From NCBI GenBank assembly GCA_028023455.1, contig JAQFVV010000004.1, positions 22,072,001 to 22,136,000 on the forward strand: DNA of 64,000 bases, read 5' to 3'. The position numbers and the translations under genes were made by a program. Position 1 is the first letter of the stretch, and every line of letters begins with the position of its first letter. The notes beneath the pieces were generated by a model, which ran no database searches, was not told the origin of the DNA, and saw only the letters and a list, made by a program, of their open reading frames with translations. This DNA comes from Epiperipatus broadwayi. Taxonomy: Eukaryota > Animalia > Onychophora. Shown one piece after another: positions 1 to 64,000 of the stretch.

Positions 1-868
1 GTGACATCTGGCTTGATTTTTTTAAGATTTTTATATTATAATATATTGTATATTTTTATTGAGTGGATATATGGATAAATTTGATTCTTAATAGCAAAGA
101 CCTTAGAAGAGAGTTGTCAAATTGAAATGCCATAGAAGTAATATCTAGGGTAATAAGCATAAGTATGATATCACTAGGGATAAAACTATTTAAGCCCTGA
201 TCTTAGTTTAGATGTTCTCTCTCACTTTTTGTCTCAATAATTAAACAATGTAAAAGTTTATGTGTTATGTATATCAGTAATTTTATTTAATCTTAATTAT
301 GGATATAATGAGAACATTTGTTCAAAAAACTTCTTATCTTTTGAGAGTCTAAATAACATAGGAGAAAAATAATCCCATTGCGTTAAATGGTAATTTAGGT
401 CTATAATATATAATTCATGAAATATATGAAAATTTTGACAACTACTGTTTCTGTTATCTAAATAAAACATTATTAATGCTGTAAAAATTTTAATAATGGA
501 ATACACTATTTAAAAATAAAAACATTGCCAAAATAGATAAATTTTTGGAAAGCTGTTAAATTACAATATATCTGGATTTAAATATGTCTATCTATACATT
601 ACAGGGAACATTGTAGGATTTTCAGCATAATCTTTAAAACATTTTGGACTACAAATTATTATATTTGTGATATGTATATATATGAGCAAATCATAGTAGT
701 TTGGTATATAATGTTTTATTTCTATGGAGTTATAACTTGACAGACAATCCTTGTGAGCGTAAAAGTAGAATTAAACAAGTAATATAATTTTTTATATATA
801 TTCTTTATTATTTTTTTTAGAATGTATGTGTTTGTTTAATATATAGGAAAATATAGCATTATCTAAAA

Positions 869-2390
869 CAGCGTTTCCCAACCTGTGGTACGCGTACCAC
901 TGGTGGTACGCGAGTTGCTGGTTGGTGGTACGCGAAAAATAATCAATAATGGCAGACATAAAAAAAAATCAAATCATAAAAATATCATAGAAACGTTTTT
1001 TCCTATAATTCATAAAAATTATTTTAATTAATAATATTATACAGTAAAGTTGTTAATATGTACAGTCGATGATCGAAAATCCAGCAATCGATATTGTTTT
1101 TTTGGAGCGCATTTTTAAATTTAGCCGTTAGCCATTAGTAACTTGAGATGTTGCCGCCACTGTTGTCATGGTGCTGCACTCTTGTTCACTTCACCACGCG
1201 GCTTACAAGTGACAGGTTATTGTTTGTGATTGTAACGTCTTTGTTTATTAAAATTCATTGATCCCCATATAACCCGCTTATTCGAATTTAGACAAGAAGG
1301 ACAGTTTTTTTTTTGAAGACAATTCTATTGATCTTTCTTCGAAATTATATGATTTTGGTTGGCTTCATTCAGGTGATTGCATATTTAACTGATATTTTTT
1401 TGCAAATAAATAACTTAAATTTGACACCTCAGAACAACTCGACAACGATCTTTAATGTTAATGATAAAATTGAAAATATGATTAAGAAATTAGATTTTTG
1501 GAAGCAGTGTATTTAAAACAATCAACCGGAAGTATTCAAAACTCTACATATTTTTTTGTTTGAAAATAAGGTTAGTCTGTCTCAAGATATACGAGAAAAT
1601 ATAATAGCACATTTAACAGGATTAAAATTGTCTTTAATGGAATATTTTGCAAAACCCGAAAACACAAATGATAAGTGGATTTCAAACCCCTTCTATGAAG
1701 AAAATTTAGAAAAAGCTACATCATTATCAATAAAAGAGAAAGAAAATTTAATAGAATTATCGACACAATCTAATTAATTTTGGTTAAACATTAAAGATTA
1801 TGAACAACTTTCTGAGAAAGCTCTTAAATTATTATTACCATTTACTAGTATGAAATTAGTAGAGAAAGAGCTTTTTCTTCATATATTTAAAAAAAAAAAA
1901 AAGTATTGAAACAAATTGAATGCAGCTGTAGACTTAAGGGTATACCTCACATCTTTTGAACCAAATTTCAAAAAATTATGTTTTTCGAAACAAGCACAAG
2001 GATCTCATTAAATTTATTTTATAAAAATATTTGATTATGATAAAATATATTAATTGGTTTTTTATAATTTTGTGTTTTTATTAAAACCATTTATTAGTAA
2101 ACGAAATATGACAAAATAGTAAATAAATATGAAACTTTGAACAAACACATATATATATATGTTACAGTGAATTTATATTTTCAGTGAGTTTATAATCGTT
2201 TAAGCGTGTTTCAATGTAATTTGTCTCATTGTGATGTGAATACATGGTCACCCTATAATATTTATAATGCAAATAAAATAACACACTCGCAATAAATTTC
2301 ACAAAATACAATCATTTTTACGAAGTGGTACAATTTAGCGTGATGTACTAACCAAGTGGTACGCGAGCCAAAAAAGGTTGGGAAACGCTG
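869..2390 (+). mobile_element. Non-autonomous hAT (Buster subfamily) DNA transposon, internal-deletion derivative
   Basis: Perfect 16-bp TIRs CAGCGTTTCCCAACCT (869-884) / AGGTTGGGAAACGCTG (2375-2390). Perfect 8-bp TSD ATCTAAAA (861-868, 2391-2398) with central TA, typical of Buster. Subterminal GTGGTACGCG motif three times on the left and once on the right. Confidence 0.95.
1349..2011 (+). pseudogene. Buster-type hAT transposase C-terminal remnant (frameshifts and stops)
   Basis: Translated fragments IAYLTDIFLQINNLNL, HLTGLKLSLMEYF, KWISNPF, LIELS, FWLNIKDYEQLSEKALKLLLPFTS and C-terminal EPNFKKLCFSKQAQGSH* resemble Buster/ZBED5/FAM200-type transposases. Confidence 0.85.
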
Positions 2391-3467
2391 ATCTAAAAGA
2401 AAAGATTCAAATAAATAACAAACAAAATCAAAAACAATATCTTTAATTTCTTTAAATAAAAGTATGTTTGTTTGCTTTCTTCATTTATATTTAAAAATAA
2501 ATAAATTATGTTTTATGTATAAATATTTATGAGTGAAATTGATAAAAGTATAGATTTAATAAATATTTATATTATATGTATGTAAATTAATAAGCTTATG
2601 CATATTATGATAAGAAATAAGAAATAAGTTAAACATACTCACTAAATTTTGGAAATATATTTTTATGTATTTATTTGGCAATATTTTTATTAGTATCTAT
2701 TTTTCTTTTTGTTTTTTTAGTGTATTGTTCTCAACACATGACAACTACATTTATAAAGCAATATATTAGGTACAATAAATAAATGGAAATTAATTTGGGA
2801 GTTAATTACTCAGCAATAAATATTTTATTTGCTTTTTAATTTTTATTTTATTTTTATTATTGTTAATAATAAATTTTTATTTTGTTAATTAAATTGGTTC
2901 TCCAAGTGATCTTTGGTAATTAAATTATTATACTCAACATTGATACAAATATTGAGAGTCTCTGTATATATATTTTTTTTACTATTATTATTCATTTATT
3001 ATATTATTAGCTAGTCAGAACATTAAATAAACATTCTGCATATTTTATTCATTGTATTAACATTATATTTGGCAGTTCAAGTAGAATCTAAATAAGATCT
3101 TTCATCAGAGATAAGTATTATTACATTTGACCCTGAAAATGTGAGATTTGATTAATATTTATTAATTTATATTTTGGTACCATATCATGTGGCATGATAA
3201 TAATTAGCCTGAAAACAGTTCATCAATTATATTTTGACATTATAATGACTAACTGATTATAAAAGTTAAGCTAATGTTTTGTTAATCATTATCCGGTTAA
3301 ATTAAGATAATTGTTTATACTATTATAATTTGGCATCAACATTATAGGCAATTTGATATTTATTTATTTATATTTTTATTTTATGCTATTATAATTTGTA
3401 TATTAAATTTGTTAAATATTATAATAATTATATATTACTATAAAAACACAAGCCCTTTCTTACATTT

Positions 3468-3486
3468 TGTTGTTGTTGTTGTTGTT
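3468..3486. repeat. (TGT)6 microsatellite
   Basis: Read directly from sequence. Confidence 0.9.
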
Positions 3487-4215
3487 CAATACTTCATTTA
3501 GTCTGTAATAAAAAAATTTTTTCATGTATTAGTCCATGTAGTATGTAGTCAATTCAGAAACACTGTTCTATATAATTTATGGTACTTTGAAATTAGAACT
3601 GCAATGTAAGGGAAATAGGTGGTCTTTTCACACCCACAATAAATGTGTAATGCTGCAATGCCATCAAATTGAAAGGAAATAATCCCTGCGAGTATATGTG
3701 ACAAAACGTGTTTTTCTTTATCAACCCCATCTTTTTTTTTTCATAATACTTCGACATTTTCAGTTATTGTCCAGATTTCTTTCTGGCAAAAGCTATTCCA
3801 ATTCATATACAGTTGTATATTTTTAGTTTTTGTTTCTTTTTTTTTTAATTTAATTTGTTTATAAAAAAGTACGTTTATTAGAATTTCTGTTGAAATATTC
3901 TGCAATCATGTGCTACATTTTCAGAGAAGGAAAATTTTTAGAAAAGATCTCCATTTTCTGTGGCAATATTATATGTGAAATGTTTAGTTTCCGGCAATAA
4001 TTCCTGTTATATATTACACAATAAGTATTGTATGAGTATACTTCTATCTTTTCCCAAAGACTTTATCTTGTGTTTGGAAAGTGGGAGTATTCATTAATAT
4101 AGTTAAATCTATAAAGCGCATGTGCATAGCTTATTGGCTTATTAATATTACAGTTTATAAAAACATCGCGCTATATAAAATAAATGTCTTGTTTAATGTT
4201 TTTTCATAAACACTA

Positions 4216-4885
4216 TTTAAAAACCAAAATCCTTTACTGTTTGTTTAGTGCCAATTGTTTGGTAACATTTTTTTTGTGTAATGATGTCATTTCATTAAGA
4301 TCGCAGAACACTTTTTTTTTTTTTTTTGATTGAGAATGTTGTTTTTAAAAGTTGTTAGTATGAAAGTCATATGTATAGTTAATGTCTTTTTAAAAATATT
4401 ATTTAAAAACCAAAATCTTTTACTGTTTGTTTAGTGAGTATTTAAACTAACAATTTTTTTTGTGTAATGCTGTTATTTCATTAAGATCGCAAATCACTTT
4501 TTTTTTTTTTTCAAATGTCGGTGATAAAAGTTGTAATGTCCAAGTCATACATATTTGAATGTCTGGTTATTTAGAAACCAAAATCATTATTGTTTGTCTA
4601 GTGTGTATTTAAACAAATTATTTTTTTGTGTCATGCTGTCAGTTCACTAAGATCGCAAATCACACTTTTTTTTTTTATTTCAAATGTCATTCTTAAAAGT
4701 TATAATGTCCAAGTTGTACCTATTTGAATGTCTTGTTATTTAAAAACCAAAATCATTTATTGTTTGTTTAGTGCATATTTAAACTATTTTTTTCATTAAG
4801 ATTGCAAATCACTTTTGTTTTTTTGATTTCAAATGTTGTTCTTAAAAATTGTTAGTGTCCAAGTTGTACATATTTGAATGTCTTA
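4216..4885. repeat. Tandem repeat, 4 diverged units of ~145-185 bp
   Basis: Units start with TTTA(A/G)AAACCAAAATC at 4216, 4402, 4570 and 4739. They share TAAGAT(C/T)GCA.A.CAC-polyT and AAAAGTT...AAGT motifs. Confidence 0.9.
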
Positions 4886-4972
4886 TTCAAATTCATACAT
4901 TTCTTATTGAAAATGATAAATATGTTTATTATGTTTTTACTTTTAGTTATTTTTAGTCCGGTAACACTACGT

Positions 4973-6233
4973 ATGTATTAGACCTACTACGCCCTTTTCA
5001 CATTCGTATCAAACCCTTGATAACTTTGTAAATCTTGCCAAAATATCATGTACAAGATTTGTGTACACATTTTTTTTTTGCCAAAAAATTTGTGTACAAG
5101 ATCCATGTACACGCTATTTTGATCAGATCCCAAGATTACAAAGCTATCAGCAGATTGATATGAATGTGAATAGGCCAAAATCTGTGTACACCTGGGTCTC
5201 GTTTTATGCGGATTATTTTAATGTGATTCATGTTTCTTCTTAATATCTTTTATATTTCACTACATTTATTAGATATCAAGAAATTTAAATTATTAATAAC
5301 TTACTTTGACTTGAAATACTTTTTTTTCTTTCAAAAATATGTTATATTAGCAGCTAACGTGAATATGGCCTGAAGCTGTGTTGAGAATCATAGCTTCTAT
5401 GTAAATAACCTATTTATACTAATGAGTAAATAATAATAATAGATTTATACTTACATATAAAAATATCACAATAAATATTCAAAAAATTTAAACTTTTAAA
5501 ATATATTTTGCTATATATAAAATAAATAAATAATCTTTTAGATTTTTAAAATAAAAAACGAAGATTTTATAAACTGAAAATAATCTTTCTAATGATAATG
5601 TATAATCTTTTTGTTTTGATTGCGATCTCATTTTTTTAATATAAACAGAAAACTATTAAGATGCACAAGACTGAAAGTAGTGCTAGTTGTACATCACATC
5701 ATGAATAAAAATGAAGTGACTAACAGGTTTCTCTGGGCATAATTGCTGAGAGATTCTTGACTTCATTTAAGAAAAAGCCACAATACATCACATCATATCG
5801 AATCTGATTTCTTACCAGTTTACAAACGAATGCTAGCGGTAATGATTAAAATATGTATGAAAAATGTAAAATTAAATACTGTAGTTAATAAAAAAAGTAA
5901 AAAAAGTTTGTCTTGTATTAATTTTTTTAAAATATTTGAATTTTTTTATTAGACATACTTTATTTGCTTATTTTTTTAATGTGAATTTTAAAGTAATTTT
6001 TCCTTGTTACTTTGCTTTTATGCAAATTCTGAAAATTACAGAGCCTATCCCCCATTTTTCAAGGTAAGTTAGGTCTATTTTTGTATGATTTATTTTAATG
6101 TGGGTTTTCTGTAGAACCTATCTACCGCATAAAATGAGACCCAGGTGTACATGTTATTTTGGTCAGATCCCAAGATTACAAAGTTATCAGTAGATTGATA
6201 CAAATATGAACAGGTGCAGTAGGTCTAATACAT
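4973..6233. mobile_element. Small palindromic (MITE-like) element interrupted by a pogo-like MITE
   Basis: ATGTATTAGACCTACT (4973-4988) / AGTAGGTCTAATACAT (6218-6233). Left arm 4991-5052 is the reverse complement of both 5108-5177 and 6148-6213. Confidence 0.6.
5189..6147. mobile_element. pogo/Tigger-like MITE, copy 1 (interior type A)
   Basis: 23-bp TIR CACCTGGGTCTCGTTTTATGCGG / CCGCATAAAATGAGACCCAGGTG (1 mismatch), TA on both sides (5187-5188, 6148-6149). Superfamily inferred from TA TSD and TIR style. Confidence 0.9.
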
Positions 6234-6857
6234 GTTCCATGTTGCAGTTCTAATACCAAAGTACCTAATTTATTTATATTAATTCATTTACAACAAAAAT
6301 AAGTAACATTTTACTTTCCATTTTAAAAAGATGTTTAATCCAAAACAATATTTTTATTTTTTAGATTTACTAAGCAGATCAAGTCTTTTCATGTCTCTTA
6401 AATTTTTTTGTTTTAAAAAAACTTATAGAAAGAGTTAAAGTAGTCTAATTGGTTACTTAAATTTCAAAATTTCAAATTGAGCCTAATTAATTAATTAGAC
6501 TATTCTAGCTATTTTTACAATACAAGTCTTTTAAAAGAAAAAAAGGTCAAAAAAGCATGAAAATGTTGATAATCTGTCTATTGACACTCAAGGTCCATGG
6601 ATTATGATTTCAGCTATCATTTCCAATGCTCAAACTTTCCAGTAATAAACCATTCCATTATTTTATTTTATTAACTATTGAAGCAATACAAAAAAAAATT
6701 TTTTCCATAATGCAGCTAAACTAAAATTAATAATATCTCTAGCAATAAGTAAATATTATTTAAATAAAATATTTTCTATAAAAAATAACACAGCTCCTTT
6801 ATCATTCCCACCTAAAATAAAAATAAAAATGTGGTGCTTAAATGCATTTTCTACATA

Positions 6858-7541
6858 TAAACTAATTGATAAATTGCCAAATTTTTTTATAAAAAATAAA
6901 AAACACAAAAATAATTTGTTTGAAAATATAAAATAATATATTTTGAAAACAAACCTGAAAATAATATGTTTAGAAAAAAGAAATAATTACAATGATGTTT
7001 TCAATTAAGTGTGATTGATGCAAACAGTTTGTTAAAAATTTTGTTAATGATAATGGAAAATGATTTAAGTAAAAACAAACCAAAAAAATAAAAAATGATA
7101 TATATTTGAAAACATAAAAATATAATTTTTTACAAAACAATTAATGATTGAAAAACAAATACTTTTAATAAATATGATGAATGAAAATATTACATAAGAA
7201 ATTAAATTAGCTATGATAACAAACACTAATTTAATTTCTTTTGGAATGCTTACCCATATTTATTGAAAATATTTATTTTTCAATCATTGTTCACTAAATA
7301 TATTTTATTTTCATGTTTGTTTTTTTTTGTTTTACCTTCATAACAGCCATTTGTTATTATTGTTAATAAAATTTTCCAGTGAATGTTTGCATTGATATTT
7401 GTTTGCTAAATATATTATTTTCAGATTTATTTTTTAAACAAATTATATTATTTTTATGATTTCAAATATACATTATTTCTATGCTTTGTTATTTCTAGTT
7501 TTGATTTTTTATGAAAAATATGAAACTTATCAATTAGTTTA
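6858..7541. repeat. Old diverged long palindrome (foldback), arms ~350 bp
   Basis: Outer TAAACTAATTGATAA (6858-6872) / TTATCAATTAGTTTA (7527-7541). Central AAGAAATTAAATTAG (7196-7210) / CTAATTTAATTTCTT (7226-7240), with collinear patches in between. Confidence 0.7.
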
Positions 7542-7926
7542 TTCTTGTCTTCTTTACTATGAGGATGGTAGCTCCACTAATGAATAGATTGTATATTACA
7601 AATAAAATAAATTGTTTATTGCTCAGTCTATCATTTTAACAATATCGATAAAGTACAGAAGCATGGATTGTAAAGCATGTTGAATGAATAATGTGTATTA
7701 TAATCTAATCAATTTATTCAGTCTACAAAAAAATTATCCAATAAATATCCAGTATATCTAATAGATAAAAATCTTGCAAAAATACAATTAAAAAAGATTT
7801 TATTTATTGTTCTAAATAATAATAACAATAACAATAATAATCATATAATTAATATCTTGGAAGATTGAGTGATATTCCAGAACCTTAGTAGCAAATTGAG
7901 TATAGAACAGTTGCATTCTTGAATGA

Positions 7927-7953
7927 AATAATAATAATAATAATAATAATAAT
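7927..7953. repeat. (AAT)9 microsatellite
   Basis: Read directly from sequence. Confidence 0.9.
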
Positions 7954-8679
7954 CATATAAATGCAACTTTATGTACAATATAATGTAACTTCTAAATAAA
8001 ACAAAATAATGAACAAATATTATTTTAGACATATATAGTGTAAAATATTAACACTACCTGCAAAAAGCTGTTAGATGTTACTGAGTGAGATTCTTTAATT
8101 CTTCTTCAAGGCCTTAATGGAACTGGGCAGAGTAAAGTCTTAATGTCTATTCCATACTATCTTTCAATGCTTCTACTACTATATGATTATTCATGTAACA
8201 AATGAAGATGGACAGCCTGCTCACCAACATATATTAGCTAGCATTGATTAGTTGATTGACTTTTATCTTCTGAGTTTAAAATCAAGAAATATCACTATCT
8301 TTTTTCTCAGACATCTAATAGTAAAATATCAGCAGTTTTGTTAAAGGAGGATGAATATTGTATGAATGAACTTTTTAAAAATAGATATTTACAATCATGT
8401 TAGGCAAAATTAAATTATGGTCCTCATTCCCAAAGGCTCTAAATTTTTCAGTGAAGGCAGTAGTTAATAGCCAAAGGTGGAGAATGTTATGAATTCCCTG
8501 ATTGTTGATCTAGACTATCATTTGATAATGACCTTTTATTTTGATATTTACATAACTGCAAATCACTTTCACATGAAAGAAAATTCCATGAACTGAAAGA
8601 ACAACTGTCTTAATATTAAATAATACATTGATGGACTTTGTAAAATTTGAAGAAAAAGTGAAAAACAAGTGATTTAAAA

Positions 8680-9560
8680 AGTGGACATATATTTCACTAT
8701 AATGTTAGAAACACAAATTAAATGGGATTTATAAATAAAAAATGGAAGAACAACATTGAAGGTAAAGATTAGGTATTCAAATTAATGAAAGATAGCAAAT
8801 GCAGATAATTCATATTTATGCCCCAGCAAGTTTGCATTGTCATGAAAAACAAAAGGATTTTAATAAAGATGTACAAAGTACTGGATCAGACCAAACAACA
8901 TTTTAAAAAGATCATGGGAGACTTTAATACTAGAAATGATAAACACAGACAAACTTGTGGAGTTTTCACAAACTGTATATTATGAATTGTTTTCTTTGAC
9001 AAAAATGCTGAATAAAAATAAACATAGAAACACCCAAATGAAAGTATAGCACAATTGGATTGTATCTTGACCAACAGAAAATATGTATTTCAAGATTGTA
9101 ATGTTTTTGAACAGAAAGTAATCATCAATTAATGAGATGAAAGATACATGTTAATACAAAAATGGAGAGACAGAAATGATTAAAACAGTATTAATAGTTA
9201 CTATTTTTAATCTTCAGAAACACTCCAATTAATTTAAATTAAAATTCACAAATTATTTTAAAATATTAACAGATTTTGAAGATTTCAAAGATGGTTCAGA
9301 CATAAATGAAATCAATAAAAAGATAATTTATACACTATTAAGAAGTACAAGAAAGGTAACTGGTACAAAAAAGGGCAATTTACCAATAAATTTTCTACCG
9401 AGACAAAAGAATAATGAAGAAAAGAAGAAATATAATTTTATTATAATGGCACTAAATAGAGTTAATAATAATGTAATAAAATATAATGGAGAATTGCCAA
9501 GGAAAGTTATAGATAAGTATAAAAATGTAAAAAATACAAACATCATCCTGATATGGGAAG
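8680..9560 (+). pseudogene. RTE-clade non-LTR retrotransposon, APE endonuclease remnant
   Basis: Fragmented motifs IHIYAP (8808-8825), IMGDFN (8911-8928) and HPNESIAQLDCILTNRKYVFQD (to ~9095), followed by a KFSTETKE linker. Confidence 0.65.
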
Positions 9561-10513
9561 TTATTTCTGCAAAAATTGATAACTTATTACTGTTATACTA
9601 CTACTTATAAGAATGAGTATTTAATATTTGTATTTTCTTGTTTTAAATAAGTTAATGTTTTTACAGCTTTTAATTTTAAAAAAAAAATTATGCAATTTTT
9701 TTTTAAAAAAATACACAATTGTGTTATTTTAAAAATGACAAGATAATCAAACATCATTTCTTAATAAATAAAAAATATTCACATTATTATTTATTTCAAT
9801 AACATTACTTTCTACCATTTTTTAAAATAAACTTTTATTAAATGTATATATTTGCTATTTTCTATTAAAAATTACTATGCTTCCAAAAGTTGTTTTTTTT
9901 ATTTGACCTGATAATTCTATCAAAATTGCAATCATTTCTTTAGAGAACGAGATTATTTACATGAGTATTCATTCTGTTGTACACTCCTATTTTCTCAAGG
10001 ACTATAATTTAAAACACAAATTTTTATAAAATATTTTTTAAAAAACAATTTACATATTATAGAGGCACACAATCTCTATATAGAAAAATTAGTTAATTTC
10101 TTGTAAAAAAGACTTATTTGTCTGCATACAAGAGAGAAATTATTTAATAGGTAAACAATATAACTATAATAATTAAAAGTTATTGTCATTGTGTGTATTT
10201 TTTTAATGCCATTGACAATTTGTAATCACATTGCTAATGTAAATACACTAGTTAGAATCATATCTTAATCACTGATACAATTAAACATTAGAATATTTTT
10301 TAAAAATTACAATAATTACATACATCTATAAATTATAAATGCTAATTATTGTATAATTCTTTTTTTTTATTTAAAAAAAAAAATTGTTTATAATCATAAT
10401 GCTATTCAAATTTTGCATTCTAATGCAAGTGTTTACAGTACATATGATTTTAAAAAATCATATATAGCCCAATATATCCAAAATATTAAATCAACAGAAT
10501 TGTAATATAAAAA

Positions 10514-11357
10514 GGTACTGTGGTATTAGAGCTGCGACATGAAGAATTATAATCGTTTAATCATTAAATTAATTAGGTTTATTAAATCAAAAATATATTT
10601 TAAAATCTACATTAAAAAAACAACAACAATTTAACAAAAGAAATTAGAAAAGCATTAATGTGAAGAATAGTTAAAATGCGTGTTTAAATCAAATTGAGTT
10701 TGTGTTTGCATGTGCATATTCTGCATAATCTATTTTAGTACATTGTACAAGCTTACACCTGCATTTATATATGTAATATATGTGGGATTCGAACTCAGAC
10801 TTTCACACGACCTACAACTTTCAGTGCCTTCTTATATTGCTGACTCACCTGATCACACACATGTTGAAAAGATAAATAATCACCAATATACATATTTTGT
10901 GCTAAACTAGCGGCTCAGATTACCATCTCCACACATATATACAAATAGTACTCAGCTTTATATTAAGATAACCGATCTTCATACTTTAATGAGTACTGGT
11001 TTAACACGAAGTACGTATATTGGTGATTATTTATCTTTTCAACATGTGTGATCAGGTGAGTCAGCAATATAAAATGGCACTGAGAGTTGTAAATCATGTG
11101 AAAGTCTGAGTTTGAATCCCACATATGTAAGCCTGTACAATGTATTAAAATAGATTATGCAGAATATGCACATGCAAACACACACTCAATTTTAATCTTC
11201 ACATTAATGCTTTTCATATTGTTTTTTTTTTGTTAAATTGTTGTTTTTTTTTAATGTAGATTTTAAAATATGTTTTTGATTTAATAACCTAATTAATTTA
11301 ATGATTAAACGATTATAATTCTAATTCTTCATGTCGCAGCTCTAATACCACAGTACC
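10514..11357. repeat. Foldback palindrome (~230-bp outer arms) enclosing the hammerhead-family element
   Basis: GGTACTGTGGTATTAGAGCTGCGACATGAAGAATT... (10514-10747) is inverted at 11136-11357. Near-identical 8-mers TATAAAAA (10506-10513) / TATAAAGA (11358-11365) flank it. Confidence 0.9.
10748..11135 (-). mobile_element. Decayed copy of the inverted-repeat hammerhead element
   Basis: Arms and core are homologous to 46043-46453 in opposite orientation. Retains stem II/GAA/stem III remnants (GTACTGGTTTAACACGAAGTACGTATATTGGT, 10993-11024) but lacks the intact CTGATGA core. Flanked by TA. Confidence 0.8.
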
Positions 11358-14013
11358 TATAAAGATGAATAATAATTATGTGAATTATTTTCATATTCTA
11401 TTAAATCAAAAAAATATAACAAATCAGTGACATGGAAAATGCACCTGCATTCCCTAATTAAAAACAAAAAGTTTCCCCATAAAGTATTTTTAAATAACTA
11501 TGTAAAAAAAAATATATGAAAAAAAAATGTTGTGGACAAGCTTTTAATCCATTAATTACAGTAAAAAAAGAAATGGAAACTGAATGTTTTAAAGATAAAA
11601 AGAGCAGTGGTCATTAATTAGTACATATGTCTATAGAAAAAAAAATCTGAAGAATGAGACCTTTAAAAGTAATACTTTAAAACATTTCCTTTAATTAAAA
11701 AATAAAATCAATGTATTCTACTAATTAAATAATTTTTTAGTAAAATTTAGAAAAATGATGGATAAACTACTATATATAATTGAAAAAAATTGCAAGGGAG
11801 AGGATGATTCTAAATATATGATTATATCATGCCATTTCCAGATTTAAAAAATAGATACTAAAATCAAGAACTGAAAAAAAAAAAGCTAAATTTAAAAAAG
11901 GAAAAAAGATATAGAAAAAATTTAAAAACTGCTGGAAATTTAATTAATAATATTCAAAATTAAAAATTTGATGTAATATTTATACATATTCAAAGTGACT
12001 CCTACTAAAGTAAAAAAAGACAGTAATGCAAGCAAAACTATTATTTTTCCAAATCTAGATTTTTTTTTCCTCCTCCCATTTGTTCTCAGTTGTAATCAAG
12101 ACAATAGCTTTGTAAATAACAATATATATACAAATTAAAGTAAATTTTTATTAATACTTATTAATATATACAAGTATAATATGGGCACCATTTAAATATA
12201 GTTTGTTTCTACTTTTTCCTCTTTTTTTCCAGTTGCTAAATTGGATGAAAAAAATGAAATTCAACTATTCTTAAAGTAATTGAGTAATTTACATTTATAG
12301 CAGAAAATGACAAAATAAAAGACAAGTATTTTAAAAATTAAATTTAAAATAATACTGTTTATCAAAAATCAAATGTAAGCTAAAAATTTCAACTTAAGAT
12401 CAGTACAAGCAATACATATACACATATGGACTAATATTCAGACTAATATGCATAATATACACAGGTATATATTATCATATACCCTCTGCCGAAGACAAGC
12501 CCAATAAATTTTTCTGTATGACTTATTTATAGAGTTATCTAAATGAAAATATATAGAATTATTAAACATTAATTAATGTATAAAGAACTTTAACAATAAA
12601 ATGATAGCCCATATAACCATATAAAGATTATTAAAACAAAAATTATAACTAACCAGAAGATACAAATTATTTTTTAAAAAAAAAAACTAATTATTTTTTA
12701 ATAGCTAGTAATAATTTATAAATTCAATAAAAAGTTATAGTTATTTTGTCAATAGTGAATTCATTGTTAATAATCTGACCTAAATTAGCATAGATTTATG
12801 AAGTGTCAATTTATCAAGTCAAACTACAGATTATAATAGAGGCAAATGCTAATCATTATTAATTATGTTGAATAAAAAAAAATTTAAATCATCAGTGAAA
12901 AACTACTAAATTATTATTAAAAACCCCTTTAAAAAATATTAATCAACCAAAATATAGTAAATATTAAGAAATATTCATTACTTTAATATATTTCCTTTTT
13001 ACCCTCCATAATTAGTGCAGTAATAGAGAGTATTATGAACTCCCTAGCAATAAAACGTTTTATTATTTCCCTTCTCCAAAATTAATTACAATATCTATGA
13101 TGAACAGGAAGCAAAAATTCCTAATTCACTTCTTTGAAAGAAAGAAAAAAACAATCCAGAAAAATTAAAATAAAAATTTTGTTCTAATAATCATAAGAAG
13201 TACATTAGTTCCCCAGCTGGCTAGATTTCCAAACCATAATTAGTCCAAAAAAATTAAAATATTTTTAAAAATCATAATAGTGGATTGAGATCTTTGACAA
13301 CATGATTCAGTATTATAATAAAATTAGTATGGGTCTACTGTCATAAATGATCATTGTAATATAGAAAATCAATATATTTCACTATTCACAATATGATTTT
13401 TGATGATGACTGAACAGACAAATCACATATGTGTGTGTATATATATTATCTACGTGCAGGCAGGTTTAAATATCAAGCTTTAAGGAAACAATGACCAAAT
13501 AACATTTTACTATTACAAACAATAATCTGGAAACAGCAAATCAATTTAGCAATTCCATGCTTAGTACTTAGGTTTCTGCCATGCCATTATTATTTAGCCT
13601 TTCAATGAATCACAACTAAGATTATTGTAATATTTCTACTATTACAAATAGACAGTGAGAACTAAATTGATAATTAAGGTTAAGCATTTAGATTTCACCA
13701 TTTTCACTGAACTTTCATTTTGAATTTTTTTTTATGTCTATATTAATAAGTTTTCAAATTCCACTTTTATGGCACATAACTAAAATTATTATAGTATATG
13801 CATGTAGAACATTTTTAAAGAAAATATATTTAGAATATTTTTATCTCTAGAGATAGAAAAAGACAATCAAACAAAATTAATAATTAAATTTTAATGCTTA
13901 GATTTCCACCATTTTCACTGTACTTTTATTTTGATTTTTTTTTTTTGACATAAACAATCAGCTTTCAATTTTTGCTTTTACAGCTTATTCTAGAGTTTCA
14001 CAATTTAAAACAA

Positions 14014-14341
14014 AAACAGCTCCCTATTTTATTGCTATTTAGTCAGTTATTACCAAGTGCATATATAATTCTTATCCTTAATATATGAATCCCATCCTCA
14101 GACTTGTATCTGGCTTTTGTCTTTATCAATGAGGCCTGGGATTCAAAGTTGCAATTAAAGGTGGTTGCTGAATGCATATGTGCATTTCTCTCAACTTTGA
14201 ATCCAAAGCCTCATTAATAAAGACAAAAGCTAGAAATGAATCTGAGGATGGAAATTCAAATACTAAGGATAGAACTCATTTATACATCTGTTAATCAGTC
14301 ATTATTCTATCTTATACAAATTAGCAATAGAGAACTGCTTT
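14014..14341. repeat. Diverged hairpin/MITE-like inverted repeat
   Basis: Inner arms 14069-14151 / 14192-14274 (GGCTTTTGTCTTTAT..ATGAGGC..GGATTCAAAGTTG and its complement), with weaker outer matches. Confidence 0.75.
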
Positions 14342-16239
14342 CATTTTATTAGTAAAGTTGAATGTTTTTGTAGATTATTGTAAAATCTTAACTTAATGAA
14401 AAGTGTTCGTTCTACTAGTTATTTATTTCATATGCCTTTATAGACCAATTATCAGTATAAATGTAACAGGTTACAGAAGCATAAGCACAATATTTACAAT
14501 ACCTAGATTTTCTTTATAGGAACTACATCAAAAAATCACCTTGATGAGTTTGCAGATTTCATTATGTGCTCAAATTTTTATAAAATTCAATAAGTAACTT
14601 TTCTATATTTTTAAAGTAAAAAATGAAAACCCTGCTTAGCACTGGATCTTTATGTGAGGATTCACAACAGTGATCATCATCAATTTGCATCTACTGTTTT
14701 TATTTACAATCTATTATTCACTATAATGATCTTTAAAAAAAGTTCAAAAAAAATTTTTGATGGCCACTTTTGTAAGACTGATGACATCATAAAATAGCTA
14801 TTAAAGCTATCGAAAAGCAAAATAGTGCCATTCAAGCTAAAACTGTACAGTGCAAAGTTTACTCATAATAGACAAAATAGTACACAATATTACAGTTCTT
14901 ATATAATAATTTGATTATAAATTTAAAATTCATAAATGAATATATAGTACAGTATTTTATTTAATTTTCATCCAGCATTCTTGCAAGGCAATCAATACTT
15001 CATTAATGCCATATCCAAAGTAAAGATTTTCATTGTTAATGACTACAAAACAAAAAAAAAAAGTGTTTCACTCAGTGTAAAAAATAATCAAAATCATATT
15101 TTGATGACATACACAACTAAATATATGAATGCAATAGTAAATTTTAAAATGTGTGCATTAGTTTAAAACTATATACTATATTTATTAATTTTTATGAATT
15201 AAAATTCTTATAAATGGTACTTTGCTTGTGGTAAAAATTATGATCATTTTGTAATTTAGTTATCATAATTATTTTTTGGGGAAAAAAATTTCATGGATTA
15301 CAGAATTAACAATTAAATTTTTATATGACCAAAAATTACTAAATCTAAATTAAAAGTAACAATTACTTACTCAATTTTAAAACAGCTCATAATTTGTTTC
15401 AGAATGGCAGACATTATTGCAAATGTATAAAAATATTGAAATGAAAAAAAAATGTTCATTCAGCGTAAAACTAAAAATAAATGTTGGTTATAAACTACTA
15501 ATATTTAATTTTAAATTGTGTATAGTATAAATATTAACTAAAATATTCAGTCAAATCAAAATTATTAGCGTAAATATATTTTCAGTTGAAAAAAAAATTG
15601 AACGTGATTTCATGCATTATGCAGTTATTAATAAATTTTGTATGATGAAAACGCAATACAAATAAATTGAAGATTCATATCTTTAGTATTTATATAAATA
15701 ATCTGTATGTGCTGCACTATTTTAAAAATTTCTAAGTCATTCCAAAAAAAATGGCTATCATACTTAATAAAATGTGACATTTCATTACCAAAAAAACTGC
15801 CACAGTAGCATATTTGTTTATAAAATGCTGTACATATTGTAAAAAAAAAAAAAAGGCTTAAATGTTGATTACAATATGCAATCACAGAATGCATTAGAGA
15901 CATTTTTTTAATACAGTATATCAGATTTTTTTTTAAAATTTAACTGTATGATTAAGTGTTCAGTAATGTATAGTTCTATAATTTGGCTACTTTATACTAT
16001 TAATAAATAATAAGTCTTTATAGTCACAACAGTACAGTTAAGTGAGATATTATTAAACACTGATTTTTTCTTCTAAATAATTTCACTTAAACAATATAAA
16101 AATATAAATTTTTAAAAAATAAAACTCCAATATGGGCTTTTTTTCTGCATAGTGATTAATAATTTTGCAGATGTATACAAAAAATTACAATTTGAAACTA
16201 TACTTTGTTTTCTAATGATATGAAAAAAACAACAACTAA

Positions 16240-17106
16240 TATTGCAGAACACCACATCACTTCTTCAACCTATAGATCAAAGAATACTTATAATCTTCAA
16301 GATATACTAACTTCAACATGCAATGCAGCATTTCACTTTAGATAAAGATACCTATAATAATTTGATGGTGGCAATATTGAAGAGCTTTTGCAATCACACA
16401 TGGATGAATTAACTAAACAGAAATTAATGCAACTGGATGAAGAAAAGAAAATCAACAACCCTGTAGAAAAAAACCTGCACATCAATAAACTGAAAAAACT
16501 GATTTTATATCATGAGGCCATGAACACATTTTCGAAGAATTTGACTTCAATTTAAAACGCTTAATCAAATCTAAAAATGACTTAAATCAATAAATGAGTC
16601 CTTATAATATATTGTAAGAATAGAAACAAATTAGCCATTCATTTCAAACTTTTTCTCTAGAGATTCTCAATTATCAACATCTGATGTACTCCTCCAAAAA
16701 AAAAAAATCCATGATCATCAAAGGATTTAAAAGACAACAAAGAGACCCTGTATGATGATGAGTGCTGAATGAATGAATTATAAGAAAGAACAACTTTAAG
16801 CTTAAGTATTTTTTTTTCTTTTTATAAAGACTTAAGTTGCATTATCTTGTCTACATACATATTTTAAGTATAACCTGCATAATACACATATAGCACATTT
16901 TACACATGCATATATTATATAGTATTTTTTAATTACTATATATACTGTTATTTGTTAATACAATATTAACAATTTGTGACACAATTTTTATCCACAGAAA
17001 TGAGCTAATTTTTTTCCCATAGAAAATATTATAATCCCTTGATTTTATATGATCTTCTTGCTTTACGATTTTGAGGAATTGTCCTCACTAATTGCTGTAA
17101 AGGTGT
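16240..17106 (+). pseudogene. pogo/Tigger transposase remnant with probable right end near 17106
   Basis: NTTSLLQPIDQ (16248-16280; DDE_1 PPNTTSLLQPMDQ motif) and acidic GNIEELLQSHMDELTKQKLMQLDEE. Tigger-like terminus TTTTCCCATAGA...CTTTACGATTTT...GGTG followed by TA. Left end not found. Confidence 0.7.
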
Positions 17107-18899
17107 ATATGTAAAATACCAAAATTAAAGAATGTAGCAAATCTCAGAAATCAACCAATGTACTAATATTCTGCTTCAATCTTTTTTTTTTAAATATGCA
17201 AATAGGGTGGTATTCTTTCTCCATTTCTATTATACATTAAAAAAAAATACAATGTGATTTCTTTTTTTTTTTTTATAATTTAAAATACATAGAATACTAA
17301 AGCCACCCAGGCTTTGAATTAAAAGAAAAGAGGAGACAGTAATATGAAGAAAAAAAAATCCGATTAAGTCATAACTATATTCATACAATTTTTTTTAGAA
17401 AATCATTTTTTTGTGTGTAGATGGAAAATCAGGATATAATTGATGGTTCTTGTTTTAATTTCATAGTTAAAATATAAATATTCTGTTTGGCTATATGTAG
17501 TAGATGATATATTTTTCAATGTGTTTTACTTTTCTTAATTACCAATCTACATATATATATACAACACTTAACTGGAGATAGTAAACTTTGATTCAAATAA
17601 TACAAAAATAAAATATTTGGGAGAGGAAAAATGCATCTGCAATCAGTATTCTGGTCTTCATCAAACATTCCAATAAATAAAATAAGATATTATCAATAAT
17701 TAGCAGATATACTGCTAACCTTTCTTTTTCATTTGTTTTTATATGAAAATCTTATTCTTCAAGCTTTTTTTTTTTTTTTTCACAAACATTATCATCATTT
17801 ATTAATAATTTCTAACTAAGTAATAAATCATTAAATCCTGAATTTGATTATTGTTATTTAATTTAATTTGTTGAAATATTTTGTTTGAAACTTATTGGTT
17901 ATCTTCATCAGCATGTTTCTAAATTATTTTTTTTAGAAAATAAGAAAATAAATAAAACAATTCAATTAAAAAAGAATAATGACTATGTATATATTAATAA
18001 GAATAATATGTGTTAAAAAATAGTTCCCCGTTTTTACAAAATTGTGAAAAATCAAATATATATATATACATAGATTTTTGTGAGCAAAGAAAGCAATAAA
18101 GGGATTAGGTAAACTTAAATAATCAAGCAAGACTAATTTATATATTTAGAAACAGAATATATGTTACTTTATTTTGAAAATAGAAAACTAAAAATGGCCA
18201 AATGGAAAATTAAAATCAGGATCTTGGATTTTTGATTTATTTATTTTTAAGGATTAATTTGAAAAAAGTATATTTTGTATTTTGTTTTAATACTATTCAG
18301 TAATTGTGAAGAAAAATAAATGTGTTGGTTTTATATATATTGTTTTAATTTTGAAAAATTAAAAATTTTGGCATAAATATTCTTTTGAAAACCAGTTGTA
18401 ATTATTTAAATCCAGAACTATTTGAAAAACAATTAGTTCACCTCAGTATAAAAATCATAAACAGTGGGAAGAAAAAAAGAGAAAAAACTGGAAACATTTA
18501 GATTGAATCAAAATAACATTTTCTTTTGGAATTAACATAATAAAAAAAAACCGCAGTAATACATAAACATTATTGCCAAAATAGAAAAAAAGTGAATCCA
18601 AAAGTCTCAATATATATAATAGTGCAATTTTATTTATTAAATGCAGAGTTAATTATAACAAATTCAATCATTATAACATGCTAAATGTAAAATTATGCAT
18701 TATGACCATGTATAATTAAATTGAATAAAACTGGGAGTAAAAAAAAACATATGCAATATTTTAATTTAATCAAGATAATACATCTATTGCTTTTAGGAAT
18801 ATAATTAGGAAATAAATAAATAAATAAAAAATCTAAAAAACAAAAAGCAATATTATAATAATTGCAAAAACAATAAACATGGAAATAAGTTTTGAAAAT

Positions 18900-20150
18900 A
18901 TAGGGGGACTACTTTTGGGAGATTCATGAGATCAAAAAAAAATTTCAATCTTAAAGCAGGTGTGTTTAAAAACATCAATGGAAAATATAACTAACAGTAA
19001 CAAAAACAAAAAAATATACTAAAGAGTTATATTAGGAAAAAAATAACCAGGAAATTTGAAGTATGATCAGCTATTTAAAAAAAATATCAAAAATGGAACA
19101 TGAATTCAGTTAAGTGTTGATGTTTTTGCCAAAAAGATAAATTATGGGAACTATGGAAGTCCATCAGATGTTTTACAGAAACTGAAGATTGCTGACCATA
19201 ACTAAGCCAATTAATCTGAAAAATCTTTAGTATTTCTATAAAAAGGAATTTTAATAAAAGTATTAACTATTATGCAATTTCTTACATCATATATAAGTAA
19301 TGTTATATCAAAAAATCATTCAGCACAGATAATAGTCATACATTAAAAAATAATTGGCAGATAGATCAAAGAATACATTTTAAAAAAATCAATACACACT
19401 TTAATAACTATAATAAAATGTTTGTTTGGGCTTACTATGTTAAATTATAAAATTTTCTTAGACATAGCAGGTATCTCAGTGTTTTAAAAGAATCTATATA
19501 TGATATTAAAGACCGAGTTAAAACAAGCTCCGTTGAACAGACTTATTACCCATTGGTAAAAAAGTTGATAAAAATTGCACAGTATCTGACCACTAACTGT
19601 TCAACTTCTTCTGACTATGCAATAAAGAACACCACACTAAACAAAGGCAAATCAACAAACTTAGATGTACTGATGTTATCAAACTTGTAACGAAAAATGG
19701 AATAAATAATAGGTATATGATTGAATGTGAAAAAAGATTAACATTATGATTAACAAGTTTTAACAATGATGATAAAAATAGAAAAAATCAATGATACATT
19801 TGCCTTCAAAAAAAAATCAGCAGTCATGGCATACCTCATACACAAATAATATAAAAAATTGCACTAAAAAATTGGGGGGGGGGGGAATATTTTAAAAAAT
19901 AAAATGCTACCACAACTATTTTTGGACGTAAATGTTAAAAAAATGGTATTTCTAAATTGATAATATCATGTAAAAGCAATAAAAATGACAAGTAGATATT
20001 CAATCAGATTTAACATGTATTTCTACTTACTATGGACATATTATGAGATGAAAAATTCCCTTAGGAAAGTGTTGATAGAGATATAAAGATTGAAAGTGAA
20101 AAAAGAGGAAGGTCAATCAACAATGAGATAGATGAATTCTATCACAAAAA
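18900..20150 (+). pseudogene. RTE-clade reverse transcriptase and C-terminal remnant
   Basis: Degenerate motifs YKK...KIIQHR, RVKTSS, LFNFF, INKLRCTDV (19651-19677; from INNLRYADD), G..LNVKK, YYGHIMR (20028-20048) and KRGR (20101-20112). Confidence 0.6.
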
Positions 20151-20790
20151 ATAATACATTCACTATTGTGAAGACTTTTTTTAAAGAAAATATTCTAGAG
20201 AATTTTCATTCACAAAATGGTAGATATTTATATATAAATTTGACAATTGCACAAAAATGCTACTAATTATTCTCGCTGTGTCAAAAGATTATAAATTAAA
20301 TTATAACAAAGAGAATTATTTACAAAAGATTATACTTCAAGCCAACCTATTTTAAATTGTTACTCTGAAAGTAAGCTAAATTTAATAGTGACATATTATT
20401 CAAGACCAAATAATAATATTTAATTATTATTGATAGTATTTGCTATTGTTTGTCATTTCGTTAACATAATTTATTCTATCATTTCAATTTTAGAACATTA
20501 TAAACTTTCATAACAATTATATCATTAAAATATATAGAGAAACTATCAAAAAACCAATCTGTCAATCAAAAGCATGATAATTTAACTTTATTTATGATAT
20601 AAATTGAGATGCTTTGATCTCATAGCTATTATACTTTTACTGATATATAGACTTACTATGTACTTAATAAATAACCAGAATGTTAATTAGATTTAAATTT
20701 AAAAAATTATAAATTTTCTGAGATATATAAGATCTAAATAAAATTTCATACATTATAATAAATTTGTCTGTGTATAATATTAATATTAAA

Positions 20791-22467
20791 TAAATGAAAG
20801 CAATCAATACTACAATCAACAATCTCAAGCTGTTGTAAAGGCAACCCTCGTTTAATCAATAAAAATGGAAATATAGTTTATATAGATACTAAAGATTACA
20901 AACTTGACTAGAAAAAGGTAAATTATTAATTCAAAGAAGTTCAGTTCCAATATGTGCCATGATTCTGGTATACAGTACCGAAAGTGCTGGGCAAATTGTT
21001 GTTTATAATTAATGTTTTTTTTGCATTTTGGCTGCTCTGTTTATCACATTTTATTCATGTAGAATAATTTTAATCAATAAAGGTAGATATCTACTTATGG
21101 TCTAATAAATTTAAATAGAGACTAAAGATGCAACTTGAGTACAGTGAGGGAAATTAATCATTCAAAGAAGTTTAAATAAACCTCAACAAATTGTTCTGAA
21201 AGCAGAGTAATAAATAGTCAATTATAACTTACAAATTGCATTCCAACCATGTATTACTTAGATAATCAAGCTAATAATGTGCAAAGCTAGACAGGTTTTC
21301 AATGTAAATACATGAAAGCAATTAACTCTCAAACAATACAATATCAATCTGTTAATAAGGTAAACTCCTTTAATCAATAAAGATAGAAATACACCTTTAC
21401 CTATAGTTTAATATGTTTATATAGACACTAAAAATTTCAAGTTGACTACAGACAATAAAATTGTTAATTGAAAGAAGTTTAAATAAACCTCATTAAACAG
21501 GTAAATATAACCTGTTCTGAAAGTAAACTAACAAACAGTCAATTATATTATCAAACTGTAATTATAATTTTCAAATTGTACTCCAAGCATGTATTGCTAA
21601 GATAATCAAACTAATAATGCTCAAAGCTAGATACGTTTTCAATATAAATATATGAAAGCAATTAACTCTCAAACAATACAATATCATTAACAATCAACAA
21701 TATCAATCTGTTATAAAAGCAAACTCCTTTAATCAATAAAGATAGAAATACACCTTTATCTATAGTTTAATATATTTATATAGACTCTAAAATTGTTAAT
21801 TGAAAGAAGTTTAAATAAACCTCATTAAACAGGTAAATATAACCTGTCCTGAAAGTAAACTAACAAATAGTCAATTATATTATCAAACTGTAATTAAAAC
21901 TTTCAAATTGTACTTCAAGCATGTATTGCTTAGATGATAAGATAATTAAGTTAATAATACTCATGGCTAGATAGGTATTCAATGTACTTACATGAATGCA
22001 GTCAACATTTAAACAATACTAATGTCATTACCAATCAACATTATCAATCTGTTGTCAAGGCAACCTCCTTTAATTAATAAAGATGGAAATCCATCTATTA
22101 TCTAATATGTTTATATAGACAACTTGACTACAGAGTGAAATTATTGATTCAAAAAAGTTTAAATAAATCTCATTAAACAGGTAAATATAACCTATTATTG
22201 AAAACAGGGTAATAAATAGTCAATTATAACTTTTACACTTCAATTATAATTGTTAGATTGCACTCCAACCATGTATTACTTAGATAATAAAGCTAATAAT
22301 GCTCAAGACTAGATAGGTACTCAATGTAAAAACACGAAACTCGAACAAAACCGCTATCATTAATAAACCCATAATCACAAACTCAATCTGTTGTCAAAGT
22401 AACCACAATTAATAAATAAAGATACAGATCCATCTATCATCTAATAAGTTTATATAGACATTAAAGC
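20791..22467 (+). repeat. Satellite-like tandem array, ~300-360-bp unit
   Basis: Unit starts (TTAATCAATAAA-like) at 20852 (truncated), 21070, 21370, 21729, 22070 and 22409 (truncated). Shared AAAGAAGTTTAAATAAACCTCA, GTCAATTATA, CATGTATT(A/G)CT.AGAT and ATCAATCTGTT motifs. Confidence 0.9.
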
Positions 22468-22900
22468 TTAGTTTGCTTAAACATTTTGAACATTACCTAA
22501 GTAAAGGGTTTATTCCATGTGTTTTGTTAACTGTAGCTGAGTTTGCTTTGGGTTGTTGAAGCCTGATTCATAGCACTCATAAGGTGGCTAAGTATTCTGT
22601 AGTATTTAAATGTACAAAGCTAATTTATTTAAATTAGTAATTTAAATATTCCATTTGTTGGAGAGTTGGATGCTATTCTCTTTTTTATTAATGACTAGTT
22701 GTTGTTAGTGATATACCACAGCTTTCACTTTGTTTTCTATCATCTCTCTTCATGCAAACAATTTTAACATTTTTGGGATCAAACATGTGATCAGATTATT
22801 AGACTTCAAAATGATCATCAACCCACTTGAACTTTGAGTTGCAATTATCTCCCATTCTCCCACACCTATGACACACAAACTTTCTGGGATAAAAAGTTTC
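22468..22900 (-). pseudogene. Penelope-like element 3' end (GIY-YIG C-terminus and 3' UTR)
   Basis: Minus strand reads SDHMFDPKNVKIVCMKRDDRK (H.FD..NVKI...E...KR pattern). About 330 bp are homologous in inverted orientation to 29890-30206. Confidence 0.6.
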
Positions 22901-25462
22901 TGAAATAAAAACTTTAGATTCCCTAAATATGAAGCATATAGTGTAACGGTCATATTTGTACACTCGTGCAACAAAATACAGAGTCTTAGCAAATTCTACC
23001 AAGGCTGATCTAGATGAGGGGTTGAGACCTCAAATCAGATCGCACCTCAGCTCCACCAATACTCCATGATTTACTACCTTATGAATGACATATATGAAGC
23101 CACACTCAAAGTTTCTTAATTCATGTGCTGGCAGTAGCAAAGAGCGAAACATGAGACTCGGGGAAAAATGACTCTATAGCTAAATAATTAACTAAACACA
23201 CACTTCTATGGCTTATGGCATAATTAATAATTAGATAAACCAGCACAAGATGACAATGCATAGTTATATAATTGACTTACTAACTAAAATTAGTATGATT
23301 CGAAAGATCGGAACAAACTATGAAAAAAAACATAAAACGATATTATATTTTATATATTTAATAAAATTTAAACAATTATTAAAACAGCTATCTCTCTGTG
23401 CATTGGAATTCACTGCAAGTGTACAATGGATGAGTGGGTTACAGAACTTCATTGGATGCACGGGGCAATTAAATTGGAAATTATATTACATTAAAAATTT
23501 TATTATATTCTAATCTACAGTTTGGATTATGCCTAATTCATGCTATGAGATGCCTATAAGATTTGCGAACAAATAACTTGCAAGAAAGACCATTTATAAT
23601 TTATAATTACTCTAGGTACCTCGAAGTTAGTCTAAATTAGTTCTCTATACAGATTATTATTACATAGCTAGACCATGCATTCAAATCAACGTTGAATTTA
23701 TTAATATTAATGGTGGGATGAACTGGGATCAGTTATAGCAAAGTTTATGATACTGTATTGCTACATTAACCCGAATAAAATGGTGGCTCAAATGCGTGCT
23801 TCCTCGTGGGATTTATCAACTCAATGATCGATTCCCATTTACTGTGACCTGCTATGAGAAGAGAACATCTCGTTCTGGAGGTCTGATTAGCTTAAAACAT
23901 GGACAATCTGGACCCTTGTGTTCCAGTTCTAAAAAAAGCTATCAGAAGACGATTATGAAATGACTTTATACCAAATCCCCATAACTAAATATATATGTAT
24001 GTATGTAATAAGCTTGAAACCTAAACAATCTAGACCTTCATGTTCCAGTTCTAAGGAAAGCTATCCATCACGAATATGGAATGGTCTTATACCAAATCCC
24101 CATAAAGAATATATATATGATACAGCAAGCCGCATAAGCATGTGTGCATCCTTTATAAGAAAACATTTGCCACACCAATGGTCATCGCCCATTACTAAAT
24201 CTAAAATGTGCTAAATCTATAGCTTCTGTCCACTAAACCATTGTATATCAGTTCATAAGTTAGGTTACTCAAACATGCTTAAAAAAAAGGGTTAATTACG
24301 TGGTCTAGCTTATAATTAATCTCTATAGTTTTTACTATATTTCTAAGGAGAAATAAAGCATAATCAGGACTTACGTATTTAATTGAAATATGCTCTAGAA
24401 GATCACTCTTGTGTTAATTAACTATAAATATTTTTATTTGTACTAGCAAACCTACTTTACCCAGCTAAGACATAATAGCTATTTAATATACATATAGGTT
24501 TCAGATTGGAGGTTATTGTGTGCTTTAACACTTATAAATTAATTGGAGAGAACTTTTAATCATTTCTCTCCCTTCCCCCTTTAAGAATCTAAATTATCAA
24601 CCTCCAGCCTGAGTGGGTCATAGCATAAATTCGTAACAAATATAATAAAATATAATGAAGGCATAACCGCAGATAGAAAAATATTTAATTATAATATAAA
24701 TTTGACAAGAGTTACATTATTAAATTTGTTTACTTTAAAGAGTTAGGCAAGTTTTACAAAGTACTTATTTTTACATTATTTTAGGAATTAGTTACAATTT
24801 AGCTTGATTACAGAATTTATTCAATAGGTAAAGTTTGAATAATAAGTTTATGCACATTTATATGTAGCTAGCTTAGAAGTATTTAAGAAATTAATAATGA
24901 GAGTTTATTAAAGAGCTCTGCAGGTTATGTTTTATTTTACTATGGTTCTCAGCTCAGGTGTCTTCTCTTCAGGCATGAGACACTTCTTTTCTGGCTTGTT
25001 CTATTCATCCTTCTTTTCAGGGCCGGCTGCTGGTTTGAACTGCTAACCATCACTGAGGACTCATCTCCCATCAGGGCAGACAATGATTTGCCTTCTAGCC
25101 TTGGCTTTTCATTGTACAGGAGGGCATAGCTCCCAAAAGCATTAAAAGTTACAATTATCTAGCGTCCAATCTTCTTTAATTCTAATTGGGTTTTTTTTTT
25201 ATAAGAGTATATTCCCCCTCTGCTAACATCATAATTTGTTTACAAGTTGAGATGAATTTTTACTCTTTATTTTACATGTATGTTATAATTCTGACAAACA
25301 AAACCATTTGTTTATAAAAATAAGTAATTGAGAAAATTGGCGTCAGTTATCTAGCTTCTCTTTGTTACCAAAATTAAAATTAATATCTTTTAAGTCCACT
25401 CTTATTTTTACAGATTTTAAAACACAGGTGTTGTCAGCTAATTTCCAAGAAATAAAAATATA

Positions 25463-26894
25463 CACCTGAGTCTTGTTTTATGCGGTAGATAGGTTTCTCA
25501 GAAAACACGCACAAAAGAAATCGCACAAAAATAGACTTAACTTACCTTGAAAAATGGAGGATACGTACTGTAATTTTCCAAAAATCGCATAAAAGCAAAG
25601 CAACAACGTAAAATGACTTTAAAATTCGCATTAAAAAAAATAAGAAAATAAAATATGACTAATAAAAAATTTCAAATTTGAAAAAAATTGATACAAGACA
25701 AACTTTTTTTACTTTTTTTATTAACTACAGTATTTAACTTTATTCAAAACAATATATTTTTATGCGTAATTTACATTTTTTTCATACATGTATAGTATTT
25801 TAATTATTATCGCTATTTGAGACATCAGATTCGTCATGATGTGATGTGATGTGAGGTACTGTAGCTTCTCCTTAAATGAAGTCAAAAGGAAATACAACTA
25901 AAACGTTTTCCAATTGCTATTGATGCTTCCTACTTCACTAAGTGATCTAAAATTGAAATTTTTGTTTCCAAAGAAATTCATTTTCTTGGGGTTTTTTTTC
26001 TCTCCATTAGAATAAACTAAAAGTTTAAAATAAAAATAACTTAGACTTGATAATAAAAAGACGACTCACCACTGTTGGGCAAAATTTAATTAAAATTAAC
26101 AATTAAAAATTAAATTCTTATTTTTGTCTTTAATTTTTTAATTTTCAATTCCGTTTAAAAATCAAATTTCATCATCTCATATCATCTCGTTATGTAATTT
26201 TTAAATTGTTAATTACAATTAAAAATCAAATTTTAATTGTCAAATTTAATTGTGCCCTCCGCTGTTACTCACCTTTTAAAAATAAACTTGCGGACACTAA
26301 ATGATTAATTGATTATGTACTCGTTTTATAAAAAGCAAAAACAATAACATACGTCGTATAAGCATCTATAACGTTTGAACAGATTTGCATTATAATCTTG
26401 TAAAATTTATTACTTGTGGACACTAAATGATTAATTAATTACGTACTCTTTTTATAAAAAGCAAAAATAGAACGTGATTTAAAATGCAAAAATAACAACA
26501 AACACAGTATTTTTCATCTATAACGTTTGAACAGATTTACAGTATAGTCTTGTAAAATTTAATGTGTGTATATAAAATAGGGAAAATCTGATTTTAAGTG
26601 AATTATGAACTTCTTTATTACATAAAATCTATTACAGTACTATTATAAAGCGCTGAAAATATTGAAATTATTAGATGGAAGTTGAACTCTGATAATGCGC
26701 TATTACTTTAAATATGACGTGAGTGCGCGAAATTTATAATATTTAAAGTAATAGCGCATTATCGGAGCTCAACTTCTGATCTAATAATTTTTATCGCATA
26801 AAAGAAAACCGCTTACAAAGATATTAAGAAGAATCATGAATCACGTAACTTCAAAATTGCATTAAATAAATCCGCATAAAACGAGACCCGGGTG
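25463..26894. mobile_element. pogo/Tigger-like MITE, copy 2 (interior type B, opposite orientation to copy 1)
   Basis: TIR CACCTGAGTCTTGTTTTATGCGG / CCGCATAAAACGAGACCCGGGTG, TA at 25461-25462 and 26895-26896. Confidence 0.9.
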
Positions 26895-27849
26895 TATATA
26901 AAAAAACAGATTTTAACCTGGTAAACATTTTATTATATACACGAATCTGCCAAGTTAGAAACTATAACATTTAAGCAAAGAGAGCTAATTAGCAATAGAG
27001 ATTTATCATCTTGGCGAAATAAATACAATTTAAAAAATAACAAAGTTTGAAATCTATAACTTTGCAAGCTTATTTCATATATAAATATGTGCGAAAATTC
27101 ACATAAGCAGTAAGGTTTAACTTTACCCCCTTAAATTTTAAATTATGTTTGCCCAATTTATAGAAATTATTTATATTATTAGCAAAACGCATTTATAAGA
27201 TATTGTAACAGAAACTGGGTTCAAACCCTGTTACAAGGGAAAAATCAGGCTGTGTATGTAAGTATGTGTGTGTTTTGTTTCATAAGTTGTATATTTGGAA
27301 AGGACCAAGTAGCTACACATATATAGTTACGTAAATAATAATAATAATAGTGGTGATGGGTTACTAATATTAATGTATATATTTTACTTTCTTTCTCTCA
27401 CTTATTTTATTCTTATTTTGTGGCATATGTGTATATTGATAAATATTGTGTTGAAGGGAATAAAAAAAAATTGAGTAAAATCAAGAGATTTTCAAATATT
27501 TTAAAATATGAAGAAAAAAAAAGAAAGGAATTTTGTTTACCTTCCACGAATCAATTAGTCGAACGGATTGTATTGTTATTGAAACGGATATAATTAATAG
27601 TTGGATGTTTCATTTAAATTAATAAGATTAATATATTATCGAGCTTCGAAACTTTGTGGAAATGATTTTTGTGTTAACTAAAAGAAAAGAACAGGCAGAA
27701 TGTCCATTAAAAAATTAAATTCTTGAGGATTCTATTGTCTGATTATCAAGGTAAACAACAAAGCATAGTTAGATGGAATTTCCAAAAATAGCAAAAGTTA
27801 AGACCAAGTTGCTAAGTGGTTTTTCTTTTGTTCACGTATTGAGTAAAAA

Positions 27850-28520
27850 GATTTTTGGCTAAAGATTAAAAAAAAAAAGATAAAACATTGTTGAGAGCGA
27901 GAAGATTTTGTTTTTGGCAGTTGGCTATTGATTATTGCAGAGAGAAGGCAGAAGGCAATATGTGGCAAAAAAAAGAGATTTATAAAAACCATTTTTTAAT
28001 CAGAAAAAAGAAAAGATATAAAGGAAACTCCATGAAATGCATGGGGTAAAGTACTCGTTGTGCTGAGGGTCTATGTTAGACTCCATCTCCTTCTGTATCT
28101 TTGAGGCCACGCAAGATATTAAGAGACAGATTGCCCTAAATATTATATAAAAAAAGAGAGAAAATACGGCAAATGAATCCTGCGCCTGATGTCTGCCATT
28201 CCACAGATCTATCATGAAATGATGAACTTCTTAATTAGAACACTGAATTAAAAGACCAAATGGACTCATGATTTTATCCACGTTCACTAAAGGAATTAGA
28301 ATAGAAATAAAAGAATTAATGATCACAAAGGGTGCACTCAGAAACATTTATTTTAAATTCAGAAGACTCGTCAAAACAGCGGTAAATATATTTGCTATTA
28401 TTTCCAATCTTTAAATACACAAAAATCAAATAGTATAATAACTTTATACGTATTTTACTTCATAGATTTTATTCATTAACTATAACATCGTGTAAACAGA
28501 ATAGTATGTCATATACATGT
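27850..28520 (+). pseudogene. Possible highly degenerate Penelope-like RT remnant
   Basis: Weak resemblance in order to PLE RT blocks: G.KIKKKDKTLLR (GLPKIHK..PLRP), ICGKKKRFIKT, IRQMN, then KRINDHK (EN-like). No YVDD found. Confidence 0.35.
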
Positions 28521-29399
28521 GTGTGCCACTTTATAATTTTATTCAAATAAACATAAATAGATTTTAAATTTAACAAAACAATTTTTTTTTTTTGTTTGGT
28601 TATTTGTCTCTTTTACATTTTATTATATATATATATTTTGGTTTGGAATACGTATTATATGTTTTGAAATAGATTCCATTTTTACTTTCCTAAGAGTACG
28701 TGTTGATATATGTTTATGTGTTAGATTAAGGTAAAAGAAAGGCAAAGAGATTTTAAATTCATCTGCCATTTCTTCTCCGGTGGGTCACACCACCACCCCT
28801 GAGCATAAGCTAGTGTAAACCGGGCACATTAAAATTTATTGAGTTAATTTACTGTTAGCAAATTCTGCAATTCTTGTTAAATAGCAAGATTGGCGCTTGG
28901 GCCTTAGCTCATAAACGCGGATATTTGCGCAGTGAGCAAGTTAGTTAAGTTTAGGAGGAACCGAAGTGTATTAATTTACGTATATCCATGTTTGTATTTA
29001 GCAGCTGAATTTCTTTTCTTCACCCTTTGAATGACCGAATATTAGGAAAACTTCACAAAAAGAGAAGGATGACTCAGAACATGGGAAAATTTCGTATGGG
29101 AGGGGATGGTCGGAGCTATAAATACTACGAATGTGTAGGCATATCAATTCACCCTCTGGAAAGAATGCATGATCAGAAGAATCCAAATCTCAATAACTAG
29201 CTAATATATATAATATAAACAAAATAAACAATAAATCTAAAGTGAAGTAAATGAGGGAAAACGTGTTTTAGTTACAATATACACACATACACTTCTATAT
29301 ACCTTTTTATTAAATTAATAAGATAATATCTGAATACACCTTTATAAAATATATGTAGATTCACGCATATACATATTATGGTAACTTCTTTATTAAGCT

Positions 29400-30206
29400 C
29401 TTTTGATTAATATATGCCAACTTGGGGGTTTAAACTAGGAAAATTATACTTTTATGGATCATAGTAGGTGAAATGATCTGATTGATAAAGAATACCATTT
29501 CAATCGGAAAGCTAACATAGAGACCTATATAAATGATTTATGCACAATATACTATAGCAAAAATACTTTAATAAAAACAATTAAGAAATTCTAAAACAAA
29601 AATGCAACAACATCCAGTAAATAATAAACCACGAATAAGAATACTGTATGTACCACAGTTTTCACACACAAAAAAAAATATGCACTATTATATAAAAGTC
29701 TTAGAACTCTCCCCCTAACTTCAACAGATTACTAAATAACATCAAAGAAAATATCCCAGGATCAAATATTTCAGATCGTATATAAAATGAACTGCAGCAA
29801 CACAAAAATCTGTATATTATGGGGAGTCAATGGCAAATATAAGAGAGTTAAAAATAATTGGGAATATAAATCCATTTTCTGGGAGCATGTGAAAAAATCT
29901 GACCACATTTTTGATCTAATAAATGTTAAAATTGTTTACATGGAGTAGGATGATAGAAAACGTAAAGTGAAAGAGTGTGGTTTATCTCTAAAAACAACTA
30001 ATAATAATAATAAAAGCATCCAACTCTCCAACAAATTGAATATTTAAATCAATTTGAATGAACTAGCTTTGTACATTTAAATGCTATATCATGCCGAGGC
30101 ATCCCATGAGTGCTATAAATCTGGCTTCACCAGCTGAAAGGGCGCTCAGCTACAGTTAACATACAGAATAAAGACAACTAATATTTGAAACACTTAAGCA
30201 AACTAA
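29400..30206 (+). pseudogene. Penelope-like element: linker, GIY-YIG endonuclease and 3' end
   Basis: LYVPQFS, LLNNIKENIP, VYKMNC (29778-29795), VYYGES (29812-29829; GIY-YIG) and DHIFDLINVKI (29901-29933). Confidence 0.7.
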
Positions 30207-30553
30207 TTACAAAGGAGGATAACCAGACTATTATATTGGACACTAAAGATTGCAACTTGACTACACAAAATAAAATTATTAATTCAAAGAAACATAAATA
30301 AACCTCATTAAACAAGTATAATCTGTTCTGAAAGTAGACTAACAAATAGTCAATTATAATTTTCAAAGTCCAATTATAACTTTCAAGGTGCATTCCAATC
30401 ATGTATTATTTAGATAATAAAGCTAATAATGCGCAAGGCTAAACAGGTATTCAATGTAAAAGCAGGATAAAAGCAATCAACATTTAAACAATACCAATAT
30501 CATTAACAATCAACAATATCAAACTATTGTCAAGGCAACCTCCTGTAATCAAT
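30207..30553 (+). repeat. Isolated unit of the 20.8-22.5 kb satellite
   Basis: GACACTAAAGATTGCAACTTGACTAC...AAACCTCATTAAAC...GTCAATTATA...GTCAAGGCAACCTCC, same orientation as the main array. Confidence 0.85.
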
Positions 30554-33042
30554 AAATTATAAAAAATGAAATAAAATTGTATTTCTTTTTCTTAAATAAA
30601 TTTTAAAAAATAATTTAATACATTATTTGCATTAAATAATGAAATCTAAAACATAACATAAGGAAAATAATGTTTTTCTTCATAGATTGAATAAGGATTA
30701 AATATTCTGATAAATAAACAATTAACTTAATAAATTAAAAATTAATATAAAAGCCAAGCAATTTATAAATGAATATTTAGAACAATTAAGTTATTTTTCA
30801 AAATACGCTGAAGCTATGATACACTGTATAATATATACTACTTCAATTATATACTATCCAAAAAAAAAAGTAAACAAAAATTAAAAACAATAATTCATAT
30901 ATATCTAAATTTTGTAAGTAGAAATCATATTTTGTCTCAGAGCCCTGTATGTAATTACATATATTCATTAATACATTTTGTTGGATTACATTGAAGCCAA
31001 ATTTTGATGTGATACAGGATTTAATAAAATGTTTTCTAACTTTTAGGTTAAATGTTTTACGAATTTTATGAAAATTTGTAACATCTCTTTCTTAAGTGAT
31101 AAAATAAAGTTATTGATTTAGTAGGCACAGAAAAAAGAACTGTAAAATGTTTTTGTATTGTAGCATAGATGATTTAAAGTTATTAACTGAGAATCTGAAA
31201 TGGGTAATAGTAGCAAATAGTATAACTGTATAAATTCTGAAGTCAATATAAAGTTAAAAACCTCAAAACCACAAGGCTACAGTCTGTTCATAATGAGGCT
31301 GCATTTATATTTTCATAAGAGAAAATTTTTTTTAAAGAAAATGGATATTATCCGGAATGTGTTTAATTGCAATCAAAATCTACTCATTTTATTTAAAAAA
31401 ATAAAGATGCATTATACTAAGTTTTTTTTATAGTTAATCTGATGAACACACACACACATAAAATATATACCTAAATCTGCTCCATCAATTTATTATATTA
31501 ATAATTACAGTATACAGTAATTGCCTGAAGGTTAATGATGATGGTATATTAGATGTAATATGAACTATTTCTCCACCATCTATCATTAAATATTTAATGT
31601 ATAGAAAATTTTAAACTTTATTTTCAAATTCAAACAATTTGTTAATAATAACACTAACCTATCTCGTCTATTTATATGTGAAAAGTTTAAAAAATTTTAT
31701 ACATTCAACATTTAATGATAAATGATGGAAATAGCCAAAGAATAGTATTCACATGTAAATAGAAATAATACATATTCTATTATAATCAAAGCTTTTCAAC
31801 AAAATTTGAGCAATTATGTAGGATGTATGCTCTAATATATAAAAGAATAGGCATATTAATTTTTTTTTTTTAAAAATCTCATGTATTTATTTTAAAATAT
31901 AAACTATTATAATAGACAAGCAAATAGAAAAGAACAAGTTTCACCAATAGTTCATAGTAGCTATCCAGTTTCACATTTGATTTGTGTAGTTGTTTTTAGA
32001 GAGAAGCCAAAAAGATCTATCCAATCAAAAAACACTGATTGTAGTAAAAATAGATAACAGAAATTCAAGTGCAAGAGAGATTGTAAGTATTATTATAATT
32101 TTTCTATACCTTAACAACATGAAACTCAATATTTCTATCAATGAATACAGCATAAAGAAGACTACTAGAACTGACATCTACGAGATAAATTTGTCATTGA
32201 AAAAGAAATGCCATCATATATGGATGAATAAGAAAACTGTAACAATCAGAATTGCTTATATGGAATACTAATCCTCCTAGTATATAATAATATAACAGAA
32301 AAAAGACAAGAAAAAGAAATTTCAAAGAAACAAATATCATCTGAAAGCAATTTAAGAACCCATAGGAATTGTTGACACAAAATATTGCAATATTGTATTA
32401 AAAAAATCTCTCTTTTTTTTTTTTTTCAAGAAAGCAATTTGAAGAAAAATATGTATTTATAATTAAGACATCTCATATATGACACTTCAAATCTAAATAA
32501 GCATATGAAAACTTTTTATACTGCTAATTGATAATATCAAAAATAATTATTTAAAATCCCCAAAAGAAATCATTTTGTATTTCTATATATTTTTTTAAAT
32601 TTCATATGTCTTTTTAAATTATTCTGCATTACATGCTTATCAATTTTCACTATATTAAATTATTATTACCACTTAGTGAAACAAATTAATTGAGAACAAG
32701 CTTTATTGTAAAGGATAGTGAAATAATAGCTTGAAGACTTAGATAGACTAGATTATATTTTCATATAGTAACTACCATACTTTATTCATTTTTATTTTAA
32801 CTAATCATTAAAATTTTTTATTATAAATTATTTATGGGACAACCAATTTTTTTTCTGTCATAAATCCTTTATATTACATATAAAATATGTGCTGATAATC
32901 TCTGAACCAATAATCCAAACTCATAGGTTAAGATAAATGTATAAAGAAAAGTGGGATTAGAAATATATTTCATTTAACAAATCTAAAAGTTTAGATTTTG
33001 ATGCCACATAGAATGAATTTTTAATCAATATTATATTTAAGT

Positions 33043-35272
33043 AAAATAGAAATAAAACAAACTAACTCCTTTTTAAATTTTGTTTTTTATATGACTATTA
33101 TTACATGAAAAAAAAATCCAACGTTTCAATTATTTTCTATAGTCTTTTTCACGGCACACTAAAATAAAATAATATATATAACAAATAACATACTCCATAA
33201 AAATAAATAAATAAACAAAAAATTACAAAATATATTCATAACCAAAAATATACCTTATCTCACTCCCCTTTCCTATTACCAACAAACACAACTCAAAGAG
33301 AAACAATTTCATTTTATTAAAAAAAAAAAATCTATATATATCCTTTAAAACATTTAATTAAAAACCTATTATTTTCTTTTCTGTTTATCTATTAACATCC
33401 TATTTAATTCTGGTTTTATTTCATTAATGTATACACTTTCTTTTATCATCCTTTTATTATATGAGTTAATACATTCCAAAGGCTTTATATCAAAATCCCC
33501 ATGCTTAAATTTATTCATGTGAATGTAAACAGCAGAATTTTTATCACCTAAATGCTGTTTTAAATCTAGTTTTTTAGATTAAAACAGCATTTAGGTGATA
33601 AAAATTTTGCTGTTTACATTCACATGAATAAATTTAAGCATGGGGATTTTGATATAAAGCCTTTGGAATGTATTAAGTCATATAATGAAAGGATGATAAA
33701 ACAAAGTGTATACATTAATGAAATAAAACCAGAATTAAATAGGATGTTAATAGATAAACAGAAAAGGAAATACACCTGGGTCTCTTTTTACGCGGACTTA
33801 TTTAACACGATTTTGAAGTTACGTGATCCGTCTTTCACCGGAAGTCGAAGTCCGATAATGCGCTATTACTTTAAATAATAAATTTCGCGCACTTACATTA
33901 TATTGAAAGTAATAGCACATTATTGGAATTCGACTTTCATTTTAGTAATTTCAATATTTTCAGTGCTTTATAATAGTAAGATTTTATGCAATAATAAAAT
34001 TAAAATCATGATTTCCACATTTTATGTATACACCCATTAAATTTTACAAGATTATAATGTAAATTTGTTCAAACATTGTGCGTGTTAATTTTGCATTTTA
34101 AATCACATTCTGTTTTTGCTTTTTAAAAAAGAATGTAATCAATTATTAATCATTTAGTGTCCACAAGTTTATTTTTAAAAGGTCAGTAATAGCAGTGGGC
34201 ACAATTAAAATCTGATTTTTAATTGTAATTAACAATTTAAAAATTACTTACGGGCAACTTGAAATTAATGTGATGTACAACAAAATTTGATTTTTAAACG
34301 GAATTGAAAATTAAAGACAAAAATAAGAAATTAATTTTTACTTGTTAGTTTTAATTAAATTTTTCCCAGCAGTAGTGAATAAATGTCTTTTTATTATCAT
34401 AAGTCTAAATCCATAAACAATTAATAAAATCATCGTCGTCATCAACAGAAAACCATTAACACAACATGAGAGTGAACTTGGCGCTAGTTATATTTCCTCT
34501 TGTGAGAATAATTGCTGAGATATTCTTAACTTCGTTTAAGGAGAAGCCAAATACATCACATCACATCACATGAGAATCTGATTTTTACTAGTTTGCAAAC
34601 GAACGTCTTTTTGGGCAAATAACGATAATAATTAAAACGTGTATAAAAAAATTTAAATTACTATACTATAAATTATGCATAAAAATATATTATTTTGAAT
34701 AAAATTAACTATTGTAGTTAAAAAAAGTTTGTCTTGCATCATTTTTTTTTCAAATTTGAAATTTTTTATTAGTCATATCTTATTTCCTTATTTTTTTTTT
34801 TGCGCGAATTTTAAAGTAATTTTACGTTGGTGCTTTTCTTTTATGCGAATTTTGAAAAATCACAGACTACATCCGCCCTTTTTCAATGTAAGTTACGTCT
34901 ATTTATCTATCGCGTAAAACGAGACCCAGGTGTAATAGGTTTTTAATTAAATGTTTTAAAGGATATATATAGATTTTTTTTTTTTTAATTAAAGGAAATT
35001 GTTTCTCTTTGAGTTGTGTTTGCTGGTAATAAGAAAGGGGAGTGAGGTAAGGTATATTTTTGGTTATGCATATATTTTGTAATTTTTTGTTTATTTATTT
35101 ATTTATTTTTATGGAATATGTGTTATTTGTTATATATATATTTTATTTTATTTTAGTGTGCCTTAAAAAAGACTATATAAAATAGTCGAAAGGTTGGATT
35201 TTTTTTTTTTCATGTAATAGTCATATAAAAAACAAGTTTTAAAAAGGAATTAGTTTGTTTTATTTCTATTTT
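33043..35272. repeat. Long near-perfect palindrome (~530-bp arms, 6-nt loop at 33569-33574) interrupted by a MITE
   Basis: Left arm 33043-33568 is the reverse complement of 33575-33772 plus 34933-35272. Confidence 0.95.
33773..34932. mobile_element. pogo/Tigger-like MITE, copy 3 (interior type B)
   Basis: TIR CACCTGGGTCTCTTTTTACGCGG / TCGCGTAAAACGAGACCCAGGTG. TA duplication supported by the empty site in the opposite palindrome arm. Confidence 0.93.
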
Positions 35273-37044
35273 CGATATTTATGAACTATTTTGAAAAGAA
35301 GAACTCTGTGCTTGATATATTAAATTATTATATTTAAGTATTATAAAATTTTGAAGAGAAAAACCAAATTCTAAATTTCAATATTATTGTAATTAAGCAA
35401 TTTTCTCGATTTCAACTTCCAGGCATATCACAGTTCAAATTGGAACTATTTCGAGGCTTATGCATAGTCAAAAAAATTTATGACAACAAACTATTTATAA
35501 AATGTGGCTCACAAAAGTATGATTTTATTACATATGTTTATTGCCCTTTAATTACATAATCATTTCATACATTTTTGGCATTCAAACTAAAAGTAATTTG
35601 GAGATTAATCACTGTAAGTATATGGATTATTTATTAATATATCCTAACCTCTCTATGTTTTGTACAATATATACAAATAGGAAATTCCACAGTATTAGAT
35701 CTAGAGTCGCATTTTCTATCAATAGCATGACAATGCTACATGTTTTTAACAGATGAAACTTTTTAATTATATAATGATTAAAAAAAAGTGCATAAACTTA
35801 AAAAGATATGGGAAATATATATAATAATTGATTAATACTTATAGTATATTTGTGACTATTACCTTTAAAAGCTCAGAAATAAAATATTAAATATTATATA
35901 ATTTACTATTGTTTAATATACGCATAATATGTTGAATTTTTATATTTTAGATGTACTACATATTGATTTTAAAAATATTAATAATAAAAAAACATCTAGT
36001 TCAGTAGCTTAAGACCTTTATTTGAGAAGATTTATCAGGTAACATTTAACATTAAGATTTAAAAAAACTCAAAAATTTAACTTAACTAAACTATATCTTT
36101 TATAACCTAATTTTTTGTAATGTTTTCAAGTTTACACTTTAAAAAATGCAATATTTAATATTTATCAGAAGAGAAAGAACTGTTTAAAATAATGAGAGAA
36201 CTTTTATTCAAAATTAAACAAATTATAATCTGACTTCAAATTAAAAATCCAAATTTTATTCAAATAATAAAATGATTAATGGGCTTTTTTTTTCCTACTT
36301 ACTAATAAAAAATTTATCAATTAATAGTATTAAATTAAAATAACATTAACTAACAGCAAAAAACTTATATTTTAAGTAAACTTATATAATGCTTCTATTT
36401 TATATTTTACTACACTACAAAAGTATGTTCATACTATTAAAATATTTTTAAAAATAAGTGACATTTGTTTTTAAATATTTGTTTAATTAAATAAAATTAA
36501 ATCCAGTAAAATCATTAATTAATAGTAATCACAGTAAGAAAATGAGTTGACAATCATAAAAATAATAATACTAAAAATAAAATAAAAATCCTCCTTGACA
36601 TTTTTACTTCATTTATTACAGATTTGTATACCTGATTAAGGTCAATATACAGTAATTATAACATTGACCATTAATACTTCAAATAAATAATTTTAAATAA
36701 ATTCTATATATAATTGTAAGCCATATCAATAAAAGATAATATACTGAATTGATAATACCACACTCTCTTTTTTTTTTCAACAGTTATAACTAAAATATTA
36801 AAGATATATTTAGTTTTGTATAAATATTGTATTAAAGCAACTTTTTAATTCAATTTTTATATATATGCAAGCATTTTCTTAAATATACAAAAGACATACC
36901 TATAATAATTAAAACATTAATGCCTTAGCAGAATTTGTTGGAATTTTCTAAAAATTATCAAATTTAGCTTGCAAATTAACTTTTTTTTTTAAAAAAAAAA
37001 AAAAAAAACACAACAGCATATACCTTAATTTTTGATATATATTT

Positions 37045-37840
37045 TAATTTGACATTCAAGCACTTGGACGCTGTGATAAGAAAAGATTAGAATTTACATG
37101 TTTATATTAAGCTTAGGGCTTTGAAATCTTTTTATACCTGTTGGGTATAAATATAAGTTTATTTAAATTTATTCAAATGTATGTGGAGAATGAGATAACC
37201 CATTGGGGGAGGGGGGCATGATTCCTTTTTGTTTATGGAGTTGAAATTGTTGGCTATATGCCATGTCTCCTTGATCATATGCTTGGAATCATTTCTCAAT
37301 ACATGTGATGCTGAATACTGTGGGCTCAAATGTATGGTACATTACATTTGGTGATCGATGAATATGGATTCATATTTTGAATTATCTCTCTCTTTTGCAA
37401 GGATATTGCTGTTGTCATAGCTTACAGCAAAGCTGGCCTGTGATTCACCATAATAGATTGCACTGCATCTGGCTTGGGTGCATATGATCTTGTAGAGTGC
37501 ATGTGGCATTTGTTCTGTACGGAGTTTATCTTCAGAGTTATTTATTAGTCTATTATTGAGGACAGAGTGCAAGATCAAGAAGGAATGGCATGTAGCCAGC
37601 AATTCCAACTCCATAACCAAAAAGAATCCTGTTTCTCCCACTCAAAAAAGTGGGCTATCTAATTATCGCATATATTTGAATAAATTTAAATAAACTCATA
37701 TTTATACCATCCTCCTAGTCAACAGTTAGTATTATGAATATGAAACCATAAATAGATTTCGAAAGTGCTAAGCTTAAGCTAAAACCTATACATTTTAAGT
37801 TTTTCATATCACAGCATCCACGCACTTGAAAATCAAATTA
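37045..37840 (-). mobile_element. Penelope-like fragment with an inverted copy of its own 3' end
   Basis: Minus strand 37278-37572 encodes EDKL...ALYKIIC...IYYGES (GIY-YIG), continuing to KHMIKETWHIANNFNSINKKE. Segment 37045-37277 is inversely repeated at 37573-37840. Confidence 0.75.
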
Positions 37841-39504
37841 CATTTGCCTAAAAAAAGTTTCTACTTCAGATAATTATATATTATACCTTCAACCTACATA
37901 CGCACCGAGCATGAAGTGATGTATGTTGCAAAATGGAAATTCGATAATAATTCCCTGAAAATATTGTTGGCTAAATATGAATAAAATATCTCAAAAGAAT
38001 TATTAGAGGAAGTAGATTCAATCTAAAATTAGATCAATCGAAGCCTTGCCTGTTAAATTATCCCACAATCAGCCGATTAACTAAACGTGGATCACTTTTA
38101 GATTTTGCATACCTTTAAAAGCATTGAAATATTCTAATTCGGCCTTCTGTGCCACCCTCCTCAAGAACTTTATTGTTTATACTCCTTTTTCTTTCCCGAG
38201 AGTGTACAAATATGAATGATCACTGTCATATTACTTAATAAGTTAATAAGTTCGAACATAAATAATGAAAGAATCCAACTCCCCAGTAAGGTATCCCTGT
38301 CTAGCTCATTATATGATTTTTTCACTATCTCAGGTTAATAAGTGGGTCAATACTTTGATTACAATAATTATAGTTATGCTAACGAATAAATAATTCATCA
38401 AAACTTAGTAAGTGAAATGGCAAATGATTTAAATGTGAAATCTATTTATTATTCCCTTTTCTTTTTACTATCTCCCTCCACCAATTAATTACAAGTAAAA
38501 AAAAATTTAATATATAGTAATAGATATTTCAAATAATAAAAAATTTAATATTAATGTGAAGTTGATAGATTAAATTGAATATTTATTTACAGAAAACAAA
38601 TGCACATATAAAAAAAAAAAAAAAAAATTAAATGATCGCATAATGGGTGTGGTCTATACCCCCTTTTTCACTCTAAAGTAATAAATTAAGAAATCAAGTG
38701 TATGCAACAAATATATTCAAAAAAATATATAATCAGATGGTTCACATGCATGTTTAATGGCTATTCCTAAGGTTTATAAGTATTAACATTATGGGCATAT
38801 CAATATTTCCGTGCTCAATTATATTTATATATGATAGATATTTATGTCTCTACTTTGGGCACCTAAAATGATGCTTAAGGACTACGGCCATCGAACACTT
38901 AGAATGAGGTGTCACCATAGAAGTTTAAAGATTAGGAAATAAAGAGATCCTGCACATGGTGGATCTAAGTCGGACATGCACATAAATACCAACAAATATT
39001 GTACATATAACAAAATTTAAATAAAATGATTAATATTGACAGGATATAAGTAAGTGAAAACAAATTAATTATTTAAAAAAAAAAAATTAATATTATAAAA
39101 AAAATAAACACTCATCTGAACTTTTGAATTCTATTAAGTTTGGCTTCAATGTGAACCATATGACAACTCAATAGGGTGGATAAGGCTTCATTTCACCAAT
39201 ATCCGTGTTAGTCTTTCTTCCATAAGGGTATGCTGCTTCCCCTAAGGCATTTTCAGGCTTCAGGAATGAACGGGTGGTGTACTGCTGCTAGAAGTCTACT
39301 CCATGATTTTCTGATAGAATTAACAAACATTTGGCTAATAACGGCTTTGCTCCCCTGGAGATCTATAGCTGCAATCAGGCCAGAAATAGTTATTCTCTAT
39401 TTCCTTCTTTTTACTTTCAGTAGCTTTTCTAAGATTTATTTAACATCAATACAATATCCGAATGGTTAGTTTTCAAATTTCATTTCTTCTTTCTTTCTGC
39501 TTTC

Positions 39505-39721
39505 TTATTTTCAGCAAGCATATACCGTCCAATTACTTAGACAAACTGGAGACAGCTATTATTTTCAGCAAACATCTACCTTCTCATTACTTAGACAAAT
39601 TGGACACAGACTTTTATTTTCAGCAAATATATACAGTCCGATTCCTGGGACAACCATAAAGCAACTTTTATTTTCAGCAAACCTATGTCGTCTGCTTACT
39701 TGGACAGGCTGGAGACAAACT
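39505..39721. repeat. Tandem repeat, 4 x 54-55 bp
   Basis: Units begin TTATTTTCAGCAA at 39505, 39559, 39614 and 39668. Confidence 0.9.
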
Positions 39722-42700
39722 AAACTCAACACACCTAATAGGTAGCACATATAGCCCCCTTATCAGTCTAAATTTCAATACCCTCCTATGAGCTATTGCA
39801 TTAGCCAACAATTCAATTATATTTTACATACATTCTTTTAATTTTTGTATCTCAAAGTATACCTTTTTCTAATATTGGAAATTATATAGTTTCCATCTTG
39901 GCTAATTAAATCACCCATTATGATTTCACTCTTTTAGATAAAATCAACTTTTTGATTTTATTTTTACAAATGATCAACAAGAATACAATTATAACAGTTG
40001 GGGAAGAGGTTGAATCTCATCGTATCTCATACAGGGCACCACCAGGCTATTGGAACCTGGAAAATTTATATAGTAGGCAGATATGCAAGTTAAAAATCCA
40101 ACTTTTCTTTTATTGACCGTTAGCCCATGCCACTAGCTTATGAAGTAGCAGAGGTTTTTAAAAAAATAAATAAACTAGATCACTGCCAGTACTAAGAACA
40201 CAAAAGATTTTATTCACATATATATAAGTGACAATAAACAAACTTGAAAAATAATTACTATAAAAAAAATTATGCTTTATGTTTCATTATTATTATTATT
40301 TAACTTTAATTTTTTTATCTTAGAATGCTTAGCATAGATACACCACCTAGACGACACAAAAGATTTTCAAAACATTTGACATCAGGCTAAAAGTCCGCAG
40401 CCACACCAACATTCGCATATCCAGATATATATCCGCAACCAATGCAATGTGAACATGTTAGCATAAAACCACACTGACAGGAATGTGCATCTGACAGCGT
40501 GATATTATTTGAAGAACATGATCTTCGTCCAGGACAGGAATGTGTGTCTGACTGGTGAAGGAATCATGCATATAAAATAATAAAGAGAAAACACTATGTA
40601 TGGATGGGAGAGCAGTCTATCTTGCTGACTTATAGTCTCTATCCATAGAGCTGAAAGGGGTCAATGTCGTGGGAAGTACTCCATGTCCATTTCAATGCCA
40701 TGGCTACATCTTTGGGGTCATGCATTCAGTTGGGCACGTTGCCCTGTATGCTAACACACTTCACATTACACCGATATGAACATCCATATATCCCTCCACC
40801 AGCATTGACACAACTATGAAACAAATAGTCTGAAATCAAAATCCCTTTAAACTAACATATACTTAAATGAGTCTAAGCAGCCATCTATACCCAACTTAAT
40901 ACTAACTTAATTTATTACAAAAAAAATATTTAGTTTAGGATATTTAACTTATTTTAAAATTATACATTGTATTCAACTTATTTTTACATCAAATAATATA
41001 TTTGACCTATTTTAAAATCTAATAATGCACAAATAATGATATGAATTTGCTTTTATCTTTAAATTTATGTTTGCCATTGCAAACTCCTACCCTATTACAA
41101 ACAGATCTTATACTAAACATAAATAAAAAAATATAATACAGATTTTAAAAAGATTATGTTTAAATTTTAGAGAAGACTTTTAAAATTGCAAAATTTATAA
41201 AATAAAGCAGATTTGATGAGGAGGGAAAATCTATAGTTCATATTTAAAGAAAAATAAAGTTTGGAGATTTTAAATTAAAGAGGGTTGATAGTTCATTTTT
41301 ATCCTTTATAATTTATACTTTCCTTTCTCTGGGCTCATTCCTTTGCGATGAAGATCTGAATTTACACAAGGGCCATTTATTGCAGACAATGATGATTTAT
41401 GAAGACTTATGACACTTTATGAAGATGGTTCCAGTCATTCGATCCTGGGATCCGTGGAGATGGAAGCTGCCTTTGGCTGTCCGGTCCGAGGGAAGTGCGA
41501 TTGAATAGATTACATTTTTGGTAACTGTGACAATAACTTTTTTTTTCTTTTCAGCAATGACAAACAAATTCAAAAATTCTAATCTTCTAATTATTTCTTT
41601 TGAATTTTTCCTTTTATAGTACTGAGGCGTCTTATCTAGGAATGTGCGGATCTATCTGACATATTAAGTAATTTTCCTCTGTGATCTGTATATATATCCT
41701 GGGTGGGAAAAGCAAGTCTTTTGTTTCTCTCTCTCGACTCTTATCTATTCCATACTAATCTTTTTAATGGTCATTTTGCCCTAAGGACCTGTTTGTAATT
41801 TTATTTTTAAGATTAAAAGGTTTTTATTATATTTATTTTAAGATTAAAATCTTTGCTTTGATTCTAAAAAATTTTTAAGCTTATTTTATTTCAATATTTA
41901 AATGAAACTTATTAATAAATTAATAACACATTATTTGTGCATTTTGAACTTCTGTGCTTTTAATTCATTATTAGATATTTACAAAAAAATATTTAAGTAC
42001 CAAAATTTAAATGTAACGTGTATATATCCATATATATATCCCATTACAATATATTTTAATTGCTAAAACATTTTTTAATAAAATTTAGTCTTTTTTTTGT
42101 AATTTGTTTGTTTTTAAATAAAAGATTATTAATTGTAAGGATGTTTAGATTATTTAAAATGGTTATTTTTAGTCAACAAAAGAAAATTATTAAAGAAGCC
42201 TGCAGAAAGCTTGTAAAAATCTTAGGAACTCAAAATTTTTAGCCATTATCTTGAATAAATAAATGAATAAATATTGACTACTGGATGAATAGCATGTTCC
42301 TATCCAATGGCCATATTTCACTTTTTTAAAAAGTCAATCAGAAACTGGTCATTCAGATTTTATGGCATTGACTTTGGCTTCTGAAGTCAAAGAAGAAAGA
42401 TAAATGTCAAAACTACATATTAAGATTATCAATAAATAATTTTAGTATTGATACATATGACAATCCATCCCACTTGATGGCATTGTTGATAGCCAAAAGT
42501 AGTTGAAAATACAGTTTATCAGGCACAACGTCTCAATTGCTATCAGTAATTGAGTGCTAGCAATTGAGTCTTTTGACTAACAGTCCTGTAGCATGTTTTG
42601 TGATCAATTACTCTCGCAATTCGCACTTAGCCTACCATATCAGTTAGCTCTGATACATGTTGTTTACTCTCTATATGAATGCTGACACTTAACATATCGC

Positions 42701-43075
42701 TGATAGGGTGTGAATAATTTTAATGATGAAAAGTGAACCAATATGCACTCAGAAGTAATTATTTTCAAACCTAAATAAATTACTATAAGGTCTTCCAAAT
42801 TGTCACACTATACCCAATGTCACCCCCCCCCCTAAACACATTAAAATTAGGAAATGTGGTAATTTGGCATAACTGAATCTAAAGTCTTGTATCTTGTGAG
42901 AGCTTGTGTTGATGAAAAAATGGCTACTTGTGAAAAAAAGTATTCGTTCAATCTGTCTCTATTGCCTAATATAGTAGATTATGGTTTGCAAAAAATATAT
43001 ATATAAAATAAAGGAACATTTATTACCAAACAAAAATAAATTGTTTATTGAGGCATTGTTTATCAACAAAAAAAT

Positions 43076-43623
43076 AAAACTATGTTTGAAGTAATCAAAT
43101 CAACGTTAATGAATATAAAAAAAAGTTAACAAATGAACATTTTGCAAATATATTAAATTACTCTCCAAAAAAAAAAAAAACCTAACCTAAAGGAACATTT
43201 CTTACAAAAGAAAAAAATATTGGTTATTTTTTAAAAAATTAAAATAAAGGAACATTTATTATAAAAGAAAAAAAAAAGCTTATTAATTGAAAGTTTATAA
43301 TTATTATTTTCAAAAATAATGAAATAACGTAATTTTAAAGAGTTGTCTGTGTATTGTTTATAAAACTATGTTTGAAGTAATCAAAGTTAGTGAAAAAAAA
43401 GTTAACAAACGAACATTTTGCAAATATGTTAAATTACTTTCCAAAAAAATCTAACCAAAGGAGCATTTCTTACAAAATAAAAAAATATTGATTATTTTTT
43501 TAAAAAAGCTAAAATAAAGGAACATTTATTATAAAAGAATTACTTATTAATTAAAAATCTATAAATTAGTTTCAAAAATAATAAAATAATGTAATTTTAA
43601 AGAGTTGTCTGTGTATTGTTTAT
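43076..43623. repeat. Tandem duplication, ~286 + ~262 bp
   Basis: Both units start AAAACTATGTTTGAAGTAATCAAA (43076, 43362) and end TTTTAAAGAGTTGTCTGTGTATTGTTTAT. Confidence 0.9.
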
Positions 43624-46178
43624 TTGTTAAAATATTAAAGAAAATGTAATGTCCCGGTAACGTTATATCGATGTGTTTTGTTTGGAAGAACAACGCCATC
43701 AAGCGGGATGAATTGTCATATGTATCAGTACCATAATTTCTTAGAAATAATTAATTATTTCAAATAATTAATTATTTCATTTCAAAAGGAGCATTTTAAC
43801 TTTTCAAAAAAAATTAAAAAGCTCTTTACATGAACTTTTTTATTTTACTTAAAACTCATAAAGTGATGATACTCTTTCTTTCCCTATTTCAATATTATTC
43901 CAGCATACTAACAATACATAAATCAAAAAACACACTTTTAAACTGGATTCCATAAAATGTAAAACTCGCTAATTAAGTCTTTTAATAAAACATAATTTTT
44001 TTTATACCTTCTGATATTCATTTTTTCATTGAGTTATAAAAAATTCTTCTGGATTAATAAAACATTAATGTTAATTGGTGTGTGCTTTATGAGTATTATA
44101 TTCAACCATTCTTTCTACTTTTTGGTGTTGATAATGTTTTAATGTTATTAGACTACTAATATTAAACAGCATTCCATGTAAACCCACGCCTTATTAAACT
44201 TTGGGTATCTTTTCTAATACATTACAACAACATGAGCTAAAATATTTTTAAAGCCATATTTGATTTAATTCTATATTTATTTATTCAAAAAAACAAAATG
44301 TGATCATTACAGTAACATTAGTTCTTACCAAAAAATACACATTTAAAATTCCATATAGACTTCAGACAATCTTTAAGTGCTTTAATTTTTAGTTCATTAT
44401 TTTAGAAAAAAAAACTTTAATAAAAAAACAATCACATATTAAATATCTGGTTCGTGGAAATAAATTAGTCTTTATGTATTAAGCATCTGTTAAGACATGT
44501 TACTAATTGCTGATAACTGAAGCAAATTGCAACACTATCTCAGAAGAGTTTGTTTTTAACTTACTCTATATATAACATTTGTAAATACAAGCTTTATTAA
44601 AATTAGGTCATCTGACTTGGATTTTTTATCAAGATAAATATAAATATGAAATTCAAGTTTATCTTTAGAAATAATTATCTGTGTAATATTAATGAATTTA
44701 TTAAATTCAGTCTAAAAAATTATTAGGATATAAGAAAAAAATGCACACTAAATATCACTCTATTATTACTATTACTAACAATATTATTATTTTCACCTAT
44801 CCATACAGTGATTTAAATCAACAATTGAAGATCCACAACTTACACTTACATTATCTATTACTATGGGTAATATAAATCCCCAAAAATGAATAAATTAAAC
44901 CTAATTACTATGAAAAAACTTTTAATAAAAATTAGGCTGTCTACATATCTGCTGCAATATGCATAACACTATGCTAATGAATACTTTAACTAGAATGAAA
45001 TCGAACTTACATGAAAAATTCCTCAATTACTACAATAAAATTTCTCCACTGTTGGTCATGGAGATATGCAATTAAGCAAAAGATTTTTGCAACATAGAAG
45101 CAAACTTACTCTTTCCCTATTGATATCTTAGTTATATTCAACATTTCATAATTTCTATGAAAATACATAACATTTTCAAAAGAAAAGCTTATCTTAACTG
45201 GGACATCAAATACAATCAGTATTTATTTGATTACATACACATATTTATATAGTAGAGTACATTTTGGAAATAAGCTATTAAATTGAAAGGGCTACTTTAT
45301 CAGTCAAAGATATAATTAGAAATCACTACTTAATTTTACTATTATTTATCAGTTATTTAAATATTTTTCTTCCTTCAAGCATTTAAAATTTATTTCTAAA
45401 TGTATCAAATTTAATGACTTTTATAAAATTCTTTTTTTTTTTTTAATTAAAAGTTTCTATTAGAACAGATTTTTTTTTTTTTTTAATGTCCTAAATTTTT
45501 AATAAAAAGCAAGGAGGACACAAAATATTAATCAGAAATTTTCTGAAATTAATACAATCTAAAAATAGAATACAGTATGACTGGAGGAGGTAAAAATTAA
45601 AAAAGGAAAAACTGGAAATAATCCAAAACTTATTATTCGTCATCATTGTGTTTCAGAACTTTTTTTCTCTTTCACTCTCTTATGAAAATACAAAATAAAC
45701 AAAATTCAATATGTATTTCAATGACTTTACATCCACAATATTTGTAAATATATGATTAAAATCAAACTTTCAATCCAAAAAATATGGTACAAAAAAATGA
45801 ACTATGTACAGATAAAAATGTTTGAATGATACATCATTCTAAAACTGATTTTAAATGCAAATCATGCATACTTAAATATTAAAAACAATTTTTTTTACAA
45901 ATAACTGAGAATGTTATATATAATTGAAACAACACCAATTAGTCTCATTGACAACTGAACTCTGAACTTTCTGTTGCATGATTTTTAAGAGTTCATCCAA
46001 AGCAAGTTAGATAGATATATAGTCTATAATAGCTGAAACACACAGGCTTATATATACCTGTGTCTATATATGTAATATATAGGGTATATGAGCACAGACT
46101 TTCACATGACCCGCCACTCTCAACACTATCTCATAACACTGATACACTCGAACACATATGTTGAAAAGATAAATAGTC

Positions 46179-46222
46179 ACCAATATACGTATTTCATGCT
46201 AAACCAGCAATCATCAGTTGGT
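46179..46222 (-). ncRNA. Minimal type I hammerhead ribozyme motif (minus strand)
   Basis: Reverse complement reads ACCAA CTGATGA TTGCT GGTTT AGCAT GAA ATACGTAT A TTGGT, identical to the plus-strand motif. Activity untested. Confidence 0.75.
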
Positions 46223-46298
46223 CCATTAAAGTAGGAGGTTGGGCTATCTTAATATATATCTGAGCACTTATAACATATGTGTAGAGATGATAATCTGG

Positions 46299-46342
46299 AC
46301 CAACTGATGATTGCTGGTTTAGCATGAAATACGTATATTGGT
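46299..46342 (+). ncRNA. Minimal type I hammerhead ribozyme motif (plus strand)
   Basis: Stem I ACCAA/TTGGT; core CTGATGA (46304-46310); stem II TGCT/AGCA with GGTTT loop (10.1-11.1 is U.U); GAAA (46326-46329); palindromic stem III ATACGTAT; AUA triplet with predicted cut after 46337. Stem I extends via ATAATC/GATTAT past a TGG bulge. Confidence 0.8.
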
Positions 46343-47559
46343 GATTATTTATCTTTTCAACATGTGTTCGAGTGTATCAGTGTTATGAGATAGTGTTGAG
46401 AGTGGCGGGTCATGAGAAAGTCTGTGCTCATATACCCTATATATTATATATAGTCTATAGTAATTATTATTACAAATTTCTTAGATATTGAAAATAAATT
46501 TATAACAGGGTCATATGAATTTGAACATGGATGCTATTTAATTTTAGATTGAGTTGTATCTACTATTCAAATTTTATTTGAAAGTGAATCATGAAATTAA
46601 ACATTATATAGATTTTAAAAATTTAGAAAATTAACAGTTTTAGCACAAGATATACATAAGAATTCACATGTATATCAATGATCCTGCCGAGATGATTTAT
46701 TGGCCCTATGAATAAGCAATAAAATATTTAGATTTATAAAAGAAAGTTTTAGTACATACATAGTGTTTACAACTGTTCATGTATACATGTACACATTTAT
46801 GTCATATGATCACTTTAAGATAATCTATTAATATTGGGTTTGGGAGTTCATAAAAAGACTGAGTATTGGAAGTGATAGAAAGAGCATGGTTTGAGTATCT
46901 ATGTTCCAGAGTCTGTTACTCTAGTACTCTAGCACTGTACCAAACTGGGCAAGGTATAAAAATATTTATGTTTAATGATAATACGCAAATGCCTTTACCT
47001 AATGTTTTATAAATATACATTTAGCATTCAAGATTCATAGAAAGCAATTTCTATTACCTTACTATTACAAGGTACATATTTCCACAAATGTCAGTAGTTA
47101 GAATTTTTGTCTTATATATATATATTGATGACATTTTGTTACACTTTAGAATAACTGAATAAAAAACAGTATTTTAATTAGCAAAAAGAAAAATACAGAA
47201 AAATTACTTAAATGTACCACTGTACACCTAGATATAAGTCAATTTTATATATATTATTATGTATAAATTAATCTGAAGGTCACATCATATTTAAGCTCTC
47301 TGGCAAGTTAATTTTATTACTGGGCTAACTACTCTGAATATTAAATATTAAAACTTAATTTATATTTAAAAAATGTGAGATAATTTTGCAACCATAGATA
47401 AAACATTTGACCATGTGTATTCCAGAGATGAGATCATAAATTTGACTAATGGAATAATAATTTAATTAAAACAAATTGCATCAATTAAAAGATATCATTA
47501 AAAAAGAAAAAATAAGAAAAAGATATCCATGGTGATAATTCTCAGAATAATATCAATAA

Positions 47560-49537
47560 AACCATTTGGCATTAAGGTATTAAGAGTCAGTGATTAAAGA
47601 TAAAATTTAACTTATATATTGCCACTACTATTTTCCAAAAAGTGCTCATCAATGGGACAGGCTGCTGTTTAAAACAGTAATAGACTCAGTCTGTACAAAT
47701 ATAAAATATGGGTCAGTTGTAATTAAGCTATAGACTGGCATGATACCAATTGATCTATTAATCAATGAATCAATAGAAACATTACTACCCTATTCAATAA
47801 TCTATTTTATTACAAATTTAAAATTGAACAAGGAAATACAAATTACTCTTAATGGAAAATATTCACCATATTTTATTCATTTTGATTCAATTCCACATGG
47901 TTCTTCACTAAGTGCCCTATTATTTGCATACGTCTATCCATTGAATAAAGCAATAAAAATGATTTGGCAGGAATATTCATACTTGGATTTAAAACAAATA
48001 TTCCATGTGTAGTATACATGGATGATATATTGATGTTTCTACATTGAAAAGATAAATTCCAAGATAGTTAAAAACTTTGCAAATTACAGCAACAAATACA
48101 AGTTTGACTTCAATATGGAGTAATCTAGTGCATGGTCTATTTACACAGGACCCTATCATGAAAAATACTTCAAAGGAAACAGCTCATTTGTAGGGTTTCC
48201 CTTTTATTTAATGAACATGAAAATGTGCTTACAAGTGCAAAGGAAACTTATAAATAAAATTGAGAGTATATAATCAATTCACTCTCCAAATTCTACTTAT
48301 CATTATATGCAAAAGTGTTCTATTTAATCTTTAAGTGATGACCAGGAGTTATACTTCCGTAATTATATACAGCAAGGCATTCTCATCAAAAATTGATTGC
48401 TTATGTAGAAAGCTATTGTAGAGTTTGGGAGTGGGGGAGGGGGGTGTTCCACAATATCAATTAAATTAATTCAAAATCCTCTAGTGCAAAATGAATTGGG
48501 GCTACACTCAAAATATTTCAAATTCAAGAAGCGCTCAATCTATAATCTTGAAGTAATCTTTAAAATTATACCTACCACCCTTTTACTGGGTATTTAAACA
48601 CTCTCCTTTTTAACATTGTTAAAACATTACAAGTTTAGTATTCTGCACACCTAGAAATAAATATAATTATTGGGAAGTCTACATATTAATCTTTCCACCT
48701 TCTCCAAATGACAATAATAAACCCTTTTAAACATAAACAATTAACCAAAAAATTTAAATTCTGGTTACTAGAACTTAAATACTATGGCTTTCTTCTTGGA
48801 AGTGCTACCAACTTTACATTTTTTCAGATATAGAAGGAATTGCATTAACACAGATGATATATGCTGGTCTTGCAATAAAGAATCAGAATTGCAATCACAA
48901 ATTCTGTTTTCATGTTCTATATTAGATTATATTCAATTGGTCATTCCCAAATTTTTCAAAAATAAAAACTGTACCATTCAAACACTTATTTAATCTTTTT
49001 TGAAAGGTAACTGTGAACAAATTAGGGGCAGTACATTTGCATTATTCTCGATAAAGCATACTAGATGTACAATTATATATATAATTCAAACACAAGACAG
49101 CTTCTCAATACCTTCTGGAATAAAATCAATATAATAAGATTAAGGGATAAAACAATTTCACTATCAAACATTTACGCATGAACTTGATCATTAATCCAAC
49201 AGCACTCAAGCTTATAACATGACATATTTTATCAAAAAAAATGGTGGAAAAAGAAATTGGATGAAAGAACAGTGGAAAGTAATTAGTTGCATATAATGTA
49301 TAATGATATAATATACAAGAACCAAGAATGTATATCTGCTACTTTGGACGATATTTTGGAGTTTCATCTTTATATAAATAACATTATTTTTTTGTTTTAT
49401 TTGATAGGATTTATAGGTTTGATATTTTGTTCTTTTTTCTTTATGTAAATATTATGTTGTTACTTTTTTACATATTTGTATTTTGTACAATCATTAAGTT
49501 CAATAAAGTTTCTTTTGAAAAAGAAAAAAGAAAAAAA
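47560..49537 (+). mobile_element. Tx1/L1-like LINE, 5'-truncated and decayed
   Basis: ITLNGKYS..., PHGSSLSALLF (47893-47925), VYMDDILMFL (YMDD 48015-48026), LSLYAK and C-terminal LPT...CWSC..E...ILFSC knuckle (48862-48915). AATAAA (49502-49507) followed by an A-rich tail to 49537. 5' boundary approximate. Confidence 0.75.
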
Positions 49538-51232
49538 CAATTGACATTCTTCAAATCAAAATAAAATTTATTTAAATTGCTCAAATTGCATAATGATGAT
49601 ATAAGAAAGTTATTGCTCCTAATCTATTTGATTACTTTTCTAATACTGAAAAAAAAAATCAATTCTTTAATAGTACAGAAAAAATATATATATATAATGA
49701 GATATTATTTTATTCTTTTTAAAAAATCAATTAATAATAAAATAACTCAATCATTTCATCTAGATAGACAAAAAATCCTAAGTTTTCTGAAATCTTTCTA
49801 TGTCTAAATTTTTTGAAGTTAAGACTTTTTCCCTCCTCAAAATATTGTTCAAAAATGTATAAAAATACTATTAAAAATATATATATATAAAAAGAAAAAC
49901 AGAAGATAAACTTAAATGTTCAAAAAGAAAGAATGGAGATCACTAATCAACTATATCAGTATTAAATAAATCAACTGATATCTTGATGACAGGTTTCTAT
50001 AAATGTTTTCTGGCTGCATGACTTTCTTCAAGACAAAAAGGATTATAATCTCTTGACTTATTCAATCCACTGTTGATTAAGATGGCAAGAAAAAAATTTT
50101 CTATCTGATAGATTGAGTTAAGAAGATCATGTGATTATATATATTCATCATATATATTATACTTTTATAATCTTAATTTAAACTTGGTATCATTATATAC
50201 ACACAAATTTTGTTAGCTTATTTCTTGTGTTTTAATTCTAAATTAATTAAAAAATAATCAAACAATTTATTTCATTATTAGATAGGAGACCAAATACACT
50301 CAAGGAAGTTAGTCATGTATACCGAAAAAATGAATATATGACAAGTGTTAGTAAAACATTTAACAAATAATGAAAACTCTGCGGTGTCACCATTATACGC
50401 TTTTAATGTGGAACAACATTAAGACCTTATCTTATTCCACACTCAGTTGGATGATGTCAAGCTACTGGAGGAGTTCATAAACCAAAATTTTATTTAATAC
50501 AATAAAATGTTTATAAAATCCAATTCCCCCCCCCCAATCCACCACCCCCCTCTACACTTAAAATAAACTTTCCCGTTTTCTAAAATATAAGCTTCCAAAC
50601 ATGGAAACGGAAAGAAAAAAAATATGAAAAGTAAAATCAAGATTGTAAGTAACAAAATAAAAATACAAATCAATTGCATAAAATAAAATAAAAATAATTT
50701 CTGAGTCTGGCAAGCACTGCTCATCATGTTGAAAACCTATTTATCCTGATGTAATAACTTCTCAGGCAATGTGCTGTCTGTAAGTTTAAGTGATGCACCC
50801 TCACTCCAATCATCAGTGCTGTCCAGTTTGTTTCCTTTGAAGATGCAGGAGATTCACTGAAGATAATCATCATCGACCAGTATTTAATAAAGGCATCTCA
50901 TACATCATAATGCTTCTATGGGCTTGAAGAGCTGCGTTCGGTTTCCCATGACATAGTTCTTTTAGCCAGATCACATTGCAGTTCTCTCTTTAGTATGTGT
51001 AGTTTTTCTGAAGTTGTTTTTATGCATTGGGAAATGGCATAAAAAACTGTCCTTGCTGATTGTTAGTGGTTATTTATTTATTCTCTTATGATGATTTGAT
51101 GTAAATTTGAAGTTTTCATTTTAATAATTAGCTCAATTCATTCAGTTTACTTCCATATTCTGGAGGTATTTCAGGTTTTGGTTTATACTGATGGATGAAG
51201 TAAATTACTGTTTATTCTTACACATTTGAAAT

Positions 51233-52728
51233 TTGATCTCAAAATGAACATATACATTCATCTTGCCCTGTTAAGAAAAAAAATACAGTTGTCAAGATGT
51301 TGACTTTCTCATGCTTGCTGTTATTGTGTAATTATACATCAACAATGCTATTAAAATAAATATTTATTGGGATTATCTTTTCATTTCCAAGTCTGGTTCC
51401 TTAGCAATATACTTGACATTAGGTTATTATCTTGTGAACTTTATTTATGTTTACATCATAATGTTGGTTAGTTGATGACTTACAATATTGTTGGTTAGTC
51501 ATATTTTCAATATATATATATGGTTGTATTTATTTTCTTAGTGTCTAACTTGAAACTTTATTTTTCTTTATAACTTAAACTTGCTGATTGTAGTGTTTAG
51601 TGTATACATGAATGTTTGAAAAAGAGTAAGCAATTGTTTAGCAAATGCTTGGTTAGGCTTAGTATGGTATAGCTTAATGCAGGTGGATGGTAGTTTCTAA
51701 GTCCCTTTACAACCCCCCTTTCCTTTTTACAGGGTTAAAATTTTAATTTGTACTCAAATTTTAATACCCATGAGTGTGTTGGTATGTTTTTAATGTATGG
51801 CAACTTTTTTTTAATTGGATGAAGAGTTGCTAAACTTATTTCTTGGCTACATATCTTTATAGCTAATTTTGAGTAGTTTACAATCTTTCAAATGGCTAAG
51901 CCATATCATTTGTGGGGTGATCTAGACTTAGGGCCTTTGATGGCATTATGATCAAAACACATACATTCATCTTGCTCTGTTAAAAAAAAATGCCTTGATG
52001 GCATTATGATCAAAACACATACATTCATTTTGCTCTGTTAAAAAAAAAATACAATTGTCAAGATGTTGACTTTCTCGTGCTTGCTGTTATTGCGTAATTA
52101 TACACCAACATAATACTATTAAAATAAATATTTATTGGGATTATCTTTTCATTTCCAAGTCTGGTTGCTTAGCAAAGTCTGGTTGCATAGCAATATACTT
52201 GACATTAGGTTATTATCTTGTGTACTTTATTTAAGTTCACATCATAATGTTGGTTAGTTGATGACTTACAATACTGTTGGTTAGTCATATTGTCAATATA
52301 TACATGGTTGTATTTATTTTCTTAGTGTCTAACTTGAAACTTTATTTTTCTTTATAACAAAAAAATATATAACTTGCTGATCGTAGTGTTTAGTGTATAC
52401 ATGAGTGTTTGAAAAAGAGTAAGCAATTGTTTAACAAATGCTTGGTTAGGCTTAGTATGGTAGTTTCTAAGTCCCTTTATAACCCCCCTTTCCTTTTTAC
52501 AGGGTTAAAATTTTAATTTGTACTCAAATTTTAATACCCATGAGTGTGTTGGTATGTTTTTAATGTATGACACTTTTTTTTTAATTGGATGAAGAGTTGC
52601 TAAACTTATTTCTTGATTACATATCTTTATAGCTAATTTTGAGTAGTTTACCATCTTTCGTATAGCTAAGCCATATCATTTGTGGAATGATATAGACTTA
52701 GAACCTTTGATGGCATTATGATCAAAAC
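51233..52728. repeat. Tandem duplication of ~710 bp with a 58-bp partial junction repeat
   Basis: Copy A ~51233-51958, copy B 51997-52728. GATGGCATTATGATCAAAAC at 51939, 51997 and 52709, with a variant at 52745. Confidence 0.92.
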
Positions 52729-53109
52729 TAGACTTAGGGGTTTTGAGGGCATTATGATCAAAACTCAACCAGAAATATGCCTCTGTCGCAGATGGCATAT
52801 GAGTTTATTTGCTAGCCTTCTTCCTGCACCCTTTCGAGACACTGGATTCATAAAAATCTGACTCCTGTATCTTGACTAGTCTCACGGTTTCCCAGTACCC
52901 ATGTTTGAACATTAGCTGGAAAATACCCTCATCAAACATAATATTCCTAGTCTTGTACATTTTTTTCTCTTTTTTTTTTGACCACCTGTTGTTACTACTT
53001 TTCTCTGGTGTGATTTTACATCATGTTTATACCTTGCTTGATTGTTACGTTCAGTCTTTAGCTGCATGACTGATTTAATGGGTTATCTTTAGGTTATTTG
53101 GAACAGCCA

Positions 53110-56100
53110 AAAAAAGGTTTTTAAGATGCAGGCATTCGAATCTCTCCTTCCTGGTTATCCTAAAGGCATTGGGATCTGTTTACTTAATGATGGTATATGG
53201 TACTTCATATGTATTGTAGAATTTACGGTACTTATTTTCCTGGGGTCTACTTGAGTGTGGAGTTTTTAATAGAACTTTATCTCCAACCATAAATTTGTGT
53301 GGGCACATTTTTGTTCTTTGGTTCCTGTGACTTGCCACTTTGGCAAGTCACTCACAAGCTTTTAGTCTATTTTTTTGTTCACCTATTTTGGCTTGAGTAG
53401 CCATAGCTTGGAATTTTGCAATAGCATAAGTGTCAGTTTGATTAAAGTGTAATCAGATGGACATGAATTCAGTCCGATTCATTTATACTCCAATTGATTT
53501 AGTTGACTACATGTTTTATCTGCTTTACCAACCTTTATGATCTCCCACTAAATAAGTCCTAAACAAACATCCAACCTCCTGCATGATGTGTTTGTATGGA
53601 TTTGGCTGTGAATTGCTAATGGAGATTAGCATGTGTTTTTTTATCCGCACATTTCTTCCATTCTCTGGATAGGAAAGAGGTACCATGATCAGTTAAAATG
53701 ATCTTAGGCTTTCCTATCACCATGAACTGAAGACTGTGCAATACCTGATCGTATGTCTAGTATTGGCTTAGGGTGTTTGGAAAAGAGATCATAGGTGACT
53801 AACAAGTATTGTTGTTTGTTAAATGGGAGCAATGACTCATAATAGTCGATTGCCAGAATATCGTTTGGTCTTTCTGGTATGACTGATTTAGTAGAGTTAA
53901 TATAATTCTGGTTTACTAGCTTGGCTCTTAAACAGACAGTCTTGGAGGGATCTCAAGATGTCTTTGTACATCTTTGGCCAGTAAAACCAAATGTTAAGAA
54001 TATGTTCTGTTTTGTGGCAGCCATAAAGACCATATAGACAATGTACATATTTTATGAATGGGTCTCATCAGGACTTAGGTACTACTACCCTGCATTCATT
54101 GGTGTCACAGTTAACTTTGTATGGTAAAACCTGTTTTCCTACTTAAACAACGTAAGATTTTTTGACAAATGCAGAACTTTCCTTTTAAAGCTTTAATTAT
54201 TAGATTTAGATCTGGGATTTATGACTGTGCCTCATGCAGGTCTTCTAAATTGTTCTTTACATTTTTATCAATCTTCAGATCAATGTTGGTAATGCAGGCA
54301 TTATCTACTGATAGATGATGCTGTTCTGATCTGTATGGGTTTTGACTCAGCACATTAGCTAGGATGTTCTCGAATCCTTTGCAATACTGAACTGTAGTCG
54401 AAATCCTGTAATAACAGACTCCACCTGATTAAATGAGTGTTGGTCAGGTAGCTGTGATTCAGGAATTCGAGGCTTTTGTGGTCTGTGAACATTATCACCT
54501 TTGATACGAGAAGCATTTGTCAGAATTTCTGGAAAGCCCATATGATTGCTAGGGCTTCCTTCTCTGTAACCATGTAATTTATTTCTAAACCCTTTAGAAA
54601 TCAGCTGATGAAGTAGAGAAATGCCATGTTGGCCACTCTCTTGGAATTGGGATAGTTACTCCTAATCTGTAACCACTATTGTCTGTCTGAACAATGAATG
54701 ATTTATTAATATTAAGGAAGGTTAACATTGTTTGCTCTAAGAATCCTGCTTTAATATTTGCAAACACCTTGCTCCTCAGTCCAGTTCCATTGCTCATCCT
54801 TTCTAATGAGTTTTAGCAACAATTCCATGTGATCAGAGAACTTTTAGTAAAACAATTATAAAAGTTGCACAGCCCTAAAAATAACCAGATTTGTTTCTTA
54901 TTAGTGGGTTTTGGAAAGTTCTGAATGGCATTCATCTTATCTGGATGAGGTCTTATCCCATTGTAACAAACGATGTGACCTAAGAAGATTATCTGGTCAC
55001 AAACTAACATGCTCTTCTTGAAGTTGACATTTATCCTCTTTTCATACCACTCTTTAAAGACCAGGGTTAGGTGTTAAAGATGCTCTTCAATCGTAGCAGA
55101 TGCAATTACTACATTGTCTACATAAATGGTAGTGATCAGTTTGACCTCAGGAGATAAGGTTTTGCCCAAGCACCCTATTAGACCAGTGCCACTATTGATC
55201 AATCCAAAAAGCATTCTATTAAATTGATAGACACCTCATATTGGAAGACAGTATATTGGCAATCTTCCGGATGGAGATCAATCTGCCAATACCTGGAGGT
55301 CAAGTCAAAAGTAGAAAACATTCTTGATTTCCAAATCTCACAAACAATTCGTATATGGGTGGTGGGATGTTCCTATCAGGAACTGTAACTTTGTTTAGTT
55401 GCTGAATATCTAAACAAAATCTCATCAACCCATCATTCTCCTTCACAGTTACAACTGGGTTGCAGTAAGGTGAAGACCACTTGGAAATAATCCCCCAATC
55501 CAGCATTTTATTAATCTGCTTGGATATCTCTTCCCAATACTGATATGGAATAGGGTAGGATATGAATGGAAATGGTTGGTCATGGACTAGCTTTATTCTA
55601 TGTGGGAAACCCTCTATTATTCCTGGTATCTGAAAAAATCAGGCTGAATTCATCATTAACTGATAGCAATTTCACCGTAACATTGCTTCCAAATCCACCT
55701 GGGTCTGGTTTTATGCAGTAGATAGGTTCCTCAGAAAACGCGCACAAAAGAAATTGCACATAAATAGACTTAACTTACCTTGAAAAATGGGGATAGGGGT
55801 TGTAATTTTCAGAAATCGCATAAAAGCAAAGCAAGAAAAAAAAATTACTTTAAAATTCGCATTAAAAAAATAAGGAAATAAAGTATGACTAATAAAAAAT
55901 TTCAAATATTTGAAAAAAAATAATACAAGACAAACTTTTTTTTATTAACTACAGTATTTAATTTTACATTTTTTCATACACATTTTAATCATTAGTGGTT
56001 ATTTGGCTATTTGACAATATTTGTTCGTTTGTGAACTGTTAAGAAATCAGATTCGTCATGTGACATACAACTAGCGCCACTTTTAGTCTTGAGCTGTGTT

Positions 56101-57120
56101 AATGGTTTTTTTGTTTCTATATTAAAGATATGAGATCATAATCAAAACAAAAAGATTATAGATTATCATTAAAAAGATTATTTTCAGTTTATAAAATCAA
56201 TAAAATCTTCGTTATTGTTTATTTTAAAAATCTAAAAAATTATTTATTTCTGTTATAATTAACAAAATACATTTTAAAAGTTTAAAATTTTTGAATATTT
56301 ACATAATATAAATCTATTATTATTATTTACTCATTAGTATAAGTAGGTTATTTACATAAAAGCTAATATTCTAAATACAGCTTCAAGCCATATTCACGAA
56401 CATAGAAGCTAATATTCTAAATACACCTTCAGGCCATATTCACGTTAGCTGCTAATATAACATTATATTTTTGAAAGAAAAAAAAGTATTTCAAGTCAAA
56501 ATAAGTTATTAATAATTTAAATTTCTTGATATCTAATAAATATAGTGAAATATGAAAGATATTAAGAAGAAACGTAAATTGTGTAACTTCAAAATCGCAT
56601 TAAAATAATCCGCATAAAACGAGACCCAGGTGTATATTGGATTCCACAATCTTACTTTCTATGAGTGCTTCTGGGATGGTAGATATTACACAGTCATCCT
56701 CATGTAGGTCATATCTCAAAAACAATGTCATCTCCAAGACCTAATCATTTATCCTAACTGTCCTAGCAGAGAAATCAATAGTATAATGGTACATGTGTAG
56801 GAAGTGTGCCCCTAAGATGACCACATGTATTAGGCTATTCAGTATGAGGAAAATATGATAGAGGAATGTTTGGCCAATTTTTCATTTGAACCCATGTTTG
56901 TTTTTGCATTAATTTAGCCTTTCTATTATTAGTCATGGTAACTTGTATCAATTTCAGTGGCAGTGTTTAAGACGTTAGGGTTCAGATAGAAATTACCTGA
57001 CACCACTGATATCTGGCTGCCAGAGTCTAACAAAACCTTAACTAGCAAATCCTGAAATCAAATTTCTATCATGGGGCAGCTCTGCAAAGTAAAATTAGGC
57101 ACTTTATCTTCCCAAGAACA
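53110..57120 (-). pseudogene. pol: Ty3/gypsy LTR retrotransposon pol (PR-RT-RH-IN), disrupted
   Basis: Protease LLDSGS (57016-57033). RT SSPYCNPVV, RFCLD, DLTSRYWQI and YVDN (55113-55124). RNase H QTDNSG, EKEALAI and TDH. Integrase FYWPKM and AIDYY. The domain order defines Ty3/gypsy. Many stops and frameshifts plus a MITE insertion. Confidence 0.92.
55696..56632. mobile_element. pogo/Tigger-like MITE, copy 4 (interior type A), inserted in gypsy pol between PR and RT
   Basis: TIR CACCTGGGTCTGGTTTTATGCAG / CCGCATAAAACGAGACCCAGGTG. Right TA intact (56633-56634), left flank reads TC. Confidence 0.88.
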
Positions 57121-57149
57121 CATCAAATTAGTGATTTCTCAGTTAGTTT

Positions 57150-59133
57150 GTTCGTCTTTTTTCTTTTGGCTTCTTGGGGTGAGGAACATGGCCCCAAGTA
57201 CCATTTTCAGTTTGTTTTCTGCATGATTTTGGGCATGTAGTTACTGCACCCTGGCATAGGTTTTTTCCTTGGGCTATTGGGAGAACTGATTTTGGGTATA
57301 AGATGTTTTTGTTTTTGTTTTATTGTTTGTCCATGTATATGGGGAGGTTTGTTATATGGTCTTTCCAATGATATGGGTCGTTATTATTCTTTCATCATTT
57401 ATAGTGTATGGTGTTACAACCACATCTTTATGTTTTGTGGTGTCCTGTTGGTTACATTGGTTGCATTTGAATTGATGCTGTTTAGCAACTCCATCATTTG
57501 CTCAACATTTTTGGTATTTGTGAGAGGAGCTTGATTCTAAGAGGTAGATTTATTTTTTACTATCATTATCTCACTTTCGCTCAAGGCTATGTGTTTAAAG
57601 TCCTTAATTTGATAACCTGGCAGTGAAAGAATTTCATCAATATTTCCCCTGTACTTCTCCTGGAACATGTGGTATAGCCAATTCTTCCCTATCACAGTTC
57701 CAAAAAAATTTTTACCAGTAATGTCTGGTAGTCTTCAAAAGTGGGGGGTCTGAAATAATAACTCCCTCAGAGGTGTGCAGGCAATGATCAATTTCTCACC
57801 CTTAGTCAAATTGTGGTTCACAGAAAAATACAGGTCAAGGTTCCTTAGAGGTTCTATTGGGGCTTCATGGGCAGATCACTTGAAGACTTTTAGCCTTATG
57901 AATTGGTTGATGGTACTGATTTGTGCCACATGGTTCCACACACTGGACATCTCCCTGAAGTTTATGTGTAGTAGGTACCTGTGTGTCCTGGTCAATGTGC
58001 ATGTGTTGGGTATGATTCCTTCCAGGTTGAAATTGAAAGGAGACTTCTATCCCTGATGATTCTTAGTATGGGAGATTGGCTGCTTGGCACTGGTTGCTCA
58101 TTTTATTGGGGTCCTTGAGAGCGATTTCCAGGCTGTCTATCACTTCATCCCACTTCTCCCTGCCAGTCAGAGCCATTTGATCGTCCCTAGTTGGTCATAT
58201 CTTAAATGCTTTAGTTCTTGAGAATAGCTGGGATTCAAGAGCCTTGAACCACTGATTGACCACTCCACTCAGTTGATTGACCCGATTGTATGTTTCATTT
58301 ATACTTCCATCTTTTCCAGGTTTGCTTTGTTTGAGAGGTTTTCTGTCTTGCTTGCAGCTAGTTTGTCTTCCAGACACTTTATATTGTGGCCCATTGATTC
58401 AATTGCCTTGTTGTGCGCCCCTGTTTTGACATTGTGCCTTATGTTGTTTTATTATCGTTTGTATGCCTTCAAATTTGTTCTCGGTATTTTTCTTGGCCTA
58501 TGATACTTTGCTCTTGAAGTATTCATGGCCTTAAGCCATCTTATAAAACAAAATTATCTGACGAGTTGGTACATCTAAAGTCTTCGAATCTTTGCTGGCA
58601 TTGTATGCCCTTTTCTCCCATCTCCCTTCTTATTTCTCCTAATTCTTATCTCAATTACCTTTTTTCTTTCTGAACATTATTGACACTCAGAGACAGCCAT
58701 TCCAAATCAGCAGATAATTTGTTTCCCATCTCATCATTTTTTCCAAATCTTCTTTGGTGCTATCCACATTTGTGTTCATTTTATCCATGTTTGCATCCAT
58801 GCTGTTGGCGAGTTCTGCTTTCATCATCAGGATCACCTGGAATATTTGTTCCATGGCCATTACATCTCCTGCAGCCTGTGCTACTTCGATTCTGGGCGCT
58901 TGATTCATTTCACTGGTGGGTATCTCATGGGTTTGAGATGCTGTTTGGATCATCTCTGGTACCTGTGGAGAGTGATCATTTTCTGTCATGGATCCCCCAG
59001 GTAACTGTACCAATGCATACTTATATCCAGTTTTAGAAGCAGAGCATTCCAATTCATTACTTCTACTATTTATAGTTTCTTGTGAAATTTTCTTGGCCAT
59101 TTTCATTAATTTTCTTCCACTCTTTGTTATCAT
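57150..59133 (-). pseudogene. gypsy gag-like ORF1, disrupted (first 148 codons open at 58687-59133)
   Basis: Lies immediately upstream of the protease on the same strand. Low-complexity and coiled-coil-like N-terminus (MDANMDKMNTNVDSTKEDLEKM) and a PIEPLRNLDLYF capsid-like patch. No clear CCHC knuckle. Confidence 0.6.
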
Positions 59134-62100
59134 CAGCTTGTTTTATATATATGGTTATGTTTTTATTAGCTTATATATGTAAAGATAGAATACTGTAGGG
59201 TTCCTTGCTGCCCCAAGTCATTTCATGTTTATTCATGATTTTCTTCTTTTTGTGTATGTGTGTGGGAGAGGGGGGCATGTTTTATTGCCTATATTTAAGT
59301 CTGGATTTTACTTGCCTGACTCACCTATTTTAAACACAATTTATTAGTCAATTAGTGATTCAATTATTGGACTCTGATTTTTGCATAACCATATGTGCAA
59401 TTACCACTTTTAATGTCACTTTCTTTTAATGTGCATGTTCAAACCCAAAAAAAATGTTCCAGTTATACATTCTCATTGTGGTTGATCATATTGGTCCTTC
59501 ATGTGAGTAAGTCCATGGTGGTTATGGTTTGAAAATGAATGACCATTCCTAAACAAAAAAAGATTTTTTTTTGCTTATGGATTTCAAGTCATGAAACTAA
59601 CTATTCCTGTAAGCTCCTTGTTCTGTGCCCGTAAAGTTAAGTACCAGATGCAATGGACTAGTGGTTCTCAGAAACATTTCTAACTATGGTCAGATCTTGG
59701 ATATTCAGGTAGGATGGATGCTGGCAAAGATGCGATGAAATACTTAATTTATCATCATAGTAATATTTATTGTAAGCCTGAGTTATCACTGACTACCAGA
59801 TGGCAATATAATTTAATTCACATTCGCCGACAATTTTCTGGCTTTTGGCTTTAGTAATAAGTCATTCTTCACTGGCAGATTTCCACATTCTACTTTTTAA
59901 TGTTTGGACATTTAATTTTATATTTTGAAGCTAAATTGCACATTTTAATGAGCTCTAGTACTATAAAATAATAAAATGTTCATTAAAGTTCACTCATCAG
60001 ACCATAAATTGAATCCCAGATGATATTCGGAAATAAAATAAAAAAAGAGTTCATAACAAATATTCTAAAATGATGACTAAATAGTTAATATATTCCTGCT
60101 GAGCTCATAACAGAATGGGAATCTTAAGTGAATCTGAAAACTCCCATATGAGCTCAAAATTCTTTTTACGAAGCCTGTCTATTACCATTCAACAATGATT
60201 GTAAACTGGAAGATAAATCAATGATTCTAAATTATAAATATCACCATCAATAACAAATAATAAGTTTTATGATCATGCACATATTATGATGAACAACAAA
60301 TTTTAATAAATTGATTTTTTTTTTTTTTTTTTCAAAGAATTCCTCAAATAAATTTCACAGTGAATGGAAAAAAAAAATTATCTGGTAAATTAAAAATCAA
60401 TTTAGTTGCATGGTAGCTAATCAGCTTATTACATAAAAAAAAATCAAGACCACTTCATTTTTTTGTTTATTAGGTGCCTTTCAAAATTTCATCTTTTTTT
60501 AAAACTTTACACGATGACATCTTTAATTACTAAAGTACTGTAAAATAGTTATTCCACCTAAAAAGCTAACTAGTAATTCATATCTGCAATTTCCATATGC
60601 ATGATTTCAGTTCACAATTTTAAAAAAGAAAATATGTAGAAAAAGAAAAAAAAATCAATAAAAATGAATTTTTCCAACAATAACATATGCAAACTTATAT
60701 AACCATGTGCCAAACCATGTTGCATTTGCTATCATTCAAGATGTTGCTTGGAACAAAATATACGAATATAGATTAATGATATAAAGATAAGCATGAATTT
60801 GTAAATAGTTCTAAATAGTAAGTAAGATACTAAAATGTAGAATGTTCAAAAAAATGGCAAACTATTACCGCTGGTAATACTTGAATTTTCTTTCAAGCAA
60901 AAAACTATACATCTAATATTTAATTCCTTATGATAATATCTATATTTGCTTGTCTAGAAAAGCAAGCTAGTGGTATTAGATTAAAAACAAAATTTGATGA
61001 ATTACATCAGAAAATTATTGTTTTTTTAATGCTAAATAAGAAATATAATTTCAGAAAACATTACTTTTTGTATTTCAAAATATTGTTTAACAGAAAATAT
61101 TTAAAAACCATAAATGTAGCTTTTTTTTTTAATTTTATCAATTATAATTCTATTAATTTCTTTATTATTGATATACCATTGATTTTTTTCCATAAAAAAT
61201 TTTAGTATTGATAATTCAATACCAAAGCTTTTTATAATTCATGAAAAACATAATCAATGGAATGAATTTAATTCAAGAATAAAACCATCAGATTAAATAG
61301 CATCCCAAAAATTTAAATTTTAATAATATTTTATTTCATTTTTCTCAAAACAATAATGAATTACAGTATATGTGATTATCAAATTTTTGTTTTATTAAAA
61401 CATATTTTATATACATAAAGATTAACTGTACTTTCAACAGTAATATTTAAAATAAAAATAATTTTAGTATTTGCTTTTATTGCAATTACAAATATTTGAT
61501 GTATGTGATGCAGATAAAATACTATTATTCCAGTTACTTATAAATTAGCAAATTCTAGCATATGGACAAAATTATCCTTTGAATTTTCATGATCATCAGA
61601 TTTAATGACTTTAGCAATCATAATTTTCTTAAGTAACATAAAATTAAAAAAAAAAAAGACATGTAAATACTTTTAAACTAAATAATGTAATTGATATGCA
61701 TGCTGGTATTTCAGAAAAGCTAAATATAATATATAGAGCAAACTATTACATGATTAGAATAAATTATACATAGTTGAGTTTAAATATTCAAATTCAGTTA
61801 TTAGAGTATTAATTTTAAAATTAAATCAAAACTAAATAATTATTACAAAATGAAAAAAGTACTTTATGTATTAATAATCTGTTTATTAACAGTGACTTCA
61901 AATACCATTTCTCTGAAATAGATAATTACAGTTTTCAATTTCTATAGATTTGCAGATAATTGAGACAGATAATACTAACAGCATTAGTATGTGTTAAAAT
62001 TTTCAGTGTAATTCTGAAAATGTGTATTGGGGGGTGGCGGTGGGTTATTTCAATTTTAATGTGGAGACATCATGATATGGTGTAAAAAAATGGCAGGGGA

Positions 62101-64000
62101 TCATCTGAAAAGAGTTGTTTATGATTCATGAAACTGAAGAGTATAATCAATGATTAAAAGTGGCAATATACTCATTATATCATAACAGTTAAATAAAGTT
62201 TGAGTGAATGCATACTTTTCTCACATAATCATGACAGCAACAATGATTGATTATGGCCAGTGATTTAATGCAAGCAATCAATTATGCACTTATACAAAAT
62301 CAAAAGATAACATGAAAGTTTTAGAATTTAGTGAAATCTCTGATATTAACAAAAGCAATATATATATATCAATGCCTTTTGATAATAACAAAATAACAAT
62401 TTGAATAAATATTTCCAAACATTTTTTGGAATATGAATTTTAAACCAAGATAGATAGTTCAACTGAGCCACCATTCAAAAGTTGAATTCAAGCTAATAAT
62501 TTTTAAAATTGTACATGGCTATTATCATTAATGATATAATAAATCAATTTATTCTCTAAAGATGTTATAACTGTCTTGCATGATTTATTAGCCATTTAAT
62601 TTATTGTTACAAATGTTTTACAGAGTATTATTAAAAAGTAAATAATAAAAACAATGTGTCTGTACTGTGCAATAGAAAAATTTTAAGTTTGTTAATGTTT
62701 AATTATCTTATTGATAGCATGTTTTTTCCCCCTAATGATAACTGCAAAGTATCATTGAAAGTTATTGGAATGTCTGCCAAAGTACTTAACTAATGCTTAA
62801 TAAGTACCTCAGAGTTAATGATATCAAAAACAAGGAAAGAGAGAATGGTCAGAGGAAGATAGTTACTTCCATTTCAATTATAGATATTTAAACAAAGTCA
62901 TGATTCTTATTAACTAATGTTAGTTTTTTTTATATGAGAATATTGGAATATTTTTATTTATCAATCCAATGACTTATCAAATTTATTGGTTGTTTGACTG
63001 ATTGTAACATTATAAAAATAATTGTAATAATAAAAATGTTCAAAGAAGTGTATATTGTAGTTTTGATATTTCAATTAAACAAATAATTTAAAGAGTTTTA
63101 TATTTACTTGTGAAATTCTGACGAATATTTTTACTATGATGAGAGATACATAAATTAGATACTATTAGATTGTCCCAACTATATGATTTTTTCATTTATA
63201 AGCATGCTTTAGTTTATTCTGAGAAAAGATTTTTGAGATGTTTTAAATATTGTTTCATGCTAGTAAAATGATTAGCATTTTAGATATTTTCTTTTCTTTT
63301 ATGAACTAATATGCATTTAAGCTGATGTAGAATTCACTTTAAATTCAGCTGACAGGATTGATAAATTATTTTCTCCTCTTTCCATAATTACTTTCTTATT
63401 TCCCTTGAGTAATGAAATCAATTTTATTTAACATTTCCACAATCTGTCCAAATGAAAATATAAAAAATAAAAATATTTTTTCATATACCGTGAGATCTGC
63501 TAGAATAAAAACTTTAAACTGTGTAACAAACACTTTTTCTCACTAAATTAAAATTAAATAATAATTCTACTTAATAACTGTAAACACATTCTTTAATCAA
63601 AATGTTATACACTAACAAAACATTATATGATCTCTACCTATACATTATTTTTGAATGACTAATCTACTTGTGTAAGCTTGAATAATCAGTAAACATCAGA
63701 TCACAATACTTAATAAATCCCTATCCAGTGCTGTCTATCTATATCTACAGATTGGTTTCTAGTTTATGGCCTTTATTAAGTATTATCATCTAGCATCTAT
63801 TGATTATTCAAGCATACATAAGATGGCAGAACTGGAGGTGGACAAATAAATTTACTACTTAAAATTAATATGTAGCAGAGATCATGTGATATTATGTTTG
63901 TATAAATGTTACATGAAAATATCTTTGCCGTGCAAGGCTCAAATTACACATTTAGTTTATATTTTTTGTATCTTTAACAGTGAAAATATACTATACTAAT

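Follow-up and report, generated by a model that had tools for sequence, protein, structure and literature searches.

Is a palindrome with a hammerhead ribozyme motif on each strand a ribozyme arrangement of a new kind, or is it the footprint of an integration event? The question is raised by a locus in a stretch of 64,000 nucleotides of the Epiperipatus broadwayi genome (below, the window), for which an earlier note proposed a distinct "inverted retrozyme" design with one ribozyme per strand. The analysis points strongly to another explanation: the region 46032-46455 (copy 1) very probably arose by a single insertion of a short retroelement of about 235-270 nt that is non-coding and carries a hammerhead, a retrozyme-like passenger of Penelope-like elements (PLE).

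Arms, ends and insertion footprint

The palindrome of approximately 400 bp with one hammerhead motif per arm is real. Two pairs of arms were identified by the inverted-repeat search, 46067-46157/46362-46452 (98% complementary) and 46154-46225/46296-46367 (97% complementary), and a gapped alignment of the arms contained 163 matches, 3 mismatches and small indels (98.2% identity). The limits 46064-46453 given by the earlier note are to be corrected, as the element occupies about 46032-46445/46455. The features of copy 1 are as follows.

46015-46031, left target-site duplication (ATATATAGTCTATAATA), a 17-nt direct repeat with contig depth still at the flank level
46032-46066, minus strand, one-sided 3' "tail" of the minus-strand copy, from the arm alignment; AC-rich hairpin in the fold
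46067-46225, minus strand, short arm, a 5'-truncated copy with the 3' end leftward, from the inverted repeats and the arm alignment
46179-46222, minus strand, hammerhead-like motif of the short arm, without the distal part of helix I
46221-46295, plus strand, "unique centre", the 5' extension of the long (plus) copy, collinear with the long arm of copy 2
46283-46358, plus strand, full helix I of the long arm: 5-bp proximal stem, UGG internal bulge and distal stem (46283-46295 with 46343-46357)
46296-46445, plus strand, the part of the long arm shared with the short arm, 3' end rightward, from the inverted repeats and the alignment
46299-46342, plus strand, hammerhead-like motif of the long arm, found by descriptor and exact match; predicted scissile bond 46337/46338
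46446-46462, right target-site duplication (ATATATAGTCTATAGTA), a direct repeat of 46015-46031

The 70-nt "loop" between the arms is the extra 5' sequence of the longer (plus) copy. The short (minus) arm is truncated 3 nt upstream of helix I, and its junction with the centre lies inside the shared GTCC at 46221-46225. The end of the long arm is ambiguous within 46445-46456, as ATATATAG is common to the target and the element. The unit, that is, the long arm together with the tail, is about 235-270 nt long, is non-coding and contains one type I hammerhead motif. Two statements of the earlier note hold here. The element is ORF-less, only mechanical ORFs of 43-48 amino acids being present inside the unit, and a read-through RNA would form a long hairpin: when copy 1 is folded as a single RNA, its energy is -294.5 kcal/mol (z = -33.7).

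Both edges of the two-arm structure carry a 17-bp target-site duplication, identical at 16 of 17 positions. At random places of the window, flanks of this kind contain an equally good repeat in 0.03% of cases (chance about 0.0003). The GC content of the window is about 25%, and the insertion target is AT-rich. The tail of some 30-35 nt belongs to the left arm only, the arm alignment containing no counterpart on the right; in the fold it forms an AC-rich hairpin, ACACAGG...CCTGTGT. It is family sequence, as the loose-end consensus ...CTGAAACACAGGCTTAT is found in the sequencing contigs coded X1, X5 and X6. Copy 1 thus has the features of a PLE insertion: an inverted 5'-truncated copy, 3' ends facing outward, a one-sided tail of 30-40 bp, and a long target-site duplication in AT-rich DNA. 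The idea, also put forward in the earlier note, that the element was mobilised by PLE machinery is supported by this footprint with its target-site duplication, one-sided tail and head-to-head twin.

No ORF encoding reverse transcriptase (RT) and GIY-YIG domains was found in or near the element or anywhere in the 64-kb window, and therefore the element is classified as non-autonomous. The sole nearby RT remnant, at 47.7-49.0 kb, is a weak zf-RVT match (E 0.02, under the Pfam cutoff) that looks LINE-type.

The hammerhead motif

An identical 44-nt string resembling a type I hammerhead is present in each arm, on opposite strands, as previously described. A relaxed type I hammerhead descriptor matched two sites in the whole window, 46299-46342 (plus) and 46179-46222 (minus); in 200 Markov shuffles there were 0.03 matches per 64 kb. 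The 34-nt core string has two occurrences in the 64 kb, 46184-46217 (minus) and 46304-46337 (plus), against an expectation of 0. All conserved core positions (C3-A9 CUGAUGA, G12-A13-A14, A15.1-U16.1 and H17) are in register in both arms, and three helices surround the core, helix I being open and helices II and III closed. The register assigned earlier could be reproduced in full: the 5-bp helix I, CUGAUGA, helix II, GAA, the self-complementary AUACGUAU, and A46337 as H17. Helix II has 4-5 bp. Helix III has 2 bp closed by an ACGU loop, or 8 bp in a dimer, in agreement with the proposal of a dimer-prone motif based on the self-complementary AUACGUAU.

Only the plus copy has the extended stem I that had been ascribed to it, the energies of the 81-nt folds being -16.8 kcal/mol for the plus arm versus -8.3 kcal/mol for the minus arm. 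The full helix I was taken from the fold of 46280-46360. The 3' strand of this helix belongs to the block in which copies 1 and 2 agree best, and to the family bin with the highest depth. The hammerhead fold of the plus arm is not the minimum-energy fold (-11.6 kcal/mol when enforced versus -16.8 kcal/mol).

The G10.1-C11.1 pair at the base of helix II is absent from both arms of copy 1. Both contain the U.U mismatch at 10.1-11.1 that had been pointed out (T46311 at 10.1 and T46325 at 11.1), and because it is shared, the U.U state was probably already present in the template RNA. The mismatch had been suspected of lowering the activity. This concern is softened by the published axolotl ribozyme HHR_Amex2, which has U.U at the same place and is active.

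A covariance-model search, suggested in the earlier note as a check, did not recover the motif: RF00163 and the related hammerhead models of Rfam yielded no match at the gathering score, and none at E<=10 for either 721 nt or 90 nt. The only Rfam matches of the element are long-hairpin plant miRNA models, all far below the gathering score. The matches to MIR868 and MIR4208 mirror the long hairpin only, and these identities were rejected. Identity with C/D snoRNAs was rejected as well, the weak Rfam matches reflecting UGAUGA/CUGA boxes. Neither the conserved 24-mer nor a degenerate core was matched when metagenome contigs were scanned with exact patterns. Among the relatives, two loci could be aligned, and the core of copy 2 is lost. 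Single helix changes that preserve pairing are an A>G that copy 2 shows in distal helix I and the ACCAG of a loose-end consensus.

The second copy and the repeat family

The window contains a second copy of the element (copy 2, 10745-11135) in the opposite orientation, with 78% identity to copy 1, a broken core and arms that are 87.9% identical to each other. It is older than copy 1. The following features were delineated.

10745-10992, minus strand, long arm of copy 2, from the alignment; 5' end agreeing with that of the copy 1 long arm to within about 4 nt
10989-11135, plus strand, short arm of copy 2, 5'-truncated inside the core, starting at about ATGAGTACTGG
10513-11358, larger palindrome enclosing copy 2, with outer arms 10513-10745 / 11135-11358 that are 97.6% identical

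In the long arm of copy 2, CUGAUGA has been lost to an internal deletion of 11 nt. The short arm retains G at 10.1 and C at 11.1, and C at 11.1 is present in both arms. The differences between the arms are mostly G-to-A (sense); a bias due to RNA editing or cDNA deamination was considered and rejected as not significant given the base composition and the GC-to-AT bias of the genome. The short arm ends 12 nt further in than that of copy 1, and therefore copy 2 is an independent insertion event. The centre of copy 1 and the long arm of copy 2 are collinear (78% identity), and both long arms start within about 4 nt of one point. Such a shared start is not predicted by random 5' truncation; it fits either a defined 5' end of the unit or a unit that moves as a palindrome.

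The position of copy 2 at the exact centre of the palindrome 10513-11358 is not predicted by a simple insertion model. A terminus of 29 nt closes the outer arms of this palindrome and is found again at 6238-6266. Another palindrome bigger than a single element was observed at 33018-35297.

One could suppose that a solo retroelement copy was made palindromic later, by fold-back repair or inverted duplication of DNA. Indeed, palindromes larger than single elements exist in the window (10513-11358 and 33018-35297), and, to judge by identity (97.6% versus 87.9%), the outer arms enclosing copy 2 seem younger than its inner ones. However, a later fold-back would replace one flank and therefore destroy the target-site duplication, whereas the complete two-arm copy 1 is flanked by 17-bp repeats. 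Moreover, the 3' positions of its arms differ, and they match two PLE start sites. We consider a secondary origin of the palindrome highly improbable.

The family was found in runs of several coded organisms (X1, X5, X6 and X15 among them). The data are Logan contigs and not reads, so that junction counts are small and depth is not equal to copy number. The summed contig depth is 0.4-12.3 million inside the element versus 30-130 outside, that is, 10^4-10^5 times that of the flanks, with sharp edges at the predicted element ends. At the right edge it falls from 792,292 (bin 46428-46451) to 6,065 (bin 46452-46475). In the runs marked "RNA?" the element is present and the flanks are at 0; these are contigs of small libraries, so traces of DNA (10^4-10^5 copies) would look alike. 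The motif region is the most abundant and the least variable part of the family in several organisms. The substitution 46311 T>G, producing G at 10.1, accounts for 58% of contig depth in X1, 47% in X5, 60% in X15 and 13% in X6; taken together, G at 10.1 makes up about half of the family depth. The large share of U10.1 in the family, together with the axolotl precedent, makes the question of cleavage worthwhile.

In X1, 223 contigs continue 5' of 46221 with conserved sequence, and the same is observed in X5, X6 and X15. The contig consensus across 46275 has the same order as copy 1. Opposite-strand junctions occur elsewhere in the contigs, at 46135/46367, 46159/46350, 46159/46357 and 46277/46312. 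The sequence that longer copies carry ahead of the unit was compared with the element tail, as expected for a tandem array; of three consensus strings, only one exceeded the 99% level of the shuffles.

These data bear on the possibility that the whole palindrome (arm, loop and arm) is the mobile unit and carries a ribozyme per strand by design, the hairpin masking the ribozyme and feeding RNAi. The extreme stability of the hairpin, the collinear centre and the long-arm 5' end common to copies 1 and 2 are all compatible with such a unit, and a transcript of either strand would bear a valid 3' end. On the other hand, the short arms of the two copies stop at different points, many contigs run 5' past the junction with conserved sequence, and other junctions exist in the family. 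The ends are asymmetric, with a one-sided tail, and an identical layout is known as a by-product of PLE integration. We thus regard a palindromic mobile unit as improbable, and the distinct "inverted retrozyme" design of the earlier note is not upheld: the centre is simply the 5' continuation of the plus copy, and the layout corresponds to the published footprint of PLE insertions.

The overall look of the locus is that of a MITE, or of a foldback DNA transposon whose terminal inverted repeats are long; the hammerhead-like motif would then be there by chance or by hitch-hiking. The plant miRNA models that provide the sole, sub-gathering Rfam matches are built on MITE-like hairpins, and copy 2 resides inside a structure with TIR-like ends. 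However, asymmetric ends and a 17-bp target-site duplication are not features of DNA transposons, and copy 1 has neither symmetric terminal inverted repeats nor a short target-site duplication of fixed length. Chance or hitch-hiking is also at odds with the expectation of 0.03 motifs per 64 kb, with the abundance and low variability of the motif region in several organisms, and with the survival of G10.1 and C11.1 in relatives. Of the explanations considered, a DNA transposon appears the least probable.

Origin of copy 1 and its relation to known elements

The insertion unit of PLEs comprises a pLTR with a hammerhead and an inverted truncated upstream copy (Evgen'ev & Arkhipova 2005; Arkhipova 2006; Craig et al. 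2021, PMC8557442; Mob DNA 2024, PMC11167929). An inverted 5'-truncated copy is frequent in PLE insertions, as is a tail of 30-40 bp confined to one end (PMC8557442). Both target strands are cut and extended by a purified PLE protein, which starts reverse transcription at two adjacent internal sites that delimit the tail and prefers AT-rich DNA and an AC-rich stem-loop; hammerhead cleavage is not required (PMC11167929). Copy 1 is similar to PLE units in its head-to-head arms, outward 3' ends, tail at one end with an AC-rich stem-loop, long target-site duplication, AT-rich target and hammerhead in the 3' region. It differs from them in that no RT/GIY-YIG ORF lies between or beside the arms, and both arms are copies of a non-coding unit of about 250 nt. 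Mobilisation by a PLE is the most likely origin of the element, and there is good reason to believe that copy 1 is a known kind of PLE integration scar and not a new ribozyme architecture.

From the published PLE biochemistry, we infer the following scheme. A PLE RT/GIY-YIG protein would introduce staggered cuts, 17 bp apart, into the two strands of an AT-rich target, and reverse transcription of the element RNA would be primed from both nicks. A start at the distal RT site would yield the arm with the tail of about 35 nt, and a start at the proximal site the tailless arm. One cDNA would extend to about the 5' end of the unit, giving the plus arm; the other would halt just before helix I, giving the minus arm. 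The two cDNAs would then be joined head to head in the 4-nt microhomology. The product would be a palindrome with both 3' ends, and hence both hammerheads, facing outward, and the 70-nt "loop" would be a mere difference in length between the two copies. The hammerhead of the source element presumably processes multimeric transcripts, and the two motifs of copy 1, in the proposed view, are passengers without a role as a pair.

Explaining a striking palindrome as an ordinary scar guards against its annotation as a MITE, a microRNA hairpin or a new ribozyme. Copy 1 is a very clean and young example, with arms that are 98% identical and an intact target-site duplication, and the end with the tail and the end without it correspond to the two RT start sites known in vitro. 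It fits the two-strand target-primed model of PLE integration and ties a retrozyme-like non-coding family to the PLE machinery.

In the literature, animal retrozymes are held to be non-autonomous PLE derivatives, the published support for this link so far being co-occurrence and pLTR similarity. Like metazoan non-LTR retrozymes (Cervera & de la Pena 2020, PMC7229834; Li et al. 2026, bioRxiv 10.64898/2026.07.22.740005), copy 1 has a non-coding, low-GC unit of a few hundred nucleotides with a type I hammerhead, a helix I interrupted by an internal loop and a 2-bp helix III whose tetraloop is palindromic (AU-ACGU-AU), and its family shares with them a target-site duplication of more than 4 bp and a very high copy number. 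The U.U at the base of helix II is likewise found in HHR_Amex2 of this group. The unit falls in the retrozyme range of 170-400 nt and contains one type I hammerhead. However, the defining features of retrozymes are tandem repeats in head-to-tail order and circular RNAs, whereas the units of copy 1 are inverted and are known here from DNA.

It may be, although we lean against it, that the family is a true animal retrozyme (a unit of about 250 nt, a type I hammerhead and a helix III tetraloop) whose insertions bear all three PLE hallmarks, namely an inverted twin, a long target-site duplication and 3' start sites that are fixed, the tail being optional. If so, this would be direct structural evidence that PLE proteins mobilise retrozymes from a defined 3' start site. 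Mobilisation would then use linear or multimeric RNA instead of entering rolling circles at random, and every such integration would create a long-hairpin locus that could seed small-RNA silencing of the family.

The inverted pair as such is not novel, since opposite-strand hammerhead pairs are already published: Schistosoma mansoni has dual minimal hammerheads 100-700 bp apart on opposite strands, there attributed to truncated PLEs (Cervera & de la Pena 2014, PMC4209133). Copy 1 is analogous in having an opposite-strand pair. Its motif differs from the S. mansoni ones, with a short helix III and without the extra nucleotide. Twin priming of L1 reportedly also involves reverse transcription from both target strands and leads to an inverted 5'-truncated structure within one target-site duplication. 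The parts are said to be different segments of one RNA, mutually inverted, that do not form a palindrome of two 3' ends, whereas copy 1 is such a palindrome.

Palindromic element and candidate hammerhead motifs

The element at about 46032-46455 (copy 1) carries a 400-bp palindrome, as claimed in the earlier note. Gapped alignment of its arms gives 163 matches, three mismatches and a few small indels (98.2% identity). Folded as one RNA molecule, the sequence forms a single hairpin (-294.5 kcal/mol, z = -33.7). An inverted-repeat search, and an exact search of the window for the 34-nt string from CUGAUGA through the predicted cleavage-site A, gave the following features.

46067-46157 and 46362-46452, outer inverted arms, 98%
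46154-46225 and 46296-46367, inner inverted arms, 97%, 70 nt between them
46184-46217, minus strand, 34-nt core string
46304-46337, plus strand, 34-nt core string

These are the only two exact occurrences of the string in 64 kb, where none is expected. A relaxed descriptor for type I hammerheads (helix I of at least 4 bp, CUGANGA, helix II, GAAA, helix III, UH), tolerating one mismatch at 10.1-11.1, likewise matched only the two copy 1 motif sites in 64 kb, against a background of 0.03 per 64 kb (200 shuffles). Direct reading confirmed the register described before, including U.U at 10.1-11.1 (T46311, T46325) and A46337 as H17 of the plus-arm motif. A search with the Rfam hammerhead models found no match, whether judged by gathering score or by a limit of E<=10 applied to 721 nt and to 90 nt. 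The hammerhead fold of the 81-nt piece is not its minimum-energy fold (-11.6 vs -16.8 kcal/mol), which is usual for dimer-prone animal hammerheads (PMC4209133).

[quoted passage not shown] The U.U mismatch is indeed present. By analogy, it would not by itself signify a dead ribozyme, because the axolotl HHR_Amex2, with about 60,000 motifs bearing U.U at the base of helix II, cleaves (22% in one hour as a monomer, better as a dimer; PMC7229834). The fold also agrees with the claim that only the plus copy has an extended stem I: distal helix I with a UGG bulge is confined to the plus (long) arm, because the minus (short) arm is truncated 3 nt short of helix I.

Insertion anatomy and a second copy

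Copy 1 is flanked by a 17-nt direct repeat, 16/17 identical, at 46015-46031 and 46446-46462; a repeat as good occurs in comparable flanks at 0.03% of 3000 random places in the window. This target-site duplication (TSD) is almost palindromic (TATAGTCTATA), which may, speculatively, hint at a preference for palindromic targets. The left arm reaches about 35 nt beyond the right arm (46032-46066), with a small AC-rich hairpin in the overhang. From left to right, the order is thus TSD, tailed arm, head-to-head junction, tailless arm, TSD. The exact right end could fall anywhere within 46445-46456, as ATATATAG is common to target and element there. A later fold-back duplication of a solo copy conflicts with this layout, as the TSD encloses both arms.

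A second family member (copy 2) was found in the window.

10745-11135 (approximate limits), opposite orientation to copy 1, about 78% identity to copy 1

The long arm of copy 2 is collinear with 46221-46455 of copy 1 through the whole 'unique centre'. From this collinearity the 70-nt centre is the 5' continuation of the plus copy, with no separate loop. The short arm of copy 2 stops 12 nt further in than that of copy 1, within the core (about ATGAGTACTGG), and the differing junctions indicate that the copies are independent insertions. An unlikely alternative is that the whole palindrome is the mobile unit. The only point favouring it is the long-arm 5' end common to both copies, which a defined 5' end of a unit of about 250 nt explains equally well.

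Copy 2 is the older of the two, since its arms share 87.9% identity, compared with 98.2% in copy 1. In the long arm of copy 2, a separate deletion of 11 internal nt has removed CUGAUGA; G at 10.1 is retained in the short arm and C at 11.1 in both. Transitions account for 14 of the 17 inter-arm differences. Polarised with copy 1, the differences are mostly G-to-A on the sense strand of the element, an excess that is not significant given base composition and the GC-to-AT bias of the genome.

The 35 nt directly 3' of the predicted cleavage site, covering the 3' strand of helix I and sequence past it, are identical in the plus-strand arms of the two copies (46333-46367, 11015-11049), only 78% alike overall, and at 46333-46367 fall in the highest-depth bin of the public DNA run X1. 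This suggests that the block matters to the element beyond the ribozyme core.

Copy 2 lies at the exact centre of an 845-bp palindrome (10513-11358). The outer arms (10513-10745 and 11135-11358) are 97.6% identical with several indels, against only 87.9% for the inner arms, which bear the hammerhead motifs. The outer arms end in a 29-nt terminus (AGGTACTGTGGTATTAGAGCTGCGACATG), perhaps the end of a separate repeat family.

10513-10541, plus strand, terminus ending an outer arm
11330-11358, minus strand, terminus ending an outer arm
6238-6266, minus strand, terminus with 3 mismatches and no partner nearby

Copy 2 may have landed in the middle of a palindrome that was already there, a 3'-transducing (read-through) template may have been copied on both sides and strands, or a later fold-back extension may have occurred.

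The family in public sequencing runs

Four runs, all Logan contigs, which show presence and not absence, were compared with 45900-46600 at 80% likeness. In X1, from the same organism, 54,631 contigs matched. The flanks have a summed word depth of 30-130, compared with 0.4-12.3 million inside the element; this measure is not copy number and is taken to indicate no more than 'thousands to hundreds of thousands'. The sharp depth edges (bins 45996-46019/46020-46043 and 46428-46451/46452-46475) coincide with the limits predicted from the TSD. Small 'RNA?' libraries from organisms A, B and G also contain the element sequence, with flanks at 0. Element 31-mers (46032-46462) occur in small libraries of about ten organisms (shares 0.14-0.44), and thus the family is common to related species, nearly unchanged.

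To the left of 46051, loose contig ends share the consensus ...CTGAAACACAGGCTTAT, before which the letters are AT-rich and agree poorly; the tail therefore belongs to the family and ends there. Conserved sequence extends 5' of 46221 in 223 X1 contigs and in others from X5, X6 and X15, indicating that longer copies of the unit exist. In some contigs opposite-strand joints lie elsewhere (46135/46367, 46159/46350, 46159/46357, 46277/46312), so the family also has head-to-head junctions with different truncation points.

G at 46311 (position 10.1) makes up 58%, 47% and 60% of contig depth in X1, X5 and X15, respectively. A at 46333 (helix III), at 42% of depth in X1, is CpG decay. Among 40 of 96 differences, the 44-nt motif varies only at these two positions, and the tail varies at many. 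Identification of copy 1 as a MITE conflicts with this conservation of the motif region, with the 17-bp TSD and with the asymmetric ends.

Relation to Penelope-like elements

All structural features of copy 1 map onto published PLE insertions. The latter are strongly 5'-truncated and often partial tandems; an inverted 5'-truncated copy often adjoins the 5' end, producing inverted repeats; a tail of 30-40 bp is often present at one end only; and hammerheads are located in the pLTRs (Craig et al. 2021, PMC8557442). In vitro, the protein of an Anolis PLE cuts both strands of the target and extends them. Reverse transcription begins at two neighbouring internal sites, and the sequence between them constitutes the tail; hammerhead cleavage is dispensable for insertion (PMC11167929). 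Copy 1 contains one non-coding unit twice, head to head inside one TSD; the 5' ends are unequal, the 3' ends are of two kinds, about 35 nt apart, and the target is AT-rich.

By inference from the Anolis data (PMC11167929), a PLE protein would nick the two strands at positions separated by 17 bp and prime cDNA synthesis from both nicks, with element RNA as the template. One side would use the distal start site and the other the proximal one, and the two cDNAs would be joined via a 4-nt microhomology (GTCC, 46221-46225). The twin outward ribozymes are then a by-product. The twin-hammerhead palindrome reported in the earlier note stands as an observation, and its interpretation as an ORF-less 'inverted retrozyme' with one ribozyme per strand stands only in part. 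Under this mechanism, the 98.2% arm identity would reflect a young insertion and a common template pool, not homogenisation. Since U.U occurs in both arms, it was already in the template; such a template would fit the reported dispensability of cleavage for insertion (PMC11167929).

Dual minimal hammerheads on opposite strands, 100-700 bp apart, were already described by Cervera and de la Pena (2014, PMC4209133), who saw truncated PLEs as the source of dispersed motifs. [quoted passage not shown]

No autonomous PLE was found within the 64-kb window. A possible decayed non-LTR reverse transcriptase remnant lies 1.3 kb downstream of copy 1 (47740-48993, plus strand). One ORF piece contains a IPHGSSLSALLF motif that resembles RT by eye, and gives no Pfam match; in the next, a zf-RVT match is weak and below threshold (E 0.02, 16 bits vs a cutoff of 27.5). 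On this match the remnant looks LINE-type, not Penelope-type.

A young palindrome at 33370-33772 (194-nt arms, 97% complementary, 15-nt spacer) contains no hammerhead motif by the type I descriptor and is nested in a larger inverted repeat, 33018-35297 (arms about 33018-33371 and 34933-35297). Two more short palindromes, 14092-14251 (60-nt arms, 87%, 40-nt spacer) and 63667-63822 (51-nt arms, 80%, 54-nt spacer), come from unrelated sequence families.
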